A DNA stretch of 37,685 bases, from positions 1 through 37,685 of IMG/VR virus record IMGVR_UViG_3300048786_000060. The stretch is one strand, 5' to 3'. This DNA comes from a virus. Its lineage: Duplodnaviria; Caudoviricetes. This document shows positions 1 to 37,685 of the stretch, one piece after another; the stretch's first letter is position 1, and each line of letters starts with the position of its first letter. The translations under genes and the position numbers were made by a program. The notes beneath the pieces were generated by a model. That model saw only the letters and a program-made list of their open reading frames with translations, had not been told where the DNA came from and searched no databases.

Positions 1-60
1 GGCTCCAACTGGGGTAGTGCCCCGTCGTCTGTCCAATACCTGACCGCGTAGGAGACGCAA

Positions 61-1071
61 ATGCTGTTTGGTGGACGACGTATCTCAGGATTCATCACCA
101 GATGGACTGTTGCGGGCGATGCGACGGCGCGCACCATTACGCTTCCGCTCGTCAATACGCGGGCAGAAGGCGCGCTCGCCTACAACTGTACCGTCGACTG
201 GGGAGACGGCTCCGCGTTGTCGACTGTTACGACGTACAACGACGCCAACCGCGTTCACACGTATGCGAGCAACGGCACCTACAACGTTGAGATCAAAGGC
301 ACCTGTGAGGGGTGGAGCTTCAACAACGGCGGGGACAAGCTCAAAATCGTAGCCGTCGTCAACTGGGGAACCGTCGGCGGTCACAACGGCTGGAAGTACC
401 TGGCCCACGGATTCGACGGTTGCACAAACCTGACCAGTCTTGGTCTTGGTAGCATCCTAGCGAGAGGGACGGGTATTCTTACGGACGGGTTCGCTTACAC
501 ATTCCAGAATTGCAGTTCGTTGGCTTCTCTCCCCGCCGACTTGTTCCGCTACAACACGGCGGTATCAACGCTCGGGTTCGCTTACACATTCCAGAATTGC
601 ACCAAACTGCAAGTGCCGTCTAACACGTTTTATGAACCTGGCGAGGAGGCGACACGCTTCCTTAACCAGGCATCTGACTTCACGTATGCATTTTGGCGCA
701 ATCCCTTCTCTGGCACGCAAGGCACAGCCCCTACATTGTGGCTATGCGACTACGGCGAAACCATCACGCTCGACGTTGCGCCCGTCACCGACTGGGTAGG
801 TGGTGACATCATCACAGGACAGACAAGTGCCACGACGGCGGTTGTAGTGGCGAAGGTCTCCACATATGTTTACAAGATCAAGCAGCACTTCGGAGTTTTC
901 ACACTCGGAGAAGTCATCGGCGTGACAGGCAACGCCAACAAACTTGCCGACCAAGGCGCTGCCAATCCAACCTTTGCGGGCGGGCCGGTCTCTGCCGGTT
1001 GCTTCGCCGGCGCTGGCAATTCAATCGCATCTCTCAGCAACTACAACGACATCCCTGCATCTTGGAAATAG
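61..1071 (+). CDS. Tail/receptor-associated protein with PKD-like domain and BspA/DUF285-like leucine-rich repeats
   Basis: 'VDWGDG...HTYASNGTYNVEIKG' is PKD-like; LRR-like repeats 'FDGCTNLTSL', 'FQNCSSLASLPADLF', 'FQNCTKL'; RBS GGAG upstream; located just before the lysis genes. Confidence 0.6.
   Translation: MLFGGRRISGFITRWTVAGDATARTITLPLVNTRAEGALAYNCTVDWGDGSALSTVTTYNDANRVHTYASNGTYNVEIKGTCEGWSFNNGGDKLKIVAVVNWGTVGGHNGWKYLAHGFDGCTNLTSLGLGSILARGTGILTDGFAYTFQNCSSLASLPADLFRYNTAVSTLGFAYTFQNCTKLQVPSNTFYEPGEEATRFLNQASDFTYAFWRNPFSGTQGTAPTLWLCDYGETITLDVAPVTDWVGGDIITGQTSATTAVVVAKVSTYVYKIKQHFGVFTLGEVIGVTGNANKLADQGAANPTFAGGPVSAGCFAGAGNSIASLSNYNDIPASWK
486..601 (+). repeat. 29-bp direct repeat CGGGTTCGCTTACACATTCCAGAATTGCA (486-514, 573-601)
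   Basis: Exact duplication with an 87-nt period, encoding GFAYTFQNC twice (one LRR unit). Confidence 0.85.
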
Positions 1072-1080
1072 GAGATCACC

Positions 1081-1503
1081 ATGGCCACGAACATCAATCT
1101 CACGACCAACATTCCCGTCGTCAACAACATTGCGAACATCGTCAAGTGGGGCGCAATTCACGCCGAAGACTTCGACACGGAGACGCCACCCTACCTGATC
1201 ATCAAAGTCCAGGCGTACGGGAGCGGAGCTGGCTCATCGTACCCCTACGCCAATGCCTTCACTCTCTGCATTCGCGATGGCAGCGCGCTATCGACGTGCC
1301 TGAGGGTGAAGGGCACACCACAGAAAATGGATGACCAGCTCGAAGTGTTTGACCAAGTCATCGGCGGGACCCCATACACGACCCTTGCGGCGCTGTACGC
1401 GGCGAACGTCACGGGAGGGGCAACAAACGCCAAGCGGCTGCAGGCACTACAGGGCGGGATGGTTGCGGCCGGGGCGGTGTCGGCAGCGTTCGCGGGAACA
1501 TAG
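1081..1503 (+). CDS. Hypothetical virion-associated protein
   Basis: RBS AGGAG, clean 140-aa ORF following the tail gene. Confidence 0.65.
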   Translation: MATNINLTTNIPVVNNIANIVKWGAIHAEDFDTETPPYLIIKVQAYGSGAGSSYPYANAFTLCIRDGSALSTCLRVKGTPQKMDDQLEVFDQVIGGTPYTTLAALYAANVTGGATNAKRLQALQGGMVAAGAVSAAFAGT

Positions 1504-1566
1504 CCTAGCCCATGCACCCCACCCACGAAAACACGCCGCGGCCGTTGACCTGATAGGAGTAGCACC

Positions 1567-1986
1567 ATGGGCCGCCGCCACGCAGGCAGCGACGAGAAGA
1601 CGCCAACGTCGGAGCATCCAGGACAGCATCGGCGCTGCGACGACGTGGACAACCGAGGTGCGGGACATCGATTGATAGACGACCTGCACATCCCCGCGCA
1701 GCGCGCGCTGCGGGAGTTCATCACGTTGATCATCACGATTGTCGTGGCGGTGGCAGGAACGGTGGGGACCGTGATCACTGCATACCGGGTACTGCAATCC
1801 GCCGACGCCCAGGCGTCTGCGCGGATCAAACAGATCGAGGACCACGTCGCCACGAAAGCCGATTTGCACGCGCTCGCGCAAAGCCTGAGACTGTGCATCG
1901 TTCAGCCGTCGTCTTGTTTTGAGCTTGACGGCGCTGGGAAAGCGGCGAACCATACAATGTCTCCCACGAAAGGACCGACACCATGA
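1567..1986 (+). CDS. Single-TM membrane protein of the lysis region (holin/antiholin-like)
   Basis: RBS AGGAG; hydrophobic segment FITLIITIVVAVAGTVGTVITAY followed by a coiled-coil-like stretch. Confidence 0.55.
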   Translation: MGRRHAGSDEKTPTSEHPGQHRRCDDVDNRGAGHRLIDDLHIPAQRALREFITLIITIVVAVAGTVGTVITAYRVLQSADAQASARIKQIEDHVATKADLHALAQSLRLCIVQPSSCFELDGAGKAANHTMSPTKGPTP

Positions 1987-2585
1987 CCAAATTGCAAACC
2001 GTTTTGCTCGCCATCGCATCGGCTATCGCCGCTGCCGCCGTGTACAAGTTCGCGCCGGGGTTTGCCGACAACGCCCTGGCCCTTGGGCTGGCCGGCCTTT
2101 GCACTACTCTGCTCGGCTGGGCCAAGCAGCACCCCGACGACGCAAAAGCGCTGGAGGCCGCGAGCACCACGACTACCGTGTCCGAGACTGTCACGAAACC
2201 CACCGAGGTCATACCCATCGCGGGAAACAAAGGCGTCGGCTACCCTGGCAAGGGTGGCGCGCTTCTGATCTTTCTCATCTCGGCGATGCTCGCTACTTCG
2301 TCCTGTGCGTGGTGGCAGAAGCACGGCCCGCAGATTGACTGCGCGGCGCTTGCGACCGTCGTGGACGCGCCCCAGCTCGTAGCCATCGTGGAGGGCTGCA
2401 TGGCCATCGCGGTCACGCCTTCCGCTATCCCGGCGTGTGTGGCTGCGGCGGCTGAGTCCAAGTGGGCCTCGGACGTTCTCGGATGCTTCGAACGGGCCGC
2501 ACAGGGTAAGGCGAGCTGTCCCGCCTTCAAGGCCGGACAGATTAAGCTCAAGGCGATGCGGGCCAGCGCAGGGGCCAGCAAGTGA
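1983..2585 (+). CDS. Multi-TM membrane protein with internal lipobox-like motif (holin/spanin-like)
   Basis: Two N-terminal hydrophobic helices, a third ending in LATSSC, Cys-rich C-terminal part; ATGA overlap with the previous gene. Confidence 0.55.
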   Translation: MTKLQTVLLAIASAIAAAAVYKFAPGFADNALALGLAGLCTTLLGWAKQHPDDAKALEAASTTTTVSETVTKPTEVIPIAGNKGVGYPGKGGALLIFLISAMLATSSCAWWQKHGPQIDCAALATVVDAPQLVAIVEGCMAIAVTPSAIPACVAAAAESKWASDVLGCFERAAQGKASCPAFKAGQIKLKAMRASAGASK

Positions 2586-2908
2586 CAAGGCCGCAAATCG
2601 CAGTCGCGCGCGGCATCGAGCAACAGCTCGATGCGCTGCCGCTCGATGACCGCATTGAGGTGCTGGTCAGCCTGCTGGTCTGGCTGGGGCCAGCGATTCA
2701 GGACGCACGCGAGCGAGTCGAGTACGAGGAAACACGATCAATTGGTGACCTACTGCTGTTCGCGCAGGCATACGTGGGGGCGCGAAGATCAAACCTCAGC
2801 CCCATGGCCGCCGCTGATTGTGCAGCCAGCGAGGTATTTTTGCTCCGTTCGGTCGACGTGGGAAAACTTTCGCCCGCAGCCAGGATCTTGGTCGAGGGGA
2901 TGAGATAG
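2582..2908 (+). CDS. Hypothetical protein
   Basis: GTGA overlap with the upstream gene, 108 aa. Confidence 0.55.
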   Translation: MTRPQIAVARGIEQQLDALPLDDRIEVLVSLLVWLGPAIQDARERVEYEETRSIGDLLLFAQAYVGARRSNLSPMAAADCAASEVFLLRSVDVGKLSPAARILVEGMR

Positions 2909-2919
2909 GAAGGTTAGTC

Positions 2920-3774
2920 GTGATCCACTTTCAGCGTCTTGGCCTAGACAAGCCCGCATCCGACTACCGCCCGCCGCGTGCAAAGCGCATGGTGATGCCA
3001 TGGCATATGCACCCCAAGACGACGCGGTTCAGCCAGCTCACCGCGAGCGACCTCACGCCGCACATGCCCCCCATTGGCGACCAGAATCGCATTGGAGCCT
3101 GCAGTGCCTACGGCACTAAGGATGGCATCTGGACGTCAATGTCAGCCGCCCAGTGTCCGCCTCCCGGGTATTTTGCGGCCCTCCCGCTGTATCGGGCTGT
3201 CCGCTGCGTGGAGCGCAGCGGGCCGAGTGAGCCTCTCACCGATTGCGGCGCGGACCCAGATGACGTCCTGAAGGTCGCGCAAGTTTGGGGCATCCAGACC
3301 TCGCAGCGAGAGTGCGGACAACCTGGCCCGTCCCGAGAACTCAGCCAGTACGAGGACCAGCACGTCAACGATGAGCCGACGTTGGAGGAGTTTCAGCAGG
3401 ACGCGACGTTTCGGATCGTGGGCGGCTTCGATATCGTTTCGACTGGTGCCCAGCGGCTGCTCGACGTGAGCAACGCGCTTGCGAGTGGGTTCGCGGTGGG
3501 CATCTCGGTTGCCGCCAGTGACGACCGCTATCAGCAGTACGACGGCGGCATCCTGGCCGACCCGCCTGCGGGGGCAGAGTTGGATCACTACAACTACCTA
3601 GCGGGACTCGACCTGTCGACGGGCTCCCCCCTGTTCGTGGGCGTGAATTCGTGGGACGTGGGATACGGCCGCGCGTGGGGCTCAGCCCCAGGCGGATGCT
3701 GGCTTGGCGGCTCGGCCATCATCCACGCGTCTGATCGCCTCGTCGTCTATGCCGTCCAAGGAGCCACCACATGA
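2920..3774 (+). CDS. Papain-like (C1) cysteine peptidase
   Basis: DQNRIGACSAY (oxyanion Gln and catalytic Cys), DHYNY (His), VNSW (Asn-Ser-Trp); GTG start after AGGAAGG. Confidence 0.8.
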   Translation: MIHFQRLGLDKPASDYRPPRAKRMVMPWHMHPKTTRFSQLTASDLTPHMPPIGDQNRIGACSAYGTKDGIWTSMSAAQCPPPGYFAALPLYRAVRCVERSGPSEPLTDCGADPDDVLKVAQVWGIQTSQRECGQPGPSRELSQYEDQHVNDEPTLEEFQQDATFRIVGGFDIVSTGAQRLLDVSNALASGFAVGISVAASDDRYQQYDGGILADPPAGAELDHYNYLAGLDLSTGSPLFVGVNSWDVGYGRAWGSAPGGCWLGGSAIIHASDRLVVYAVQGATT

Positions 3775-4046
3775 GACGCTTCATCTTCGCTCTCACGGTT
3801 TCGTTCTGTGGCTGCGGCGCCACGTGTGCGACCGGCATTCAGCCCGGGCCGCAGCCTACGCCGACGGCCGCCACGGCCTGTGACAACCTGGCCCGGCTGG
3901 GCTGCCCTGGCGGCATCGACTCGACATGCGTAGTCATCCTCCAACAGATGGTCGACCAGCACATGACCCGCATCGACCTGGGCTGCCTAACCGGCGCACA
4001 GACGCAGGATGCGGCGCGGGCGTGCGGCGGGGTGACGTGCCGATGA
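3771..4046 (+). CDS. Small Cys-rich putative lipoprotein
   Basis: Signal peptide MRRFIFALTVSFCGC, several Cys, ATGA overlap. Confidence 0.6.
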   Translation: MRRFIFALTVSFCGCGATCATGIQPGPQPTPTAATACDNLARLGCPGGIDSTCVVILQQMVDQHMTRIDLGCLTGAQTQDAARACGGVTCR

Positions 4047-4384
4047 GCCGCCGCACGAAATACGACTACCTAGTGGGCATTCGTGAAAAGCGCGAGGTAT
4101 CTCCGTCTGGCCAGGGCGCCGCGAACTTCTGCGAGAACCACCGTAGCGGGTGCCCCACGTGGTCAATTGGGCAGAGGTTCTACAACCCCGGCTGCCGCAT
4201 GTGCGAAGAGAAGGCCGAGAAAGACCCGACGCTGCGAACGGCCCCGACGGTGTCTGAGTTGTTTCGCCGGTACAAGGAATCCAAACGCAAGAGCGCGGCC
4301 GCGTTCAGCCGCGAGGTCGCGGCGAAGCGGGCACAGCGATTCGCGCGGCTCGGGCCGCTGGTGTTCAGGGGAGCCACACCGTGA
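4043..4384 (+). CDS. Hypothetical protein, possibly Zn-binding
   Basis: CxxH...C...CxxC; stop/start overlaps on both sides. Confidence 0.5.
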   Translation: MSRRTKYDYLVGIREKREVSPSGQGAANFCENHRSGCPTWSIGQRFYNPGCRMCEEKAEKDPTLRTAPTVSELFRRYKESKRKSAAAFSREVAAKRAQRFARLGPLVFRGATP

Positions 4385-4578
4385 CCGAAAAGCAAATTCG
4401 CGAACGATTGCAGCAGCTCGAAAAGGAGCTGGCCGATGAAAAGGCCAAGAACGAACGCGCGCAGCAGACCATCGCCGACCTGGCCCAGGCGGCGGCGTTC
4501 CCGCCGGCGCCGACCTTCACCTACTCGACGTTTACGGTCCCGCCGGCCAACCCGCCCAAGGGCAGCAAGGCGAGGTGA
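4381..4578 (+). CDS. Small coiled-coil protein
   Basis: GTGA overlaps; charged helical N-terminal half. Confidence 0.5.
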   Translation: MTEKQIRERLQQLEKELADEKAKNERAQQTIADLAQAAAFPPAPTFTYSTFTVPPANPPKGSKAR

Positions 4579-5177
4579 CCGACTACCCGCTCTGGCGACG
4601 CCGACCGCCCGCGACCTGGCCCAACGAAAGGCGAAATGTGAACATCCTCACTCAGTCAGCCCTCGACATAGCCCGTGGCTTCGTCGGCGTGAAAGAATCA
4701 GGCGGCAACAACTGCGGGCCAGAGGTCGAGGCGTGGCTGCGCCGGGTAGGGCTCGCGCCCGGCAACGCCTGGTGCATGGCGTTCGCCTGGTGCTGCGTCG
4801 ACGATGCGTTCCGCAAGTTGGAGATCCCCAACCCGATTCGACCGTGCGCCTCGGTGGTGCGAACGTGGCACGCGCTACCGGACAACTGCAAGCTGACCGA
4901 ACCGGCGCCGGGCGTGTGGGCGTTCCACCACGACAGCGCGAATCCCAACCTCGGGCACGTCGAGTTCATCGACGCCCTGGATCCGCTGGGCAAGGGGACC
5001 TACACCGTGGGCGGCAACACCAACAGCGAGGGCTCGCGCACCGGTGGCGGCGTCTGGCGGCACACGCCGGCGATTCGCCCGCTCGGATACTGGAACCTGG
5101 GCTTCGCGGACTACAGCGTCGTGGCGGCAATCTGCTTACCCACGGTAAGTACATCGGGACCGGACGTGATCCAGTAG
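4575..5177 (+). CDS. CHAP-domain endolysin (amidase/peptidase)
   Basis: ARGFVGVKESGGNNCGPEV, catalytic WCMAF (Cys), GHVEF (His), GGNT; true start may be the GTG near 4638. Confidence 0.8.
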   Translation: MTDYPLWRRRPPATWPNERRNVNILTQSALDIARGFVGVKESGGNNCGPEVEAWLRRVGLAPGNAWCMAFAWCCVDDAFRKLEIPNPIRPCASVVRTWHALPDNCKLTEPAPGVWAFHHDSANPNLGHVEFIDALDPLGKGTYTVGGNTNSEGSRTGGGVWRHTPAIRPLGYWNLGFADYSVVAAICLPTVSTSGPDVIQ

Positions 5178-5316
5178 CCACCGCGTCCAGACACGTGATA
5201 CCATGGCGGCAAGCTGTCCGTTGGGCCCGCCCAGACTGTACGCCACCGGGCCGCTGTCAGTCGCATCAAGAGCCCGGTGGAACCTACTTCCGTTTTGGAA
5301 ATAGCTGCCGCTCTGC

Positions 5317-5496
5317 CTAATTCGCCCCCAACGCTCGGAGACAAAGTTCGTCAAGTTCTTCCACGGTCAGGCAGTTAAGAACCTCTGCGCTGGTAATGTT
5401 GATCCCAGCACCAGGCACGTACCACACCGCGAACGCCATCGACGGGACGAACCCATTCGCTGTCATCACGTCGATAATTTCTTTGTCTGAAATCAT
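5317..5496 (-). CDS. Hypothetical protein
   Basis: ATG overlapping the stop of the upstream minus-strand gene. Confidence 0.45.
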   Translation of the reverse strand: MISDKEIIDVMTANGFVPSMAFAVWYVPGAGINITSAEVLNCLTVEELDELCLRALGAN

Positions 5497-5792
5497 GTAA
5501 CCCTGGCCTTCGCCCACCTTGCCCGCGCTGCCTTCCCGGCCCGCGCCTTCCGTTGAGCCGGCGTGAGCTTCGCGGCGCTGGCCCTGCCGGCTTTGCTAGC
5601 GCGCTTCGCCCGCTGCTTCGGTGTGAGTTTCGCCGCGCTCGCCTTCCCGCCCTTGGCACCGAATAGGCTGGACGAGATGGCGTTGGCGCAGATACGTGGG
5701 GCGGAAATCTTGGGGAAATGCGAGAAGAAGCACGCCGAGCAAACCGCGCTCCCCGGTGCGGCCTTGCGTGGGCAGAGAAGGCACGTCGTCAT
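5493..5792 (-). CDS. Small basic protein with N-terminal CxxC pair and repeated 'G(G/R)ASAAKLTPxQR...AARARW' motif
   Basis: Lys/Arg/Ala-rich internal duplication resembling small basic nucleic-acid-binding proteins. Confidence 0.6.
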   Translation of the reverse strand: MTTCLLCPRKAAPGSAVCSACFFSHFPKISAPRICANAISSSLFGAKGGKASAAKLTPKQRAKRASKAGRASAAKLTPAQRKARAGKAARARWAKARVT

Positions 5793-5853
5793 GACCTATC
5801 TGACCGCCAGTGCCAATGGCAGAGTGGGTGTCTCTCTGATTTTTCCGGGATGT

Positions 5854-6075
5854 TCAGCCGGTACACCGTGCTCTGCCGATTTTTGGTATCATTGGTCCAT
5901 CGTCTTCGTAGTAACATTTCCAGATGTCCATGTCGTGCGTGATCTTCTGTGCGCGATGGCAGCGCGTGCAACGGTAGGCGTTGACCTTCTTGGCTGGAGT
6001 GAGCTGCTGGTGCAGGAGCCTGCAGTAGACGGAGTCGCACAGCGACGGGACGGTCAGCGTGAGTTTCGTGCTCAT
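5854..6075 (-). CDS. Small Cys-rich hypothetical protein
   Basis: CxxxxC and CxxC; coupled to the neighbouring gene. Confidence 0.4.
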   Translation of the reverse strand: MSTKLTLTVPSLCDSVYCRLLHQQLTPAKKVNAYRCTRCHRAQKITHDMDIWKCYYEDDGPMIPKIGRARCTG

Positions 6076-6269
6076 AAAGTTTCCCCACGACTACCCAGGG
6101 CAGCATCATCTTCTCCACATGTGGCGTCGTGGGCTCCCCCGGTCGCATGGAAATAGCAACACGTTTTCCCGTCGCGTGCGACGATCTCTTCGTCGGTATC
6201 TGCCCTCAATCGACCGTGTACGGGGCACACAGGTTCGTCACAAAATACATCGCAATTACACCTAGCCAT
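6072..6269 (-). CDS. Small Cys/His-rich hypothetical protein
   Basis: RBS GGAGG; CxC...CPVHG. Confidence 0.5.
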   Translation of the reverse strand: MARCNCDVFCDEPVCPVHGRLRADTDEEIVARDGKTCCYFHATGGAHDATCGEDDAALGSRGETL

Positions 6270-6555
6270 GGCGTCCTCCTAATCTGTGCATGCACTTGCC
6301 GGGACCGTAGGCGGCGTCGAAGTCAACCTTGGTTCGGAGCGCTGGCTTATCGGCCACGAGAGAGTCGAGATGGCACTGCCGGCACTCGCACGGCTCGCGC
6401 GTGGAGTCCGCCGTGTCGAGGGCTACCTCGGCCAGTCGGCGCAGCGTCACATTGTCGCGCGCCTCGGTCTCGACGCGCTGGGGGTGCCAGCGTCCGTGGT
6501 GTAGCTCGACCACCATAGCCTGCGCGAGGGAGTGGATGCGGTCGTCGCGGGTCAT
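6262..6555 (-). CDS. Hypothetical protein
   Basis: ATGA overlap with the HNH gene; CECRQC. Confidence 0.5.
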   Translation of the reverse strand: MTRDDRIHSLAQAMVVELHHGRWHPQRVETEARDNVTLRRLAEVALDTADSTREPCECRQCHLDSLVADKPALRTKVDFDAAYGPGKCMHRLGGRHG

Positions 6556-6944
6556 GACTCCCCTGCCCTTCGGCGATGCCACAGAATTTCAAACCAAAAC
6601 ATGCAGTTGTCCTGGCTGAACTGCCGGAAGAGATCGCGCCAGCGCTCGTGTCGAAATTTATCCTCACCGCGCGACCGCCACGCCTCCAGCACGTGTGCTT
6701 TGAACTGATCGAGTGTCAGGCTTCCCTTGAGCTGATTGCAGTTGCGGCACGCGGGCAACATGTTCTCGCGTGCATTGTTACCTCCTAAAAACTTGGACCT
6801 CACGTGGTCGTATGTGACAGCAGCGCGGGCCGTGGTTTCGACCGCGCATAGCTTTCGGCCACAGTAGCTGCACTTGCGGCCAGTCTTCTCTAGCAGCCGC
6901 ACCTTATGCCGTTGGTGGATAGGGATCTGAGTATCGCACGTCAA
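6552..6944 (-). CDS. HNH endonuclease
   Basis: CSYCG...TYDHVRSKFLGG...NMLPACRNCNQLKG. Confidence 0.85.
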   Translation of the reverse strand: MTCDTQIPIHQRHKVRLLEKTGRKCSYCGRKLCAVETTARAAVTYDHVRSKFLGGNNARENMLPACRNCNQLKGSLTLDQFKAHVLEAWRSRGEDKFRHERWRDLFRQFSQDNCMFWFEILWHRRRAGES

Positions 6945-7153
6945 GGCCTTATCACCTCGTCTTTCTCGTCGGCGCAGATGGGGCGAAGCTGGGCCAGCGA
7001 CTCGGCCGCGTCCAACAGCTCGGCATAGTGCGGCCGTACCGCTATCATGAAATCCTGCTCAGCGACAGCTCGGTTGAACGGATTCCCCACAAGAGTCCGG
7101 TGCAGCAGGCTCCGCAGTTCCGCGATTCGCGCCGGCGTGAGTTGGTTTGCCAT
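6941..7153 (-). CDS. Hypothetical protein, first gene of the leftward operon
   Basis: ATG 6 nt after a promoter-like TTGCAT-N17-CACGAT. Confidence 0.55.
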   Translation of the reverse strand: MANQLTPARIAELRSLLHRTLVGNPFNRAVAEQDFMIAVRPHYAELLDAAESLAQLRPICADEKDEVIRP

Positions 7154-7159
7154 TCCCGA

Positions 7160-7230
7160 ATCGTGCGCGCGGACGCGGAAGAATGCAAGAACTTTTATCC
7201 GTTGCGGAGCGAATCGACATATGATAGCGT
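7160..7230. promoter_or_regulatory. Divergent sigma70-like promoters
   Basis: Minus strand: TTGCAT(7188-7183)-N17-CACGAT(7165-7160). Plus strand: TTGCGG(7202-7207)-N17-TAGCGT(7225-7230). Confidence 0.55.
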
Positions 7231-7236
7231 ACCCAC

Positions 7237-7419
7237 ATGGCAAGAAAACAAGGACGCCCTGAAGTAGCGGTGAAGCACGGAAGTTGCGTTTCCATCTGGC
7301 TCACCGAGGAAGAAAAGGAAACGATCAAGAAAGCTGCGGCCCAAGGGAGGTCACAGGTAGGCCCCTGGGTAGCACGCATCGCGCTCGATAGCGCCAGGCG
7401 TATCCTGGGAGTACCATGA
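7237..7419 (+). CDS. Ribbon-helix-helix-like transcriptional regulator
   Basis: GRP...VSIWLTEEEKETIKKAAAQ...VGPWVARIAL pattern, 60 aa, at the divergence point. Confidence 0.65.
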   Translation: MARKQGRPEVAVKHGSCVSIWLTEEEKETIKKAAAQGRSQVGPWVARIALDSARRILGVP

Positions 7420-7460
7420 GCCAGGTCATCTACATCTATGGTCTGTGCGACCCGCGCTAG
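7416..7460 (+). pseudogene. 14-codon stub resembling the N-terminus of a GIY-YIG endonuclease
   Basis: MSQVIYIYGLCDPR*, translationally coupled (ATGA); resembles the 'YIYxLxDPR' start of phage GIY-YIG proteins. Confidence 0.5.
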
Positions 7461-7506
7461 AGGCCATGCGCACGCACCGACGTGCTAGGCTATCGGCATG
7501 CGGCTA

Positions 7507-7558
7507 AGTAAAACTATTATAAAATATTTCTTGAATCTCTAATCCAATCCAGTAGAGT
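7507..7558 (+). promoter_or_regulatory. Sigma70-like promoter with AT-rich UP-element-like tract
   Basis: AT-rich tract in GC-rich DNA, then TTGAAT(7531-7536)-N16-TAGAGT(7553-7558). Confidence 0.6.
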
Positions 7559-7564
7559 AGGCAC

Positions 7565-7729
7565 ATGACTCCAGAACGTAAATATCTAGCTGCTCTTCGC
7601 CAGGCCGATAGCTACGACGACGTGGCCGACGCTGAGGAGCAACTGCGCCAGGACGAGCTGGCCGAGGAACTTGCAGCCGACTCAGCACAGGACGATTTTG
7701 ACGACCCGGGCGACCGAGTGCCCTACTAG
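7565..7729 (+). CDS. Small acidic protein (54 aa)
   Basis: MTPERKYLAALRQADSYDDVADAEEQLRQDELAEELAADSAQDDFDDPGDRVPY; below the ORF-track size cutoff. Confidence 0.55.
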   Translation: MTPERKYLAALRQADSYDDVADAEEQLRQDELAEELAADSAQDDFDDPGDRVPY

Positions 7730-7740
7730 GAGGAATGACG

Positions 7741-7893
7741 ATGGACCGAGAACACGAAATGCCCAGTAAAGACCCGCCTCGAAATCTGGCAGACGAGAAA
7801 TTTGATGACCTGCTGGCCTGGTTCGCGGGTGTCATCACCGGGGCCAACCAGGAACAGGCTGAGCGCGCGGTCATCGAGGGGGATTGCACATGA
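7741..7893 (+). CDS. Small hypothetical protein (50 aa)
   Basis: RBS GGAGG; ATGA overlap with the next gene. Confidence 0.5.
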   Translation: MDREHEMPSKDPPRNLADEKFDDLLAWFAGVITGANQEQAERAVIEGDCT

Positions 7894-8153
7894 CCACCGC
7901 ACCGATGGCCGCCGACCTGGTCCCGATTCTCCGCGCACACCGCAAGCCCCTGAGCGAGTGCGAGCTGGAGTTCTACGATTGGCAATTGCGCGAGGCCATG
8001 GCCGAAGACCTGCGCGCGACCCACGGCAAGAACGGCGTGCCAGAGCTGCCCGCGGTTGACGGCGGTGCGTGGACCGAATCGCTCCCCGGCGTTGTCGTCC
8101 ACGCGGCACTGTTGTTGGGCGCGGTCGCGTCGATTGGGATGGTGCTGCCATGA
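7890..8153 (+). CDS. Small protein with C-terminal TM segment
   Basis: Hydrophobic C-terminus; THGKNGVP motif shared with 12694..13371. Confidence 0.55.
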   Translation: MTTAPMAADLVPILRAHRKPLSECELEFYDWQLREAMAEDLRATHGKNGVPELPAVDGGAWTESLPGVVVHAALLLGAVASIGMVLP

Positions 8154-8389
8154 CCGCCAAGGCAGCCGCCATCGCGGCCCGTGCCAAGAAGCTCGAAGCA
8201 CAACGCCGCGAATGCACGGCGGCCACGTATCGGCAGTTCGTCTACGCAAACCGCGGCGAAGTTCCTCCGGGCAACTACTACGACGCCAGCGAGGAAGCCA
8301 AAGAGACCTGGAGAGTGCAGGCCGAAAGCGCGGCCGTGGCGCTCGGGCTGAGGACAACGACTGAACCCAACAAGGAGACCGACCAATGA
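8150..8389 (+). CDS. Hypothetical protein
   Basis: ATGA overlaps on both sides. Confidence 0.55.
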   Translation: MTAKAAAIAARAKKLEAQRRECTAATYRQFVYANRGEVPPGNYYDASEEAKETWRVQAESAAVALGLRTTTEPNKETDQ

Positions 8390-8670
8390 AGACCATCGAT
8401 ATCGTTTTTGGCGGCCCGCCTTCCCACGGGTCGGGGCGATTCGTCGAGGTGGAGAGTGACGGTAAGAGCATTAGGCTGGGCGAGTGGGTTCACCGCGCAG
8501 ACGGCTACTGGGCGCTGCGCATTCCTGACCCTGAGCACCTGAACGCGGAGTTGCAAGAAATCAGGCTCTTGGCCGCAGCCTGTTTCATCCCGAGCTGGCG
8601 GGAACTCATCCCGGCCAGGCTGGATGCTCTGCTCTTTCCCGTGCCCACGACTGAAACCAAGGAAGGATGA
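8386..8670 (+). CDS. Phage hypothetical protein
   Basis: RBS AAGGAG; 'IVFGGPPSHGSGRFVEVE...GEW' motif. Confidence 0.6.
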   Translation: MKTIDIVFGGPPSHGSGRFVEVESDGKSIRLGEWVHRADGYWALRIPDPEHLNAELQEIRLLAAACFIPSWRELIPARLDALLFPVPTTETKEG

Positions 8671-9617
8671 CCACCATGGACGTGCAACTCACAAAGTACA
8701 ATTCGCGCGAGGAGTGGCTGGCGTCGCGTACGGCGACCATTGGCGCATCCGAGTCTGCCGCCCTCCTGGGCTTGGCTCCCGAGGGCCGCGAGTCCGAGTT
8801 CTCGCTGTGGACGAAGAAGACCGGACTGGTCCCGCCCGAGGAACTCGATGGCGAGTGGTTGGAGTGGGGCCAGATTCTCGAAGAGCCTATTGCCCAGCGC
8901 TACGCGAAGCGAACGGGCCACGTACTCTGGACACCCCCCACCCCGTGGTGTGTTGCGGTCCATCCGCGCTTTCCGTTTCTGACTGCGACGGTGGATCGTT
9001 GGATCATCGAGGCTGCCGGCCACGAGGACCGCGGCGACTTGGAGATCAAGAACGTCGGCGCCTTCAATTCCGACTGGCGCGATGGCAAGGACGTCTCGCT
9101 CCCGCTATATGTACAGGCGCAGGTTCAACATCAGCTCGCCGTCACTGGTTTCGGCTGGGCCGTCGTAGCGGCGCTTATCGGCGGCAACAGTCTCAAGACT
9201 ATCGAGGTCGCGCGCAACCAGGAATTCATTGACGAGCTGGAAGCCAAGGCGGTAGAATTCTGGGACAGAGTGCAGCGGAAGGAAGCGCCGCCCATCGACG
9301 CCAGCCAGGCCAGCAACAAGGCAATCAAACGGCTGCACCCAGACGATTCAGGAGAAACGCTCGACCTGACCGATGATGCGGCTGCCTGGGCTACGGTGCT
9401 GGGTGATGCCAAGGATGACGAGAAAGCAGCCCAGGCCGCGGCGTTGGAAGCCGACAACAAGCTGCGGGCCATGATCGGCAAAGCCACGTTTGGCAAGCTG
9501 CCCGATGGCCGAGTCATCAGCCTCAAGACCACCGAGAAAGCCGGTTACACCTCGACGGTGAAGCCCTCGAAATTCAGAACCCTCAAGATAATCGAACCGA
9601 AAGGAAAGACCACATGA
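8667..9617 (+). CDS. YqaJ-like viral recombinase (lambda-exonuclease family)
   Basis: REEWLASR...IGASES...WG..LE, ATVDR, LEIKN, YVQAQVQHQLAVTG. Confidence 0.9.
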   Translation: MTTMDVQLTKYNSREEWLASRTATIGASESAALLGLAPEGRESEFSLWTKKTGLVPPEELDGEWLEWGQILEEPIAQRYAKRTGHVLWTPPTPWCVAVHPRFPFLTATVDRWIIEAAGHEDRGDLEIKNVGAFNSDWRDGKDVSLPLYVQAQVQHQLAVTGFGWAVVAALIGGNSLKTIEVARNQEFIDELEAKAVEFWDRVQRKEAPPIDASQASNKAIKRLHPDDSGETLDLTDDAAAWATVLGDAKDDEKAAQAAALEADNKLRAMIGKATFGKLPDGRVISLKTTEKAGYTSTVKPSKFRTLKIIEPKGKTT

Positions 9618-10597
9618 ACGACAAGACCGACATGGTGCGAGTCCCGAACGCGGGCGAGCTGGCAAGGCAGGATTTTGGCGGGTCGAGCCTAGAACACCGG
9701 GCCGAGACCGCCAGCACGGCTCTCGCCGAACAGGCAAAGGCGGCAGTGCAGGCCCGCTACATCATGGCGATGCAGCGCCCGCGCGACTTGTTCCAGGTAC
9801 GCGAGAAGCTGCTGGCTGACTGCAAGCGCCCGCTCTTTGCCGAGAAGGCCATCTACAACAAGCCCATCGGCAAGGGCGTGGAGGGGCCGTCCATCCGCAT
9901 GGCCGAGGCCGCTAGCCGGGCCATGACCAACGTGTTCACCGACGTGTTCGCCGTCTACGACGATTCAAGCAAGCGCATCGTGCGCGTGTGTGCCAGCGAC
10001 CTGGAGGCGAATGTCACGTACACCAAGGACGTCACGGTCAACAAGACCATCGAACGCCGGGCACAGTTGGAGGGCCGCAGGATACTCAGCCAGCGGATCA
10101 ACTCCAAGGGTGACACCACCTATACATTCGAGGCAACCGACGACGAGATTCTCGACCGCGAGAACGCGCTGGCGTCCAAGGCGATGCGAACTTGCCTGCT
10201 GCGCCTCGTGCCGGGCGACATCCTAGAAGAAGCCATTGCGGCCTGCTACGCCACGATGGAGAACAAAGACGCGGCCGACCCAGCGGCGGCGCGCAAGGGG
10301 ATGTGTGATTCATTCGCAGACATGGGCGTCCCAGTCGCGGCGCTCGTCGAATACCTCGGGCACACCATCGAACTGACGACTGCGGCCGAGATGAAGACAC
10401 TACGCGGGCTGTTCAACGCCCTCAAGGACGGCGAGACCACATGGGCGCAGGCCATCGAAGCGAAGGGAAACAAGCCCAGCGAGAAGACGCCAGCGCCAGA
10501 GACAAAAACCGCGGTGAAACCGCAGACACTGGGCGATGCGGCTGCGCAGTCGAGGGCCAAGCGAGAGGGGAAGGCTGAACCGGGAAGTGCAGGCTAG
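9614..10597 (+). CDS. Putative single-strand annealing protein partnering YqaJ
   Basis: Coupled to the exonuclease gene; 'A..RPRD...GPSIRMAE' motif; flexible charged C-terminus; function inferred from synteny. Confidence 0.6.
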   Translation: MNDKTDMVRVPNAGELARQDFGGSSLEHRAETASTALAEQAKAAVQARYIMAMQRPRDLFQVREKLLADCKRPLFAEKAIYNKPIGKGVEGPSIRMAEAASRAMTNVFTDVFAVYDDSSKRIVRVCASDLEANVTYTKDVTVNKTIERRAQLEGRRILSQRINSKGDTTYTFEATDDEILDRENALASKAMRTCLLRLVPGDILEEAIAACYATMENKDAADPAAARKGMCDSFADMGVPVAALVEYLGHTIELTTAAEMKTLRGLFNALKDGETTWAQAIEAKGNKPSEKTPAPETKTAVKPQTLGDAAAQSRAKREGKAEPGSAG

Positions 10598-10608
10598 ACC
10601 AGAATCAG

Positions 10609-10633
10609 AAGCGCTCGCAAGTCGCGGGCGTTT
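10609..10633 (+). terminator. Hairpin downstream of the recombination genes (possible terminator)
   Basis: AAGCGCTCGC-aagtc-GCGGGCGTTT, 10-bp stem with two G:U pairs; only a short U tract. Confidence 0.4.
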
Positions 10634-10713
10634 GGGCCGAAGGAACTCTGAACCGGCCGGTTCGATCAGAGCAGCCTACGTCACTGGGCAGGTCAGTGTC
10701 GGTCCTCAGCAAC

Positions 10714-11133
10714 ATGAGTAAGAGACTCCCAATCCCCGCCGCCCGCATCGCCGAAGTCGCGAACGCTGCCCACGTGTGCGCCCGCACGGTGCAGAAGTAC
10801 CGCGATGGCTTGCACGTGCTGGACGTAGTCGAGATGGCCGTCACGGCAGCGATTCGGGGATTGCCCGAGGATGCACAGCTACAGATTCCGAGCGTGGCGG
10901 GTCAACAGCCGCCCAAACGCCTGTTGAGGGTCTCGCCGACCATGGGGCAGCCCGGCGAGGTTCGATCCTGCCCAGTGGGTCCAGACGACTGTATGTCGCC
11001 GACCCCCACCACGCCGGCTGGGAGGTCGGCGTCCAAACCGAAACCCCTCCCGCGCCTGAAGCTGGAACTGCCCGACGGGGTCGAAGCGCCGGAGCCGGAC
11101 GGGCGACATTGGTACGAAGAAAGGACATCATGA
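10714..11133 (+). CDS. HTH-like DNA-binding protein with Pro-rich tail
   Basis: IAEVANAAHVCARTVQKY resembles a helix-turn-helix. Confidence 0.5.
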   Translation: MSKRLPIPAARIAEVANAAHVCARTVQKYRDGLHVLDVVEMAVTAAIRGLPEDAQLQIPSVAGQQPPKRLLRVSPTMGQPGEVRSCPVGPDDCMSPTPTTPAGRSASKPKPLPRLKLELPDGVEAPEPDGRHWYEERTS

Positions 11134-11209
11134 AGTTCGCCAAGGTACTCGCCCCTGGCCACGGATTTAACAGCGAGAGAAGTCAACGCGCAGAGAACGG
11201 AGGCCGACC

Positions 11210-11437
11210 GTGATTTTCATTGAGGTTCGTTGCGATAAGTGCGGAAAGGTCGGGTTATCGCGGCGTTGCTTCTACGCCCACCAGATGCGTGAGGAGTTGA
11301 AAGCGTCGGGGTGGAAGCACGTTGCCGAGGGCGGAAAGGACTTTTGCCCCAGGTGCAAGCCCCGGCGAAAGCCTCGCAGGCGCTCACGTACGACGGTCGT
11401 GCTGGTAAACAGCGAGAGAAAACCGGAGCGGGGTTAA
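11210..11437 (+). CDS. Small Zn-finger protein
   Basis: CDKC...GW...DFCPRC. Confidence 0.6.
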   Translation: MIFIEVRCDKCGKVGLSRRCFYAHQMREELKASGWKHVAEGGKDFCPRCKPRRKPRRRSRTTVVLVNSERKPERG

Positions 11438-11440
11438 CAG

Positions 11441-11731
11441 ATGCCCACTCCGTATTACGACCACGGTGGGATCACGATCTATCACGGGGATTGCCGCGAG
11501 GTGCTGCCTACGGTCACGGACGCGAGCGTTGACCTCGTGCTCACCGATCCGCCCTACGGGCACAACAACAACAACGGTGACCTCGCCCATCGGTGGGAGG
11601 AAGCCCTTGGCCTGGTGAAACGTGGTGTGGCTACGGCCGGGGAGGCCAGGCCAATAGCCAACGATGGCCCAGAGGCGAACGAGATGGTCCGCTGGATGTT
11701 CGGACACGCAGCGAGGGTCATCAAGCCTGGC
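11441..11731 (+). pseudogene. Truncated beta-class N6A/N4C DNA methyltransferase (N-terminal half only)
   Basis: PYYDHGGITIYHGDCREVL...VDLVLTDPPYG...ARVIKPG, then similarity is lost; no FxGxG SAM-binding motif follows. Confidence 0.7.
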
Positions 11732-11894
11732 CGCTCGGCTAGGTGTGACTGCCACCGACGTACTGGCGATGGCCGAGACTCTCGGTCCGGCCCGCACGGT
11801 CCATCCTGCGGACCTGGCGTCCGAGCGTCGTCATCAGGATGCCCAGATGACTCGCAGCCAGCGCGCTGCCTTTGACCACGAGGAGGACTAGACC

Positions 11895-12131
11895 ATGACG
11901 ACCACGACCCTCAGCATCACGACCAAGGCCGGATACGTAGTGACCGACCCGCGCAGCCCGCTTCTGACCGCGGCCGCGCACGGCACGCTGATGGCGCGCC
12001 TCGGTCGCCGCCTGGACGGTGGCGCCAGCTACGAGGCCCGCCGCGCCTACGCACAGGAGCAGGATCGCGCAATCCAGTCCCGCCCCCGAAGACGGATGTC
12101 ACTCGCGGCAGCTATACGCGCCCTCTCGTAG
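11895..12131 (+). CDS. Hypothetical protein
   Basis: RBS GAGGAGG, 78 aa. Confidence 0.55.
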   Translation: MTTTTLSITTKAGYVVTDPRSPLLTAAAHGTLMARLGRRLDGGASYEARRAYAQEQDRAIQSRPRRRMSLAAAIRALS

Positions 12132-12230
12132 TCCCTCGCGGTCCTGGCGCCTCCACGAGACGCCCGGCACGAGGAGGACCACCACTCATCCCGAGCCGCA
12201 CGGATTGCGGCGACGAACGAAGGAGACTCC

Positions 12231-12701
12231 ATGGAAACGACATCATCGACTCTCAACCCGATCGAGAAGCTGACTCAGCTCTGCGCGCAGCGAACGGCTC
12301 GCACCGACCGCCTGCACAGCGCTGTCCGCACTCTGACCGACGCGCTGGAAGCGGCCGGAGCGCGCCCCGGCGAAATCAACGCGACGGTGGACGGTTGGAC
12401 ACTGAGCTACAACGATGTCCGCAGCAACGTTGGAGTGCGCGACTGCTGGAGTTTTTTGCGCACGGCCAGTGACTACGAGGGCTGCACCGACCTCGGCCTG
12501 GCGGTCAATCACGACGGCTATCTACACGGCGATTTCAACTGCCCGGTGACCGGCCCGACCCGCGCGCAGTTGATCGCATTCGGCCAGCGGGCCGCACAAT
12601 TCGTCGAGGCAATCACCGCGCAGCTCACCCACGACGTGGCGGCTCTGGACGCCGCAGTTGAGCAAGTCGATTCAACCACCGAGGAGGTGTCCCGTGTTTA
12701 G
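12231..12701 (+). CDS. Hypothetical protein
   Basis: RBS AAGGAG, 156 aa. Confidence 0.65.
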   Translation: METTSSTLNPIEKLTQLCAQRTARTDRLHSAVRTLTDALEAAGARPGEINATVDGWTLSYNDVRSNVGVRDCWSFLRTASDYEGCTDLGLAVNHDGYLHGDFNCPVTGPTRAQLIAFGQRAAQFVEAITAQLTHDVAALDAAVEQVDSTTEEVSRV

Positions 12702-13371
12702 CTCTTGGATCATCTCGACCATCCGCGCTCAAGAAACTGTCAACGTCACCAGCCCGTCCGCGGTGCTGGCAAAACTGGAGCGCGACGAGCTGGCCTATGT
12801 CCAGTACGTCAGCGGCTGCGACCGCGCAACAATGGGCCACGTGATCAAATGCACCGGGCTGTCGCTGGAAGATACGGTCAATGTAATCAGGCGGAACCGT
12901 GCGCTGCGACGACTCAAGCAGACCCACGGGAAGAACGGCGTGCCCTGCCTGACGGCAATCGTCGGCCTGGCACTGGCGCTACTGGTTGGCTGCGACGCCA
13001 CCGGCCTAACGGTCGAGCAGACGGCCGACACGCCCGCGGACGTCCCGCAGTCCATCGCCCCGCAGCCCGCGCCGGTGGTGCCACCGCCTGCCCCAGTCCC
13101 GCCGCCGGTGGCAGTACCAGCACCGCTACCAGTGCCCGTTCCGCCACAGGCCGCCCCGGTGCAGCCCCCACTCGCGCCCGGTGCCCCACTGCCAGCACCG
13201 ACTCCACCGCCGCCGGTGCCCCCGTGTTTCGATCGCGACCTCGGTGTCATCTCACCGTGCGCTGGTCGTCTCGACTGTACCGTCAGCTCGACCGTGACCG
13301 AGAGGACCATGTGCCAGGCGGGTGGCGTGGTCTACGTCCCAAGCTGTGAGACCTGCGCCGGGGTTTGGTGA
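12694..13371 (+). CDS. Membrane protein: HTH-like N-terminus, TM/lipobox-like segment, Pro-rich linker, Cys-rich C-terminus
   Basis: GTG after GAGGAGG; AIVGLALALLVGC; long PAP/PVP tract. Confidence 0.6.
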   Translation: MFSSWIISTIRAQETVNVTSPSAVLAKLERDELAYVQYVSGCDRATMGHVIKCTGLSLEDTVNVIRRNRALRRLKQTHGKNGVPCLTAIVGLALALLVGCDATGLTVEQTADTPADVPQSIAPQPAPVVPPPAPVPPPVAVPAPLPVPVPPQAAPVQPPLAPGAPLPAPTPPPPVPPCFDRDLGVISPCAGRLDCTVSSTVTERTMCQAGGVVYVPSCETCAGVW

Positions 13372-13431
13372 CACCGTGACCCTCGCCGCCGAGTCGATGC
13401 GCAGGGCGAGCGCCCAGCGGGAACTGTTCCG

Positions 13432-14109
13432 ATGAGCCATAAACGTGCTTGGACAATGCAGGATTCGCTTCCCGTCAAACGGCCGGGCGAGGCTGAGCGG
13501 CACTGCCGGTTCTGTGGCGGCGTAGTGGCGCGCCCGCGGCTGACGTTCTGCTCGCAAGCGTGTGTCGACCAGTGGACTCTGCGTACCAGGCCGCAGGATG
13601 CCCGCAAGGCCGTCGAGAAGCGTGACCATGGCGTCTGTGCGGTCTGCGGTGTCGACACTCAGCGGCTCGAACGGCTCGCGCGCCGGCTTGACCTGTTGGC
13701 GTTTGGGGCCTGGCGGGTACGTGACTACGGAATCGAATCTCGCCCAGACGTAGATGATTCCGAACTCGGCGTGCGGGCTTCGTCATGGCACCGCTACCCA
13801 AGCGCCGCCAAGGCAGCGGGTTGGCTCGATTGGCTGCTTCATGGGATACTATGGTGGTTCGGCGTGTGGGGCGGCAAGGGAGAACCAGGTGGCGACCTGT
13901 ACCCATCACGCCTCGGCTATTTCCGCCACCTCTGGGAGGCGGACCACATCGTGCCGGTCGTCGAAGGCGGGGGAGCGTCGAGAGACGTAGACCCGTTGGA
14001 AAATCTGCGCACGTTGTGCCGGCACTGTCACAAAGCCGAGACCCGCGCGCTGGCGTCCCGTCGGGCGAAAGCTCGGCGCCAGCAGCGGGAACTGTTCGAG
14101 CCGGGGTAA
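13432..14109 (+). CDS. HNH endonuclease with N-terminal Zn fingers
   Basis: CRFCG..FCSQAC, RDHGVCAVCG, WEADHIVPVVEGGG...LENLRTLCRHCH. Confidence 0.85.
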   Translation: MSHKRAWTMQDSLPVKRPGEAERHCRFCGGVVARPRLTFCSQACVDQWTLRTRPQDARKAVEKRDHGVCAVCGVDTQRLERLARRLDLLAFGAWRVRDYGIESRPDVDDSELGVRASSWHRYPSAAKAAGWLDWLLHGILWWFGVWGGKGEPGGDLYPSRLGYFRHLWEADHIVPVVEGGGASRDVDPLENLRTLCRHCHKAETRALASRRAKARRQQRELFEPG

Positions 14110-14112
14110 CAC

Positions 14113-14245
14113 ATGACCGCGTACTACAACGAGATCGACAAGTTCGCTGCCCAGTGGCTGCGTAACTTGATCGCCGCTGGCCACATCGCGCCCGGCGAAG
14201 TCGACACGAGGAGCATTGACGATGTCAAGCCCGATGATGTGCGGC
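14113..14245 (+). pseudogene. N-terminal stub of a phage C5 DNA cytosine methyltransferase
   Basis: MTAYYNEIDKFAAQWLRNLIAAGHIAPGEVDTRSIDDVKPDD is the characteristic start of a phage C5-MTase family; the expected FFAGIG motif is missing. Confidence 0.7.
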
Positions 14246-14310
14246 GTCTGCTGGCGCTTGAGTTTGGCATAGCCGAACCCGCGACCACCATATCCTTGGG
14301 AATTATATAC

Positions 14311-14339
14311 TTGACTCCCTTGGCAGTTTAGGGTAGATT
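14311..14339 (+). promoter_or_regulatory. Transposase promoter overlapping the left TIR
   Basis: TTGACT-N17-TAGATT. Confidence 0.65.
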
Positions 14340-14361
14340 TGCTGTAGAAAGTGAGGCCGTC

Positions 14362-15285
14362 GTGAGCCAATCTACCATCTCAACCTTCCAGCTTTTCCAG
14401 ATGTTTCCCGACGCGGAAACCGCTCGAATCTACATGGAAAAGCGCCTCTGGCCGTCTGGCCCCACGTGCCCCTGCTGTGGCCTTGGCGAGCGCATCACGA
14501 CGCGCAAGGATGGCTTCTACCGCTGCAACCAGTGCCAGGAAGACTTCACCGTCAGGACCGGCACCATCTTCGAGCGAAGCCACGTTCCGTTGCACAAGTG
14601 GCTCTACGCGATGTACCTGCTGGTCACGGCCCGCAAGGGCATCTCATCGATGCAGCTTGCCAAGGAAATCGGCATCACGCAGAAGTCCGCCTGGTTCGTC
14701 CTGCATCGTATCCGCGAAGCGTGCGGCCCGGACATGAAGAAGCTCCAAGGGATCGTCGAGGTTGACGAAACCTACGTGGGTGGCAAAGAGAAGAACAAGC
14801 ACGAGAGCAAGAAGCTCCACGAGGGCCGGGGTGCAGTAGGCAAGACCGCCGTCCTGGCCCTACGTGAACGTGGCAAAAGCGGTCGCACGGTTGGATTCCC
14901 CGTGGCCTCGGTGGACAGTGCAACGATTCACGCTGAAATCCGCGCGCACGTTGAAGCGGGATCCACGCTTCACACTGACGAAGCCGTGGTCTACAACGGG
15001 TTGGAGCCTGCCTTCAAACACGAGAGCATCAACCACAGCGCCCGCGAGTTTGCCCGTGGCAACGTAACCACCAACGGCATTGAAAGTTTCAACGCCCTGT
15101 TGAAGCGTGGCATCCTCGGCGTGTACCATCACGTGAGCCCGAAGCATCTTCCACGCTACGTCAACGAGTTCTCATTCCGACTGAACGAAGGCAATGTCCG
15201 CAATCACACCACACAACGGCTTGACAGTCTTATCCGTCGCTCGGCTGGCAAGCGTCTCACATTGGAGGCACTGACGAATGCCTGA
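14362..15285 (+). CDS. IS1595-family transposase (Zn ribbon + ISXO2-like DDE domain)
   Basis: CPCC...CNQC, FTVRTGTIFERSH, VEVDETYVGG, LHTDE, TNGIESF, YVNEFSFR. Confidence 0.95.
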   Translation: MSQSTISTFQLFQMFPDAETARIYMEKRLWPSGPTCPCCGLGERITTRKDGFYRCNQCQEDFTVRTGTIFERSHVPLHKWLYAMYLLVTARKGISSMQLAKEIGITQKSAWFVLHRIREACGPDMKKLQGIVEVDETYVGGKEKNKHESKKLHEGRGAVGKTAVLALRERGKSGRTVGFPVASVDSATIHAEIRAHVEAGSTLHTDEAVVYNGLEPAFKHESINHSAREFARGNVTTNGIESFNALLKRGILGVYHHVSPKHLPRYVNEFSFRLNEGNVRNHTTQRLDSLIRRSAGKRLTLEALTNA

Positions 15286-15439
15286 AACAACTACGGAAGT
15301 CCCCAAGGTGCTTGAGGCCATGGTGGACATGGTGTTGCGCTACAGACCGAAGCCGACAAGTGCTGCGCAGAAGAAGCGGAAGAGAAAGCGGAGGAAGGCG
15401 AAGGTCTTGCAATCGTGCGGCGGAATGGAGGGGGCATGA
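15278..15439 (+). CDS. Small basic protein downstream of the transposase (53 aa)
   Basis: RBS GGAGG; MPETTTEVPKVLEAMVDMVLRYRPKPTSAAQKKRKRKRRK...; ATGA overlap into the MTase. Confidence 0.6.
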   Translation: MPETTTEVPKVLEAMVDMVLRYRPKPTSAAQKKRKRKRRKAKVLQSCGGMEGA

Positions 15440-16371
15440 ATTCGGCATCAAATGTGGCTATGTCTGTGGAAACTCCCAATCGGGCTAGGCCGATCTTGAG
15501 ACGTGTCAACAACGCCCAATACTCCTTGTATTTAGGGGACTGTCTCACATGGATGGACGAAAGAGCCTCGAACTCCATCGAGGCTATAGTTACAGATCCA
15601 CCCTATGGCTTGCGGGAATACAATGAAACGGAAAAGCGCAAGCTGCGCCATGGGCGTGGTGGCGTGTGGCGCATTCCCCCCGCGTTTGATGGTTGTAACA
15701 GAAGCCCACTGCCAAGATTCACCACCTTGACCGACGAGGATAAGGACAATTTGTCGGCTTTCTTTGTGGACTTCGCTAGGCGAGCCCTTCGCATTTTGGT
15801 TCCAGGAGGGCACATTATGATGGCCTCGAATCCACTGCTTTCACATCTGGTTTTCGGGCCATTGATGACAGCGGGCTTCGAGAAGCGTGGGGAGATCATA
15901 CGACTGGTTCAAACCCTACGTGGTGGGGATAGGCCGAAGAACGCCCATGCTGAGTTCGACGATGTGACGGTGATGCCTCGTTCGGCGTGGGAACCGTGGG
16001 GGCTCTTCCGCAAACCCTGCGAGGGAAGAGTGCAAGACAACCTGCGCAAGTGGAAGACAGGAGGACTTCGCAGGCCATCTGCCGATCTTCCATTCAGTGA
16101 CGTTATTCGCTCATCACCGACACGTCCCGAGGAACGTCGCGTGTCTCCGCATCCGTCTCTAAAGCCCCAGGCATTCATGCGGCAGATCGTCCGTGCGGCT
16201 CTTCCACTTGGGCAGGGGACCATTCTTGATCCATTTCTTGGAGGCGGTTCAACGATAGCGGCGGCTGTGGCGGTCGGATACAACTCCATTGGAGTTGAGA
16301 GCGATGTTCAATACTTCGGAATTGCCGAAAGAGCCGTGGTTGCGTTGTCTCAACTGCAAATCGATGACTAA
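15436..16371 (+). CDS. Beta-class N6A/N4C DNA methyltransferase
   Basis: Motif IV TDPPY precedes HPSLKP and motif I DPFLGGGST. Confidence 0.9.
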   Translation: MNSASNVAMSVETPNRARPILRRVNNAQYSLYLGDCLTWMDERASNSIEAIVTDPPYGLREYNETEKRKLRHGRGGVWRIPPAFDGCNRSPLPRFTTLTDEDKDNLSAFFVDFARRALRILVPGGHIMMASNPLLSHLVFGPLMTAGFEKRGEIIRLVQTLRGGDRPKNAHAEFDDVTVMPRSAWEPWGLFRKPCEGRVQDNLRKWKTGGLRRPSADLPFSDVIRSSPTRPEERRVSPHPSLKPQAFMRQIVRAALPLGQGTILDPFLGGGSTIAAAVAVGYNSIGVESDVQYFGIAERAVVALSQLQIDD

Positions 16372-16976
16372 CGGTCCAAGTAGATCCAATTCTTTCTGAA
16401 GGAAAGCAGGCCGCTTTTGTCGAGAGTTGCGGTTCTTGTCCCGAGTTCGCCACGAGCATTTTTCCTAAAGTCACTCACGGACACTTTGCCTAAATACACT
16501 TCTTTGAATGACATCGGCAAACGAGACACCGCCGGTTCCGTAACGCCATCTATTGCGTAAACGAACACGCACATCCACTGGTCACGAGCACCATGCGTAT
16601 CCACAGCACCGCCAGACTTTCGAGTGGTCTTGATCTCGACGCCGTCAGCGCCAGACTGAATTCCGTTTTTTGGATACCTTCCCTGAACGACAAGATCCGG
16701 GTGCCCGTTGAAATAGGTATTCTGTACGAGGGATCGCGCGTGCTTGGCCATGCTGGCGGTCAGCATGTCGGACAACATCCCCGACATAATTGCAGGTCGC
16801 AACATGTCATCAAGCCTCTGCAATCCCTTCGTCGCCATGAGCACGTTCACATCATGGAAGAAATCGTAGACATCCTGCATGGCAACCTGGAAATCTTCCA
16901 AACGAAGCTCGAACGGCAGATCCGCCGAATCGTTGAAGGATTTCAAGTTGACCTTGCCTCGGTTTGTCGTGGCCAT
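16368..16976 (-). CDS. Putative PD-(D/E)xK restriction endonuclease
   Basis: GHPDLVV...GVEIKTT; convergent with and overlapping the MTase stop codon. Confidence 0.7.
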   Translation of the reverse strand: MATTNRGKVNLKSFNDSADLPFELRLEDFQVAMQDVYDFFHDVNVLMATKGLQRLDDMLRPAIMSGMLSDMLTASMAKHARSLVQNTYFNGHPDLVVQGRYPKNGIQSGADGVEIKTTRKSGGAVDTHGARDQWMCVFVYAIDGVTEPAVSRLPMSFKEVYLGKVSVSDFRKNARGELGTRTATLDKSGLLSFRKNWIYLDR

Positions 16977-17066
16977 CGCCGCAGAGTCGCGCGGGAATCG
17001 CGGCGTTGCAAGTTTTTGGGCTTGCGCGCTATCCTACATCACGAGGGAGTCAAGTATATAATTCCC

Positions 17067-17246
17067 AAAAATTGCACAGTTTGCGGGAAAGAGTTCACGC
17101 CAGCGCCCACGAAAAGAGCGAGGCAGAAAACATGCTCACGGGAATGCAGGTACTTGCAGTGTTCACTAACCGAGCGCCGGCCAGAAGGCCCACGCTCCAA
17201 GTACCGGAAGAATGCCTACCCGAGCGAAGTCTCTGTGCGCCGGTAG
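17067..17246 (+). pseudogene. Headless Zn-finger ORF fragment abutting the IS right end
   Basis: KNCTVCGKEF...KTCSREC with no start codon outside the TIR. Confidence 0.5.
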
Positions 17247-17279
17247 CGACGGAGTTTGTCAGAGCGGGATGGTGCGCGC

Positions 17280-17375
17280 TTGACGACCGGATCCCACCGG
17301 CGTAGAGTATCCGCATGCGAGAATGGCCATTTCGACGGATGAAGGCTGCGCGCCCTCCCTGTGCCCATTCTCGCA
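17280..17375 (+). promoter_or_regulatory. Sigma70-like promoter and 5'-leader inverted repeat
   Basis: TTGACG(17280-17285)-N17-TAGAGT(17303-17308); TGCGAGAATGG(17316-17326) pairs with CCATTCTCGCA(17365-17375). Confidence 0.65.
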
Positions 17376-17433
17376 AAGCGTGTTCGCGGGGTAGCAGGCG
17401 CGTGGCCTTGATTCGTTGAGATAGGAGAGCAGC

Positions 17434-18588
17434 TTGAAGTTCCATCCAGCCGCTGAAGTTTTTCCCCTATTGGTAGGCAAGGAATTTGCCGCCCTCGTGT
17501 CCGACATCAAGGAGCACGGGCAGATCGATCCGATCCTCGTCCTGGACGGGATGATCCTCGACGGACGCAACCGCTGGCGGGCGTGCCGGGAGGCCAGCGT
17601 TGAGCCCAAGATGAAGGATTGGCCCGGCGGAAATCCTTGGGACTTCGTTTGGAGTAAGAATGCCGAGCGACGTCACCTCGAACCGGGCCAAAAAGCGGCA
17701 ATCCGCTACAAGGTCGAGAAAGGGTCCGATGCTTGGCTAGCTAAGCGGAAAGCCGCGGAGGACAAGGCGAACCGGGCCAGAAGCGAGAGCCAGAAGGGAA
17801 AGCCAAGGCCAACGCAGAAAGATCGGGAGACGGTGACGGATGGGAGGGAACGTGTCCCCTCACGAGACGGGACACGTTCCCATGGTACTCACCAGTCCCA
17901 CGCCGCATCCGCCCTTGCGGCATCGTCGCACACCAGCCGGGCCACATCGGAGCGGGTAATTGCGCTTGAGAAGAAGAACCCCGAGCTTTTTGAGAAGGTG
18001 TGCAGCGGCGAGATCAAGCTTGGAGGTGCATGCCGAGAGGCGAAACGAAACGAGTCATCCGAAAGACTCAAGGGTTTCGCGCTTCCCACTTCGGCAGACG
18101 GGCCATTCGGCGTCATCGTTGCCGATCCTCCTTGGACCTACGACAAGCGAGCGGAGGACGATACGCACCGTGGGGCCTGCCCATATCCCTGCATGAGCCT
18201 TGACGCCATCAAGGCAATCGAGATTCCCGCAGTGAACGACGCGATCCTGTGGCTTTGGACGACGAACGCACATCTTGAGCACGCTTTTGGGATCTGCCGC
18301 GCTTGGGGTTTTGACCCGAAGACGGTGTTGACGTGGGTTAAACAAAAAATGGGTCTCGGCGACTGGCTGCGGGGGAAATCGGAACACTGTTTGCTCGCCG
18401 TGAAGGGGCGGCCCACCGTCGTGCTCACCAATCAGACGACGGTGCTTGAAGCGGCGGCGGCAGAACATTCGGCGAAGCCTGACGAGTTCTACTCAATGGT
18501 CGAGAAGCTGTGCCCAGACACTCGCAGGCTGGAGCTGTTCTCGCGCCGCAAGCGTGACGGCTGGTATTGCTCCGGGTGCGATCTGTGA
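17434..18588 (+). CDS. ParB/Spo0J-like domain fused to an MT-A70 (IME4-like) adenine methyltransferase
   Basis: DIKEHGQIDPI...ILDGRNRWRAC; VADPPW, LWLWTTN, WGF, HSAKPDEFY, LELFSR. Confidence 0.9.
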   Translation: MKFHPAAEVFPLLVGKEFAALVSDIKEHGQIDPILVLDGMILDGRNRWRACREASVEPKMKDWPGGNPWDFVWSKNAERRHLEPGQKAAIRYKVEKGSDAWLAKRKAAEDKANRARSESQKGKPRPTQKDRETVTDGRERVPSRDGTRSHGTHQSHAASALAASSHTSRATSERVIALEKKNPELFEKVCSGEIKLGGACREAKRNESSERLKGFALPTSADGPFGVIVADPPWTYDKRAEDDTHRGACPYPCMSLDAIKAIEIPAVNDAILWLWTTNAHLEHAFGICRAWGFDPKTVLTWVKQKMGLGDWLRGKSEHCLLAVKGRPTVVLTNQTTVLEAAAAEHSAKPDEFYSMVEKLCPDTRRLELFSRRKRDGWYCSGCDL

Positions 18589-18986
18589 GTGGCGCAAATC
18601 CTCTACGATGGGATTGCGAGAAGCGGGGATGCTTCAACGTGAAGAAGCGTCCAAAGATCGAGCAGCTCGCAGAATGTCTGCCACGTAGGTGCAAGTTTGG
18701 GGACATTGACGGTCTTGCTGAGGTGAATGGATTTGGGCTATTACTGGAGTGGAAAACAGCCGCAGCAGATCTGCCCACGGGGCAGCGGATCGCCTATGAA
18801 AAACTGAGCCGCAATGGGGTTCTGTCTGTGCTTGTGGTGGCCGGCAATGCCGAGACGATGGAGGTGCATGCGAGCGGGCGGTACTTTCACGGCAAGTGGA
18901 GTGGTTGGACCGAGGGCGATCTTGACGATGTGAAGACAGCGATCCGCAAGTGGGTCAAGTGGGCAGAGGCGAAACATGCCGATTGA
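18585..18986 (+). CDS. Putative PD-(D/E)xK-fold nuclease-like protein
   Basis: GDIDGLAEVNGFGLLLEWK...LPTGQ; GTGA overlap. Confidence 0.55.
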   Translation: MSGANPLRWDCEKRGCFNVKKRPKIEQLAECLPRRCKFGDIDGLAEVNGFGLLLEWKTAAADLPTGQRIAYEKLSRNGVLSVLVVAGNAETMEVHASGRYFHGKWSGWTEGDLDDVKTAIRKWVKWAEAKHAD

Positions 18987-19295
18987 CCACCCCGACTTCC
19001 GCCGCGCCGGTAGCGACGGAGTTTGTCAGAGCGGCGATGAAGTGCCTGCCGGGGTAACGCGCGCATGCTCACCACCTCAACACACCCACGTCCGCCGCGT
19101 GCAGGACGTGCGCGAATTGAGAAAATGGTTGTTGACTTCGCGCGCGGGATGCGCAACTCTACTCGGACCACCCATGAACGAACATGATCGCGCCTTGAAA
19201 TCCCTCGCCGTTCCCGCTACGTCGTTCATGGGTGGTACCTGGACCGACGCGGTTGAAGCGGCGATGGGTTTGAGGGCGCGAGATCGGGGAGAACG

Positions 19296-19505
19296 ATGAA
19301 TACCGCAATCGAGTCGCTTGCCTACTGGCCCATCCACCTTGCCGCGGCCGACGCCGCGAAGGCCAAGGGCGCGTGCTGGCTGTGCTGCACGAAGGTCGGC
19401 TGCAACGCCACGGACCCACCGGGGGAGAAGCCGCGGGAGCTGCATCCGGAGTGCGCGCGGGCGTTGGGCGCTGGGAAAGACGGCGATGAACCAACGGCAG
19501 ACTGA
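19296..19505 (+). CDS. Small Zn-binding hypothetical protein
   Basis: CWLC...HPEC; RBS GGAG. Confidence 0.5.
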   Translation: MNTAIESLAYWPIHLAAADAAKAKGACWLCCTKVGCNATDPPGEKPRELHPECARALGAGKDGDEPTAD

Positions 19506-20341
19506 TGTACCTGGAAATCGACGAAGGCTTTCCTGGTCACCGCAAGACCCTGAAGCTGTGCTCACTACTCTGTGACCCGCAGGCCGGCTGGTACATGATC
19601 CGGCTATGGACCTGGGCGTGCCGGTCCTGCAAGAACGGCAATCTACTCGGGATGAGCCCGGCCGACATCGAGATGGCGGTCCAGTACCGTCCGTTGGACG
19701 GATCCTGCTACAAAGCCATGGCTGCGTCTGGCTACCTAGACGAGGTCAACCCCGGTGAGCCAGCAGCCATCCACGGCTGGGAAGAACACACAGGCGGAGC
19801 AATCGCCCGCATGGAGGCAAAGGCTGTAGAGACTCGGCAGCGCAGAGCGGAGGCAAAGGCGCGGCACGATGCCGAGAATGGGAAGGTACAAGCCGACGGC
19901 GTACTGGAATCGAGGCAGAATCGTACTGGTACGATCATCTCCAAGACAAGACAAGACCAGACCAGACAAGACAAGTCTCCGGATCCCTCTCTTTTCTTGG
20001 CTTCCGGATCCGGAGCGCGCGTAGCAACCGGGGTGCCAATTCAGCCCGACACGGCGCACAACCTGATCCACTGCCTCAAGGTGGCGATGGAGGCGAGACG
20101 CCCTACCCGCGGCATGTATTCCCCCGGCCCATTTGCCGACCGGGACGCAGGGGAGCTGTTGCGGGCGCTGGGCGGAGAGTCTGCGGCGGATGAGGTGGCA
20201 AAGAGGATCGCGCTGTTTGTGGCTGACGACTCCATGACGCCGTGGACGGTGGCGCGATTCTGCAAGGCGTACAACGGAATCGGTGCGCCGGCGGCCCAAC
20301 GTCCCGGCCAACCCAAGCGCGGGGCATGGCCATCGCTATGA
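19505..20341 (+). CDS. Phage replication initiator / replisome organiser
   Basis: HRKT..L...G.MIRLWTWA...IHGWEEH N-terminal domain, TRQDQTRQDK linker, coupled to DnaB. Confidence 0.7.
   Translation: MYLEIDEGFPGHRKTLKLCSLLCDPQAGWYMIRLWTWACRSCKNGNLLGMSPADIEMAVQYRPLDGSCYKAMAASGYLDEVNPGEPAAIHGWEEHTGGAIARMEAKAVETRQRRAEAKARHDAENGKVQADGVLESRQNRTGTIISKTRQDQTRQDKSPDPSLFLASGSGARVATGVPIQPDTAHNLIHCLKVAMEARRPTRGMYSPGPFADRDAGELLRALGGESAADEVAKRIALFVADDSMTPWTVARFCKAYNGIGAPAAQRPGQPKRGAWPSL
19942..19975 (+). repeat. C(A/C)AGA pentamer run inside the initiator gene (candidate origin region)
   Basis: About 7 tandem pentamers followed by a pyrimidine tract and CCGGATCCGG. Confidence 0.4.
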
Positions 20342-21819
20342 CGGACCCTACCCGCATTCCCCCGCACGACCTGGATGCAGAGGCCAGTGTGATTGGCTGC
20401 GTCCTGCTGGGCGCCGAGAAGGCGCTGGCGTTGGTGTCGGACTTGCGGGCCGACGACTTTTTCGCGCCTGAGCACCGGGAGGTATGGGCGGCCGCGGTGG
20501 CTCTTTTAGGGCGGGCCGTGCCGGTGGATGTTGTGAGCCTGGGCGGGGAACTCAAGGCCCGTGGCGTGGCGGCTAGGTTCGATGGCGGGTGGGGGACATG
20601 GTCGGCCAAGACCGCGAGCAGCGTCTCGGCCTGGCACAACGTCCAGCACCACGCGCTCATTGTGCGAGAGCGGGCGACACTGCGCCGGCTGCTGGCCCTT
20701 GCGACCGAGGTAGCGTGCCGTTGCTACACCGGCGAGTCCGTGGCGGAGGTGTTGGGGCAGGCCCGCGAGGGCGTGGCGGCCCTGGAGGTTGACGGGCAGG
20801 AAGGCGGGCCGGTCAAGATCGGCGACGCATTGAGCGAAGCTATCGAGGTCGTGCAGTCTCGCGCCAAGGGCCAGGTGTCGGAGCACATGGTGCTGACCGG
20901 GATCGAAACGCTCGACTTCGAGATCGGCGGGATGGCGCCTGAGGAGGTCGTGGTCGTGGCCGGCCGGCCGGGTCACGGAAAGACAGCCTTCGCTGATTGC
21001 GTGGCGGTCAACTGCAGTCTGGCCGGCGTGCCCTGTTTGTTCTTTTCGTTGGAGATGAGCCTACAGCAACTGGTTGAGCGCGTTCTTTCGATGCGCAGCC
21101 AGATACCGGCGAGCCACCTACGGTCAGGGCGTGGCGAGGGATACAGGCCGCTGGACAAGGAAGCATTCGGGAAGCTGACAGACGCCTCGAATGAACTCTA
21201 CGGCGTGCCGCTATGGATTGAGCCGCGCTCACTGCCGCTTGGGCGAATTGTGGGCGAGTCTCGCCGATGGCACGCCCGCCACGTGCGCGGGAAGGGTAAG
21301 CAGCTTGCCCTCATCGCCATCGACTACCTGCAACTGGTCGAGGTCGAGACACAGCGACGCGGCGGCAATCGCGAGGAGGCGGTGGCGCAGATTTCCAAGA
21401 CGTGCAAGCGGCTCGCGAAAGACCTTGGGCTGCCGGTGTTGGCGATGTCGCAGCTCAACCGCGAGATCGAAAAGAGCAACCGTGAGCCCCAGATGTCGGA
21501 CATTCGCGAATCTGGGGCAATCGAACAGGACGCCAGTATCATCCTCTGCCCGTGGCGCGGCGAGATTGCGACGGACCCCGAACGCAAGAACGAGGACTGT
21601 GACGCCGACATCATCATCCTGAAAAACCGCGGCGGGCGAACCGGGAAGGCCCCGGTTCGATGGCACGCGAAGACGATGGAGTTTAGGCACGACTGGAGCC
21701 GTAGCAAGACCGGGCGGCCAGCGGACTTCGGCGGCGAGCGGTCGCTGATTGACGACTACCAACCACGCTCCAATGGTCACAACGACCGCCCCGCGCCGAA
21801 CTACCAGGACCGAGAATGA
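20338..21819 (+). CDS. dnaB: Replicative DNA helicase
   Basis: PPHDLDAEASVIG, Walker A AGRPGHGKT, FSLEM, IDYLQL, SQLNR, DIRESGAIEQDA, KNRGG. Confidence 0.95.
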   Translation: MTDPTRIPPHDLDAEASVIGCVLLGAEKALALVSDLRADDFFAPEHREVWAAAVALLGRAVPVDVVSLGGELKARGVAARFDGGWGTWSAKTASSVSAWHNVQHHALIVRERATLRRLLALATEVACRCYTGESVAEVLGQAREGVAALEVDGQEGGPVKIGDALSEAIEVVQSRAKGQVSEHMVLTGIETLDFEIGGMAPEEVVVVAGRPGHGKTAFADCVAVNCSLAGVPCLFFSLEMSLQQLVERVLSMRSQIPASHLRSGRGEGYRPLDKEAFGKLTDASNELYGVPLWIEPRSLPLGRIVGESRRWHARHVRGKGKQLALIAIDYLQLVEVETQRRGGNREEAVAQISKTCKRLAKDLGLPVLAMSQLNREIEKSNREPQMSDIRESGAIEQDASIILCPWRGEIATDPERKNEDCDADIIILKNRGGRTGKAPVRWHAKTMEFRHDWSRSKTGRPADFGGERSLIDDYQPRSNGHNDRPAPNYQDRE

Positions 21820-22079
21820 AGTTCTCCGACCCGCAAACTTGTCCGTTCTGGCGCACGCATTGCCGCCATTGTATAGGGGAGATTGGCACACTTGAAGTGA
21901 TGTTTCTCGACGGGAACTGTGAGCGATGTTCGGAAAAGCTAATTGCTGAGGCAAGAGAATGCATCACTAACCCAGACGGCCCTGCGCCCGTATACCGCGG
22001 CGATTGGTGGGGAGCTGTCCATCTGTATCGGAGAGAAATCCCCCACGCCTCCCCGCCGTCCTGGCATGAGCGAGACTGA
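21816..22079 (+). CDS. Hypothetical protein
   Basis: ATGA overlap, Cys-containing. Confidence 0.45.
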   Translation: MKFSDPQTCPFWRTHCRHCIGEIGTLEVMFLDGNCERCSEKLIAEARECITNPDGPAPVYRGDWWGAVHLYRREIPHASPPSWHERD

Positions 22080-22099
22080 CAGCGAAAGGACGAACCACG

Positions 22100-22537
22100 A
22101 TGGCTCGCATCGCCCTGATAGCCCGTCTCGGCCGCCGGCCAGAGATGCGCGAGATCACTAGGCACCTTGAGTCCATGGGGCACGTCATGTGCTCACGGTG
22201 GGTGCGGCTCGATACCGAGGACGACGAAATGGATCAGTACGGGAAGGCGAACTCAGCGCTACAGAATGCCGACGATCTGGAGAGTTCCCACCTGGCCATT
22301 GCGTTCACCGAGCGGCGGCCATTCACCCCGGGGACCGCGCGCGGTGGCCGACACGCTGACCTTGGGTACGCTCTCTCGGTTTGCTCGCGGGTTATCGTTG
22401 TAGGGCCTCGGGAGAACATCGCGTACTTTTCGCCAAAGATCGAACTGGTCGACACGGTCGCGCAGTTACTGGAGCTGCTGCGAAATCCCAGCCGAAACAG
22501 CAGAGAAAGAAAAGTCTTGCGCAAGCGTATTGAGTGA
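22100..22537 (+). CDS. Nucleoside 2-deoxyribosyltransferase-like protein
   Basis: SRW...DDLESSHLAIAFTE...GGRHADLGYAL...VIVVGPREN. Confidence 0.6.
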   Translation: MARIALIARLGRRPEMREITRHLESMGHVMCSRWVRLDTEDDEMDQYGKANSALQNADDLESSHLAIAFTERRPFTPGTARGGRHADLGYALSVCSRVIVVGPRENIAYFSPKIELVDTVAQLLELLRNPSRNSRERKVLRKRIE

Positions 22538-22551
22538 TATAGGGTGATGTC

Positions 22552-22695
22552 ATGGAACCAAAGGGCGTGCTTCTAGTCAGGCTGCCACTAGAGCTGATTG
22601 CAACGATTCGCCACGAGGCTGGCATCAAGGGGCAGACACTCAGCGAGTACGTCAAGCGCCAGCTCGAACTGGCACGAAAGGAAAAACGAAAATGA
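22552..22695 (+). CDS. Arc/RHH-like small DNA-binding protein (47 aa)
   Basis: MEPKGVLLVRLPLELIATIRHEAGIKGQTLSEYVKRQL; preceded by TTGCGC-N17-TAGGGT. Confidence 0.65.
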   Translation: MEPKGVLLVRLPLELIATIRHEAGIKGQTLSEYVKRQLELARKEKRK

Positions 22696-23006
22696 TAGGA
22701 CAACTGCGACATGGGGATCTGAACTTTTTCGACGAAGCTACGGCCACCGAGGCGGGCATATCGCTGCCGAACAAGGGCGCCAAATATGAGGCCGTGTGTG
22801 ACGTGGTGCTGGCTGGAAGCCACGGCGGAGCACACATACTGCACGGCCCGGCCGAAATTCTCAGGATTGATGATCGCGTGCAGTGGGTGCGCATCCCACA
22901 CGACACCCGCGTGTCACACGCAGATCGTCACCTGGATGGGGCACAACCCGCTGGCCTATACGCAATAGTGCGGATGCGGGACGCTGACGGATTGGTGGAG
23001 GATTGA
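22692..23006 (+). CDS. Small His-containing protein of the type found next to DUF6745-like genes
   Basis: RHGD...LAGSHGGAH...HADRH...GLYAIVRMRD. Confidence 0.6.
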   Translation: MIGQLRHGDLNFFDEATATEAGISLPNKGAKYEAVCDVVLAGSHGGAHILHGPAEILRIDDRVQWVRIPHDTRVSHADRHLDGAQPAGLYAIVRMRDADGLVED

Positions 23007-23008
23007 CC

Positions 23009-23932
23009 ATGGCTATCATGTCGGCTGAGCAGGCAATAGATTATGTGTCGGGCCTGATGCTCACGCACCGAGGACCGAACGCGGACGGAGTGGCGCCGTC
23101 TGACGAAGCGATTGAGGCGCTGCGAGCGGAAATACTCGAAGCATTTCCCCAGAAGTGCCCGGTCGTCACGGTCGTGGCAAGGTCGCAACTAGATGCTGTG
23201 CGTATTGCGCAGGAGCATGGGTGTCCAGCGGAAGAGTTGTATTCACGGGGCGCCGCTGGAGAGATGCAGTTGCAGTACGATTCGTTTGGGGCAGCGACTT
23301 CAAGCTACTCGATAGGAGGTACGCTGGTCGCGCATCTGTGTGGTGAATATGACCTCAAGGAGATGGCAGGACCAATTGAACACGCAGTGCGGACGGTGCA
23401 TGCGGAAATAGCCGGATCGATTTTTCTGGAAGGCGATGGAGAGCCCTCGGTGTTAATCATCGTTCCATTGCCAACGCGCGAACGCCGAGACGAGTTGAAG
23501 CGATTGCACTGCGCCGATGGCCCCGCAATTTCCTACATCGATGAAGATCGGTGGTATTGGCACGGGATGGCGGTGCCGCGCGACGTGATCATGCGAGATC
23601 AATGGAGCACCAGTGAGATCGACGAACTCCCCAACACCGAAATACGCAGAGCGCTCGCCGAGCGACTGGGCGGGGCGAAGACATTGGATATGATGGGCGC
23701 TACGACCATCGACGAGCGCGACGGATACAAGCTGGTCGGCGTCGCACGGGTAGCAAAACGCTATCTCGTGATGACGTCTCCAGTGCTCCGGGATGGGACT
23801 ACCCCGATCTATATCGAGTCAGTGTCTCGTAATTGTGAGACAGCATTGGGGGCGAGAAAATGGCGCGTGACTGAACTGTCTGAGAGTGAGTGTGACGAAA
23901 ACCCAGCTCTTAAATATGTCATGGAGAGCTAG
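23009..23932 (+). CDS. DUF6745-like protein
   Basis: RLHCADGPAISY...YWHGMAVP...NTEIRRALAERLG; RBS GGAGG. Confidence 0.65.
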   Translation: MAIMSAEQAIDYVSGLMLTHRGPNADGVAPSDEAIEALRAEILEAFPQKCPVVTVVARSQLDAVRIAQEHGCPAEELYSRGAAGEMQLQYDSFGAATSSYSIGGTLVAHLCGEYDLKEMAGPIEHAVRTVHAEIAGSIFLEGDGEPSVLIIVPLPTRERRDELKRLHCADGPAISYIDEDRWYWHGMAVPRDVIMRDQWSTSEIDELPNTEIRRALAERLGGAKTLDMMGATTIDERDGYKLVGVARVAKRYLVMTSPVLRDGTTPIYIESVSRNCETALGARKWRVTELSESECDENPALKYVMES

Positions 23933-23933
23933 T

Positions 23934-24077
23934 GTGACTCGCGTAGTACCGAAGCACCAGCGGGCGTCGTGGTCGTCGTGGGCGTCGTGGGCGTCGCGGT
24001 CGTCGTGGGTGCGGTCGTGGTCGTCGTGGGCGTCGTGGTCGTCGCGGTGGTCGCGGTCGTCGTGGAGGCTGCCATGA
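23934..24077 (+). CDS. Trp/Ser-rich peptide 1 (47 aa)
   Basis: GTG after GGAGAG; MTRVVPKHQRASWSSWASW...SSWRLP*. Confidence 0.6.
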   Translation: MTRVVPKHQRASWSSWASWASRSSWVRSWSSWASWSSRWSRSSWRLP

Positions 24078-24238
24078 CTCGCGTAGTGCCGAAGCACCAG
24101 CGGGCGTCGTGGTCGTCGTGGGAGTCGCGGGCGTCGTGGGCGGCGTGGGCGTCGCGGTCGTCGTGGGCGGCGTGGGCGTGGCGGGCGGCGTGGTTGTGGG
24201 CGTCGTCGTGGTCGGCGCGGGCGTGGAGGCTGCCATGA
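24074..24238 (+). CDS. Trp/Ser/Ala-rich peptide 2 (54 aa)
   Basis: GGAGG-N5-ATG overlapping the previous TGA; MTRVVPKHQR...AWRLP*. Confidence 0.65.
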   Translation: MTRVVPKHQRASWSSWESRASWAAWASRSSWAAWAWRAAWLWASSWSARAWRLP

Positions 24239-24450
24239 CTCGCGCAGTGCCGAAGCACCAGCGGTCGTCGTGGGAGTCGCGGGCGTCGTGGGCGTCGCGG
24301 GCGTCGTGGGCGGCGTGGGCGTCGCGGGCGTCGTGGGCGGCGTGGGCGTCGTGGGCGGCGTGGTGGTCGCGGTCGTCGTGGGAGTCGTCGTCGTGGGCGT
24401 CGTGGTCGTGGCGGGAGTCGTCGTCGGCGCGGGCGTGGAGGCTGCCATGA
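24235..24450 (+). CDS. Trp/Ser/Ala-rich peptide 3 (71 aa)
   Basis: Same RBS/ATGA junction; MTRAVPKHQR...AWRLP*. Confidence 0.65.
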   Translation: MTRAVPKHQRSSWESRASWASRASWAAWASRASWAAWASWAAWWSRSSWESSSWASWSWRESSSARAWRLP

Positions 24451-24656
24451 CTCGCGCAGTGCCGAAGCACCAGCGGTCGTCGTGGGCGTCATGGGCGTTA
24501 CGGGCGTCGTGGGCGTCGTGGGCGGCGTGGTGGTCGCGGTCGTCGTGGGAGTCGTCGTCGTGGGCGTCGTGGTCGCGGTGGTCGCGGTCGTTGTGGGAGT
24601 CGTCGTCGTGGGCGTCGTGGTCGCGGTGGTCGCGGTCGTTGTGGAGGCTGCCATGA
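24447..24656 (+). CDS. Trp/Ser-rich peptide 4 (69 aa)
   Basis: Same junction; MTRAVPKHQR...LWRLP*. Confidence 0.65.
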   Translation: MTRAVPKHQRSSWASWALRASWASWAAWWSRSSWESSSWASWSRWSRSLWESSSWASWSRWSRSLWRLP

Positions 24657-24838
24657 CTCGCGCAGTGCCGAAGCACCAGCGGTCGTCGTGGGCGTCATGG
24701 GCGTTACGGGCGTCGTGGGCGTCGTGGTCGTGGTGGTCGTGGTCGTCGTGGGCGTCGCGGTGGTCGCGGTCGTCGTGGGAGTCGTCGTCGTGGGCGTCGT
24801 GGTCGCGGTGGTCGCGGTCGTCGTGGAGGCTGCCATGA
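24653..24838 (+). CDS. Trp/Ser-rich peptide 5 (61 aa)
   Basis: Same junction; MTRAVPKHQR...SWRLP*. Confidence 0.65.
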   Translation: MTRAVPKHQRSSWASWALRASWASWSWWSWSSWASRWSRSSWESSSWASWSRWSRSSWRLP

Positions 24839-24933
24839 CTCGCGAACGGTTTCACTTCGAGATCGAGGGCCTGCTCTGGCGCGCGCTGTTGGTAGGGCTG
24901 ATCTTCTCGTGCGCGTTCGTTACGAAATGCTGA
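24835..24933 (+). CDS. 32-aa hydrophobic peptide closing the array
   Basis: Same RBS/ATGA and MTR start, then ERFHFEIEGLLWRALLVGLIFSCAFVTKC. Confidence 0.5.
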   Translation: MTRERFHFEIEGLLWRALLVGLIFSCAFVTKC

Positions 24934-24934
24934 C

Positions 24935-25603
24935 ATGAACACCTTGGCCCTTCTCCTTGCCCTCGGCTTCCCCGCGCTGGGCGCGTCCCACGCGCAGGCG
25001 GAGCCGGTCAAGCCGTCCCTGGTGTGCCAGGTCCAGCACGCAATCCGCTGGCGTGACCCCGCATGGACCGAGCAGCAATGCCAGGCCCGCGCGCGCGAGT
25101 TCATGGCTAGCGGTCAGCGCTGGGGATTCGCGCCGGTGCAGCTCCTGGCCATGGCCATCGACGAGAGCGACTTGCGGCCAGAGGCCATGCGCGAGGACCG
25201 CGGTGCCCTGGACGTGGGGCTGATGGCGGTGCGCTGCCATCTCAGGCGGACGATTATTCCAATGGCAACCAGCGACGGCAAACAACCAAATGACGCGCGA
25301 AATATTCCAAAGAATATTCCATCGCCCACCTGCACGAACAAGCCGGTGCGCGGCCTCACCCCGGCTCAACTCATGCGGCCCTCGGTCAACATCGACATGG
25401 GGGCGCGCATCCTGGCGACGCTCCACCGTGGCAGCCTAGCCGGCTACAACGGCGGACCGAACGCCCGCGAGCATGGATATCCCGAGAAGGTGGCGGCCAT
25501 CATGGCGGCGCTCGGCGGCGTGGAAGTGCGAGTCTCGGGAAAGCGGATGCGAAAGCTGGTCAGGCAGATTGTCATAGCTACAACAAAGAAAGGCGAGAAA
25601 TGA
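24935..25603 (+). CDS. Lytic transglycosylase (SLT) with signal peptide
   Basis: LLAMAIDES (catalytic Glu), DVGLM, NIDMGARIL, LAGYNGG. Confidence 0.8.
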   Translation: MNTLALLLALGFPALGASHAQAEPVKPSLVCQVQHAIRWRDPAWTEQQCQARAREFMASGQRWGFAPVQLLAMAIDESDLRPEAMREDRGALDVGLMAVRCHLRRTIIPMATSDGKQPNDARNIPKNIPSPTCTNKPVRGLTPAQLMRPSVNIDMGARILATLHRGSLAGYNGGPNAREHGYPEKVAAIMAALGGVEVRVSGKRMRKLVRQIVIATTKKGEK

Positions 25604-25869
25604 GCATGTTCAAGTTTGAGAACGGGGCGACGGTAAAGGACTCTGTCACTGGGATTCGAGGTATGATAGTGGGGAGAACTGATTGGAGGTTCGGCTGCAA
25701 GAGATACATCGTGCAGCCGATTGAACTGCAAGAAGGCAAGCCGTTAGACCCGGTCAATTTCGATGAACAGCAACTGGTATTGATCAAGCAGTCTTCCGAT
25801 TCAAACCCAGTTGAAGCTGGGGGTGATAGGCCGTCGCCGATGCGTAGCGCATCTCCCACTAGACGGTGA
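25600..25869 (+). CDS. Phage hypothetical protein
   Basis: VKDSVTGIRGMIVGRT...GC.RY.VQP...FDEQQL. Confidence 0.65.
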   Translation: MSMFKFENGATVKDSVTGIRGMIVGRTDWRFGCKRYIVQPIELQEGKPLDPVNFDEQQLVLIKQSSDSNPVEAGGDRPSPMRSASPTRR

Positions 25870-26000
25870 CCATCCATGTCGCGGACGCAGAGGCAGCGCT
25901 GGCAGATTGTCGCGGCGGTGGCCGCAGAAGGGAAGCCATGACGAAAGCACAACGGGCGGACGCGCTGCTATGGGCGGCGAAGATAAGTCTGGAGGAATCC

Positions 26001-26213
26001 ATGACCGATAGATACTATGCTCTGACGGTTGCGCTTGAGCACGACGTGCGTGCTGACGATGCCCAGAGAATTATCGAAGCCATCAAGCGGATACGCGGGG
26101 TGCTGAGTGTCGAAGGCAACGTGTCCGACACGACCAACTGGGTGGCCGAGGAGCGTGTTCGGAGGGAACTTGGGGAGAAGCTATTCGCCGTGATCACAGG
26201 GGGGACGAAGTGA
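26001..26213 (+). CDS. Phage hypothetical protein
   Basis: RBS GGAGG; MTDRYYALTVALEHDVRADDA...IRGVLSV. Confidence 0.65.
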   Translation: MTDRYYALTVALEHDVRADDAQRIIEAIKRIRGVLSVEGNVSDTTNWVAEERVRRELGEKLFAVITGGTK

Positions 26214-27187
26214 ACGGTTGGCAATACGCACGGAAATGCAACGAAAAGGCGGCCGTGCTGCGACTTGCTCAGTCGCAGGCGGAAGAGGCAATGCGGCTGA
26301 TGAGCAAACACATGATCGAGCATAGCCCACTCGGCGCAACGGCTGAAGCGCACCTAGCAATAGAGGACGCCGTGCGGGCCTTGAAGCCGGGTGCTCATAA
26401 TGATTTGCCATTGGCAATCGCGCTGCAATTCTATCCAGGCGATCAATCCAAGGCGCTACGGCTCGCTCGCTTTCTGGCAGACCTAGAACCGGAGTATCGA
26501 GACGACGTGCTGCTGATTTTTGCTGAGAGATTCGATGTCGAGCAGAACTCGGGCCTATCGGCTGCTATACAGCATTGCGCGCGGAAGTTTCCCGTAACCC
26601 AGCTTAGAAGCCAGCGGCCTGGCGCCGGCCACCTCGAAGGATCGTGGGGGCTATTCGCGGGAATCGCGGATCTATGCTATCGCAACTACTGCCACATTTG
26701 GCCCTGGTCCAATGTGTTTTTCGCGGAGGCGGACGGAATACCGCTGCGATGGGATTGGATCGACGTGTTGAAGCGGGCGCATGCTGAGAATCTCGCACGC
26801 GACAAGCGCGTGACTGGGTCTCTAATGGCCGCATATGGTGGTCACGTCGGAGGGTCTCATGTTCATCATTGCTCGTTCTGGGGAGATCATCAAAGCTTGC
26901 AACACTGCCGCAGGGGCTGTGCTTGGGATTTGTTCCACGCTCAGGTGCTGAAAGCAGAACTAGGTTCAGCCCCCGCCATAGCTAATCTCTATGGGGCTCA
27001 GAGTATTAGCCCGAGCGTGTTTCGGACGCTGGGGAACGAATACGGGCATGCCTGGCTGGCAAACGCAAAAGACGAAAGCGCCTGGCAATGTGCCCAGGCG
27101 CTTCTGCCTAACACGGATGCCCGCAGAACACGAAGGCGTCAAGGTTCAGAAAAAAGCGAAGGAGTACACGATGAAAATAGTGACTGA
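26210..27187 (+). CDS. Putative glycosyltransferase-like protein
   Basis: FFAEADGIPLRWDWI resembles a DxD-type motif; adjacent to a second GT-like gene. Confidence 0.45.
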   Translation: MNGWQYARKCNEKAAVLRLAQSQAEEAMRLMSKHMIEHSPLGATAEAHLAIEDAVRALKPGAHNDLPLAIALQFYPGDQSKALRLARFLADLEPEYRDDVLLIFAERFDVEQNSGLSAAIQHCARKFPVTQLRSQRPGAGHLEGSWGLFAGIADLCYRNYCHIWPWSNVFFAEADGIPLRWDWIDVLKRAHAENLARDKRVTGSLMAAYGGHVGGSHVHHCSFWGDHQSLQHCRRGCAWDLFHAQVLKAELGSAPAIANLYGAQSISPSVFRTLGNEYGHAWLANAKDESAWQCAQALLPNTDARRTRRRQGSEKSEGVHDENSD

Positions 27188-27938
27188 CCTTTTCTTGATT
27201 ACGTACCCGCAGGACTACGACTGGTTGCCCTACCTGTTCCGATCCATCGTCAACAATGTCAGCGGGTACGACCGGCTAATCGTGGTCATCGAGGAAGGAC
27301 ACGAGTCGCCCAGGGAGATTCTGCTTGCTCATGGACCGCGCCGGTGGTCGATTGAGCGCTGCCGGGCGTATGCCGGGACGGATTTCCCTGGCTACAGTGG
27401 ACAGGCTATAGAAAAGCTGCGGGCCTGGGAGTACAGCAGCGCCGACCGCGTGCTTATCGTGGATAGCGACTGCGTGTTCACGAGGCCCGTGGATTTGGAG
27501 ACCGACTCGGCGGCCAGCATTGCGAAGCCGATTGTCCTATGGAGAGAATGGAAGGAGGCAGGAGATGCGAATTGCTGGAAGGCGAGCACAGATGAGCTAC
27601 TCGGCTTCGGCGCTCCACACGAAACGATGTGCCGGCATCCGTTCATTTTCCCGACGTGGATGATTCACGAACTATGGGAGCACATTGGGGGAGAAGAGCG
27701 GCTGCTGCAACACAAGACTTTGAGCGATTTCAACCTGATGGGAAACTTCGCGCTGGTGAAACATCCCGAGTTGTTCATCCCGTTGCACTGGCAAGGTCCA
27801 GTCGACAACCACACAGAAACAGCCGGAGCGTTTGTCGGGGATAGCGTGCCGGCTGAGTGGGTGCATCAGTTCTGGAGCCATCACCGGGCAACAAACCCGG
27901 CAGTGCAGAAGGTACTCGGGACGCTGGGGCTGCTGTGA
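27171..27938 (+). CDS. GT-A fold glycosyltransferase-like protein (DUF6492-like)
   Basis: RBS AAGGAG; LITYPQDYDWLPYLFRSI, GYSGQAIEKLRA, DSDCVF, HQFWSH. Confidence 0.65.
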   Translation: MKIVTDLFLITYPQDYDWLPYLFRSIVNNVSGYDRLIVVIEEGHESPREILLAHGPRRWSIERCRAYAGTDFPGYSGQAIEKLRAWEYSSADRVLIVDSDCVFTRPVDLETDSAASIAKPIVLWREWKEAGDANCWKASTDELLGFGAPHETMCRHPFIFPTWMIHELWEHIGGEERLLQHKTLSDFNLMGNFALVKHPELFIPLHWQGPVDNHTETAGAFVGDSVPAEWVHQFWSHHRATNPAVQKVLGTLGLL

Positions 27939-28209
27939 AGATTGGGAGAGCCAAGCGACCGCCGGGGCTTTCGTCTGACGTAGCGTTGCGGATGTGTCTA
28001 CCGTCCGGGCCGGGACCGCGAGAGGCGGCGAAGACCATTGCGGGCCGCATCGCCATGGTCGGTTACTTCAAGCGGCTCGACAAGAAGAACCAGGCTAAAC
28101 TGATGCGGCTGATGACAGGATGGAGAAGTCCCTAGCGATTGCATCTCCTACGGATAGGCATCGGTGACGAAACGATGACGGTGAAGAAGATTGAACGGAG
28201 GTCCAGGAG

Positions 28210-28341
28210 ATGACGATTTGCCCGCATGGCGTATGGCGCGCGTACCGAGTGTGCGAGTTTTGTGATTGGGACGAAGGGCACAACGGCGCTCCTGCGTGGA
28301 TCAGGTTATGGGGCGAAGATGGAGTGTACTGCTGGAGGTGA
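28210..28341 (+). CDS. Small Cys/Trp peptide (43 aa)
   Basis: AGGAG upstream; MTICPHG...CEFC. Confidence 0.3.
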   Translation: MTICPHGVWRAYRVCEFCDWDEGHNGAPAWIRLWGEDGVYCWR

Positions 28342-28756
28342 ACATACTTTGGCAGGGAACGATTCGCATAGGGCTTGACGACATCGACGAAAGCGGTCAC
28401 CATGGTCGGCGGTGCGAATGAATTTCCCCATGACCAAGCCGGCGAGGCAAGCGGACCCTACCGTAGCTGACTGGCGAGTCCCGCGCGCGAGTGGCGCAGG
28501 GGCGGAAACACGGGTTGCCCTCACTGGCTGGGAGACCCGCTCGGGTGGCAGGGGGCGCGCTGGAGACATACGGACGGGGCGCGCAGCTTAGAGCCGCGCT
28601 GACGTTCGGACCTGCTGGCAGATTAGGAGATCTGGCCAGGGTTGAAGTTAAGAGAGAGCCCATATTGTGGGTTGCGCGGAGTCAAAGACAATATGGCTTG
28701 ACTTTCGGCGCGGGGAAGCCGACGCTTGAAGGCATCGCGCGCGCGCGTCGTAGAAC

Positions 28757-29077
28757 ATGAACCGAACCCGCGACATTCGAGAAATCATCGAGTCAGGCGT
28801 GGAAGCACTGGCCGAGACGATGGACATGCTGCGCGCTGTTCCAGCTGACGACCGGCTGGACCAAGTCTATCTCAAGGGTCTCACGGCCTGCACCCGCGCT
28901 GCCGTTGAAATCGCGAAGGACCAGCGCGACTGCGCCGACTTCCTGGCGCGCCAGAAGCTTGACGAGGCGTCACTGAACAAGTTGCTTCGTGAACATCTGG
29001 CGAAGATGCCGCCCGAGCAGCTGGCGGAATTGCTGCCGCGGTTTGGCGATGCGACGCCACCGGAGAAGCACGCGTGA
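28757..29077 (+). CDS. Helical protein, candidate terminase small subunit
   Basis: Position upstream of TerL; helical 106 aa; no diagnostic motif. Confidence 0.4.
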   Translation: MNRTRDIREIIESGVEALAETMDMLRAVPADDRLDQVYLKGLTACTRAAVEIAKDQRDCADFLARQKLDEASLNKLLREHLAKMPPEQLAELLPRFGDATPPEKHA

Positions 29078-29496
29078 GTGAGTTCGCGATTCGCCCGGCC
29101 GGCCCTGACGACATGGCGTTTGTGATCGACGCTTGGCTTGAGGGCTATTGGATGGATGGCCCGTTCTCGCTCGTGATGCCAAAGTCCATGTGGTGGCCGC
29201 GCTGGCATCGCGTGATCGAGAATATCCTGACCGACGAACGCACCCGCACGGTCATCGCGTGCCTGGAAGAGCGGCCGGACCAGCTGATGGGCTTTGCGTG
29301 CAGTAGGCCCCCGGACATCCTGCACTGGGTGTACGTCAAGCAGGCGTTTCGTGGGAATGGGATAGCGATAGAGCTTCTAGACGTGGAGCTTCCCGCGAGG
29401 TGCAGCCACTGGACGGTAAAGGCGAATCGCTTCAACTGGCATCAGTCGGAATGTTGGAGCTACGACCCTGCCATCATCAAGGAATACCAACCATGA
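29074..29496 (+). CDS. GNAT-family acetyltransferase
   Basis: IRPAGPDD...LHWVYVKQAFRGNGIA (acetyl-CoA-binding motif A). Confidence 0.8.
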   Translation: MSEFAIRPAGPDDMAFVIDAWLEGYWMDGPFSLVMPKSMWWPRWHRVIENILTDERTRTVIACLEERPDQLMGFACSRPPDILHWVYVKQAFRGNGIAIELLDVELPARCSHWTVKANRFNWHQSECWSYDPAIIKEYQP

Positions 29497-29792
29497 TCAA
29501 GGTGACGTCGATCCGCTGGGGTGCCAACGTGGAGCTGCGCGGGCGAGAATCGCAGCGCAGGGTCGAGGGCGATGGCATCCTGTACGACGAGCACACCGGG
29601 AACGTCGAGGTTGACGACGGTGGATGCCGGGCTATCGTGGTGCCACCGCAGGGGACGGTGATTGTGCTGGGAGAACGGTTGCAGGATGGCATGCACGCGA
29701 AATCACCCGAATTGAAAGCAGTCATTGAACCCCCTCGAAGTCCAGCTAGCCCTGACCCTCCGTCAGCGCGCCCAATCAAAACGCGCCGCTAA
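29493..29792 (+). CDS. Hypothetical protein
   Basis: ATGA overlap, RBS AAGGA. Confidence 0.5.
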   Translation: MIKVTSIRWGANVELRGRESQRRVEGDGILYDEHTGNVEVDDGGCRAIVVPPQGTVIVLGERLQDGMHAKSPELKAVIEPPRSPASPDPPSARPIKTRR

Positions 29793-31143
29793 GTTCAGCG
29801 CGGAGGCTATCTGCTTCGACGAGCAACGGGCCTGGGTTCGTGACGACTCGCCATTTGCCGTAGCATGCACGACTCGCCGAAGCGGAAAGACCTTTGGCGA
29901 TGGGACGGCTCTACTCGTGACGGCGCTAGGTGAGCCGAACGTCACGTGTATCTACGCGGCGCAGACCCGCGGTGTTGCCGAGGAGCTAATGTGGCGGCAT
30001 CTCAAGATGGAAAATGAAGCGTTTGCACTTGGTGGCGTCACCAACGAAAGCAGACTGATCTTCACGTTGCCGAACGGCAGCCGCATTCGGCTGGGCGGCG
30101 CCAAGGATCGCAAGGAAGCCGACAAGTTCCGCGGTGTCAGCAAAGTAAAGTTGGCCATTGTCGATGAGGCGCAGAATTTCCGTTCGTCGGTGTTGAGCTA
30201 TTTGATCGATGACATCCTAGAGCCCGCCATGCTCGACGTGGACGGACGCATGCGGTTGTCGGGCACTCCCGGACCGCTCGCCGCTGGGTATTTCCACGAC
30301 GCCTGCCACAACCCGAACATTCCGCGGTACTTCTGGACGCTCCACGAAAACAAGCACCTCGGGATGGACCCGCAGCTTTTTCTCAAACGAATTCGTGAAC
30401 GGCGCAACATCACCGAGGCAGACCCGACGTATCAGCGAGAATACTTGGGGCGCTGGGTACGAGATGAGAACGTGCTTGTTTTCAGGTACTGCCCATCGGC
30501 GGAGTACGAAAACGCCCCGGTTGGCGGCGGAAAGTGGAATTACTGCATCGGCGTCGACCTAGGCTTCGAAGACCGCGACGCCATCGCGGTTGGAGGCTGG
30601 CGCACCGGTGAGAGGACGGTCTACCTGCTGGAGGAACACCAGGCGCCAAAGCAGACCATCACGAAGCTTGCCGAACAAGTCGCGCCACTGGTCGAGAAGT
30701 ACCGGCCACGCAAGAGCGTGTGGGACTTCGGCGGGTTGGGGAAGAAGATCGCCGAGGAGGTGCGGAGTAGATGGCCCATGCCAGTCGAGGCAGCCGATAA
30801 GACCCGCAAGCTAGAGCACATCGAGCTGCTCAACAGCGCGATGCTGGCTGGGGCATTCAAGGCGCGCAAGGGTGGCCCGTTCGCCGAGGATTGCGAGCTT
30901 GTGCAATGGGATCAGGACGCGCGCGCTAAGGGAATCCGCAAGGTGGCTGACGACTACCACAGCGACATCACCGACGCGGTCCTATACATGTATCGGGCGT
31001 GCCGGGCCTTCATGGAGCGCGAAGAGGAGCCGTGCGATGCGAACTACCATGAGCCAACTGAATTCACGCGTAGGCAGATGGACGAGCAGAATCGGTTCAG
31101 GGGGCGAGACCCACTAGGCGTTGCGCTCGGGTTCGACGACTAG
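29725..31143 (+). CDS. terL: Terminase large subunit
   Basis: RRSGKT (Walker A), AIVDEAQ (Walker B), LSGTP, YQREYLG, GVDLG nuclease motif, DITDA. Confidence 0.9.
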   Translation: MNPLEVQLALTLRQRAQSKRAAKFSAEAICFDEQRAWVRDDSPFAVACTTRRSGKTFGDGTALLVTALGEPNVTCIYAAQTRGVAEELMWRHLKMENEAFALGGVTNESRLIFTLPNGSRIRLGGAKDRKEADKFRGVSKVKLAIVDEAQNFRSSVLSYLIDDILEPAMLDVDGRMRLSGTPGPLAAGYFHDACHNPNIPRYFWTLHENKHLGMDPQLFLKRIRERRNITEADPTYQREYLGRWVRDENVLVFRYCPSAEYENAPVGGGKWNYCIGVDLGFEDRDAIAVGGWRTGERTVYLLEEHQAPKQTITKLAEQVAPLVEKYRPRKSVWDFGGLGKKIAEEVRSRWPMPVEAADKTRKLEHIELLNSAMLAGAFKARKGGPFAEDCELVQWDQDARAKGIRKVADDYHSDITDAVLYMYRACRAFMEREEEPCDANYHEPTEFTRRQMDEQNRFRGRDPLGVALGFDD

Positions 31144-31349
31144 GGCCGCTTCCCTTCCGCGTCTCGCTTCTCGATCATTTCGGCCACCCGATACGCGAAG
31201 TACGGATGTACCGGCAGCCCTCCCGCCGCCGCCTTGATGGTTTGTCGGCAGCACCCAAAGATGCGGGCGGCGCCTGACTTGTTTTTGGCCGCGACGATGG
31301 CGGCAAGGCGCCTTTGGTGTGCCTCGGGCAATGGTTGGTAGTTAATCAT
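31140..31349 (-). CDS. Small HTH-like protein, antisense within the packaging region
   Basis: SGAARIFGCCRQTIKAAA; TTGACA upstream on the minus strand. Confidence 0.55.
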   Translation of the reverse strand: MINYQPLPEAHQRRLAAIVAAKNKSGAARIFGCCRQTIKAAAGGLPVHPYFAYRVAEMIEKRDAEGKRP

Positions 31350-31430
31350 CGGTAGCTAGTTAACATAAAACCATCGCCCGCTGTCAAGCAATTAGTGCGA
31401 GGCGTCCGCAGTTCATGCGACCCTATGGGC

Positions 31431-31709
31431 ATGCGCGTTGGCCAGCTCCGTAGCCTGTTGCAGGTTCTGCGGGCCAATGGCGTGACGGAGTACCAGGGCG
31501 TCGACGGTAAGGGCACGGTGACGCTCAAGCTGACTGGCGCCGTGGCGCCGCAACCGGTGGCGAAGGGCAAGGCCGCAAAGCCTGAGCCGCCGCTTTCTGA
31601 GGCTGGTCGTGTCATGCAGCAGCTCCAGACGCCCGAGGCCGTCGATATGCTGAAGAAACTCGGCGTCCCCGCTGAGACGATGGCAGATGCGCTGGTGGGG
31701 CTTAGCTGA
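31431..31709 (+). CDS. Hypothetical protein preceding the portal
   Basis: LRSLLQVLRANGVTEY; stop overlaps the portal start. Confidence 0.6.
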   Translation: MRVGQLRSLLQVLRANGVTEYQGVDGKGTVTLKLTGAVAPQPVAKGKAAKPEPPLSEAGRVMQQLQTPEAVDMLKKLGVPAETMADALVGLS

Positions 31710-33736
31710 TGGCGCGCAGGCTAAAGATCCCAGGCCGCCTCACGTATCGTATGCCTCACTCGACCGGCACGACGGCCGCCAACGGCGACGCCATGGGGAA
31801 TCATGGCCGATGGTGGGACATCGAGGACGAGGACAAGGCGCGTGCCTGTGCGCTCGACTGCTGGCGGCTACTGATTTCCTGCCACACCACCCGGCTGCTG
31901 AAGGATGCGCTCCACCAGGCACTCTATGATGGCGAGCCGCCCTACTGGCTTGGTTCGATGGTTCCTGGATCGCCGCTGCTTTATCAGGCGTCCAGCACCA
32001 TCGACGGCTACACGAAGGCGCGCGCGAACGTGATTCGGCGTTGTGTCGACACTGCGGCGTCGATGATCGCCAAGAACGTGGTGCAGATTTCCTGCTTGAC
32101 CGACGGTGGCTCATGGAGACTCCAGAAGAAAGCTCGGCAGAGAAGCAAGTTCATCAACGGGTTGTTGCGCGAGATGGACTTTCATTCTGCCCAGCAATGG
32201 GCGTTCGTCGACGGGATGCTGACCCGTTCTGGCGGCATGGTAAAGTTGTGGATCGACCGGGAGAACAAGACGATCCGTTGCGGGCGCCGTCACTGCACCA
32301 ACTTTGCTTGGAATGAAGCCGAGGGGCGCAATTTGCGAAACCTCTACGAGTGCACGCCTACTAGCCGAGATGAACTTCGGTTGCAGTTTTCCAAGATGGC
32401 CAAGGAAATCGACGGAGCGAAGGCATCGGAATATCGAGCCAATCAGGCATATAAGCGCCTTCAGGCAAACGATACCATCGCCGACATGGTTGACTTGTAC
32501 GACTGTTACCACCTGGGCATCAGCGCCGAGAAGCCAGGCCGCAGAATTCTCGCCCTGAATAACGTCACGCTGGTCGATGAGCCGTGGGAGTTAAGCAAGT
32601 TCCCCTACCCGCGCTTCTGCTGGGACAACGCGGACACGGGCTGGCAGGGGCGCCCGGCGAGTGACACCCTGATCGGGTATCACTACGAGGTCGGGAAGAC
32701 GATGCGGAAGATCGCGCGCGGGCAGAGCCTGGCGTGTATTCCGCGCGTGTCGATTGAGCTGGGGAGCGAAGTCCAGGAAGACGAATTGACGAACGAAATC
32801 GGCGGCGTCATGCACCATAGGGGGAACCCGCCCGTTTTCGGTCCCGCTAGCGCATTCCCGCCCGAGGTGTATCACTATCTCGATTGGCTGATCGAACAGG
32901 CGATGGCGGACGTTGGGATCAACCAGATGCAGAGCCAAGGGCTGAAGCCAGCGGGGATTGATGCCGCGGTCGCGATACGCGAATACAACGACGTCGGGAA
33001 TACGCGCCAGATCACGAAGGGGCAACGGTTGGAACGACAGACCGAGGACGCGGCCGAAATCATCATGTACCTCGGGAGCAAGCTGGCCAAGGAAGACAAG
33101 GCGTTCTCCGTCCAGGCATTGGGCGCCGGATCCTACAACAAGATCGCATGGTCAGACGTCAACGGCGACGACAACGACATCCGCATCCACAGCGACCCAG
33201 TGAGCGCGCTACCGTCAACTACGGCGGGGAAGATTCAGACTGTCACTGACCTGATCAAGGGCGGCCTACTTCCCCCTGAGGAAGTACAGGGCGGCCTGGC
33301 GCTAAAGCTGCTCAACTTTCCTGACCTCGAAAAGATCATCACAATGGAGACGGCTAACCGTGAGCTAGCGGAAATGCAGGTCGACCTTGCACTCTACGAG
33401 GGCAAGTACCTGGCGCCAGAGCCGTATCAGTCCAGCACCGGGCTGAAGCTACTCAAGACGCTAGCATGCCGCCAATACTTCGTGGCGTTGGGGCTTGACG
33501 ATGTCCCGCCCAAGCATATGGACTTGCTACGTCGACTGATGAGCGAGGCCGATAGCCTCGACCAGCGGCTACAGGCGCCAGCACAGACCGTAGCCATCGA
33601 CCAGCCGATTGCGACGCCACCGCCGCCTGCGCGTCCCATGCTGCAACAGTCGGAGATAGCGCCTCCCATCGTGCCAAGCCCGGGGGCCCCCGGTGGCGAG
33701 CCGATGCCGGCGCCTACGCAGGGAGGGCCGCAGTGA
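31709..33736 (+). CDS. Portal protein
   Basis: 675 aa between TerL and scaffold/capsid; NVIRRCVDT, GINQMQSQG.KPAGIDAAVAIREY; Pro/Gln-rich tail. Confidence 0.8.
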   Translation: MARRLKIPGRLTYRMPHSTGTTAANGDAMGNHGRWWDIEDEDKARACALDCWRLLISCHTTRLLKDALHQALYDGEPPYWLGSMVPGSPLLYQASSTIDGYTKARANVIRRCVDTAASMIAKNVVQISCLTDGGSWRLQKKARQRSKFINGLLREMDFHSAQQWAFVDGMLTRSGGMVKLWIDRENKTIRCGRRHCTNFAWNEAEGRNLRNLYECTPTSRDELRLQFSKMAKEIDGAKASEYRANQAYKRLQANDTIADMVDLYDCYHLGISAEKPGRRILALNNVTLVDEPWELSKFPYPRFCWDNADTGWQGRPASDTLIGYHYEVGKTMRKIARGQSLACIPRVSIELGSEVQEDELTNEIGGVMHHRGNPPVFGPASAFPPEVYHYLDWLIEQAMADVGINQMQSQGLKPAGIDAAVAIREYNDVGNTRQITKGQRLERQTEDAAEIIMYLGSKLAKEDKAFSVQALGAGSYNKIAWSDVNGDDNDIRIHSDPVSALPSTTAGKIQTVTDLIKGGLLPPEEVQGGLALKLLNFPDLEKIITMETANRELAEMQVDLALYEGKYLAPEPYQSSTGLKLLKTLACRQYFVALGLDDVPPKHMDLLRRLMSEADSLDQRLQAPAQTVAIDQPIATPPPPARPMLQQSEIAPPIVPSPGAPGGEPMPAPTQGGPQ

Positions 33737-33924
33737 TGTTACGCCCGTCGTATTGGTTTCGTTGGGGGTCGCCCCTCGTGGTGAACGGCGTGGAGTGTAA
33801 CAAGCCTCGGCAGGTTGTGCTGACAGACGATGAACGCGCCATATTCCGCATTGGATTCACCATGTGTGGGATGGAGGCTGCGGGCGAATTCCAGGAAAGC
33901 GAGAACAATTATGGGATGGTTTGA
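33733..33924 (+). CDS. Small hypothetical protein
   Basis: GTGA overlap with the portal. Confidence 0.4.
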   Translation: MMLRPSYWFRWGSPLVVNGVECNKPRQVVLTDDERAIFRIGFTMCGMEAAGEFQESENNYGMV

Positions 33925-34630
33925 CACTGAGAATGAGAATAGGAGGACCGTCACTTCGACTCCTCAAGGACCACCGCCTCCACCGAGCACTGGATTGACA
34001 GGTCAAGGACCACCTCCGCGACAATTCGCGACATCACCACCGCCTCCACCGAGCACTGGATTGACAGGTCAAGGACCACCTCCGCGACAACAGCCGGGGT
34101 TTCTGCAACAATTGACAGGTCAAGGACCACCTCCGCAACAACAGCCGGGGTTTCTGCAACAATTGACAGGTCAAGGACCACCTCCGCAACAATTCGCGAC
34201 ATCACCAAGACCGCAGCAGTTTGCGCAACAGCCGCAGTTTCTGCAACAGTTTGCGCAATCCCCATGGGGAGGTCCGCAGAACGTCAATCAGGCGCGTCCT
34301 CAACAACAACAATCGATGCAGGGTCCGCAGCAATCTCCATGGGGAGGTCCGCAGAACGTCAATCAGGCGCGTCCTCAACAACAACAATCGATGCAGGGTC
34401 CGCAGCAATCTCCATGGGGAGGTCAAGCTCCCTTTCAGCGCATGTTCGCCCAGGCGCCGTGGCAGACGCAGGGTCCGCAGCTAGGCGGTGGGATGGGAGG
34501 ACAGCAGATGCAGGGTCCGCAGCAATCTCCATGGGGAGCTGTGCAGAACCAGGCCCAACAGCAGGCGTTCCCAGCTCAAGCAGCCATAGATCAATTTGGG
34601 CTAGGTAGCAGGATGGGGGGACAGTGGTGA
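33911..34630 (+). CDS. Gln/Pro/Gly-rich low-complexity repeat protein (239 aa)
   Basis: Repeats with 66-, 51- and 75-nt periods encoding LTGQGPPP and QGPQQSPWGG; all periods preserve frame. Confidence 0.65.
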   Translation: MGWFDTENENRRTVTSTPQGPPPPPSTGLTGQGPPPRQFATSPPPPPSTGLTGQGPPPRQQPGFLQQLTGQGPPPQQQPGFLQQLTGQGPPPQQFATSPRPQQFAQQPQFLQQFAQSPWGGPQNVNQARPQQQQSMQGPQQSPWGGPQNVNQARPQQQQSMQGPQQSPWGGQAPFQRMFAQAPWQTQGPQLGGGMGGQQMQGPQQSPWGAVQNQAQQQAFPAQAAIDQFGLGSRMGGQW

Positions 34631-34815
34631 GCAAGGGATATAAAAATCAGCACCGCATGAGTACCACCATCCACTCGCGGCCCATCACGCCCGAATACGC
34701 GAAGGGCTGGGAGCGGACGTTCGGGCGCGCCTCCAGGGAGAAGCGTCTTGCCCAGATACCAGACCTGGAGCCCATCATTGACCGAATCCAGGACAACAGG
34801 AGCACCAATGGCTGA
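34624..34815 (+). CDS. Small hypothetical protein
   Basis: HSRPITPEYAKGWERTFG motif. Confidence 0.5.
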   Translation: MVSKGYKNQHRMSTTIHSRPITPEYAKGWERTFGRASREKRLAQIPDLEPIIDRIQDNRSTNG

Positions 34816-35983
34816 CCCGACCGCACCCGCCGCCCAAGCAACGACCGCGATGACAACGACGACCACCACCGAAGCCGCGCCCGTCGCGGCCATTTCGCCC
34901 GATGCCGCCGCTGCCGCAAAGGACGGCGTAGCGTCACAAAGCGATAGGTCCAGCCGCCTGCTAGTCCATCAGCAGCAGCCCCCCCGTCTGCGCGTCCGTC
35001 CCGACGGCCTTGCCAGAGCCGCAGAGGCCATGAAGGCCCAGCTGGCAGCCAAGGCCGCGGAAGCGCCAAAGGTCGAACCAACTCCCGCAGAGACTGCCAA
35101 GGAAGAGGCGAAGGAGCCCACGAAGGAACCTCCCAAGGCCGACCCCAAGGCAGAAGAGAAACAGCAGCGGCTGTCCCGTGGTCTCGCCATCATCGCCGAG
35201 CGCGAAGTGAAGGTGCGGGCGTTAGAGAAATCCATCCAGTCCCAGCTCGCCCAGCTAGAGGCCAAGGCGGCGGCGGCGCAGGCCGACCCTGACGTGGCAT
35301 TCACCAAGGCGCTCAAAGAAGCGCTGGCGAAAGGCGGCAAGGCCGCGGTCCTTCAGACGCTCGGCATCGACTTGCGTAGCGGGATTGAAGAGCTTTCGCG
35401 GCAGTACCAGGACCCCACGCCCGAGGACATCGCGCGCAAGATCGCCCAGGAAGAGCTAGAGAAGCATACCTGGACGCTGGCCGAACAGGCCGCCAGCGAG
35501 CAGGCTGCGGCGATGGAGCGCGAGAAGGCCCGCGTCCAGGTCGCCCGCCAGGAGTTCGGCAGCAAGATCGAAACGGCGTTCGCGGCTGCATCGGATGATT
35601 TCCCCTGCATCGTAGCTCGCAAGATCACGTCCGATCAGGTTGTGGACTTCGCGGCCTACCTAGAGCGCGAGAACGGCGGCAAGACTCCAACGGCAGCCGA
35701 GGCGCTCAAGGAACTTGAGAAGCGACTCGATGCTGAATACGAAGACGTTACCAAGCGCAAAGCGGCCAAGACAAAAGCCGCCGAACCTATTACCATCGAA
35801 CCCGTGAAACCGCTGACGGCACCAACCGCCGCGGCCACGGCGAAGCAAGAACCGAAACCGGCAGAGCAACGAAGCCGGGAGAGAGGGCCGGTCGCTCCTG
35901 ATCCGAATCGTCGACCGAAAGGTGCGAAGATATCGGCACTGGACCGCGCGGCTCTCGCAATGAAGAACCTAGGCATCTCCTAA
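34808..35983 (+). CDS. Putative capsid scaffolding protein
   Basis: RBS AGGAG; Ala/Glu/Lys coiled-coil with disordered ends, immediately before the capsid gene. Confidence 0.7.
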   Translation: MADPTAPAAQATTAMTTTTTTEAAPVAAISPDAAAAAKDGVASQSDRSSRLLVHQQQPPRLRVRPDGLARAAEAMKAQLAAKAAEAPKVEPTPAETAKEEAKEPTKEPPKADPKAEEKQQRLSRGLAIIAEREVKVRALEKSIQSQLAQLEAKAAAAQADPDVAFTKALKEALAKGGKAAVLQTLGIDLRSGIEELSRQYQDPTPEDIARKIAQEELEKHTWTLAEQAASEQAAAMEREKARVQVARQEFGSKIETAFAAASDDFPCIVARKITSDQVVDFAAYLERENGGKTPTAAEALKELEKRLDAEYEDVTKRKAAKTKAAEPITIEPVKPLTAPTAAATAKQEPKPAEQRSRERGPVAPDPNRRPKGAKISALDRAALAMKNLGIS

Positions 35984-36080
35984 TAATCTCGGCCGCAAGG
36001 CACCCGAAGCACGCAGCAGTTACGGCGAAGCAACGAAGCCGGAGTGAATCCCCCCATGACCCCCACTCAGGAGCTACGCC

Positions 36081-37319
36081 ATGACATTCGACGCAACCGC
36101 TGCTGCAAACGTCCTCAAGCAGACCTATCCCGACGGTATTGTTCCCATCGACTACGCGCGGGCCAAGACGCTCGCGCTGCTCAAGAAGTCGAAGGGGACC
36201 ATTGTTTCCGGCCCATTCGGTGCCGGATTCGTTCAGCCGCTGAAGTACGGCAACCCGCAGGCCGGGTCCGCCACGTACGCAACCGGCTACAACCAGGCAG
36301 CGACTGAATACAGTCGTTACAGCCAGTGGTTCTTGACTCCGGGCGAGCTTTTCCAGTTCGCACGAGTGTCTGGAAAGGTGACTCGTATCGCGGAGGGAAC
36401 CGGCTCCTTCGTCAACGCGATGGTGTCCGAAATCGAGAACGCCCGCAACGCGCTCACGAGGCTGGACGAGATGGCGTTGGGCGGGGACGGCTCGGGCTCG
36501 TTCGCGCAAATTGGCTCCGTCGCCACAACCGTCATCACGCTCAAGAAGGCCTCGCAGGCGCGGTTTTTCGAGATTGGCCAGGCGCTTTGCTCGGGCACAA
36601 CCCTCCTGAGCGGCGGCCTGAAGAACAGCGGGACCGCCATCAAGATCACGAAGGTGGATGCGGCGGCCGGAACCCTCACGATGGCCAGCGACGTCACGGC
36701 GTCGACCGCATGGGCGGCCAATGACTACCTATTCCGCGCTGGCGATGTCGGGGCCTCGGTCGCGACGTACCTGTGGCCAGTCGGGTTCGCTGGGTTCGTG
36801 CCCGTGGCGACTCCGACGGGCTCGCTCTTCACAGTCGACCAGTCGCTGTCCGTCCGCACGGGTGGCAATCGGCGCGACGGCAGCAAGAGCGGAAACATCG
36901 AAGAGGCGTTGCTTGACCTATCGAGCGACATCGATTCTCAGGGCGGCGTTAACACCCACTGCGTGTTGGGGACCAAGACCCACAACAAGCTGGTGAAGTC
37001 GATGCTCAACAAGACGTTTTTTGACGTCGAGGACATTGACGGCGCTCCTCTCGGGTTCCGCGGTGTTCTGCTGGCAGGCGCCTCGGGTGATATGCTGTGC
37101 TACTCGGATGGGGCGTTCCCGGAAGAGGTCGCGTGGCAGTTTAACATCGATGACGTCGGCATCATCCACACCGGCAAGGATCTCATCATGCTGGAAGAGA
37201 AGGATGGCCTTCAGTTCCGCGAGGTCGCTGGCTCCGACGATTGGATGGCCCGCCTGGTCAGCTCGTGGCAGTTCCACGTGGATGCCCCAGGCCATGCCGG
37301 CGTGGTCAACAACCTGTAA
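36081..37319 (+). CDS. Major capsid protein
   Basis: RBS AGGAG; 412 aa; LKQTYPDG...LALLKK...PLKYGNP start and PGHAGVV end; follows the scaffold. Confidence 0.8.
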   Translation: MTFDATAAANVLKQTYPDGIVPIDYARAKTLALLKKSKGTIVSGPFGAGFVQPLKYGNPQAGSATYATGYNQAATEYSRYSQWFLTPGELFQFARVSGKVTRIAEGTGSFVNAMVSEIENARNALTRLDEMALGGDGSGSFAQIGSVATTVITLKKASQARFFEIGQALCSGTTLLSGGLKNSGTAIKITKVDAAAGTLTMASDVTASTAWAANDYLFRAGDVGASVATYLWPVGFAGFVPVATPTGSLFTVDQSLSVRTGGNRRDGSKSGNIEEALLDLSSDIDSQGGVNTHCVLGTKTHNKLVKSMLNKTFFDVEDIDGAPLGFRGVLLAGASGDMLCYSDGAFPEEVAWQFNIDDVGIIHTGKDLIMLEEKDGLQFREVAGSDDWMARLVSSWQFHVDAPGHAGVVNNL

Positions 37320-37352
37320 CGCCCGGTAACACGGGAAAGGACAATCGAAACC

Positions 37353-37685
37353 ATGTCGACCATCTTCAATCGAATCTTTCAGCCGGTCAGAGGTGTCAAC
37401 CGTTCTGGAATGGTGCTGATGACCGGATCCTTCACCGTCGGGAGTTCCGGCGCAGTCTCGGCCACCAACCTCGACTGCCCAGGATTCACGGTCACGAAGG
37501 AATCACAAGCCGGCCTCTACACGATCCAACTCGTGGCACCGGACGGCACGACGGCGGCATCTGCCTGCCAAGCAGTTGACAGCTCAGCTACCGCCACCTA
37601 CCCATGGGCGTTCCAGGCCATCCAAGCCACAGTCGTCAGTGCTGTGGCGGCCGGGACTCCTCTCACGACCAATAGCGCGATTTCG
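37353..37685 (+). CDS. Virion protein after the capsid gene (partial, runs off the window)
   Basis: RBS AAGGA; MSTIFNRIFQPVRG...GSFTVGSSGAV, open to the end of the window. Confidence 0.6.
   Translation, partial: MSTIFNRIFQPVRGVNRSGMVLMTGSFTVGSSGAVSATNLDCPGFTVTKESQAGLYTIQLVAPDGTTAASACQAVDSSATATYPWAFQAIQATVVSAVAAGTPLTTNSAIS

Follow-up and report, generated by a model that had tools for sequence, protein, structure and literature searches.

The five short, coupled genes at positions 23,934 to 24,838 of the phage DNA analyzed here (one stretch of 37,685 nucleotides, hereafter the window) are part of a recurring phage module that we did not find in print. Across related loci, a periodic block inside DUF6745 proteins and free repeat mini-genes are mutually exclusive. 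On balance, we favor the reading that the units of the array are a detached and multiplied DUF6745 block, likely translated in a coupled manner and likely acting as exchangeable partner segments for the DUF6745 protein and its small His-rich partner. The link to the upstream DUF6745 gene and to this partner was absent from the original prediction. The features of the region are as follows.

22692-23006, + strand: small all-beta His-motif protein, 104 aa, model pLDDT 82
23009-23932, + strand: DUF6745 protein, 307 aa, without an internal periodic block (PF20530, 43.7 bits against a cut-off of 27)
23934-24077, + strand: mini-gene 1, 47 aa, 9 Trp, GTG start one base past the DUF6745 stop
24074-24238, + strand: mini-gene 2, 54 aa, 11 Trp
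24235-24450, + strand: mini-gene 3, 71 aa, 14 Trp
24447-24656, + strand: mini-gene 4, 69 aa, 15 Trp, with another in-frame core in a near-identical record
24653-24838, + strand: mini-gene 5, 61 aa, 14 Trp, identical in record L001
24062-24103, + strand: 42-bp junction, first full copy (peptide tail, GGAGG, ATGA overlap, 10-residue leader)
24223-24264, 24435-24476 and 24641-24682, + strand: the other full copies of the junction
24835-24933, + strand: 32-codon hydrophobic ORF coupled to unit 5, its first 10 nt those of a unit start

The array consists of five stop-free ORFs of 47-71 codons chained by ATGA overlaps, and the peptide lengths, the overlaps and the GGAGG 5 nt before the ATG are all as the original prediction had them. 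Its constant 42-bp junction also stands, but of the six junctions claimed only four are full copies, which differ in one variable column and each have GGAGG ending 5 nt before the ATG. The other two are halves: the leader alone before unit 1, and the tail with the first 10 nt before the 32-codon ORF. At all four unit-to-unit junctions, and again at the junction into the 32-codon ORF, the upstream gene contains a Shine-Dalgarno motif and overlaps the next by ATGA. Because the ribosome-binding site is written into the peptide tail, the tail is constant, and the constant leader may be only the duplicated start region. Read-through of TGA to yield a polyprotein was considered and rejected, because units 1 and 2 each have an in-frame TAG at their start. 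The 32-codon ORF, for which a PHROG search gave no match, is the right boundary and probably lies outside the module.

Within the cores, 192 of 237 residues fit an x-[S/A]-[W/R] triad, compared with 122 +/- 8 in shuffled sequences, and none of 2000 shuffles reached 192; the periodicity is not due to chance. The commonest distance from one core Trp to the next is three residues (24 of 58). The array holds 63 TGG codons; Trp makes up about 20% of the peptides, and their net charge is +7 to +8, with modest hydrophobic moments of 0.21-0.35. Blocks are common to neighboring units, which supports the proposal that a coupled set of variable peptides grew by duplication at the junction. Kept frame, which had been put forward as evidence of selection, does not serve as such: the cores consist of units of 3 and 9 nt, slippage by multiples of three changes length by whole codons, and frame is expected to persist without selection. 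Only 10.9% of single changes in the window cores would create a stop. Codons are almost exclusively TCG, TGG, GCG, CGG and GAG, and with 233 of 237 third positions being G, the window cores have almost no synonymous change and give no usable sign of selection.

The window is phage DNA, with terminase, portal, head protein and DnaB among its gene matches. At least half of the sampled window words occurred in 12 of 20 listed runs, all of them peat metagenomes; the single RNA run among the 20 held a fraction of 0.07 of the words. In eight runs, short contigs agree in every letter with the array over the cores of units 1 and 2, over several of the junctions and over stretches of units 3-5. No contig spans the whole array, so the number and order of units rest on the record itself. 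Over unique cores, contig depth frequently came to about half of the flanking depth, a pattern in which GC bias and mixed alleles are indistinguishable. In a second record, which over 3.3 kb is 99.2% identical, unit 5 is the same and the unit before it is different but also in frame; the differing unit may be an allele or a mis-join. Searching viral records with the junction pattern returned two matches, both the window phage or nearly so. The five peptides were absent from the protein collection searched, and word search, Atlas features and PHROGs yielded no direct relatives of them. A search with the core pattern gave 14 loci: one was the window phage, two were blocks in DUF6745 genes and one was a block in another gene; the remaining 10 appear to be opposite-strand linkers or unrelated repeats.

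Elsewhere in the window, an SLT-domain gene with a hydrophobic N-terminus (24935-25603) lies between replication and packaging genes and not in a tail or lysis module. The stretch 11441-18588 carries DNA methyltransferase genes (at 11441, 15415 and 17434), HNH genes and an IS1595-family transposase (14362-15285). A papain-family peptidase is encoded at 2818-3774 and a GNAT acetyltransferase at 29074-29496, shortly before the terminase gene. No tRNA genes were found in the window.

DUF6745 (PF20530; phrog_31813) and the partner family (phrog_27831; PF31129 in the Atlas) are catalogued without a function in the libraries searched. The window's own partner protein matched no Pfam or PHROG family; its relatives match phrog_27831, and one of them is labeled PF31129 in the Atlas. 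Three His are invariant and one Asp nearly so among 24 aligned relatives of the partner, and DUF6745 has invariant His as well. The partner gene was the sole recurring neighbor of DUF6745 loci: in 29 of the 31 loci that have 1-kb flanks the two genes lay within 1.5 kb of each other, and in one Atlas cluster the two are fused. The only long-flank loci of the first comparison set without a detected partner, L024 and L112, represent one phage, with a very long Ala-rich block. Neither protein matched an enzyme family. In fold searches DUF6745 had no clear PDB match and BFVD returned only DUF6745 itself, and the partner likewise had no clear match; such absence does not show a new fold. Relatives of the partner did not appear in one scan of bacterial genomes, which thus gave no hint of the host. 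A complex prediction of DUF6745 with unit 3, made without control runs, scored 0.01 and counts neither way.

In two relatives of the window's DUF6745, L011 and L022, the x-[S/A]-[W/R] repeat lies inside the gene, also in codons ending in G. L011 (HMM E-value 2e-21) fits the triad at 57 of 72 residues with a codon cosine of 0.91; L022, the 5' part of a cut gene behind the same small partner, fits at 66 of 69 residues with a codon cosine of 0.56. More broadly, 19 of the 93 homologues aligned have a periodic block, its words three or four residues long, at a fixed site; in 17 of these 19 the block ends at positions equivalent to window residues 97-108. The window protein is without such a block: its periodicity score is 0.25, compared with 0.5 or more in block-bearing loci, and its model (pLDDT 89) is confident across the block site at about residues 60-97 (pLDDT 83-94). 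Low-complexity blocks were present in only 33 of 152 DUF6745 homologues, and 14 of 43 block-less clusters had no repeat mini-gene at all, so that DUF6745 seems not to need a block. Periodic Ala-rich blocks also occur in phage proteins other than DUF6745 (L014, L026, L110 and L115), with Ala/Trp blocks like those of the window in L014 and L110.

We compared blocks and arrays across two sets of loci. The first set comprised 96 fetched loci plus the window, forming 87 clusters at 90% identity, from which 24 clusters were dropped (17 with the block site unseen or unclear, 7 with short flanks); labels were assigned by hand, for the window included. Free repeat mini-genes occurred in 11 of 18 block-less clusters versus none of 45 block-bearing clusters, of which only 17 have 1 kb on both sides (Fisher p = 5e-8, a value inflated by kinship, which the counts in both sets ignore). 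The second set, fetched via the small partner gene and scored by a fixed rule, held 92 loci, 81 of them with DUF6745, in 42 new clusters; five incomplete clusters were dropped, and five with short flanks, all five block-less with tracts. Here mini-genes accompanied 18 of 25 block-less and none of seven block-bearing clusters (p = 0.001, likewise inflated), and the tracts are leader-core-tail chains whose units, up to about a dozen in number, overlap stop to start (ATGA). Because mini-genes stand beside block-less DUF6745 genes and never beside block-bearing ones, the units are most likely a detached, multiplied copy of the block. Repeat mini-genes that start no more than 5 nt from the DUF6745 stop, as in the window, are also found in L103, L104, L107 and L131. 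Since the window's mini-genes directly follow a repeat-less DUF6745, a single protein core is likely to bear several surfaces that can be exchanged.

One clade contains most of the free loci. On a quick tree of 84 of the 97 rows, in which the window is a long branch, the free state requires seven changes, at least four of them forced by well-supported branches. The window falls within a supported group of 11 rows, outside the clade with the majority of arrays, and its repeat word is unlike those of its nearest classed relatives. Several loci show further arrangements. The mini-gene behind DUF6745 in L131 (4189-4275) opens with the same seven bases as window unit 1, which may be chance. L032 has six mini-genes (79-1117) that are coupled, share a constant basic leader and consist of Ser/Arg/Gly/Trp two-residue repeats; they lie 1.7 kb upstream of a DUF6745 pair that also has a four-residue mini-gene behind it. 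In L097 (3495-4719) the His partner and a short DUF6745 stand in one run with an 89-aa gene and a coupled Ser/Arg/Trp mini-gene, and in L080 (1649-2301) a 124-aa gene is followed by a Gly/Tyr/Asp/Ser repeat ORF. Three block-less loci with no repeat mini-gene, L066 (1122-1648), L105 (3950-4488) and L098 (3153-3696), instead carry by DUF6745 chains of non-repetitive ORFs of like size (54-70 aa), some with shared tails or leaders; these chains are possibly aged arrays.

Relatives' arrays offer better evidence of selection than does the keeping of frame, in the form of stop avoidance. Among Gln codons of four-residue arrays, 31 first-position changes included none to a stop, in units that had been chosen as open. 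Given this choice, a separate test was anchored on leaders: across six loci, 38 of 39 leader-started ORFs encode 54-114 aa, the one exception being a short unit that retains an intact leader and tail. The median length of 66 hand-picked units is 63 aa, comparable to the 47-71 aa of the window units. Against selection, results at Val sites are mixed, synonymous to non-synonymous changes being 54:19, a strong ratio, in the first set and 33:48, near neutral, in the second; one unit of L053 is frameshifted, and some units of L100 read through their stop.

The alternative that we take most seriously, at a low but real probability, is that the array is a left-over coding minisatellite, a block shed from DUF6745 and then amplified through slippage and unequal crossing-over, whose peptides may be made and yet be invisible to selection. 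The near-total uniformity of the codons, the kept frame that follows from units of 3n, the block-less clusters that do without repeat mini-genes and the near-neutral Val ratio of the second set would all fit. Such an origin accounts poorly for a ribosome-binding site in every junction, for repeated origin on the tree, and for the stop avoidance and narrow unit length seen in relatives, also in the strongly diverged arrays L182 and L201. We consider it unlikely that the peptides function by themselves, whether as decoys or as cationic, membrane-active peptides rich in Trp, with the DUF6745 neighborhood reflecting origin only. The charge and Trp content of the window units point that way, and indolicidin-type peptides have a similar cationic, Trp-rich make-up; yet most equivalent arrays are rich in Gln, Val and Asp and non-cationic, close linkage with the DUF6745 pair persists across separate lineages, and the hydrophobic moments are modest. 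Less probable still is a role as RiPP-like leader-plus-core substrates of a metal enzyme, with the His-rich partner or DUF6745 modifying or cleaving the peptides. The invariant His residues of both proteins, the near-invariant Asp of the partner and the pairing of a constant leader with a variable core are consistent with it, against which neither protein matched an enzyme family, leaders are wholly different between phages, and the same repeats occur without a leader inside DUF6745.

The original prediction also raised the idea of a chain that acts as a sensor or sink of Trp-tRNA and controls whether the SLT gene downstream is translated; this now appears very improbable. The many TGG codons and the unbroken run of coupled ORFs into the 32-codon ORF, with the SLT gene one base on, suit such a sensor. 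However, there are no terminator-like sites in 21700-26300, one junction folds no better than its shuffles (z = -0.52), no downstream gene is conserved in relatives, which have other genes there, and most equivalent arrays are far less Trp-rich. In a Trp attenuator, a terminator hairpin follows a Trp-rich leader, and the absence of terminator-like sites in that interval led us to reject this candidate in that form; attenuation of translation may yet apply. We find it hardest of all to credit a role for the region at the DNA or RNA level, or its reading in a different frame or from the minus strand, where a 391-codon ORF spans 23929-25104. Both remaining plus frames of the cores are indeed stop-free, the minus strand has long ORFs, and third-position variation is seen in the Arg/Gly frame; but a GGAGG-preceded start and a stop for each unit exist in the Ser/Trp frame only, that frame is the coding one where the same DNA lies inside DUF6745, other frames carry stops in relatives, and an Rfam search gave no match. 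We chose the Ser/Trp frame for the first two of these reasons.

Among known systems, a CRISPR array has unrelated spacers of near-constant length and cas genes nearby; the spacers of the window array vary in length, are of low complexity and are interrelated, and no Cas family was found among the 54 ORFs scanned, so this candidate was rejected. The cultured Microcystis phage Ma-LMM01 has the same two-gene pair (gp174/gp175) near replication genes, with the same fixed variable site. Its gp174 carries a non-repetitive insert at that site with no array after it, whereas in the window the repeat lies outside the gene as five coupled mini-genes. The four-residue-repeat arrays (L057, L152, L165, L201 and others) share with the window a block-less DUF6745, the partner and leader-core-tail units of about 60 aa; the window differs in its three-residue x-[S/A]-[W/R] word, its cationic peptides, its separate DUF6745 lineage and its peat origin. 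Judging from the parts of the sources available to us, the published system that comes closest is the tandem LRR locus of Flavobacterium psychrophilum, whose hypervariable genes change by microhomology recombination and slippage (PMC10392669). As in the window, these are tandem paralogues with constant ends and variable repeat number; as far as the accessible text goes, they encode bacterial surface proteins with secretion signals and 22-residue LRRs, include many broken fragments and have no design in which the repeat is detached from a core (PMC10392669), whereas window units are 47-71 aa with 3-residue repeats. Termination-reinitiation coupling, in which ATGA overlaps occur with an intragenic Shine-Dalgarno motif (PMC6728339, PMC10666635), would account, as described in the available parts of these papers, for the window junction only and not for the repeat library. 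PeSL cassettes of T4-type phages, with a promoter and a stem-loop, are repeated junctions that let small genes shuffle; in the accessible descriptions they lie between unrelated genes, whereas the window junction is coding and its units are paralogues (PMC2839356, PMC4122927). PeSL features are absent from the window junction: we found no plus-strand sigma-70-like site and no terminator-like site, and the junction's folding score is the one given above. Literature searches, with most subscription journals outside their scope, returned no publication on DUF6745, PF31129, phrog_27831, phrog_5189 or IPR046633, and none on such a mini-gene design or on Ma-LMM01 gp174. The original statement that no characterized system has this design thus agrees with the searches made, which met none.

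Our preferred reading, of units as detached DUF6745 blocks, can be set out as a sequence of steps. Very probably, the block would have left DUF6745, or an equivalent would have arisen behind it, as one mini-gene, later copied through unequal crossing-over at the junction and altered by 3n slippage. Ribosomes would, with similarly high probability, reinitiate at each ATGA and make the five peptides in similar amounts. Each peptide may then dock at the block site as an amphipathic segment, giving several surfaces on one core, a step that we rate as somewhat probable. Those surfaces could conceivably interact with a variable target of the host, such as a defense or replication protein, during the early or middle phase, though we regard this as rather doubtful. 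What we infer about origin and translation is well supported, and what we infer about docking and the host target is weaker.

In its widest form, which we put forward tentatively, the proposal is that DUF6745 and its partner form a phage platform of undescribed fold whose specificity segment is either integral to it or provided in trans by a library of coupled mini-genes that diversifies itself. Such libraries would have arisen several times with different words, the three-residue Trp library of the peat phage being one origin, and would provide swappable recognition peptides against host targets. The other repeat period, found in a separate lineage, suggests recurrence of the design and not of the word. 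The proposal predicts that the variable segment is part of a protein in some phages and several separate peptides in others; all three proteins are small and lend themselves to co-expression, which allows a direct test of the idea. The proposal also links tiny phage ORFs of a kind overlooked by gene callers to one conserved two-gene module. If true, phages would diversify one protein surface through a mini-gene library that changes by slippage and crossing-over, with no reverse transcriptase or recombinase in view.
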